Positions 1 to 33,012 are shown, counted from the first letter of the stretch. The stretch is DNA of 33,012 nt from Acidimicrobiia bacterium (GCA_041576165.1 JBFGLM010000049.1:1-33012), one strand, 5' to 3'. Notes: generated by a model not told the origin, from the letters alone. A program made the numbers and translations.

Positions 1-1141
1 CAAATGTCGCGCCGCCCCCCTCAGTGGGGTGGGCCCACAGCCGTCCGCCCATGCGTTGCGCCAGATCCCGGCTGATGTACAGGCCCAGTCCGAGTCCCCG
101 CCGCGTGTGATAGTGCGATTGCTCCAGCTGGGTCATGCGATCGAACACGGCCTCGAGGTGCTCCGGCGGGATGCCCGGACCGCTGTCGGCGACTGAGGCA
201 ACCACGTGGCCGGCATCCGTCGTGTCCCAGTCGACGGTGACTCTCACCCGGCTCCCAGGGGCATACTTGGCGGCGTTCGAGAGCAAATTATCGAGAATCT
301 GAGCAACTCGCGTCTCATCGGCCATCACGGCCGGCAGGTCGGCGACCAGCTCGAGCTCGACCGCGCCCTCACCGAGCTGTGATCGCAACTCGTGGCGCTG
401 AGTGGCGGCCGCAGCGAGGGCGGTCAGCGACACCCGTTCAACCTCAATCGGCACCCGCCCCTCCGAAAGGCGTGCTGCGTCGAGCAAATCATTGACCTGC
501 CGCCGCAGCTGCTTGGCGTTGCCCACGATCATGTCGGTGGCCTGTCTCTGCTCGGGCGTCACATCACCCAGCAACCCGTCTCCCAAGTTGCTTGCAGCCA
601 GGTAGATCGCTGCTACCGGAGTCTGGAGCTCATGAGAGACGTGAGACAGCACCTGGCGCTGTAGTGCCAGCTGGTCGTCGTGCGCCTGCATCAGTTCGCG
701 CTGCAGCCGGGCACGCTCGATCGCGTACATCGTCGCTTTGTGAACGGATTCGGACGTCAGCCCGTCCTTGGCGAGGTAATCCTGGGCACCGTTCGATAGC
801 GCAGACACCTCCAGGTCGCCGTCGCGCATACCCGTGAGAATGATGATGGGGATTCCTGGGGCGACGGCCTGAACCTGACCGATGGAGGCCACGCCGAAGC
901 CGTCGGGGAGCCGGTGATCCAGGAGCACACAATCGAAGTCCCGGTCGTCGAGTATCCCGAGACCCTGCTCGAGGGTCAGCACCGAGATGACCTCATATAT
1001 GCCGGGGTAATCGCGCCGGAGCCGGCGTTCGAAGATGAAAGCCTCGGCCGCCTCGTCGTCGATGAGTAACAAGCGGATCGGGTCGCGTTCTCGAGGCAGA
1101 CCTCGAATGGGTATCAGCGGTGTCACTGGCTCGACTGCCAC
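1..1141 (-). CDS. Hybrid response regulator receiver / histidine kinase (REC-HisKA-HATPase_c), 3' end runs off the window
   Basis: Not in the ORF track; translated by hand from GTG at 1141, with GGGAG upstream. REC motifs LLLIDDE, VLLDHRLPDG, ILTG, AQDYLAK; H-box VSHELQTP; N-box QILDNLLSNAAKY; G1 VADSGPGIP; G2 GLGLGLYIS; ends GGGATF at the window edge. No TM segment evident. Confidence 0.92.
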   Translation of the reverse strand, partial: MAVEPVTPLIPIRGLPRERDPIRLLLIDDEAAEAFIFERRLRRDYPGIYEVISVLTLEQGLGILDDRDFDCVLLDHRLPDGFGVASIGQVQAVAPGIPIIILTGMRDGDLEVSALSNGAQDYLAKDGLTSESVHKATMYAIERARLQRELMQAHDDQLALQRQVLSHVSHELQTPVAAIYLAASNLGDGLLGDVTPEQRQATDMIVGNAKQLRRQVNDLLDAARLSEGRVPIEVERVSLTALAAAATQRHELRSQLGEGAVELELVADLPAVMADETRVAQILDNLLSNAAKYAPGSRVRVTVDWDTTDAGHVVASVADSGPGIPPEHLEAVFDRMTQLEQSHYHTRRGLGLGLYISRDLAQRMGGRLWAHPTEGGGATF

Positions 1142-1489
1142 AGGGTTGCTCCCGAACCGATTTGGTCAACCCTCCGCGCCACTGCATCCCCGGGATCGTC
1201 TATCGGCACAAGCACCAACCGCCTTGATCGGGTGCGACCGCGATCGTGTCGCCGGTGTCTCGGGCGACCGGTCAGCGGAGCCGTTGGGCTAGCTGCCGGA
1301 TAGAAGCATGGATGCAGCCGGCTGCGGCTGGGCGGACCAGGTGAGGCCGGGCAGTCGGGGCCGATGAGATTTCGATATTTGGGGCTCCCCGCCGTGCCGG
1401 AAGGAGCGTACGTTGCGCGGCATGTGCCGCATCACCGTGTCCCACAAGCATCCAGAGTTCACGATGGGCTCCCGCTCCGGGCGGGGACA

Positions 1490-2386
1490 ATGACCACGCA
1501 GTTGCGCACGGGCCCCCCGACCGATCGCGCCGCTTTCCAGCTGGCCGACTGGGCGCTGTTCTGCGTAGTTGGACTCATTTGGGGCTCGTCCTTCCTCCTC
1601 ATCAAGATCGGGCTCGACACACTCGATCCCGGTCTCATCACCTGGGCCCGGATCGCGTTGGGCGCACTCACTCTCAAGGTCATCCGACGGAATGGCCCAC
1701 CCGTTGACCGAGCCGACTGGAGCAGAATCGTCGTCCTGTCGGTCGTGTGGGTGGCCGTCCCCTTCACCCTCTATCCCATCGCGGAACAACACATCAACTC
1801 GGCCGTGACCGGACTGCTCACCGGCGCGACTCCGTTCTTCGCCGGGATATTCGGCGCCGCCTACTTCCACCGGACGCCGGGGAACCTGCAGAAGCTGGCG
1901 ATGGCGGTGGGGTTTGCCGGCGTGGCGCTGATCTCCGGGGGGTCGAGCACCGGAGGCGGAACCGCCCTGCTGGGGGTGGTCTTGGTGCTGGCCGCCACCG
2001 CCTGTTACGGCTACGCCGCCAACCTAGCCGCGCCGCTCCAGCATCGGTACGGGTCGGTTTCGTTGATGGCGAACATGCTGGCGCTTGCGGCGGTATGGAC
2101 ACTGCCCCTCGGTCTGGCCGGTCTACCGCACTCTCAGGTGGCAGTGGCGCCTGTCGTGGCGACCGGCGTGCTGGGTGTCATCGGCACCGGTGTCGCATTC
2201 GCCCTCATGGCATCCTTGGTCGGACGGGTCGGGGCCACCCGGGCATCGTTCATCACCTATTTGATCCCGTTGGTGGCGCTTGTGCTCGGAGCGGCCTTCC
2301 TGTCAGAGAGGGTCAGCGCCATTGCGCTGGCCGGCGGCGGCCTGGTACTCGTCGCAGCATTCCTGGCGTCTCGCCCGGAACCCTGA
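1490..2386 (+). CDS. DMT/EamA family transporter
   Basis: [12 protein letters not shown] motif, about 10 hydrophobic segments, C-terminal [12 protein letters not shown]...LSE. ATG 1490 after GGGGA preferred over the ORF-track start at 1364. Confidence 0.9.
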
Positions 2387-2510
2387 TCGGCTCGGTTGGC
2401 GGTGGATCGCGCCGGACGGGCTTGCGGGCTGGAGGCAGCTCCTGCTGGCAGCCGCCGTGTCACGTACCCTGCGGCGGACAGCACGCTCGCTCGAACGCAA
2501 AGGACACAGC

Positions 2511-3515
2511 ATGGCGGCGCGAATGGCCATCTACCTCCAGGACGCCCATCCCATCCGGCAAGGCATGGAGCTGGCGCGCTACGCCGAGGCCAGAGGCTTT
2601 GAGGCCGTCTGGCAAGCGGAGAGCCGGCTGGTAAGAGAAGCGACGGTGCCCATGGCCGCCTTCGCAGCGGTCACCGACCGGATCCTGGTGGGCTCGGGCG
2701 TGGTCAACAACTGGACCCGCAATCCGGCGCTGCTGGCCTCGACGTTCGCCACACTGGACGACTTGGCACCCGGCCGTATCCTGCTCGGGCTCGGCGCATG
2801 GTGGGATCCGCTGGCCGCCAAGGTTGGGATCGAGCGTCGCAAGCCGCTCAAAGCGATGCGGGAGACCGTGGAAGCAGTGCGGGCGCTGCTGGGCGATCAG
2901 CACGTGACCTACCACGGAGAGTTTGTCCACCTAGACGGGGTCGAACTGGATTATGTCCACCAGGAACGACGACCGAAAGACGTGCCTATCTACATTGGCG
3001 CCACGGGCATGCAGATGATGGCGCTGGCGGGCGCCATCGCCGATGGCGTTGTCCTCAACTATCTGGTCTCGCCCGACTACAACGACCGGGCTATGGAGAG
3101 CCTGGCGCGGGGGGCGGCCCGGACGGGGCGGGACGTCGACGACGTCGACCGGCCGCAGCTGATCGTTTGCTCGGTAGACGAGGCAGGGCACCACGGCCTC
3201 GACGCGGCACGGCTGCTGATCACCCAATACCTGGGACAACAGCCGCACCTGATGCAGGCCTCCGGTGTTCCACAGAGCCTGCTCGATGATGTTGGGCAGA
3301 TCATGACCTGGCCGGCGACCCACCAACAGGTAGCGGCCGCGTCGAAGCTGGTATCGGACGATATCGTGAGGATGATCACCGCCTCAGGCACAGTCGACGA
3401 GTGCCGGGCCAAAGTCGCCGAGTACATGGAGCACGGGTGTACGTCGCCGATTCTCTACCCGCTGGCGGAGGATCCCCGGGTGGTCATAGATGCCTTCGCC
3501 GGATGGAGCCCCTGA
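2511..3515 (+). CDS. LLM class flavin-dependent oxidoreductase (Mer-like, possibly F420-dependent)
   Basis: [50 protein letters not shown]...[16 protein letters not shown] precedes ATG 2511. Cofactor is inferred. Confidence 0.9.
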
Positions 3516-3580
3516 CGATTCCGGCCTACCGCCACAGCCCATGTGGTGCGCGTATCACGGGTCAGCTCGTCCGACGGCAT

Positions 3581-4255
3581 TCACGCGCCGTCGGCCTCCA
3601 CCCAGGTGCTGGACGTGCGCATCTCGTAGTCATGCTCAAATGCAGCAGCGAGGGCCGCCGAGAATGCTGGGGCGTCCGCGGGGTGGTCGGCAACGATCAT
3701 CGTGCTCGACGTCGCCAGCTCGTCTTGTGTCCCGGACTGAGTTCGCGAGAAGGTCGGAGCGTCCGAATGGGATCCGCTCCTTTCGACGGCGACGATCGTT
3801 GTGCTGGATGTGCGCACCTCTTCTCGGGCTGCGGAAGCCAGTTTCTCCGCCTGAGGATTGGAAAACCGGACCTGGCCGGCGGCTTCGGCTGCGGCGACGG
3901 CGCTCGTGGTGGGCGTTTGTCCGTGATGCGCTAGCTCTGGAGAGGCGGCGCTCAGCACCGACACCGGCGGGGCGTTGAGGCCAGACGGTGCGAAGGCGTG
4001 GGCCAGGATCATCGTGCTCGACGTTTGCACGTCGCTCTGGTCGGTCGTGGTTTGATCCGCAGTCAAGCCCTTGGACTCTCTCGCTGCCGACGATCCGGTC
4101 AACTCTGTGGCGGCGCACACATCACAGCAGGAGGTGTCCTGTCGGCACAGTTCGCTCAGTCGCCGCTCCTCGCTCGCCCACGCCGGCAACACCGGCAGCA
4201 ACATCAGGGCAACAACGGTTGCAGACAGAATCAGACGAGTGATGGAGAGTTTCAT
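3581..4255 (-). CDS. Hypothetical secreted protein with four TSST repeats and an N-terminal Cys cluster
   Basis: Sec-type signal peptide ending AWA, then C-x5-CC-x2-C and four [ED]-[VLM]-x-TSST-x-[IV]-x-A motifs. No family recognised. Confidence 0.65.
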   Translation of the reverse strand: MKLSITRLILSATVVALMLLPVLPAWASEERRLSELCRQDTSCCDVCAATELTGSSAARESKGLTADQTTTDQSDVQTSSTMILAHAFAPSGLNAPPVSVLSAASPELAHHGQTPTTSAVAAAEAAGQVRFSNPQAEKLASAAREEVRTSSTTIVAVERSGSHSDAPTFSRTQSGTQDELATSSTMIVADHPADAPAFSAALAAAFEHDYEMRTSSTWVEADGA

Positions 4256-4667
4256 TCTTCAAGTGACCTTGGGGCGGAGCGGACAGTTCAGAACGTCGTT
4301 TGCTGGAACGTTCCAAATGCCTGTCGGTTCGAAATCGGTGAGCTTGAGGGGTTTCACCGCATAGTCCGTCCACGAGTGGCGCCCGGCGTCGAACCTGACG
4401 CCCCCTTCCCTGTCAAGCGCCCTTCTTTCGGGAGAGAGATCGATTGGTGCGACCCCCTGGCACGGTTTACTCGCCCATCGGCGGGGAGTTCGGCGACGCA
4501 AAGGAGCCGAAAACGGAGGACGAGTCAGCCCGGATGGCGATGTACGCCCGACCGCGGGCGCCCCCACTTGTGGCAGGGCGGCCTCCGCGCCTGGCCGGTG
4601 AGGAGCCACAGCATCCGAGCTGCATGTGAGGCTGACGCCGGTCGTCCCGGATTCGCCGCAAGACTGG

Positions 4668-4700
4668 GAGTGGCCGCGGCCCGTGGGGCGGCGGCCACTC
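4668..4700 (-). terminator. Stem-loop downstream of the DoxX-like/small membrane protein operon
   Basis: GAGTGGCCGC (4668-4677) is the reverse complement of GCGGCCACTC (4691-4700), with an inner GCCC/GGGC stem; 45 nt past the stop at 4745. Confidence 0.55.
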
Positions 4701-4744
4701 AGGTGGATGTGGGTTGACAGTTCGCAGGCTGGATCGAACGGATA

Positions 4745-5035
4745 TCAGTGTGGCCTTCCAGCGGACAGTGCGAGGGTGAGCGCCCGGTCGAGGAGTGTGG
4801 CGATGCCAGCGCCGGCGACTGCACCAGTCACCAGGCCGAGCTTCACCCAAGGGAGCCCCGTGCTGACCAGGGTGATCACGCTTCCGGCCAACGCACCGGC
4901 TAGGGCGCCGCCGAATGCACCGACGATCGCGATCGCCAGTGTTGCCGGCCAACGAGTGCCGTATCGCCAGGAAGTGAGCGCCCCGACCCCCAGACCGATG
5001 CCGGCTGTCCACCAGACGGCGGCTGTAATCGTCAT
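4745..5035 (-). CDS. Small Gly-rich 3-TM membrane protein (GlsB/YeaQ/YmgE-like)
   Basis: 96 aa MTITAAVWWTAGIGLGVGAL...IVGAFGGALAG...; its ATG overlaps the upstream TGA (TGATG), suggesting translational coupling. Confidence 0.65.
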   Translation of the reverse strand: MTITAAVWWTAGIGLGVGALTSWRYGTRWPATLAIAIVGAFGGALAGALAGSVITLVSTGLPWVKLGLVTGAVAGAGIATLLDRALTLALSAGRPH

Positions 5036-5538
5036 CACTGCGCCGCCTCCTTCGTCGAACGGATGAACCATCCCGACGATCTGCCCGCAATCGCACACAC
5101 GGCTGCGATCAGGACGAGGTTCTTCACGACGAACTCGCCTTCCGTGGTGAGCGCCAGAAAGTTTCCATCCTGGAACGCAACCTCTGGTCGCATGACAAGC
5201 ACGGCAAAGGTACCGATCAGGTGCGCGATGAGCGCTGCGATCACCAATGGATGGCCACCGACGAACAATGCCAGGCCCAGCGCAACCTCGAATCCGCCGA
5301 GCATCGGCACGAACCAGTCGGCGTCGGCCAGTGGCAGGGTTCCAGCCACGAGTTCTGCGACGGGCGAGGCGTCGGCCACCTTGAGAGCACCGAACCAAAC
5401 GAACAGCAGAGCTAGCGACACACGCAGCGCAGTGGGCGCGATGCCCTGCACTCGAGTGACAATCCGGTCGAGCGTGGTGCTCCAATGGCGAGGAGCCGCC
5501 AGCGGAGTTCCAACTCGACCTAGGACTTTCGTCGTCAT
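5035..5538 (-). CDS. DoxX-like / DUF417-type membrane protein
   Basis: LRVSLALLFVWFGALK, GGFEVALGLAL, LTTEGEFVVKNLVLIAA motifs; AGGAGG 8 nt before ATG 5538. Confidence 0.8.
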   Translation of the reverse strand: MTTKVLGRVGTPLAAPRHWSTTLDRIVTRVQGIAPTALRVSLALLFVWFGALKVADASPVAELVAGTLPLADADWFVPMLGGFEVALGLALFVGGHPLVIAALIAHLIGTFAVLVMRPEVAFQDGNFLALTTEGEFVVKNLVLIAAVCAIAGRSSGWFIRSTKEAAQ

Positions 5539-5789
5539 TCCTTGGTCCTCCTTTCCTGCTCTGAGGGCCGGATGGGATCCGGCCCAAGGACCAAGGCGGA
5601 ACGTACGCAACGACCCGCCCCGGCCTCCAGGCCAGAAATCTGGGGTTTTCGGAGGCAGTCGAGGGACCGGCAGCAACCTCTCATCCGCACGCTGACGTAA
5701 CAGCCCGAAATGGGCCGCCGTAGGCCTTTCGGCCCTTGCCCTCATCGGCAGACGCGGCCGACGTTGGCGGGAGCACCAAGGGGAGTGTC

Positions 5790-8549
5790 ATGGAACGGGG
5801 CGACTTCCGGCGTAGTCCTGGGTTGCGCGTAGCCGAATGGATCGCCGATCACACCAAGCTCGTTGTCATCGGTTCATTGGTGGTGACTGCCGCTTTGGTT
5901 GTGCCGATGTTGACCATGGTGCCCGACACCGCGGCTTCTCAGGACCCCACCGGTGAAGTCATCGATGCGCAGGATCTCATCAACGACCGGTTCGTCTCGG
6001 ATGTCTTCGGGTTCGGATTCATCGCCGAAGCTCGCACCGGCAACATCCTGACTCGTGAGCCCTTGCTCGAGCTGTACCAGAACTCAGAGGGTCTGCGGTC
6101 CGACGCCGAGTTGGCGCCGTTGCTGATCTCGTACTTCGATTCCGAATCCGGAGCGAATGTCCAAGGTTTCTACACGATTGCCGACGAGGTTGATTCCCGG
6201 CTTCGCGCCGCCGGGCTGGATGGGCTGGAGGAAGCCGGCGAAGCACAAGTAGGCCAGACTGTGTCGGCCATCGTGGCGGAGACCGGTCCGTTCACCTGGG
6301 GTTTCGCTGAATCAGCAACACTCAACCCGAGTACCGGCATGTGGGAGGCGCCTGCGCTGCTCTTCGGGTTGGCGGCCGACAATCAGGCGCTTGGCGGCGG
6401 CGGCGCGGAGATCGCACTCGGCAGCGATGACACGGAGCGGGAGGAGTATGCCCGCGACGTCCAGACCGTGCTGCGCGGCGACGAGTCATTCATTGACGTC
6501 TGGGGCATCGCGATCGATGTGAACCTCACCGTCGGTGAACAATCGCAGGCCGCCGGACCATTCATCGGCTTCACCATCCTGGCGGTGCTGGTGGTCACCG
6601 GCATCGTGCTGCGTTCCTACTGGGCGGTTGCGGTGGCCGGGGCCGCTCTCTCGGCGCTGATGATCTGGTTGAAAGGTCTGTCCAACCTCATCGGCCTGGA
6701 GACCGACCAGGTGCTCAGCTTCATCGTGCCGATCGCAATGATTTCGTTCGGTATCGACTTCGCCTACCACGCGATCGGCAGGTACCGGGAGGAAGCGGTC
6801 CACGGGTACCGACCAAGGGTGGCCTTCGTCGCCGGCATGGGTGGCGTTTTGGCCGCTCTCGTGCTGGCGCTCGTTTCGGACTCGGTCGCCTTCCTGTCGA
6901 ACGTTTCGGCCCGGATCGAGTCGATCATTCAATTCGGCATTGGCGCCGCCCTGGCCCTGATCGCCGCCTTCTTCATGCTCGGCATCGTCACGCCGCTGGT
7001 GGTGATGCGGCTCGATGACGCTCTCGGGCACCCCAGGCAGAATAGGCTCCGCAGCGTCGGAAGATCATTCACCTCCGGCTTGGCCGCCACTGCAGCCATG
7101 GCGGTCGTGCTCCTCCTCGTGTATATCCTCCCGGCTCTCGGCGTGGTCGGGCTCGCGGTGTACGTCCTGGCGTTCATTGTGGTCCCGTACTGGTTCATCA
7201 GCCGTCGCCCGAAGGAGGACGTCGAGGCGGCGAGTGGCCGCCCGGTGGTGGCGCCTCGTCTGGGCCGCCTCACCGAACTCATGGCGCGAGGACGTTGGGT
7301 CGTCCTGCCGATCGTGCTGGCTGTGAGCGCGGCTGCCGTGGTGGTTGCCCTTCGTATCGACGCTCGATTCGATGTGAAGGACTTCTTTGCCGCGGACACC
7401 GATCTGGTCGTGTCACTCGACAAGCTCGACGAGCATGTTGGCCAGCAGGGCGGTGAGCCCGCCATGGTCTATGTGGAAGGCGAGCTCACGGATCCCGGCG
7501 CCTTGCTGGCGATCGAAGCGTTCGCGGAGCGGGTGAACGCGCTCGACAATGAGCAACTCGCAGTCACGGACGATGGGACCACCCAGCTCGAACGTGGGGT
7601 GCTCGAAGTGGTGTATGACGTGATGAGCAGCCCCTTTGCTCTCGGGGCGATCGAAGCTGCAACGGGCGTGGCGGTAACGGACGAGGCCGGAGACGGGATA
7701 CCGGACACCGCCGAACAGTTGACCGCCCTCTATGCGTTCACCAGCCAGGCCGGGGTCCCGCTCGACGAGCAGCGCCTGCTCATTACGCCAGATGGCGTGC
7801 AGACCCTTCTGTGGCAAGATCCAGGCGCCGGACGGCAAGCGACCTTCCTCATGGCCCAGGTGGTGGGGAGCCGCGCGCAGGAGAACATCGCCGCCGCTCG
7901 CGCCGATCTCGATCCACTGGTCGACGAACTCGAGTCTCAGATGCGAATCAGCGATCCCGAGGCCACGGCCGTCCTGACCGGTTCAGCCATCGTTCGAGAC
8001 GAACAGTTGCTGGCCATCGTGCGAGCCCTGGCGGTGGCGTTGCCGATCTCGGTGCTGGCCTGTTTGGTGGTCGCCGGGTTGTTCATGCGATCGCTGCGCT
8101 TCGCCGTGGTGAGCATCGTGCCGATCCTGGTCGTGGTCTCGTGGCTTTACGCGTTCATGCACCTGGCGGGATACGGGATCAACGTGGTTACGGCGACTAT
8201 CGGGGCTGTCTCGATCGGGATCGGGATTGATTTCGCGATCCACTTCGTGATGCGATATCGCGAGGAGCTGAGCCGGCTGCATTTGCGTTTCGACGCCCTG
8301 AACGCGGCCGGCACCGGCACCGGAGCGGCGCTCGCCGCATCGGCGGTGTCTTCGATCATTGGGTTCGCGATCATGGCCCTGGCGCCGATGCCGATGTTCG
8401 CCGTCTACGGCTTCCTGACCGCCATCATGATCGGAATGGCGTTGATCGCAACGTTGACAGTGTTGCCGGGCCTGCTCATCCTGAGTACCAAGGACAGCCC
8501 GGTCGGCCCCGAGGTCGAATCGGTCGAGCCGGTCGGTCGGGTGCGTTGA
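5790..8549 (+). CDS. MMPL/RND family transporter
   Basis: Two halves, each with 1 TM, a large loop and 5 TM; paired motifs SFGIDFAYH...RYREE and GIGIDFAIH...RYREE; GGGGAG before ATG 5790. Confidence 0.9.
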   Translation: MERGDFRRSPGLRVAEWIADHTKLVVIGSLVVTAALVVPMLTMVPDTAASQDPTGEVIDAQDLINDRFVSDVFGFGFIAEARTGNILTREPLLELYQNSEGLRSDAELAPLLISYFDSESGANVQGFYTIADEVDSRLRAAGLDGLEEAGEAQVGQTVSAIVAETGPFTWGFAESATLNPSTGMWEAPALLFGLAADNQALGGGGAEIALGSDDTEREEYARDVQTVLRGDESFIDVWGIAIDVNLTVGEQSQAAGPFIGFTILAVLVVTGIVLRSYWAVAVAGAALSALMIWLKGLSNLIGLETDQVLSFIVPIAMISFGIDFAYHAIGRYREEAVHGYRPRVAFVAGMGGVLAALVLALVSDSVAFLSNVSARIESIIQFGIGAALALIAAFFMLGIVTPLVVMRLDDALGHPRQNRLRSVGRSFTSGLAATAAMAVVLLLVYILPALGVVGLAVYVLAFIVVPYWFISRRPKEDVEAASGRPVVAPRLGRLTELMARGRWVVLPIVLAVSAAAVVVALRIDARFDVKDFFAADTDLVVSLDKLDEHVGQQGGEPAMVYVEGELTDPGALLAIEAFAERVNALDNEQLAVTDDGTTQLERGVLEVVYDVMSSPFALGAIEAATGVAVTDEAGDGIPDTAEQLTALYAFTSQAGVPLDEQRLLITPDGVQTLLWQDPGAGRQATFLMAQVVGSRAQENIAAARADLDPLVDELESQMRISDPEATAVLTGSAIVRDEQLLAIVRALAVALPISVLACLVVAGLFMRSLRFAVVSIVPILVVVSWLYAFMHLAGYGINVVTATIGAVSIGIGIDFAIHFVMRYREELSRLHLRFDALNAAGTGTGAALAASAVSSIIGFAIMALAPMPMFAVYGFLTAIMIGMALIATLTVLPGLLILSTKDSPVGPEVESVEPVGRVR

Positions 8550-8584
8550 GGGCGTCTGCCGTGGGCGGATGAAAGGTTGGACGC

Positions 8585-8625
8585 GATCCAGGGGAGGCTC
8601 ATTACTGGTGAGCCTCCCCTGGATC
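8585..8625. terminator. Bidirectional terminator-like hairpin between convergent MMPL and cupredoxin genes
   Basis: Perfect 17-bp inverted repeat GATCCAGGGGAGGCTCA-TTACTGG-TGAGCCTCCCCTGGATC. Confidence 0.8.
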
Positions 8626-8638
8626 AGGTCCTGGCGAA

Positions 8639-9295
8639 TCAGTTGTAGGTCAACAATCCCTTCATGCCCGCCTCGTAGTGGCCTTCGATCAGGCAGACAA
8701 TCTCGGTGAAGAAAGTCGCGTCCTCGGGGAAGGTGACGATCATTTCCTCACTCGCGCTTGGGTCGACCAACACCATCACGTCGGCATCACCATGGTGGCC
8801 GCCTTCTTCGTCATGCCCCTCGTGACCGGATGCGAGATGCTCCTCGATGCGATGCAAGTTGGAGAAGCGCAGCTCGTGCGGCACGACGCCCTCATTGGTG
8901 ACTATGAACTTGATGGTCTCTCCGGCCGTGACGTTGAGCGAATCAGGGCTGAAGGCGAACTCGGTCATCACAACCTCCACCACCCGGTCCGGCTCGCCGG
9001 CCGCGGTGGTCATGTCGTCCGACATCGTTTCGTCCATGTGCTCGTCGGCGGCATCATCCATGTGTTCGGCGGCATCTTCGGCATGCGAATCGTCCATGTG
9101 GTCATCGCCGGTGGCAGCCGGAGCCGCGGCCGCCGCTGGTTCGGTCGCGGCTGGCGTCACCTGCGTTTGCGCCGCCGCCGACGTTGCAGGCGCGGCATCG
9201 GTCGTTGAGTCCGACGCACATGCTGCGGCCACAAGAATCAGAACGAACAGAAGGCTGAACCGGCGCAATAACGAGGTGTATCTATGACTCAACAT
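8639..9295 (-). CDS. Cupredoxin-domain lipoprotein with His/Met/Asp-rich linker (CopI-like)
   Basis: Lipobox VAAAC; EFAFSPDSLNVTAGETIKFIVTNEGVVPHE; type-1 Cu ligands C-x4-H-x4-M (CLIEGHYEAGM); His-rich insert HLASGHEGHDEEGGHHG. Confidence 0.88.
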   Translation of the reverse strand: MLSHRYTSLLRRFSLLFVLILVAAACASDSTTDAAPATSAAAQTQVTPAATEPAAAAAPAATGDDHMDDSHAEDAAEHMDDAADEHMDETMSDDMTTAAGEPDRVVEVVMTEFAFSPDSLNVTAGETIKFIVTNEGVVPHELRFSNLHRIEEHLASGHEGHDEEGGHHGDADVMVLVDPSASEEMIVTFPEDATFFTEIVCLIEGHYEAGMKGLLTYN

Positions 9296-9389
9296 GTCCC
9301 GATCTTGCCGGGAGGAAGGCCAGCACGGTAGTCGCCCGTTCGGCTCGGCGGGGTCCTCCGTCCGATGGCGGGAAATGGGCCATTCGGCC

Positions 9390-10010
9390 CTATTCGATCA
9401 TTCCTTCCCGCAACCCTACGGCGACAGCTTCGGCGCGGCTCGATACGTCGAGCCGGTCGAAGATCCCACGAAGGTACGTCTTCACCGTGGCCTCCGCGAC
9501 CTGCAGTTCGGTGGCAATCTGCTTGTTCTCGAATCCGTCCGCGACAAGCTGGAGCACTTGGCGTTCTCGGGGGCTGAGATGAGGCGCCGGTTCATGCGGG
9601 TCAGTGTCGGTGATCAAGGGAGCGATGACGTTGCCCTGCAAATAGGAGCCCCCTTCGGCGATCGTGTGAAGGGCGCGTATCAGTTCGTCCCGCCCGGTAT
9701 TCTTGAGAAGGTATCCCGATGCGCCGAGCTCGACCGCGCGGCGAACATACGCCGGCTGGTCGTGCATGGAGAGGACGGCCACCCGCACCTGGGGGAACTC
9801 ACGCCGGATGCGTTCCAGCGCATCCAACCCGCTCATGCCGGGCATCCGCACATCCAGCAGCACTATGTCAACGGGCGATTCAGCAAGCAACGCCAGCAGG
9901 GCCTCGCCCGACTCGGCTTCTCCGACGATTTCGATCGAATCGGCGTCAGCGAGCATCCACCGGATGCCATCGCGGACGATCCGGTGGTCGTCGGCAATCA
10001 CGACTCTCAT
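9390..10010 (-). CDS. NarL/LuxR family response regulator
   Basis: VVIADDHRIVRDG, LLDVRMPGMSG, GASGYLLK, LSPRERQVLQLVADGFENKQIA...TVKTYL; ATGA overlap with the kinase stop. Confidence 0.95.
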   Translation of the reverse strand: MRVVIADDHRIVRDGIRWMLADADSIEIVGEAESGEALLALLAESPVDIVLLDVRMPGMSGLDALERIRREFPQVRVAVLSMHDQPAYVRRAVELGASGYLLKNTGRDELIRALHTIAEGGSYLQGNVIAPLITDTDPHEPAPHLSPRERQVLQLVADGFENKQIATELQVAEATVKTYLRGIFDRLDVSSRAEAVAVGLREGMIE

Positions 10011-11365
10011 GGCGCGGGTTCCTCGAAGGGCAGCCACGCGCGCACTCTCGTACCGCGGGGTCGGCGCCGGGTCAGCTGGACTCCGCCTCCAAGCGCTTCC
10101 AGGCGCTCGCGAGTCGTCGCAAGGCCCAGGCCCGGCTCAGCTGCCAGGCCCACGCCGTCGTCCTCGACGATCAGCGCACCGACCTTTCCGTCCGACCGGA
10201 CGCGAATCCAGATGCTGCCGGCGTCAGCGTGCTTACGAACGTTGACTACGGCCTCCTGGGCGGCGCGGAACAGTGCCGTGCGCTGGACTGGTGACAGCCC
10301 ATCGAGATGATCGAGGATCTGGGTGTGTACATCGAGGTCGGTCTCCGACTCGGTGATCGCAGCCAGGTCGCGGATCGCAGTGGCAATCCCGGCATCCTCG
10401 GCCAGGCCCTGATGGAGCAGTTTCAATTCGCTCCGAAGCGTGCCGTCGATGTCCCGGACCAGACCTTCCAAGCGCTCGAGTTCATCGGCCACCGGGTCAT
10501 CGCCGGCCAGCTTCGACCGGCTACCTTCGATGCCGTACAGCAGCCGGTATAGCGGCTGGCCGATGTCATCGTGGAGTGCTCCCACAATCCGGCGGCGTTC
10601 GTCCTCCTGTGCTCTGAACACCGAGCCGAGCAGCCGTTCCGCCTGTCGCCGGCGCCGGTTGACCCCACGGGCGGTCGTGATGCCGAGTGCGGCCAGAAAA
10701 ATCGCGAGCATGCCGACCCCGAAGCCGATGCTCAGCCATACGTTGCGCCGGATGCTGCCCAAGGCTTCATTCAGGGAGTCGAGCCGCTGTTCGACCTCGA
10801 CGACCGTCACTACCGCTCCGTCCGGACCTCGCCGAGGCACGTAAACCTCGATCAGTTGCTCATGCGATCGATCGCCGGCATGGGCCGGATCACTGAGGTC
10901 AGAGATTTCGGTCGTCAACCGGCCTCCGAACGCCGCCAGCGCCGGCGGCGACAGCTGGAATTGGTCGCGAACCAGGTTGGCGTCGTCGGAGTACAGGATG
11001 ACCCCATCGGCCGACCACACCTTCACCCGTTCGGTCTCGCCCCCCAGCAGCTCGTGCTGGATCGCGGTTCCGAAATCGGCGAAAGCCGGGGTGCCAGGCC
11101 GGTCAGCAGCGGTCAAATCAGGTAGCGCGCCGACGTCGGCGGCGAGGAGGTCGGCCCGCGCAGCCAGCAGATTGGATCGGGCCGCACCCGTGATCGAGAA
11201 ACCCATCACAACCGTGAGGACCGCGGCTGCTCCGATCCCGAAGACCGCCAGGCGCCCCAAACCACCGATTTCTCGCCACTCGACTCGCAGGCCGCTGAAC
11301 AAGCCGGCCGTGCGGCTCGAGCCCTCGGCGGCCGTCGTGGGGGTTGGTTCCTTGATTGTGTCCAC
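10007..11365 (-). CDS. Membrane sensor histidine kinase (HisKA_3 type)
   Basis: Two TM segments around an extracytoplasmic domain; EDERRRIVGALHDDIGQ, QEAVVNVRKHA, VEDDGVG, GLGLATTRER. Confidence 0.93.
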   Translation of the reverse strand: MDTIKEPTPTTAAEGSSRTAGLFSGLRVEWREIGGLGRLAVFGIGAAAVLTVVMGFSITGAARSNLLAARADLLAADVGALPDLTAADRPGTPAFADFGTAIQHELLGGETERVKVWSADGVILYSDDANLVRDQFQLSPPALAAFGGRLTTEISDLSDPAHAGDRSHEQLIEVYVPRRGPDGAVVTVVEVEQRLDSLNEALGSIRRNVWLSIGFGVGMLAIFLAALGITTARGVNRRRRQAERLLGSVFRAQEDERRRIVGALHDDIGQPLYRLLYGIEGSRSKLAGDDPVADELERLEGLVRDIDGTLRSELKLLHQGLAEDAGIATAIRDLAAITESETDLDVHTQILDHLDGLSPVQRTALFRAAQEAVVNVRKHADAGSIWIRVRSDGKVGALIVEDDGVGLAAEPGLGLATTRERLEALGGGVQLTRRRPRGTRVRAWLPFEEPAP

Positions 11366-11450
11366 GGTCTAAACGTAGCCGGGCCGCCGGTCAATCGATC
11401 AACCGCCTGCGCCACCGGCTTCCCCACGTGGCGGCAGCCGTCATGTGAAT

Positions 11451-12308
11451 TCAATAATGCGACACGCTCAGCTGCGCTTGCGTGTCAAAGAGGCCGAGGG
11501 CTTTCTGGAGCGGCAGCGGGATCCGCACGGGAGAGCCGTCGAGCCGGGCGTCCTTGGTGGGTTGACCGCGCAGAATCCGGGCATCCCACTCGGGCCAGTC
11601 CGTCGGCTGATGGTTGGCCATGAGGGGCCAGGCGTCAGCGGCGGCGTACCCTTGGAGCAAGAGCCGGCGCGGCCGGTCCGACAGGTTGGGGCCAGAGCCA
11701 TGTAGAAGGCGCACGTGATGGAGCGAGATGTCGCCGATTTCCAGTTCGATCGGCACCGTGGCATCCATGTCGAAGCTCCCCGGCGCTACCGCTCCGACGA
11801 AGGTTCCGTCTTCGTAGTGATCGTGCACCGGTCCAAGGTGTGACCCTTCGAGAACCCGGAGGCAGCCGTTCTCGGTCGTGATCGGGTCGAGCGCGATGCC
11901 GATCTCGAGTAAGTCTTGGTTGGTATGTGGGTAATAACCCCAGTCGGTGTGCCATTCGACCTGACGTCCCCCGCCGGGGGCCTTGGCGTTGAGTTTGGTG
12001 TGGTGCCAGCGGATGTCCGGTCCGATGAGGGATTCGACCATGTCAAGCAGCGTGAGGTTGGCCAACGATGCTGCGTAGGCCGGGTGATGCTTGTGAGGGC
12101 TTTTGATGCGGCGGATGCGCGGTTGGTCGGCAGCATGGCCGTCGTCCAGTTCGATGACGCCGTCCGATTCGGTCATCGATCGCGATCGGTCGATGAACTC
12201 GTCGGTGATTGACTGCAGCTCGCCGATTTGTGAGCCGTCGAGAACATCTCGAACGATCAGGTAGCCGGTCTCCTCGTATTGGATGATCTGCTCGCTGTTC
12301 AGTGACAC
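11451..12308 (-). CDS. Phytanoyl-CoA dioxygenase (PhyH) family Fe(II)/2-oxoglutarate oxygenase
   Basis: YEETGYLIV, KLNAK, WHTD (HxD), ENGCLRVLEGSH, LLHGSGPN...R; GAGGAG before GTG. Confidence 0.92.
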   Translation of the reverse strand: MSLNSEQIIQYEETGYLIVRDVLDGSQIGELQSITDEFIDRSRSMTESDGVIELDDGHAADQPRIRRIKSPHKHHPAYAASLANLTLLDMVESLIGPDIRWHHTKLNAKAPGGGRQVEWHTDWGYYPHTNQDLLEIGIALDPITTENGCLRVLEGSHLGPVHDHYEDGTFVGAVAPGSFDMDATVPIELEIGDISLHHVRLLHGSGPNLSDRPRRLLLQGYAAADAWPLMANHQPTDWPEWDARILRGQPTKDARLDGSPVRIPLPLQKALGLFDTQAQLSVSHY

Positions 12309-12523
12309 TCGCGCTCCTCAACCGGGGCGCCGATGTTAGGGAGGGACGTTGGTGGAATGCCCCGCCTTCCCGGCATCTGCCACCGGAGGAGATCAGCACC
12401 CGTCCGGCTAGGCCTGGTGGGCCCCGCCTTCCAAGTCGGCTGCAAGTCGGATACTGATCGAGGTCCGATGATGAAGGAAAGCAGGCCGAAGCTCAGTTCC
12501 CGGCCTACATACAGGAGAGATGG

Positions 12524-13198
12524 GTGAAGCGAATCAATTACGGACCGGTGCCTGCGCTGGCGATCTTGGCGTTGCTCTTGCTGGCAGCGTGTGCGACCCC
12601 GCGCGCCGATAGCCCGGGCGCCGACCAGCCAGGGACGCCGGTGACATCCCAACCCGCCGGTAGCCCATCGACGACGGCTTCCAGCCCGCCGACCACCCAA
12701 CCAGTCCCGACCACGCAACCAGTCCCGACCACGCAACCAGTCCCGACCACGCAACCAGTCCCTACCACCATTGCCCCGTCGACGACTGTGCCGACCAACC
12801 TCTTTGCTGAAGGCTCCGGGTGCACTCCCGGTCCGGGCGCGCTCCCGGACGGAAGGTGGTTCGGATACGTATTGACGAGCGCGGCGAACCAGGTCGAGTT
12901 CGATCTCGCGTGTTGGTTTACCGGTGATGCCGCAATCGCCGCCGCGAAAGAGGATGGCCAGGAAACGCCGCCCAACGATTACTACATACGTAACGAGAAT
13001 CCAACGTCCAGGACCGTTGGCGCGACCGGTGACGCCCCCGTGGTGTGGTACCCGAATCTCGGAGACCCCTCATCCGAGGCAACGACGACCTTCGCCGAGT
13101 GGCTGACGCTGGTTGAAGAGCGGGATTTCATGCCGGGAGTCTGGATCGAGATCGTCAACGGTTTTGCCTCCTCGATACACGAACAGTGGGTTCCCTGA
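12524..13198 (+). CDS. Hypothetical lipoprotein with Pro/Thr-rich repeat linker
   Basis: Lipobox LLAAC; (PTTQPV)x4; globular C-terminal domain with two Cys; AGGAG upstream. Confidence 0.82.
   Translation: MKRINYGPVPALAILALLLLAACATPRADSPGADQPGTPVTSQPAGSPSTTASSPPTTQPVPTTQPVPTTQPVPTTQPVPTTIAPSTTVPTNLFAEGSGCTPGPGALPDGRWFGYVLTSAANQVEFDLACWFTGDAAIAAAKEDGQETPPNDYYIRNENPTSRTVGATGDAPVVWYPNLGDPSSEATTTFAEWLTLVEERDFMPGVWIEIVNGFASSIHEQWVP
12689..12769 (+). repeat. 18-bp coding tandem repeat, 4.5 copies
   Basis: CCGACCAC(C/G)CAACCAGTC at 12689, 12707, 12725 and 12743, plus a partial copy; encodes PTTQPV. Confidence 0.95.
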
Positions 13199-13219
13199 GC
13201 CCAGCCCTGTTCGTCGCCA

Positions 13220-13253
13220 CGAGAGCCCCGGTCCCCTCCCCCCGGGGCTCTCG
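13220..13253. terminator. Hairpin between convergent lipoprotein and SGNH genes
   Basis: 12-bp inverted repeat CGAGAGCCCCGG / CCGGGGCTCTCG. Confidence 0.7.
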
Positions 13254-13312
13254 CTTGTCTCGGGGACATGTTGGGTGACGCGGTTCGCCCATGACACGAT
13301 TCATCGGCGGGG

Positions 13313-14080
13313 TCAGGCCGGGTCGCGTCGCCGACGCAGCCGGCCCAAAGCCTCCTCGACCGTCGGCAGCAACGCATCCGCCCAGGCCTCATGTCCGAGC
13401 GCAGATGCGTGAAACAGGTCGTCCGCAAACATGTGACGACCGCTGTTGAAGGCGGCGGTGGTCAGCCGCCACTGGTCGACCTTCGCCACGCGCCGGCGGG
13501 CGGCCACCCGGCGGTGGACATGGTCGGCTACGTGCCCGGCAAGCGAAGCGAGCTTGTTCAATGGGAACGGCAGCCGCGGGATCGAGCCGAGATCGCCGAC
13601 CCCGAACAGGATCACCTGGTCGGCGACCGAACCCAGGCCGGACACGATCGCATCGAGATTTCGAGCAAACCTCCACACCGGGACGAGGTGCAGAACGTCG
13701 TTGGAGCCCACCGAGAGGATGGCGATATCCCAGCTCGCGGCCTGGGCCCGTGACAGCTGACGTTCGAGCACGTCGGCTGATCGGGAGCCACCCTCGGCCA
13801 GACAGACCAGCTCCACACGGTATCGGTCCGCCAGCCGGGCGGCGATCAGGCGGGGCCAGCTCGCATCCGGATCGGCCAGCCCGGGAGCCGTCACCGTGCT
13901 GTCTCCCAGCAGGAGGATTCGCAGAGTTGGGAGCGCCCCGTCGCCGAATTCGCCCGATATGTCGAGCCCGGTGAGCGACGGCACGCCCCGGTTGCGAGCA
14001 TGCATCACCTCGCTGGCGATCGTCGCCGCCACCCCCATGAAGAAGAACTGACCGAACCTCACAAGCGGCCGGGCGTCCAT
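13313..14080 (-). CDS. SGNH/GDSL hydrolase family protein
   Basis: Blocks LLGDST, GGSRS, VGSND and DLFHAS (DxxH); N-terminal hydrophobic segment. Start uncertain. Confidence 0.88.
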   Translation of the reverse strand: MDARPLVRFGQFFFMGVAATIASEVMHARNRGVPSLTGLDISGEFGDGALPTLRILLLGDSTVTAPGLADPDASWPRLIAARLADRYRVELVCLAEGGSRSADVLERQLSRAQAASWDIAILSVGSNDVLHLVPVWRFARNLDAIVSGLGSVADQVILFGVGDLGSIPRLPFPLNKLASLAGHVADHVHRRVAARRRVAKVDQWRLTTAAFNSGRHMFADDLFHASALGHEAWADALLPTVEEALGRLRRRRDPA

Positions 14081-14200
14081 GCCTCGAGTAGCCACTCGCC
14101 GGAGCCGTGGGGACGGGCCTGTCTCGGATGTTTCGACGGGGTCAGCCGCCGGCTTGGCGCTAGATGCCCATCTGATATGTCGTGGCCGCATGTGACGGAG

Positions 14201-14842
14201 CTAGGTCGGTGGCTGGCTCAGGCGGCATTCGCCCAGAGAACGAATGACCATTGCCAGACCGCGCTCGAACTGGTCCGCAAGATCGCACGCAGCGATCTCC
14301 GCCGCCAGTCGGTCGACGTGCTGGAGGGAGGGCCCATCCGGCGCGGCGAGTTCCCGCCGCGCCGCTCCACGCCGACCCCGCTCCTGATAGACGTACCCCA
14401 TGACATGGGTCAGGAGAAGATGCCACGCTGTGTGTGTGAGTTCCGCGTGGAAGCCGCCAGCTCGCATCGTGCCGATGAACGCGTCATACACCTCGCGGCT
14501 GGGCCCTGCCCCGGGATTGGCAATGAGCAAATCGAAGAGGTTCGGATGGGTCAGAAACCCACGGCGGGCCGAGCGGGCCAGGCCCCGGTACCACTCCTCC
14601 CAGTCGGCGCCCTCGCGCACCGGCAGCTCGATCCGTTCGAAGAAGACTTCGAGCACCCCGTCGATCAACGCCTGTTTGCTCGACATGTGTTTGTAGAAGG
14701 CGGTGGCGTGCACGCCCAGCTCGTCGGCGAGTCGTCGCATTGACAGCCCCGCGGGCCCGTCGCGGTCGACGATCGCAAAGGCGGTCTCGGCGATCAGCTG
14801 CGGAGTCAGCCGGCCTCGAGCGATGTTGGTTGTGGAGTCCAT
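14201..14842 (-). CDS. TetR family transcriptional regulator (TetR_C type)
   Basis: GLSMRRLADELGVHATAFYKHMSSKQALID HTH; C-terminal FERGLAMVI. Confidence 0.92.
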   Translation of the reverse strand: MDSTTNIARGRLTPQLIAETAFAIVDRDGPAGLSMRRLADELGVHATAFYKHMSSKQALIDGVLEVFFERIELPVREGADWEEWYRGLARSARRGFLTHPNLFDLLIANPGAGPSREVYDAFIGTMRAGGFHAELTHTAWHLLLTHVMGYVYQERGRRGAARRELAAPDGPSLQHVDRLAAEIAACDLADQFERGLAMVIRSLGECRLSQPPT

Positions 14843-14881
14843 AGCGCCTGACAAGTATACGGTGTTGACTTATCTTCCGCC

Positions 14882-14902
14882 GTGGTAAACAATGTTTACC
14901 AC
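14882..14902. promoter_or_regulatory. Candidate TetR operator
   Basis: Perfect inverted repeat GTGGTAAACA-A-TGTTTACCAC between divergent tetR and VOC genes; related site GTATACGGTGTTGAC at 14855-14869. Confidence 0.75.
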
Positions 14903-14958
14903 CAATGGGATCGGCCGATGAGCTCGGCTGAGCAGACCAAGGACCAGGAGGTGTCCCA

Positions 14959-15342
14959 ATGTCACGAGCCGTGGCTGCATTACAGATCCACACCCACGAT
15001 CAGGACGCGACCGCCCAGTTCTTCCGGACCGTGTTCGGCTGGGATTTTCGTCCATTCGATCCGATGCCCTGGACCCAGCGAGCGACGGCCGGTGCTACCA
15101 CGCTGGCCCTGGCACCAGTACACGACATGAACGGGCCCGGAGAAGTGACACTCGGCGTGTGGTCAGACGATCTTGCGACAGATCTCAGGCTGGTGGTGGC
15201 GGGCGGCGGGCACGTGCTCGTCGAGCCGAGTGACGGGCCGGGCGGCGCCAGGTTCGCCGTTGCGGCTGCCCCTGGAGGGACCAAAGTCTTGTTCTACGAC
15301 GCGCCCGGTGACACCGATCAGCAGCCGGGCAGCGCCGAGTGA
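14959..15342 (+). CDS. VOC (glyoxalase/bleomycin resistance) family protein
   Basis: TAQFFRTVFGWDF, DDL...VVAGGGHVLVEP, RFAVAAAPGG; AGGAGG RBS. Confidence 0.82.
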   Translation: MSRAVAALQIHTHDQDATAQFFRTVFGWDFRPFDPMPWTQRATAGATTLALAPVHDMNGPGEVTLGVWSDDLATDLRLVVAGGGHVLVEPSDGPGGARFAVAAAPGGTKVLFYDAPGDTDQQPGSAE

Positions 15343-15578
15343 CTTTGCAGGGCGACCATGTCGATCGGCGGTCATTGCTCGAGGGCGGCGTCCTCCACCC
15401 GGGCACCCTCCGCCCGCCCGGGTAGATTGGCCGGCTCGTGTGGGGCTAGGGATTGCGTCAGCCATGTTGGCCCGTGGGCGCGCGGAGATCATGCCGCCGA
15501 GCATTCGCCGCCCACTCGACGTCGTCGACCGCTGGTGAGCAGGCCGGGCGCACCCGAGGGCACGCGCCGGTTCAACTG

Positions 15579-15926
15579 TCAAGTGGGACGGTTGAACCGG
15601 CGGCTCACCAACCACACGGCTCCGGCGATGACGAGCAGTGCCTGATTGAGGCTGAACGCCGGCTTCCACGACACCTTGCCGGCCCGGATCACATAGGCGC
15701 CGGCCGGCCGACCGACCACTCCTGCGCCCCCGCCCTCGCCGGAGCCGGAGGAGCGCGGGTCGGTCCCGCTGCCCCCGCCGCCGCCTGTGATGACGGTGAA
15801 CGCCGGGATGATGGTCGTTCCGTCGCGATCGATCGGGTCGCCGTACACCCGGGTCGTCGACACCAGGGACTGCAGCCGCTCGAGGATCCGACCGGAAACG
15901 TTCGCCGAATGGATTGCCTGGTTCAT
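15579..15926 (-). CDS. YtfJ/GerW-like small protein with C-terminal membrane anchor
   Basis: VYGDPIDRDGTTIIP...GGGGGSG...GEGGGAG...PAGAYVI...VSWKP pattern; AGGAGG before ATG 15926. Confidence 0.78.
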   Translation of the reverse strand: MNQAIHSANVSGRILERLQSLVSTTRVYGDPIDRDGTTIIPAFTVITGGGGGSGTDPRSSGSGEGGGAGVVGRPAGAYVIRAGKVSWKPAFSLNQALLVIAGAVWLVSRRFNRPT

Positions 15927-15988
15927 GGGTGCGCCTCCTTCATGCCGCCCTTCTCTCATCATGCCTGTTGCGGCCTTGCGGCGTGATC

Positions 15989-16024
15989 TGACAGAAAGCT
16001 GGCATAGTTGCTAGTTTTCTGTCA
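15989..16024. promoter_or_regulatory. Inverted repeat overlapping the probable promoter of the regulator-modABC operon
   Basis: TGACAGAAAGCTGGCA-TAGT-TGCTAGTTTTCTGTCA (14/16 match), ending just before ATG 16026. Confidence 0.7.
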
Positions 16025-16025
16025 A

Positions 16026-17030
16026 ATGTGGACAGGTCTACGGGAGCACCGGGAGGCGGCCGGTCTGACCCAGGCCGAACTGGCGGACCGGGCCGGCGTC
16101 AGCCGCCAGTTGGTCGGGGCAGCCGAAGCCGGCCGGAACCTGCCCCGGGTCGACGCCGCCCTGGCGCTCGCTGCAGCACTCGGAATATCCGTCGAGTCGC
16201 TGTTCGGGTCGGGCCCCGACCCGGTAGACGTCATCGGCGGCACTCCACCGCCGCACGGTTCGCTGGTGCGGATCGGCCGGGTCGGGGAGCGGATTGTCAC
16301 GGCTCCGGTTGGCCTTGGTCGCGAAGGCTGGGAGCCGCCGGATGCTGCGGTGGAGGACGGGACACTTCGTCACTTGCGGCGTCGCGGTCCGGGGTTGGTG
16401 GTTGCCGGCTGCGAGCCGGGACTCCAAGCGCTCGAACGGCTGTTGCGCGACGACGGGATGGGCGCGGTGGCAGCGGTTGCATCGAGTGCGGCTGCGGTAG
16501 AGGCGCTGCGCGGCGGCAGGGTTCACGCCGCCGTCGTCCACGGCCCGAGGCTGGCGGATAGGGGTTCGCCCGACTCGCTGGACATCGACCGGTTCCATCT
16601 GACGCGCTGGCAGGTGGGCCTCGCCGCGCCGGCCGAGGCGGAAGCCGGGTGGTGGGAAGCCGCCCTGTCGGGGCGAACGGCGGTGATCCAGCGGGAACCA
16701 GGAGCCGGGGTCCAGCAGGCATTCGAACGGGCGCTGGCCGCACGCGCGGGCTCGGTTATCGGTCCTCGGGTCCCGACGCACCTCGAGGCCACCACCCGGG
16801 CGGTCCTGACCGGTACCCCGGCGGTGACCATCGAGCCGGCCGCGTTGGCAATGGGTGCTGCGTTTCACGCGCTCGAGACACATGAGGCGCAGATCTGGAT
16901 CGCCCGCACCTGGACGCACGAGCGGCCGGTCACCGACGCAATGAACATCATCACGAGCCCCGTTTTTCAGCGCCGGTTGGCGGCGGTCGGAGGTTACGAC
17001 CTGTCCGGATCCGGGGCGCATGTGGGATGA
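16026..17030 (+). CDS. XRE-type HTH fused to a PBP-like substrate-binding domain; putative molybdate-responsive regulator
   Basis: GLTQAELADRAGVSRQLVGAAEAG HTH; QREPGAG and C-terminal VGGYDLS resemble PBP_like domains; ATGA overlap with modA. Confidence 0.8.
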   Translation: MWTGLREHREAAGLTQAELADRAGVSRQLVGAAEAGRNLPRVDAALALAAALGISVESLFGSGPDPVDVIGGTPPPHGSLVRIGRVGERIVTAPVGLGREGWEPPDAAVEDGTLRHLRRRGPGLVVAGCEPGLQALERLLRDDGMGAVAAVASSAAAVEALRGGRVHAAVVHGPRLADRGSPDSLDIDRFHLTRWQVGLAAPAEAEAGWWEAALSGRTAVIQREPGAGVQQAFERALAARAGSVIGPRVPTHLEATTRAVLTGTPAVTIEPAALAMGAAFHALETHEAQIWIARTWTHERPVTDAMNIITSPVFQRRLAAVGGYDLSGSGAHVG

Positions 17031-17779
17031 GGCGAGGCTCCGGAGCGATAGCCGTGCTGGCTTGCAGCTTGCTCATTGCGTGCGCTGCGGACCGGGGCGA
17101 CCAGGCACCTCGCCTCGTCTTGGTGTCGGCTGCGGCTTCCCTCACCGACGCATTCGGTGCTATCGAAGCGGCCTTCGAAGCCGCCACCCCCGGCGTCGAT
17201 GTCGCATTGAATCTCGGGGGCACGTCCGCATTGCGAGAGCAGGTGCTCGCCGGCGCCCCCGCCGATGTGTTCGCCGCAGCGGACCGATCTCATATGGACC
17301 GTCTGGTCGAGGCGGGTGAAGTGGCAACTGAGCCGGTCGTCTTTGCCCGCAATGTGCTGGAAATAGCGATTCCTGTTGGTAATCCGGCCGGGATCAAAGG
17401 TCTCGAGGACTTTGCCGAGCCTGCCCTGCTCATCGGGCTGTGCGCAGAGCCTGTCCCGTGTGGTGAGCTGGGACGGCGGGTGCTGGACAACGCTGGGGTG
17501 ACGCCCGCAGTCGACACCAACGAGCCGGACGTACGGGCGCTGCTCACGAAGATCGAGGCGGGCGAACTCGACGCCGGTCTCGTCTACGCGACCGACCTGA
17601 CCGGCGGCCGCGCTGTCGAAGGCATTGTGATTCCGCCAGACATCAACGCCATCGTCGAATACCCGATCGCTGTGCTGCGAGGGGCCGACGATGCGCAGGC
17701 TGCGGAGGCTTTTGTGAGCTTCGTGATGTCCGCGCCGGGACAGCGGATTCTCGCCGGCCACGGATTCTTGGCGCCGTGA
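17027..17779 (+). CDS. modA: Molybdate ABC transporter substrate-binding lipoprotein
   Basis: Lipobox LLIAC; SAAASLTDAF, GAPADVFAAA, FARN, VPCG, DAGLVYATD. Confidence 0.95.
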   Translation: MRRGSGAIAVLACSLLIACAADRGDQAPRLVLVSAAASLTDAFGAIEAAFEAATPGVDVALNLGGTSALREQVLAGAPADVFAAADRSHMDRLVEAGEVATEPVVFARNVLEIAIPVGNPAGIKGLEDFAEPALLIGLCAEPVPCGELGRRVLDNAGVTPAVDTNEPDVRALLTKIEAGELDAGLVYATDLTGGRAVEGIVIPPDINAIVEYPIAVLRGADDAQAAEAFVSFVMSAPGQRILAGHGFLAP

Positions 17780-18588
17780 CCGGGCGGCTTTCTCGCTCGC
17801 AGCGACGACGCGTGCGCCCGCCGCCGGGGGTGGCCGTCCTGGCGGCGCTGGGCCTGGCGATCTTCGTAGTGCCGCTGGCCGGATTGCTGGCGAAAACGCC
17901 GTGGTCACGCCTCTCCAGCCTGCTCACAGGGGACGTCGTCACCGAGGCGGTGCGGCTCTCGATCGCTACGTCGCTGGCCGCAACGGTGGTTTCTCTCGTC
18001 GTCGGCGTGCCGCTGGCGTGGGTGCTTGCCCGGGTCGATTTTCCCGGCCGGACGATCGTGCGATCGCTGGTACTGCTACCACTGGTGCTGCCCCCGGTGG
18101 TTGGAGGAGCGGCGCTGCTGTTTGCACTGGGCCGGCGCGGTTTGATCGGCGAGCCGCTCAACCGGGCCACCGGTCTCGTGCTGCCCTTCTCGACCTGGGG
18201 GGTGGTCATTGCGGCGACGTTTGTGGCGATGCCATTCCTGGTGATCACCGTGGAGGGAGCTCTCCGCAACCTCGATCTCCGCTACGAAGGAGCGGCGGCG
18301 ACGCTGGGGGCAGGTCGCTGGTCGATCATGTGGCGAGTCACACTCCCCATGATCGGGCCATCGTTGCTGTCCGGCATCGTACTGACCTGGGCGAGGGCGC
18401 TTGGGGAGTTCGGGGCCACGATCACCTTCGCCGGCAACCTGCAGGGACGCACGCAGACCCTGCCGCTCGCGGTCTTCGTGGCACTCGAGAGTGATCGCGA
18501 CACGGCGGTCTCCCTGAGTCTGCTCATGGTGGCGGTGTCCGTCGTAGTGCTGGTGTCACTCCGGGAGCGCTGGTGGAACTCGCTGTGA
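17776..18588 (+). CDS. modB: Molybdate ABC transporter permease
   Basis: LPLVLPPVVGG, FVAMPF, YEGAAATLGA (EAA loop), WARALGEFGATITFAGN; GTGA overlap. Confidence 0.95.
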   Translation: MTGRLSRSQRRRVRPPPGVAVLAALGLAIFVVPLAGLLAKTPWSRLSSLLTGDVVTEAVRLSIATSLAATVVSLVVGVPLAWVLARVDFPGRTIVRSLVLLPLVLPPVVGGAALLFALGRRGLIGEPLNRATGLVLPFSTWGVVIAATFVAMPFLVITVEGALRNLDLRYEGAAATLGAGRWSIMWRVTLPMIGPSLLSGIVLTWARALGEFGATITFAGNLQGRTQTLPLAVFVALESDRDTAVSLSLLMVAVSVVVLVSLRERWWNSL

Positions 18589-19652
18589 CGGCCGGGCTGC
18601 TCGAAGCCGAGCTGGGAGTGGACCGCGGCGACGGGTTTACCCTCGACATCTCTCTCACCATCGAACCCGGCCACACCGTCGCATTGCTGGGGCCCAACGG
18701 TGCCGGCAAATCAACGGCGGTGAGCGCCATTGCGGGACTGACGCCCCTCGACCGGGGCTACCTCCGGCTCGGGAATGTCACGCTGGACGACCCGGAACGG
18801 GGCCTTCTCATCCCGCCCGCCCGGCGACGAATCGGTGTCGCGTTCCAGGACCACATACTCTTTCCACACCTCACGGTCGCGCAGAACGTAGGGTTCGGTC
18901 TGAGTGGACGCCGGCAATCTCGCGAGCAACGGCGCCGGTCCGTGAGCGAGTGGCTGGAGAGACTCGGCATTGCCGACCTGGCCAACCGCAAGCCACGTGA
19001 CCTGTCGGGGGGCCAGGCGCAGCGGGTGGCTATGGCCAGGGCTCTCGTCACCGCGCCGGATGTCCTGTTGCTGGATGAGCCGCTCTCGGCGCTCGATGCC
19101 ACCACCCGGGTCACGCTGCGGCATGTGCTGGCCGACCATCTCGACGGATTTGGCGGCCCGCGGATGTTGATCACCCACGATCCGACTGAGGCGTTTCTGC
19201 TCGCGGACCGAATCCTGATCATCGAGGCCGGGCGGATCACCCAGTCCGGCACCGCCGACGACATCCGGATCCGCCCTCGCACTCGCTACGCAGCGGACCT
19301 CGCCGGGTCCAACCTGCTCGAGGGTACTGCAACTGGTGGGGGCAACATTGCGGTGGAGGGCCACACACTCCAGGCGGCGGACACCACAATCGCCGGGGAA
19401 GTTCTCGCCACCATCCATCCGCGCGCTATTTCGGTGCACCGGCGCCGGCCCGAGGGAAGTCCGCGCAACACCTGGGAGACGACCCTTGGCCGGGTGGAAC
19501 ACTATGGAGATCGGGTGCGGTTGCGGACCGGGCCACCGATGCCGCTGACGGCCGAGATAACGCCAGGCGCGGTGGAGGCACTCGGCCTGGCTAGCGGAGC
19601 GACGGTGTGGATATCAATCAAAGCAACTGAGATCAGCGTCGAGCCGGCCTGA
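18585..19652 (+). CDS. modC: Molybdate ABC transporter ATPase with C-terminal TOBE domain
   Basis: GPNGAGKST, LSGGQ, LLLDEP, ITHD; GSPRN and AEITP...LGL...WISIKATE; GTGA overlap gives start 18585. Confidence 0.92.
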   Translation: MTAGLLEAELGVDRGDGFTLDISLTIEPGHTVALLGPNGAGKSTAVSAIAGLTPLDRGYLRLGNVTLDDPERGLLIPPARRRIGVAFQDHILFPHLTVAQNVGFGLSGRRQSREQRRRSVSEWLERLGIADLANRKPRDLSGGQAQRVAMARALVTAPDVLLLDEPLSALDATTRVTLRHVLADHLDGFGGPRMLITHDPTEAFLLADRILIIEAGRITQSGTADDIRIRPRTRYAADLAGSNLLEGTATGGGNIAVEGHTLQAADTTIAGEVLATIHPRAISVHRRRPEGSPRNTWETTLGRVEHYGDRVRLRTGPPMPLTAEITPGAVEALGLASGATVWISIKATEISVEPA

Positions 19653-19694
19653 GCGCCCGACACCGACAAATCCCGGAAGCTTCCGGCCCCGGCG

Positions 19695-20717
19695 GTGGTT
19701 GGCGATGTCGTGAACCGGCTGATCAGAATTGCAGGGTTGATCGCGCTCGGTGCGTTGACCTTCTGGGCCTTTTCCGAACCGGACGCCCCGGTCAACCCGA
19801 CCGGCGTTCGGGTCGGTCCCGCCGACGCTTACAACCCCGTCACCGCCGGCGAGACACTTCCCGACGGATTCCGGCAACTCCTCCCCCGGGATGCCATCGC
19901 TCCTGTCTACGATCCTGCGTTCGTTCCCGCCGACGAGTCCGGCTGGCCCGGGCTGGTGGATGTCATCGGGGTTGCGGGCGGGAACGAGGCCAAGGCGTAC
20001 CCGGTGAGCTTTCTCAACCGGCGGGAGATGGTTCTCGACGAGATCGGAGGTGATCCGATCCTGGTCACCTGGTGACCGCTCTGTGCGACGGCGATGGTCC
20101 ATCGCCGTGAGGTCAACGGCCAGATTTTGGTACTCGGGAATCACGGCGCTTTGTGGGGCAACGCCATGACCTGGTGGGACCACAGCACCGGCTCGATCTG
20201 GAGTCAGCCGCTGGGCGAGGCCATCGCCGGCCCACTGAAGGGGGAGCGGCTCGATCTGTTGCCGGTCACGTTCACCACCTGGGACGCCTGGCGCACGGCC
20301 CATCCGCACACCCTGGCCCTGGACGCCCCGGCGGGAGACAGCGGATTCGACTTCAGGGACATGGCCATCGTGGTTGAGCTTGGCACGGAAGCGGCGGCAT
20401 ATCGCGTGCCGGATCTGCAACGGGTCGGGGTCGCAAACGATGTCGTAGCCGGCCTGGAGATCGCGGTAGCCGTCCACCCGAGGGATCCGCAACAGTGGAC
20501 GGTCTTCTCGCGGCGGCTCGAGAACGGTGTCGTCGAGCTGGCCGTGACCGATGGTGAGTTGGTCGACCTGGGCACGGGCACCGTGTGGGAGCCGACTCGA
20601 GGCCTAGGGCTGGACGGCCCGCTGGCCGGCCAGGTTCTCGGCACTCTGCCTGCGTTCACCGCGTTTCCGGGTGACTTCGACACCTTCTGGCCGGATGGCC
20701 GGGTGTGGCAGCCATGA
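19695..20717 (+). CDS. DUF3179 family selenoprotein (UxxC; in-frame TGA 20073-20075 read as Sec), N-terminal membrane anchor or signal
   Basis: The two ORF-track pieces share a frame and join as ILVTW-TGA-PLCATAMVHRR, matching the DUF3179 VTYCPLC motif as I recall it. DAIAP..DPAF, KAYP, WDHSTGSIWSQ..GEAIAGPL.G and TW..W...HP are intact. 340 aa from 19695; alternative GTG start at 19710. Confidence 0.9.
20088..20108 (+). promoter_or_regulatory. Bacterial SECIS element (in-coding stem-loop)
   Basis: ACGGCGATG-GTC-CATCGCCGT, a perfect 9-bp stem starting 12 nt after the TGA, with GU at the start of the apical loop. Confidence 0.85.
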
Positions 20718-21250
20718 CCCCGGTGGCCCGGCTGTTGCGGCTCGATCGTCGCACCTGGCAGGGCCTGGGCGCTACCGGCACTATCACGGCCGGATCGCTG
20801 GCGACGCTGGGTGCGTTTGCCGTGTTCGCTTTTGATCGGTTCGGCATCCAGGCTCTCGTCGCCCCCCGCCCGACCCTCCGCCTGCTTCTCACCGGCTTCT
20901 ACGGGTGGGTGTGGCTGGCGGGGACTGTGTGGATTGCGGCCCGCTTCGCACTGGCTTCTGCCGCCCGGTTCGACCGCGTCTTGCGGCTGTTCGGCTACGC
21001 CCATCTGCCGTTGCTGGCGGTGGCATTGACGATTCAGGTGACGTCGGTGACGCTGCGCTGGAACGGGCCCGGGCTGGTGTTCGGCTGGTTCACGGTGTCG
21101 TTCTGGATGCCGGCCCTGCTCGTTGCAGCCACCCGCCAGACGGTTGGCATCGATACATCCCTCGCTGTTCTGATCGTTGCCGGGCCATACGTTGGGTGGC
21201 TGCTGGTGATCGGCCGCACCCTCGCCTCCCAGCTGGGACATCTTCTCTGA
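20714..21250 (+). CDS. Multi-TM membrane protein, Yip1-like
   Basis: About 5 hydrophobic segments; FDRVLRLFGYAHLPL resembles bacterial Yip1-like proteins; ATGA overlap with the DUF3179 stop. Confidence 0.65.
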   Translation: MTPVARLLRLDRRTWQGLGATGTITAGSLATLGAFAVFAFDRFGIQALVAPRPTLRLLLTGFYGWVWLAGTVWIAARFALASAARFDRVLRLFGYAHLPLLAVALTIQVTSVTLRWNGPGLVFGWFTVSFWMPALLVAATRQTVGIDTSLAVLIVAGPYVGWLLVIGRTLASQLGHLL

Positions 21251-21262
21251 GCGGGCCGGCGT

Positions 21263-22069
21263 TCAGGCGTCTAGCGCCCGCATCCGGTGCCGCTCTGCCG
21301 CCGTGTAGGCCCGCCGCATGGTCGGCATGAGGGCGCCGTCAACGACGGTGAGGATCGTTCCAACGAGTGCCAGTGGATACCAGACGTGGCGGGGCTGGCC
21401 GGTCGTGAACGCCACGGCTCCCGCAATCAGCGCGGCGATGCCTATCGCTAGGCCAACCGCCAGGAGACTCTCGACCAGCTTCCGCTGCTGCCGCCGGCCA
21501 CCGAAGATGCCGATCGCCGCGCCCGACAGACCGGCGAGGACGCCGATGAAACCGCCGATGAGTGCAGCCTGGTTCTCGGACCACCAGGCCGACTGGCCGC
21601 CAAGGCCCTCGAGCGTCAACGGACCGACCCACACTTGGCCGCCTTCCGGCATCACCACGTTGATCTCGACTCGGTCGGGTCCCGGCGCGCCGTTCAAGAA
21701 GAACGGCAGTTCGAATTGGCGACCGTCTGAGTCAGCGACCAGAGCCGCCATCGGACCGGCTTCGGCCAGCGTGCGAGAGAAATACGCTCCGCCGTCGGCG
21801 AAATAGCTCCACATCTCCAGATAACCGGCGCCCCCCACGCCTTCGTGGCGGACGGTGCCGCGCACGACGTAGCTATCCGACTCGGTCTCGGGCTCATGGA
21901 TGGTGATGAGACGGTGGGTCCCCGTACCAGTGACGTACACCTCCTCGCCCACGACTTCACCCGTGGTCGGGGGGTTGGCGGTCCAGTCCACCTGTTCGGC
22001 CGCCAGGGCGGCCGTGGCCGACCCGGCAAATGCCAGGGCGATCAGGCAACTAAGCAGTACGGTTCGCAC
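21263..22069 (-). CDS. Hypothetical protein: signal peptide, extracytoplasmic beta-rich domain, 3 C-terminal TM
   Basis: GTG 22069 with GAGGAG upstream (alternative ATG 22084); signal ends ALA; YLEMWSYFADGGAYFSRTL core. Confidence 0.75.
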   Translation of the reverse strand: MRTVLLSCLIALAFAGSATAALAAEQVDWTANPPTTGEVVGEEVYVTGTGTHRLITIHEPETESDSYVVRGTVRHEGVGGAGYLEMWSYFADGGAYFSRTLAEAGPMAALVADSDGRQFELPFFLNGAPGPDRVEINVVMPEGGQVWVGPLTLEGLGGQSAWWSENQAALIGGFIGVLAGLSGAAIGIFGGRRQQRKLVESLLAVGLAIGIAALIAGAVAFTTGQPRHVWYPLALVGTILTVVDGALMPTMRRAYTAAERHRMRALDA

Positions 22070-22355
22070 GGGCGGTCTCCTCATCTCGGTAGGCGTCGAG
22101 CAGCAGCCGGAAGGCCTCGTCGTCCATCCGTCCTTCGGCGTAGAGCGAGCGCAGCGCCGTCTCAAACGGTCCGCCGGTGACCTGGGCATCGATGACCTTG
22201 ACCTTGTCGATCAGCCGGTCGAGACGCAGTCGCACGGTGGGATACGAGATGCCGTATTCGGCGGCGAGGTCTTTGAGCGTCCCCGACGCCAGCAAGAACC
22301 GCTTCAGGAATCCGAGGTCTTCATCGGATAGGTAATCGGTCCATCGCTGCTGCAT
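22050..22355 (-). CDS. DUF2089 family HTH protein
   Basis: LSDEDLGFLKRFLLASGTLKDLAAEYGISYPTVRLRLDRLI signature; alternative start 22367. Confidence 0.85.
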   Translation of the reverse strand: MQQRWTDYLSDEDLGFLKRFLLASGTLKDLAAEYGISYPTVRLRLDRLIDKVKVIDAQVTGGPFETALRSLYAEGRMDDEAFRLLLDAYRDEETARANRTA

Positions 22356-22384
22356 GTGAATCCCCATCGACCCTGAGTTTAATA

Positions 22385-22416
22385 ATCTTGAGATATATCT
22401 TTAGATTTCTCAAGAC
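22385..22416. promoter_or_regulatory. AT-rich tandem palindromes upstream of the DUF2089 gene
   Basis: ATCTTGAGAT (22385), ATCTTTAGAT (22397) and TTCTCAAGAC (22407). Confidence 0.6.
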
Positions 22417-22530
22417 GAACTGCAAGTCGAGTTTAGAAAAATGCAAGCTGACACCCGTGCGCGGCAGTCCGTCGCGCAGTCCCCTGAGCGCTGACGGCTT
22501 GGGCTGCCGCAACCCGGTAGGTTGAGCCGC

Positions 22531-23106
22531 ATGGACGATCTGGTGATCGAAGCCGTCACTCCAGACAAATGGGACGCCCTCGTTTTGCTGTTCGGAGCCA
22601 ACGGGGCGTACTCCAACTGCTGGTGCACGTGGTGGCTGCTGACCGCCAAGGAGTGGGACGAGGCCACCAAGCAACAGCGTCGCCGCCTGCTGGAGTCAGA
22701 AGTCCACGCCGGGCAGGTGCCGGGGCTGCTCGCCTACCGGGACGGGCAACCGGTCGGCTGGTGTGCGGTCGGACCGCGTGAGCGATACCGGCGCCTCAAT
22801 TCACCCAGATCCCGCGTCTACCGGCCCATCGATGACCTCGAGACCTGGGTTGTGAACTGCTTCTTCATCCGCAAGGACGAGCGCGGCCAGGGGGTGGCGG
22901 CGGTGCTCCTCGCCGCCGGCATTGATCATGCTTTACAGCAGGGTGCCACGGTGCTCGAGGCGTACCCGATCGATCGGGCGGTGCGCCCCGCAGGATCGTC
23001 CGAGTTGTTCGTCGGTTCGCTCCGCATGTTTCAGGCTGCGGGCTTCGAAGAGGTCGCACGCGTCAACGACCGCCCGCTCGTGCGGTGCTTTATCGGCGAC
23101 CGCTGA
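22531..23106 (+). CDS. GNAT family N-acetyltransferase
   Basis: CWCTWW, PVGWCAVGPR, WVVNCFFI...RGQGVA (motif A), LEAYP, MFQAAGF. Confidence 0.9.
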   Translation: MDDLVIEAVTPDKWDALVLLFGANGAYSNCWCTWWLLTAKEWDEATKQQRRRLLESEVHAGQVPGLLAYRDGQPVGWCAVGPRERYRRLNSPRSRVYRPIDDLETWVVNCFFIRKDERGQGVAAVLLAAGIDHALQQGATVLEAYPIDRAVRPAGSSELFVGSLRMFQAAGFEEVARVNDRPLVRCFIGDR

Positions 23107-23256
23107 CCGCGAACCCACCCTTCGATTGGTTGGCGAGGTCTTGACGCAACTCCACCAATCTGGTGGCTCGGTGGCCCCGCCCCGGGCGCGGCCTGTATCG
23201 CGCTCCTGGCCCTGCCGTCCCGTAGGCTCGGCCGGGATGCGGAAGGGAGGATGTAC

Positions 23257-23304
23257 ATGAGTTCACGCAGCCGGCGCTCCTTTCCTCCCGGCGTTTTCGG
23301 GTGA
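23257..23304 (+). CDS. Putative leader peptide (MSSRSRRSFPPGVFG) upstream of rsgA
   Basis: GGGAGG 6 nt before the ATG; TAGGCT -10-like hexamer at 23223; stop 31 nt before the rsgA start. Confidence 0.45.
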   Translation: MSSRSRRSFPPGVFG

Positions 23305-23335
23305 TCGGACAGGGGCGCCATAACCAGGAGTCTCG

Positions 23336-24364
23336 TTGACTGAACCGTTACCGCCGGGTGAGCTCGCCGCCTACGGGTGGAAACCGGAGATCCAGCGTGC
23401 CTTCGAGCCGTACGCCGGCCCCGAGCGGCAACTCGTTCGGATCGCCCGCGTCGACCGTGGCCGCATGATCGCGGCCACGGCCGGCGGCCCCGCGACCGTC
23501 CTCACGCGTGACGTCGAGGGAGGACCACCTGCCGTCGGCGACTGGGCCGTCGCTCGGACAGGTGCCGATGGGACGCCGCTGCTGTCCGCGATCCTGCCGC
23601 GTGCTTCGGCGGTCATGCGGGCAGGCGCTGAGGGCGGTCGTGATCAGGTCCTCGCGTCGAACATCGACACGATGTTCGTTCTGCATGGAGTCGATCGTCC
23701 GCATCGGGTAGGGCGGCTGGAGCGCCTGTCGATCCTGACGTGGCAGGCCGGCGCCCAGCCCGTGATCGTGCTCACCAAGACCGATCTGCTCGGCACCGAG
23801 GGGGCGGTGATCGGGCTGGCCGAGGCGCGCCGAGAGATCCGGGCGGTGTTGCGCCAGGTTGACGTGCTCCCGATCAGCAACCTGACCGGCGAGGGGATCG
23901 GAGAGCTGCACTCCTATCTCGGCCAGGGCCGGACCGTCGGGTTGACGGGGGAATCGGGTGCGGGCAAGAGCAGCCTCATCAACTGTTTGGTTGGAGGGGA
24001 CGTTCGGAGCACGCGTTCGGTCCGGCCGGGAGATCACAAAGGGCGACACACGACCACCTCACGGGAGCTGATTCCGGTTCCGTCCGGCGGCGTGCTGGTG
24101 GACACGCCGGGGCTGCGGATGGTGCCGATGCCCGCGAGTCACGACGGGCTTGCCACGGCCTATGACGACCTGGAGGAGCTGCTTGCCCGGTGCCGGTTCC
24201 GGGATTGCTCCCATCGGTCCGAACCTGGATGCGCGGTGCAGGCGGCTCTGCAGGAGGGCCGGCTCGACCCGATCCGCTGGGCGGGATACCGCAAGCTGGA
24301 AACGGAGATCGCTCGGCGCGGGCGTCCACCCGCCGAGCGCCAGCGGGCCCGCCGCCGGCTGTAG
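23336..24364 (+). CDS. rsgA: Ribosome small subunit-dependent GTPase A
   Basis: Circularly permuted G4 TKTD, G1 GESGAGKSS, G2 GRHTT, G3 DTPG; zinc finger CRFRDCSHRSEPGC; AGGAG before TTG. Confidence 0.95.
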   Translation: MTEPLPPGELAAYGWKPEIQRAFEPYAGPERQLVRIARVDRGRMIAATAGGPATVLTRDVEGGPPAVGDWAVARTGADGTPLLSAILPRASAVMRAGAEGGRDQVLASNIDTMFVLHGVDRPHRVGRLERLSILTWQAGAQPVIVLTKTDLLGTEGAVIGLAEARREIRAVLRQVDVLPISNLTGEGIGELHSYLGQGRTVGLTGESGAGKSSLINCLVGGDVRSTRSVRPGDHKGRHTTTSRELIPVPSGGVLVDTPGLRMVPMPASHDGLATAYDDLEELLARCRFRDCSHRSEPGCAVQAALQEGRLDPIRWAGYRKLETEIARRGRPPAERQRARRRL

Positions 24365-24450
24365 CCGTGGCAATGTCTATAGCTGTGGCTCGCACCCTTG
24401 AAGCTCCCGCCGGCTTGGTCCACGATGTCCTGGTGGCGGAAGGAGGCCAA

Positions 24451-24705
24451 ATGGACGACACCCAGCGAGCAGAGGCGATGCGGCGGGTCAAAGCCAAGCG
24501 GGACTTTCGCAACCATGCCGCGGTCTACGTGACCGTCAACCTGTTGCTGGTGGGTATCTGGGCGCTCAGCGGCGGCGGGGCGTTCTGGCCCGGGTGGTCG
24601 ATCGTGGGATGGGGCGTGGGTCTCGCATTCCACGGCTGGGGGACCTACGCCGACCGGCCGATCACCGAGGCGGACGTTGAGCGGGAGATTCACAAAGGCG
24701 GTTGA
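24451..24705 (+). CDS. 2TM domain-containing small membrane protein
   Basis: FRNHAAVYVTVNLLLVGIW...FWPGW...WGVGLAFHG; AGGAGG RBS. Confidence 0.85.
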   Translation: MDDTQRAEAMRRVKAKRDFRNHAAVYVTVNLLLVGIWALSGGGAFWPGWSIVGWGVGLAFHGWGTYADRPITEADVEREIHKGG

Positions 24706-24847
24706 ATGCAACTGCCAACTCAGGGGGCGGCCGGGGTCGTTCTCACGCACGTCCGTGCAGCTTGGCGCCGGCAAATAGTCAGGCAGGGCCCTCTGCGGCG
24801 CAGTGCTTGAGCAGCCACGGACTACGTCTATCGGCGACCTGCTCGGT

Positions 24848-25642
24848 TCAGCCAGACCTGCGCCGGCGCCAACGCAGCCGGCGGCTGCGGAACTCGGACT
24901 CCACGCTCTCGTGGTTCGGGGCGCCCCCGCCCAACCGGGCCGGCACCCACCACACTCGTCCCGGAGTGCCATCGCGGTACTCGCAGACGGCCTGGTTCAG
25001 CATCGTTTCAATCCGGATCCGTAGCTCGTCGGTCACAGCGACCGGATCGTCCCCGGCGTCCGGCCGTACCGGCTCCCCGTAGCACACGGTGACTGGAAGC
25101 TTCCACGACCAGCGCGGGCGTCGACCGGACGTATGGAAGCGGTGGGTTCCCCAGCTCACCGCCGGAATCAGGGGTACATGGGCTTCGGTGGCAATCCGGG
25201 CGGCCCCGGTGCGAAACGTGAGGAGATCGAATGAGCGCGAAATCGTGCCCTCGGGCATGATCAGCACCATTTCTCCGGCCTCCACTGCGTGTACGGCGTG
25301 CTGCACAGCGTCGAGGCCGGCGCCGCGATCGACGGGAATGCAGCCGGTCTTCCGCATCAGCCACCCAAACAAGGGCAGCTCGAAGAGGGATTGCTTGGCG
25401 AGAATGCGGGGTGCTCGTCCCAGCATGAGGTAGGGCGCTCTGCCGACCGCGAAGAAATCCCAGAACGAGTTGTGGTTGGCTGCGATCACACATCCTCCGG
25501 ACGGCGGCAGGTGCTCGGTTCCCCGAATGTCGAACTGCCACCGCTGGAGCCGCATAACCGCGAGTCCCATCCACGCGCCCAGCCGGTAGGCCCATCCCGG
25601 CGGAGGGACTCGGGAGGGTGGCTGCGCACGGTTAGACGTCAT
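24848..25642 (-). CDS. Lysophospholipid (1-acyl-sn-glycerol-3-phosphate) acyltransferase family
   Basis: NHNSFWD (Hx4D), LAKQSLF, IPVDR, MPEGT, FRTGAARIA. Confidence 0.92.
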   Translation of the reverse strand: MTSNRAQPPSRVPPPGWAYRLGAWMGLAVMRLQRWQFDIRGTEHLPPSGGCVIAANHNSFWDFFAVGRAPYLMLGRAPRILAKQSLFELPLFGWLMRKTGCIPVDRGAGLDAVQHAVHAVEAGEMVLIMPEGTISRSFDLLTFRTGAARIATEAHVPLIPAVSWGTHRFHTSGRRPRWSWKLPVTVCYGEPVRPDAGDDPVAVTDELRIRIETMLNQAVCEYRDGTPGRVWWVPARLGGGAPNHESVESEFRSRRLRWRRRRSG

Positions 25643-25726
25643 ACCTGCCTGCTTGATCGGGGCAGCAACCCTATCGCCTCAGGCATCCGCCGCCGCCCTC
25701 GAGGCCCGCACCTACACTCGACGGCC

Positions 25727-26554
25727 GTGCAGGATCGGCAGGGCTGGCGAGAGCGAACTCGCCACATCATCTTCGAGGCGGACACGCCGGCAGGGAAGCT
25801 GTTCGACGTGGTGCTCATGGTGCTGATCGTGGCAAGCGTCCTGCTGGTCATGTGGGAGAGCGTCCCCGGAACCTCCGAGCGTTACGCCTCCCAACTCCTG
25901 ATCGCCGAGTGGGTGGTGACGATCCTGTTCACGGTCGAGTACGCCGCTCGACTGTTGAGCGTTCAGCACCCGGCGCATTACGCCCGCAGCTTCTTCGGCG
26001 TCATAGATCTCATGGCCATCCTGCCCGTGTATTTGAGCCTGGTCATCCCGGGCGCCCAATCGCTGCTGGTGATCCGGTCCCTGCGTTTGCTGCGTGTTTT
26101 CCGGGTTTTCAAAATGGCCCAGTGGCTGCGAGAAGCCAACTACCTGCTGCATGCGCTGCGGGCCAGCACCCGCAAGATCGCAGTCTTCCTGGTGACGGTT
26201 GTCCTCATCAACATCATCGTGGGCTCAACCATGTACGTCATCGAGGGTCCAGAGCGGGGATTCGACTCTATGTTCCGCGGCGTCTACTGGTCGATCGTCA
26301 CCATGAGCACGGTGGGCTTCGGTGATATCGCGCCCTCGACCGGCCTCGGCCAGCTGCTGGCGGCCGCGCTGATGATCCTGGGTTTCAGCGTGATCGCCGT
26401 GCCGACCGGGATCGTGTCCGCCGAGGTGGCCACCGCCAGCCGGGCCCGGGACGGCGGCACCTCGTGCGCCGAGTGTGGGCTGGCCGGCCACCAGCCGGGA
26501 TCCGTGTACTGCCGGCGGTGCGGACGGCAATTGCCGGCGACTCAACCTGCGTAG
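25727..26554 (+). CDS. 6-TM voltage-gated-type potassium channel with C-terminal zinc ribbon
   Basis: S4 IRSLRLLRVFRVFK; filter TMSTVGFGD; CAEC...CRRC. Start at GTG 25727 is inferred. Confidence 0.9.
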   Translation: MQDRQGWRERTRHIIFEADTPAGKLFDVVLMVLIVASVLLVMWESVPGTSERYASQLLIAEWVVTILFTVEYAARLLSVQHPAHYARSFFGVIDLMAILPVYLSLVIPGAQSLLVIRSLRLLRVFRVFKMAQWLREANYLLHALRASTRKIAVFLVTVVLINIIVGSTMYVIEGPERGFDSMFRGVYWSIVTMSTVGFGDIAPSTGLGQLLAAALMILGFSVIAVPTGIVSAEVATASRARDGGTSCAECGLAGHQPGSVYCRRCGRQLPATQPA

Positions 26555-26614
26555 TCTGACTGTCGAGCCGGGAACGGGGCGAACGTCGTAATGACGGCAT
26601 CCGAAGGAGGGATC

Positions 26615-27313
26615 ATGACCAACCCCACCATCGGCACGAGAGATGCGTGGAGATCCGCCCGCATCGAGCTGCTGGCACGCGAGAAAGAACTGAACCGGCT
26701 GCGAGATGAGCTCGCCGCCGCCCGACGGGAGCTGCCATGGGTGCCGGTCGAGAAGAACTACGAGTTCGACACGACGGAGGGCCGCAAGACCCTGGCGGAC
26801 CTCTTCGATGGGCGCAGCCAGCTGCTCGTGTACCACTTCATGATGGGACCCGATTGGGAAGAAGGATGTCCGAGCTGCTCCTTCTGGGCCGATACGTACG
26901 AGGGCAACGACGTCCATCTGGCCGCCCGCGACGTCACATTCGTGTGCGCATCGCGCGCGCCGCTGAGCTCCATCGAGGCATACAAGAAGCGGATGGGCTG
27001 GACGTTCGAATGGGTGTCGTCGGCGCCCGGCGACTTCAACTTCGACTTCGGGGTGTCGTTCACGGAGGAGCAGCGGAAAGCAGGGGCTGAGTACAACTTC
27101 CGCACCGGTGAGGACTGGGGCGAGGAGGCGCCCGGGCTCAGCGCATTCGCTATGCGGGACGGCGCGCTCTACCACACCTATTCGACGTACTCTCGTGGCC
27201 TCGACCCGCTCAACGGCGCCTACCAGCTGTTGGACCTGGCACCCTACGGCCGCAACGAAGCCGATCTGGAGTGGCCGATGGCGTGGCTGCGCCGCCACGA
27301 CGCGTACGTTTGA
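26615..27313 (+). CDS. DUF899 family thioredoxin-like protein
   Basis: RRELPWV, LADLFDGRSQLLVYHFM, GCPSCS, YHTYSTYSRG, LDLAPYGRNE, WLRRHDAY; GGAGG RBS. Confidence 0.93.
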   Translation: MTNPTIGTRDAWRSARIELLAREKELNRLRDELAAARRELPWVPVEKNYEFDTTEGRKTLADLFDGRSQLLVYHFMMGPDWEEGCPSCSFWADTYEGNDVHLAARDVTFVCASRAPLSSIEAYKKRMGWTFEWVSSAPGDFNFDFGVSFTEEQRKAGAEYNFRTGEDWGEEAPGLSAFAMRDGALYHTYSTYSRGLDPLNGAYQLLDLAPYGRNEADLEWPMAWLRRHDAYV

Positions 27314-27386
27314 CGAAAGGCCCCCGCCGGCCGGAGTACCAATGCGGTACAGCGGCGGGTATGTGGTTCAATCTGGCTGAAGCCCC

Positions 27387-28604
27387 ATGCCAGTCGTAGA
27401 TCTCGCCATCATCGGCGCCGGCCCGGCCGGTGCTGCGGCCGCCATCCAGGCCGCCCGCTCCGGCGCCCGCGTCGTCGTGTTCGACAAAGCCCCGTACGGG
27501 CGCGACAAGGTGTGTGGCGACGGCCTCACGCCGCGGGCCGTCGGCGCATTGGGCGAGCTGAAGATCGACCTCGAGGGCGCTCACTTCATCGAAGGCCTTC
27601 GCATGATCGCCGGGAAGACCGAGCGTCAGCTCCAGTGGCCCGGCACTGCGCGATTCCCGGCCTACGGGGCCGTTTGGCCCCGCCGCCGCCTGGACGCGGC
27701 TCTGATCGACGCTGCCCAGGAAGCCGGAGCCCGGCTGGTATGGAAGACCGAGGCCTTGCCGATCCTGGAAGGTGGCCGCGTCGTGGGGGTCGAGGCCGGC
27801 GGCGATCGCTGGCCGGCGGGTATGACCGTCGCCGCCACCGGAGCGCCCGGCCAGGTCGCCCGCATGCTGGGCGCCGTTCGGGTGCCGGAAGAGCCCTACG
27901 GGATCGCGATTCGCAGCTATGTCGAATCGCCCCGCCATGCCGATCGTCACCTCGAGGCCTGCCTCACGATGCACGATGCCAACGGCAACTCGGTCCCGGG
28001 CTACGGCTGGCTTTTCCCGGCCGGAGACGGGACCGTCAACATCGGTGTCGGCGCGCTTTCCACCATGAAAGGGTTCAAGTCTCTGAACTTGAACAGCCTC
28101 ATCGACATCTACTACGACCAGGTGCGCGACAACTGGGGTTTGGGTCCCTACCTGGAGCGGCCCCGAGCATGGCGTCTCCCCATGAGCGTGCAGCGGCGAC
28201 ACGGCCCGGGCTGGGTGGCGATCGGCGATGCGGCGGGGCTGATCAATCCCATGAACGGGGAGGGCATCGATTACGGCCTCGAGTCAGGCATGCTGGCCGC
28301 TGATCTATTCATGGACGATCCGGCGACAGCCCCCGACCGCTACAACCAGTTGATCGGCGAGCGATTCGACCAATTCCTGCGCACCGGCCGGCGCTTCTCG
28401 TTCCTGATCGGACATCCGCTGATCCTCAAGGCCGGCCTGCGCCTGGCCGTGGGCACCCAATCCATCGCCAACATCACGCTGCGGGTCATGGGCAATCTGG
28501 TCGACTCCGAAACACCGGGCGCCGCCGGCAAAGTGCTGACTGCTGCCGACCGGCTGCTGGCGGCCGCCGACCCGATTCTGCGCTCGACCCGCGCCCGGCG
28601 CTGA
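27387..28604 (+). CDS. Geranylgeranyl reductase family FAD oxidoreductase (MenJ-like)
   Basis: GAGPAG, RDKVCGDGLTPRAV, YGWLFP, GDAAGLINPMNGEGIDYGLESG. Confidence 0.9.
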   Translation: MPVVDLAIIGAGPAGAAAAIQAARSGARVVVFDKAPYGRDKVCGDGLTPRAVGALGELKIDLEGAHFIEGLRMIAGKTERQLQWPGTARFPAYGAVWPRRRLDAALIDAAQEAGARLVWKTEALPILEGGRVVGVEAGGDRWPAGMTVAATGAPGQVARMLGAVRVPEEPYGIAIRSYVESPRHADRHLEACLTMHDANGNSVPGYGWLFPAGDGTVNIGVGALSTMKGFKSLNLNSLIDIYYDQVRDNWGLGPYLERPRAWRLPMSVQRRHGPGWVAIGDAAGLINPMNGEGIDYGLESGMLAADLFMDDPATAPDRYNQLIGERFDQFLRTGRRFSFLIGHPLILKAGLRLAVGTQSIANITLRVMGNLVDSETPGAAGKVLTAADRLLAAADPILRSTRARR

Positions 28605-28694
28605 CTGGCTTTCGGCCGTCATTCGAGGGTCGAGCGGCGGTAACGTTGGATCACTGACAGCCCGCCAGGGCTGGCGGGCCGGAAGGGAGTGATC

Positions 28695-30059
28695 ATGGCG
28701 AGAACCGTCCCCGGCTCGGCCGGGTCGAACCTCGAGTCCTACTTCAAGCTGGCGGAGCGGGGCACTACGGTCGGAACCGAAGTCCGGGCAGGTGTGGCCA
28801 CGTTCCTGGTGATGGCGTACATCATCTTCTTGAATCCGGCCATCCTCAGCGCCGCGGGCTATGACCCGGCCGGCGTGGCGGCGGCGACGGCGTTGGTGGC
28901 CGGGATCATGAGCCTGGCGATGGGCATCGTGGCCAACTATCCCCTGGCGATGGCGGCCGGCCTCGGCATCAACGGGGCAGTGGCGTTCGGGTTGGTGCTG
29001 GGCGATGGTCTCAGCCTCGAGGGCGCGATGGGGGTGATCGTGCTCGAGGGCGTCGTCGTCACGCTCCTGGTGCTGGCCGGTTTCCGGGAAGCGGTCATGG
29101 CGGCGGTCCCCAACAGCCTCAAATATGCGATCGGCGTGGGCATCGGCCTGTTCATTCTGTTCATCGGGTTCGTCAACGGAGGATTGATCCGCCAGCCGGC
29201 CGGTGACGGGCCGGTGCCGGTGGAGTTCATATTCCCCAACTCGGCGCCGGCGACCCTGACGCTGATCGGTCTGGTGATCACGGTGCTGCTCTACGTGCGA
29301 AAGGTGAGAGGCGCGCTCATCATCGCGATCCTGGTCAACTCTGGAATTGGGTTGATCATCGGGGTGCAGGAGTTTCCCGACAGCCTGTCGCTGGCCCCGA
29401 CCTTCAACACGATCGGCGACTTCGATCTGGGCAACGTCTTCGAAGTGCTCGGGTTCCTCACCGCGTTGCTGACCATCTTCAGCTTCATGCTCACCGACTT
29501 CTTCGACACGATGGGCACGGCCACCGCCATTGCCGAGCAGGCAGATCTGGTGGAGGAAGACGGCACGCTGCCCGACGTCGGCAAGATGCTGCTGGTCGAT
29601 TCGCTGGGCGCGGCCGCCGGGGGCGTGGCGGGCGTCAGCTCCAACACCAGCTACATCGAGAGCGCGGCCGGGGTCGCCGAAGGGGGCCGTACCGGGCTCA
29701 CGTCGGTGGTCGTCGGTGTGCTCTTCCTGATCGCGGTCTTCGTCACGCCGCTCGCCACACTGGTCCCATTCTCGGCCACCGCACCCGTACTCATCTTGAT
29801 CGGCTTTCTGATGGCCAACCTCATCAGGGAGATCGACTTTGCGGATCTCGAAGAGGGCTTCCCGGCGCTGCTGGCAATCGTGCTGATGCCGCTCACCTAC
29901 AGCATCACCGTCGGTATCGGGGCCGGTTTCGTGATGCACACGCTGATCAAGGTGATCAGAGGCAAAGTGGGGGAAGTGCCGCTGCTGATGTGGATCGTCT
30001 CCGCCGCGTTTGTGGTGTACTTCGCGCAGGCGCTGCTCGGAACAACGATCTCGGGCTGA
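28695..30059 (+). CDS. NCS2 family (AzgA/PbuG-type) purine permease
   Basis: TEVRAGVATFLVMAYIIFLNP, DFFDTMGT, YIESAAGVAEGGRTGLT, MPLTYSI; start 28689 or 28695. Confidence 0.95.
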   Translation: MARTVPGSAGSNLESYFKLAERGTTVGTEVRAGVATFLVMAYIIFLNPAILSAAGYDPAGVAAATALVAGIMSLAMGIVANYPLAMAAGLGINGAVAFGLVLGDGLSLEGAMGVIVLEGVVVTLLVLAGFREAVMAAVPNSLKYAIGVGIGLFILFIGFVNGGLIRQPAGDGPVPVEFIFPNSAPATLTLIGLVITVLLYVRKVRGALIIAILVNSGIGLIIGVQEFPDSLSLAPTFNTIGDFDLGNVFEVLGFLTALLTIFSFMLTDFFDTMGTATAIAEQADLVEEDGTLPDVGKMLLVDSLGAAAGGVAGVSSNTSYIESAAGVAEGGRTGLTSVVVGVLFLIAVFVTPLATLVPFSATAPVLILIGFLMANLIREIDFADLEEGFPALLAIVLMPLTYSITVGIGAGFVMHTLIKVIRGKVGEVPLLMWIVSAAFVVYFAQALLGTTISG

Positions 30060-30067
30060 CGACTCTC

Positions 30068-30095
30068 GAGGGGTGCGGGGCGCCCGGCACCCCTC
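30068..30095 (+). other. Intercistronic hairpin between permease and deaminase
   Basis: GAGGGGTGC / GCACCCCTC 9-bp stem followed by CCTCTT. Confidence 0.45.
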
Positions 30096-30113
30096 CCTCT
30101 TGCTGGAGTGGGA

Positions 30114-31118
30114 ATGGAAGAATTCATCCGGGGCCTCCCGAAGGCCGAACTGCACGTCCACATCGAGGGAACCCTCGAGCCCGAGTTGATGATGGAACTC
30201 GCGGCTCGCAACGACGTGGAAACTCCGTTCGGTTCCGTCGAGGAAGCCCGCAATGCCTACGACTTCGACGATCTTCAATCGTTTCTCGACATCTATTACG
30301 CCGCGGCCCAGGTGCTGCAAACGAAGCAAGACTTTGCCGATTTGATGACCGCCTATCTCGACCGGGCGGTGGCCGACAGCGTTCGCCACGCCGAGATCTT
30401 CTTCGATCCCCAGACCCACACCGAGCGGGGGATCGACATCGGCGTGGTGATCGAAGGTCTGGCCGATGGTCAGGCCGCTCGGGCCGTGGAGATCTCCTCG
30501 ACGCTGATTCTCTGCTTCCTGCGCCACCTGCCGGCCGACGCCGCAGTCGCAACCTTGGAGTCCGCTCGCCCTTATCTGGACTACTTCGCGGGCGTGGGGC
30601 TCGACTCGTCAGAGTCCGGGTACCCACCCGGGCTGTTTCAGGTGCCCTTCGCGCAGGCTGAGGAACTGGGTTTGCGGCTCGTAGCGCACGCCGGGGAGGA
30701 GGGCCCGGCCGAGTACGTGTGGGACGCGTTGGATGTTCTGGGCGTGGAGCGAATCGATCATGGCGTGCGGGCCGAGGACGACCCGGCCCTGATCGAGCGA
30801 CTGGCGGCCGAGCAGATCCCGCTGACGATGTGTCCGCTGTCCAACCAGAAGCTGCGAGTTACACCTGATCTCACGCAACACAATCTCAAGCGCCTCCTGG
30901 ATCGCGGGGTTCGAGTGAGCATCAACTCGGACGATCCGGCGTATTTCGGCGGGTATATCGGGGACAACTACGTGGCAGCGGCTGCGGCGCTGGGGTTGAG
31001 CCGGGCCGATGTCGTACACGTGGCACGGAACTCGATTGAGTCTTCGTTCCTAGACGAGGTTCGCAAGGCCCAGCTACGGACCGAGATAGACAGGTACATA
31101 GCGAGCGACGATCCCTGA
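30114..31118 (+). CDS. add: Adenosine/adenine deaminase family (likely adenine deaminase subtype)
   Basis: LPKAELHVHIEG, FDDLQSFLDIYY, AHAGEE, RIDHG, CPLSN, NSDDPAYFGGY; start 30108 or 30114. Confidence 0.92.
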   Translation: MEEFIRGLPKAELHVHIEGTLEPELMMELAARNDVETPFGSVEEARNAYDFDDLQSFLDIYYAAAQVLQTKQDFADLMTAYLDRAVADSVRHAEIFFDPQTHTERGIDIGVVIEGLADGQAARAVEISSTLILCFLRHLPADAAVATLESARPYLDYFAGVGLDSSESGYPPGLFQVPFAQAEELGLRLVAHAGEEGPAEYVWDALDVLGVERIDHGVRAEDDPALIERLAAEQIPLTMCPLSNQKLRVTPDLTQHNLKRLLDRGVRVSINSDDPAYFGGYIGDNYVAAAAALGLSRADVVHVARNSIESSFLDEVRKAQLRTEIDRYIASDDP

Positions 31119-31224
31119 GCGGAGCGGGTGGCGGGAGCCGGGTGGGCCCGGACGAGGTCCAAGGTCCCGCCACGAGGGACTTTTTGCAGCTACAGCTGCC
31201 GTTTCGTCGGGCCGATACTTAGCT

Positions 31225-31242
31225 TTGTGAAATTCTTCACAA
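31225..31242. promoter_or_regulatory. Rex operator
   Basis: TTGTGAA-ATTC-TTCACAA, an exact match to the Rex consensus TTGTGAAnnnnTTCACAA, 17 nt upstream of ATG 31260. Confidence 0.82.
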
Positions 31243-31259
31243 GCTCAGTGAAAGGAGCA

Positions 31260-31964
31260 ATGATGGCAAGGCGTTTGCGCACACTGGGCGTCGCGCTCGG
31301 CATCCTCGGATTGATCTTTTTGATCGCGAGCGGTGTCGCCTACGCTCGTACGCAACAGGGATTGTCTTCGTTGGAGCAGTTCAGCGAAGCACAGAACGTC
31401 ACTCTGAACTACAACGATGAAGGCCAGCTCGTCGACCGTGGTACCACAGAAGGTGCCGACGCGATCATGACCCTGCTGGAGGAGGACTGGGGCTATCCGG
31501 TCAACATGGGTCAGCTCGATCCGGCCGACCCGGTCGTGAACACTCCATCTGAGTACATGTACCAGCTGGCGACCATCAGCTACCACGTCCTACATGGGAC
31601 ACAGACCGTCGTCCTGGACGAAGCGGTCGAGTACAACGGTGAGGTATTCCAGCCCGGCACCTATGAGTTTGAGGTCGACGGGCGGTACTGGACCGACTTC
31701 GATCGTCAGCATCCGATCGAGGGCCCGGCCCGGAGCCAGGCATGGTCGGGCACCGTCCACGGGTTGGTCGGTGAACTAGGTGTCGGCGTGGCCGCCTACA
31801 CCAGCATTCAGCTGGGCACGGCGCTCGCCGGGGCCTTCGGCGCCCTGGGTCTGGTCTCGATCCTCGTCGGATTGGGTCTGTTCTGGGCAGCCAAGGGCAC
31901 CGAGTTCCCGATGCTGGCGGAAACACCCGCAGGCGCGAAGAAAGAGCCCAGCCCGATGGTCTGA
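31260..31964 (+). CDS. Hypothetical membrane protein (N- and C-terminal TM, acidic extracytoplasmic loop)
   Basis: AAAGGAG before ATGATG at 31260; coherent 234-aa frame; family not confidently recognised. Confidence 0.85.
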   Translation: MMARRLRTLGVALGILGLIFLIASGVAYARTQQGLSSLEQFSEAQNVTLNYNDEGQLVDRGTTEGADAIMTLLEEDWGYPVNMGQLDPADPVVNTPSEYMYQLATISYHVLHGTQTVVLDEAVEYNGEVFQPGTYEFEVDGRYWTDFDRQHPIEGPARSQAWSGTVHGLVGELGVGVAAYTSIQLGTALAGAFGALGLVSILVGLGLFWAAKGTEFPMLAETPAGAKKEPSPMV

Positions 31965-31988
31965 CCGTCGTACAGAACACACGTCATT

Positions 31989-32019
31989 GACGTTGGGGCC
32001 CTGGAGGGGCCCCAACGTC
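31989..32019. terminator. Bidirectional terminator-like hairpin
   Basis: Perfect 13-bp GACGTTGGGGCCC-TGGAG-GGGCCCCAACGTC between convergent genes. Confidence 0.75.
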
Positions 32020-32041
32020 GCGTCTGCTCCGACCCGGCGGG

Positions 32042-33012
32042 TCATGGGACCAGTGCGTAGACCTCTCCCAAGGCATCGGCCTGTGCAGCATTGGGCGCAC
32101 CCCCCACCACATAGACAGTCCCCCCGATCGCAGCCGCAGCCACGCCGTGGGTCGGGCGGGGAAGTGATGGCCCCGCCAGCCACGCGTCGGCCACGGGATC
32201 GTATATCTCCACCGACGCCAGGGCGGATCGGCTTTCGAGGAGCTCCCCGCCGACGACAAAAAGGGAGGCGCCCGTAGCGGCCATGGCATGTCCTGCTCGT
32301 GCCTCATCGAGCGGCTCGACCCCTGACCACACATCCGAGGCGGGGTCGTAGCGGTACACCGCAGCCGACTCTCCGGTCCCGCGCCAGCGTCCTCCGCTGA
32401 CGTAGATCTGGCCTTTCAACGCCGCGACCGCGAAGTGCTCGAGCGGTTCTGGAAGTGGAGCTCGTTCGTGCCAGCTGGATTCTCGCGGGCGGAATTCGAG
32501 AACCGCCTGCGGCCGACCGGTCCCGGCGATGACAAAGATCGAGTCGCCCAGCGTGACTGCGCCGCCGGCTCCCATAGCAGCCGGCATATTCACGTCCGGC
32601 TCCCACGAGTCGCGTGCCGAGTCATATCGCCACGTGTCATTCTGGGGCACCCACCCCCGCTCGCTCAACCCACCGAAGACATAGACGGAGCGGTCGTGGG
32701 AGGCGACCATCAGGTGATGGCGGCGGGCCGGCATCGGGGCTGCGGTCGACCATTCATTGGTGTCCGGGTCGAACACCTCCATGGTGTCGAACGCGCGGGC
32801 TCGCCCGATCGTGCTGAGGCCCCCGGCGAAGTAGATACGCTCGTCCAGGACCGCCACCGGCGCTTCAGATCGCGGCACGCGCATCGATTCACGTTGGTGC
32901 CAGCCGGCCGGTTCAGCGCCGGCGATCGTGGCGACGTTGGATGGCGCCGGTTTTGGCGATTCGGTCCCGGACGGCTCGGATCCGGCCCCGCAGGCAGCGG
33001 CGAGGAGCGCCA
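32042..33012 (-). CDS. Kelch-repeat beta-propeller lipoprotein, 5' end outside the window
   Basis: Six Kelch units (IYFAGG, VYVFGG, IFVIAG, IYVSGG, LFVVGG, VYVVGG with YDP...W). The frame is open to the edge and reads ALLAAACGAGS (lipobox). Confidence 0.9.
   Translation of the reverse strand, partial: ALLAAACGAGSEPSGTESPKPAPSNVATIAGAEPAGWHQRESMRVPRSEAPVAVLDERIYFAGGLSTIGRARAFDTMEVFDPDTNEWSTAAPMPARRHHLMVASHDRSVYVFGGLSERGWVPQNDTWRYDSARDSWEPDVNMPAAMGAGGAVTLGDSIFVIAGTGRPQAVLEFRPRESSWHERAPLPEPLEHFAVAALKGQIYVSGGRWRGTGESAAVYRYDPASDVWSGVEPLDEARAGHAMAATGASLFVVGGELLESRSALASVEIYDPVADAWLAGPSLPRPTHGVAAAAIGGTVYVVGGAPNAAQADALGEVYALVP

Follow-up and report, generated by a model that had tools for sequence, protein, structure and literature searches.

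The analysed sequence carries a DUF3179 gene whose internal UGA is very probably read as selenocysteine (Sec), in which case the locus holds one intact gene, a Sec-containing member of the DUF3179 family. In the window, i.e. the whole 33,012-nt stretch analysed, the reading frame runs from GTG 19695 to the TGA at 20715-20717, and is interrupted solely by the TGA at 20073-20075. Residues around the internal TGA are PILVTW-U-PLCATAMVHRR, and translation of the frame revealed neither frameshifts nor further stops between 19695 and 20717. GTG 19695 is the longest start choice, GTG 19710 an in-frame alternative. A mechanical listing of ORFs yields two pieces, 19695-20075 (126 aa) and 20094-20717 (207 aa). 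The Pfam DUF3179 profile (PF11376) matches the read-through protein with E 1.7e-49 and 169.3 bits, the gathering cut-off being 27, and matches also each half taken alone, on the consecutive profile positions 1-64 and 72-153; at E <= 0.01 the read-through protein has no NCBIfam match. An earlier note on this DNA had described the two ORFs as one frame broken by a TGA with no frameshift, carrying intact family motifs on both sides, and had predicted that standard callers would split the gene; translation, the separate profile matches and the ORF listing agree with it on each point. Elsewhere TGA is a stop, as it terminates both the DUF3179 gene itself and the upstream ABC ATPase gene. The features discussed are collected in Table 1.

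Table 1. Coordinates of the DUF3179 gene, of the elements recognized or predicted within it, of its neighbours, and of its paralogues in the same assembly (G000).
Feature	Position	Strand	Details
Sec-containing DUF3179 gene (very probable)	19695..20717	+	340 codons plus TGA stop; PF11376 on read-through
UGA, very probable Sec codon	20073..20075	+	residue 127, position 1 of U-P-L-C; column conservation, Cys homologues, contigs
Candidate SECIS-type hairpin	20088..20108	+	9-bp stem A20088-U20108, loop G-U-C 20097-20099
Predicted N-terminal hydrophobic helix	19698..19772	+	residues 2-26; DSSP helix of the model; homologues also start hydrophobic
First predicted Rieske-like beta domain	19980..20282	+	residues ~96-196; carries U127, C130, H136, D162-H163
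Second predicted Rieske-like beta domain	20370..20699	+	residues ~226-335; degenerate repeat, without Cys or Sec
HTH_3 + PBP_like regulator	16008-17030	+	
modA	17027-17779	+	TIGR01256, 121 bits, above cut-off
modB	17776-18588	+	TIGR02141, 223 bits, above cut-off
ABC ATPase with TOBE domain	18573-19652	+	
Multi-pass membrane protein, 178 aa	20714..21250	+	ATGA overlap with the DUF3179 stop
Further Sec-type DUF3179 gene (L062)	G000:C1:208589-209608		TGA and hairpin
Further Sec-type DUF3179 gene (L063)	G000:C110:2339-3364		TGA and hairpin

The interrupting codon is shared by most close relatives. Six-frame searches, with stops counted, were extended to 151 genomes of the same order, which belongs to Actinomycetota, the relatives being named Acidimicrobiia or Ilumatobacteraceae. 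Close matches (E <= 2e-82) number 42, of which 39 contain an in-frame TGA and three do not; none of the distant paralogue matches listed (E > 1e-40) in the 151 genomes has an in-frame stop. Sec-type copies reside in at least 31 genomes, distributed over 11 of 12 family codes (the window's own bin and 10 other families). At the W-U-P-L-C column the aligned codon is TGA in 29/30 loci, the window's own included, and TGC in L057 (without L037, whose row was taken from genome G004, the count of TGA is 28/29). Both protein halves are 50-66% identical among the TGA-bearing loci. A protein database search identified 1042 relatives, and the TGA column corresponds to an invariant Cys within W-C-P-x-C in all of the 25 full-length homologues aligned with the query. 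Family members carry here the CPLC named in the earlier note, and the TGA falls on the first Cys of a conserved CxxC in both the homologues and the loci of the order. Judged from these alignments, the conservation of the TGA column is far beyond chance.

The data bear directly on the hypothesis that the locus is a pseudogene, in which a nonsense mutation (TGC or TGG into TGA) hit a Cys-type gene and left two decaying ORFs. ORF calling does split the gene, and Cys-type relatives do exist. Yet decay is hard to reconcile with a TGA kept at the same column across nearly all the family codes, flanked by halves conserved to the extent reported above, in a frame free of frameshifts and of additional stops. 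Moreover, the arms of the hairpin located downstream of the codon are devoid of synonymous changes, and three such copies, belonging to three different subclades, are found in the same assembly. The pseudogene hypothesis must be regarded as very unlikely.

Sec and Cys forms interleave in a rapidly built maximum-likelihood tree with 70 rows (three distant paralogues as outgroup, L037 excluded); parsimony requires 10 changes, and 3-4 are imposed by starred branches. Interleaving of this kind is the usual pattern of selenoprotein families. The three Sec-type copies of the window's assembly (on contigs C49, C1 and C110), each accompanied by the hairpin, fall in the three subclades just mentioned. 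The same assembly hosts four distant Cys-type DUF3179 genes as well, with an open frame of ~450-500 aa (L022-L025, on C2, C1, C2 and C22, respectively). Cys and Sec DUF3179 paralogues occur in tandem at the locus L060 (G023:C19:79500-85000), where they reside on the minus strand at locus positions 3440 and 2288, respectively. In this pair the hairpin persists in the Cys form, where one of its pairs has become a wobble, a hint at a recent replacement of Sec by Cys.

The putative SECIS-type hairpin starts 12 nt past the UGA, and is embedded in the codons T-A-M-V-H-R-R. Its folding energy, taken alone, is weak evidence (MFE -24.3 kcal/mol, z -2.0, 6/200 shuffles equally good), and an Rfam scan of the region 19950-20250 at E <= 10 retrieved a chance lncRNA match but no SECIS family. 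Comparative data are more informative on the element. The hairpin was found in 29/29 Sec forms; the arms are identical in 27 of them, and one non-synonymous mismatch each marks the other two. The codons at positions +5 (ACG, 29/29), +6 (GCG, 29/29), +9 (CAT, 29/29) and +10 (CGC, 28/28), which make up both arms, feature no synonymous change, and every other degenerate codon from -25 to +45 specifying an invariant amino acid varies among the Sec forms. As an example, the His at +36 is encoded by CAC in 24 and by CAT in 5 loci. The Val codon in the loop varies at the third base too (GTC 25, GTT 3, GTG 1). In each of the three Cys forms for which DNA is available one or more of the four arm codons deviate from the Sec forms: three codons are changed in L057, L061 departs at the amino acid level, and a single change in L060:3440 converts a G-C into a G-U pair. 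The hairpin is degraded in two of the three Cys forms, and weakened by a single G-U pair in the third. Since the stem hardly varies, compensatory changes or covariation do not occur in it. A constraint acting at the RNA level, and limited to Sec forms, is precisely what one expects of a SECIS. Invariance of the nucleotides of the hairpin over 11 of the 12 family codes makes the element a clean case of RNA constraint overlapping a coding sequence, and the invariant hairpin could act as a search key for additional copies.

The summed contig depth at 20051-20214, and only there, leaps from ~5-14 to ~30-240 in all four metagenome runs. This interval is matched by many short contigs of other organisms at identity >= 90%, and the jump is ascribed to the extreme nucleotide conservation of the regions encoding the UGA-hairpin and the W-W-D-H-x-T-G-S motif.

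In the decoding model proposed, SelB-GTP-Sec-tRNA(Sec) would bind the hairpin and deliver Sec to the UGA, and the ribosome would make a protein of 340 residues instead of a fragment of 126. Termination competes with Sec insertion, and some truncated product is likely. One may go further, and hypothesize that two products are made from the locus, a 126-aa anchored fragment and a 207-aa protein translated separately from ATG 20094. The ATG is found only 18 nt past the TGA, and gene callers annotate the 207-aa form in no fewer than 69 public clusters. However, ATG 20094 is a Met codon lying inside the conserved hairpin, and the 18 nt separating it from the TGA encode, in frame, the invariant P-L-C. 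Moreover, because the first predicted Rieske-like domain runs across the TGA, neither piece would correspond to a whole domain. Synthesis of two separate products is thus very unlikely, if marginally less so than gene decay, and read-through of the UGA as Sec is the interpretation followed below.

The assembly which includes the window (5.1 Mb in 161 contigs, 96.5% complete, 7.5% contamination) encodes the Sec machinery. Two selA and two selB genes form adjacent pairs on contigs C24 and C100, and two genes for tRNA-Sec with anticodon UCA were identified (79.9 and 72.9 bits). The single selD (G000:C1:171385-172317; L011) has an in-frame TGA within the motif G-A-G-U-A-C-K near the N-terminus, and is, to judge from this motif, itself a selenoprotein gene. 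The four genes selA, selB, selC and selD, for which the earlier note had recommended a search, are all there. The selA gene was found in 137 of the 151 genomes of the order. Of the 31 genomes hosting a Sec-type copy, 29 gave a selA match at E <= 1e-60, the exceptions being G012 and G067 (98% and 56% complete, respectively). Being selA nearly universal in the order, its co-occurrence with Sec-type DUF3179 genes (29/31 versus 137/151) says little.

The bin may be composite. At 5.1 Mb it exceeds every relative searched (~1.4-4.2 Mb), and no other genome searched encodes two full-length selA genes. Sec-type DUF3179 genes are missing from all 18 other members of the family to which the bin is assigned. 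In turn, the RsgA encoded on the window's contig (23336-24364) had no counterpart (E <= 1e-50) in the five genomes of the assigned family that were searched, the best match (63%) occurring in another family. Contigs C24, C100, C1 and C145 are involved in signs concerning the composition of the bin. As C49, the contig of the window, possibly belongs to a composite bin, its link to the Sec genes rests on binning and on the near-ubiquity of selA. The Sec trait is nonetheless the rule in the order, whichever the lineage of C49.

A one-base error introduced by sequencing or assembly finds no support in the data, and is the least credible of the explanations considered. In public contigs from four runs, each belonging to a different study, no alternative letter reaches a share of 10% at 20073-20075, and 28 other genomes share the codon. 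The site is spanned, with 0 differences, by a record of 2941 nt (X1), perhaps from the source sample, and by a record of 419 nt from a second study (X5), in which four differences are found, all elsewhere. The TGA, a re-check of which had been advised, is unchanged in these contigs. The sequence occurs in marine samples, and none of the public runs listed for it is an RNA run. On the whole, decay of the gene, its split into two products and sequencing error are all very unlikely.

Structural predictions provide hints on the function of the protein. An AlphaFold2 model (26 sequences, pLDDT 93) features a helix at residues 2-26, a short linker of low confidence, and an almost all-beta body. The helix is read as a putative signal anchor or signal peptide, and as it contains no Cys it is not a lipobox; the suggestion that the protein is membrane-anchored or exported is compatible with this prediction. 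The N-terminal domain was folded also alone (29 sequences, pLDDT 91.6; model residues 35-135 correspond to residues 96-196 of the protein). The best structural matches were 3c0d_A (Z 8.5, 95 residues aligned) and 2qpz_A (Z 8.1, 92 aligned) for this domain, and 1vm9_A (Z 8.4, rmsd 2.9, 91 aligned) and 5cxm_A (Z 8.3) for residues 226-335, all Z values being near 8, a level often reached by models that lack a clear counterpart, with Foldseek E values only ~0.04-0.2. By title, ~43 of the first 44 structural matches of the N-terminal domain are Rieske-type proteins, and proteins of this type also head the matches of the second domain. The second half matches positions 25-146 of the DUF3179 profile (E 5.5e-7), as the first half does. 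Since both halves model as Rieske-like, and the second is a weak repeat of the first, DUF3179 would appear to consist of two Rieske-like domains in tandem. The resemblance is, according to the models, a likeness of fold only, and not membership. Foldseek found nothing in the PDB at E <= 0.001, a PDB sequence search with the profile of the N-terminal domain gave 0 matches at E <= 10, and the Rieske Pfam (PF00355) has no match even at E <= 10. Searching a protein atlas with a natural Cys-form homologue, no usable match was obtained outside PF11376. No thioredoxin-fold entry is found among the structural matches listed.

U127 and C130 are the only Sec/Cys residues, hence the only selenol/thiol pair, of the protein. 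In the model of the N-terminal domain U-P-L-C sits at the turn between the predicted strands 59-66 and 71-76, and D-H follows strand 98-101 (model numbering). Residues H136, R138, D162, H163, S167 and W169-S-Q-P are invariant in the Sec-type clade. Across six distant Cys-type DUF3179 proteins, the invariant functional positions include C127, C130, E111, D115, D162 and S167; these proteins have lost H136 and H163, mostly replaced by F or Y and by R, D or L, respectively.

According to the functional model, the N-terminal helix would anchor or export the protein, and because of this the two Rieske-like domains would face outward; U127 and C130 would cycle between a selenenylsulfide and a reduced form, acting on an extracytoplasmic substrate. 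Extracytoplasmic selenol/thiol redox chemistry at U127/C130 is our best guess at the function, with even chances of being correct. The main rival hypothesis accepts the same Sec gene, and postulates that U127, C130, and perhaps H136 and D162/H163, serve as ligands of a metal ion, a metalloid or a cluster, at the site where Rieske proteins hold the [2Fe-2S] centre. The product would be an extracytoplasmic metal-handling protein, or an electron carrier, and not a thiol/selenol oxidoreductase. As the predicted fold seems Rieske-like rather than thioredoxin-like, there is room for a metal-binding role. Both domains model as Rieske-like, with the Z values given above; U-P-L-C lies at a strand turn and D-H after a strand, H136 and H163 are invariant within the Sec-type clade, and genes of a molybdate-type transporter lie 42 nt upstream on the same strand. 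This hypothesis is weakened by the lack of CxH...CxxH motifs and of any match to the Rieske Pfam, by the loss of both His residues in the six distant Cys-type proteins aligned, by the mod neighbourhood, which is not conserved, and by the family motif UxxC/T reported in the reviews cited below, according to which some members can do without the second Cys. We consider a metal-binding role unlikely, and redox chemistry at the selenol/thiol pair the better candidate.

The DUF3179 gene is preceded, at a distance of 42 nt and on the same strand, by the genes of a molybdate-type ABC transporter operon. The gap contains, at 19673-19686, a 14-nt sequence that is perfectly palindromic, CCGGAAGCTTCCGG, and is not followed by a T-run. 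Neither modA nor modB resides near the DUF3179 gene in any of the 33 other loci, and a single ABC ATPase, 37% identical, was detected among them, in L060. Scanning the interval 15800-22400, no promoter-like site was found; the three terminator-like sites detected are no more than those in shuffled sequences, and none lies between the ATPase and DUF3179 genes. Downstream, the ATG of the membrane protein gene overlaps the DUF3179 stop, which makes its product a possible partner. In the six closest of the 33 other loci (L031-L036) the DUF3179 gene is immediately followed by a homologue of the membrane protein gene (44-49% identity). The membrane protein has no Pfam or NCBIfam match, and its resemblance to Yip1 (score 0.92) is a lead only. 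Pfam analysis of 83 flanking ORFs from 28 loci, L030 and L037 being left out, identified HSP20, RimK, MFS, one Redoxin, one molybdopterin oxidoreductase and two further DUF3179 genes; a consistent redox partner did not emerge from this set.

Three GC3-rich ORFs of the window, 21263-22189 (-), 14000-14743 (+) and 15453-15986 (+), have no Pfam or NCBIfam family; one of the three encodes 308 aa and is convergent with the membrane protein gene. Four other TGAs are flanked by GC3-rich frames on both sides, at 13758 on the plus strand and at 18713, 7415 and 7939 on the minus strand; at least those at 13758 and 18713 lie opposite to lipase and ABC ATPase genes.

An extreme form of the metal-binding hypothesis joins the protein to its neighbours. 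Sec-type DUF3179 proteins would be Rieske-fold-derived metalloproteins exposed on the outer face of the membrane, in which a metal, a metalloid or a small cluster would be coordinated by Sec127 and Cys130 together with His136 and His163, both specific to the clade; in this genome the protein would work with the upstream molybdate-type ABC importer and the downstream Yip1-like membrane protein. We deem this improbable, more so than metal binding as such. If it were true, a selenium-ligated centre would exist outside of the cytoplasm.

DUF3179 selenoproteins had been recognized before, as the earlier note indicated. The family is listed, with the motif UxxC/T, in the selenoprotein tables of PMC9312934 and PMC13188914, which credit it to Zhang & Gladyshev 2007 (PMC1976440), an article with families named 'OS_HP', in whose Table 2 and consulted passages the name DUF3179 does not occur. 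A further publication simply includes a DUF3179 protein in one of its tables. NCBI denotes relatives from Acidimicrobiia and Ilumatobacteraceae as 'DUF3179 domain-containing (seleno)protein', and the closest named relative, 59% identical, comes from an Ilumatobacteraceae MAG (P0007). The gene is a further member of a catalogued selenoprotein family, the class is not new, and existing knowledge of selenoproteins is left unchanged by our findings. The case is instructive as concerns annotation. Among the 120 best protein clusters, 71 have a length of 195-215 aa, and 69 of these start with MVHRR, i.e. correspond to the half which follows the TGA. This gene, and at least 69 similar public clusters, have been deposited as 207-aa fragments. 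Because post-TGA fragments are deposited as genes, the selenoproteomes of Acidimicrobiia are under-counted. Together with the invariant polar residues, the predicted tandem of Rieske-like domains and the one U-x-x-C pair may provide a concrete starting point for the biochemistry of DUF3179 proteins.

Three known systems can be compared with the locus described here. In both halves the predicted fold resembles that of Rieske [2Fe-2S] proteins such as 2qpz, 1vm9, 5cxm and 3gce, as well as of 3c0d, a cluster-less NirD-like small subunit; the alignments (Z 8.1-8.5, rmsd 2.6-3.8 A, 90-95 residues) are to be read within the limits on Z stated above. Clusters of Rieske proteins are held by the motifs CxH and CxxH. 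In contrast, these are absent from the DUF3179 protein, and U-P-L-C and D-H are found in their place. At the RNA level, bacterial SECIS elements are stem-loops located ~11-13 nt past the UGA, with G and U in the apical loop, and the stem of the SECIS of E. coli fdhF carries a bulged U. The hairpin is similar to elements of the fdhF type in the spacing of the stem-loop after the UGA and in the presence of G and U in the loop, but differs because the stem is perfect, with no bulged U, and the loop measures 3-5 nt; binding to SelB is putative. The likeness is closest to known Sec-containing DUF3179 proteins, with which the protein shares the Pfam family, a Sec residue predicted at the first position of U-x-x-C, the existence of Cys homologues, and a candidate SECIS hairpin just downstream of the codon. 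There is no difference of kind with respect to them, and the locus adds to the family an Acidimicrobiia-type bin with three Sec-type paralogues.
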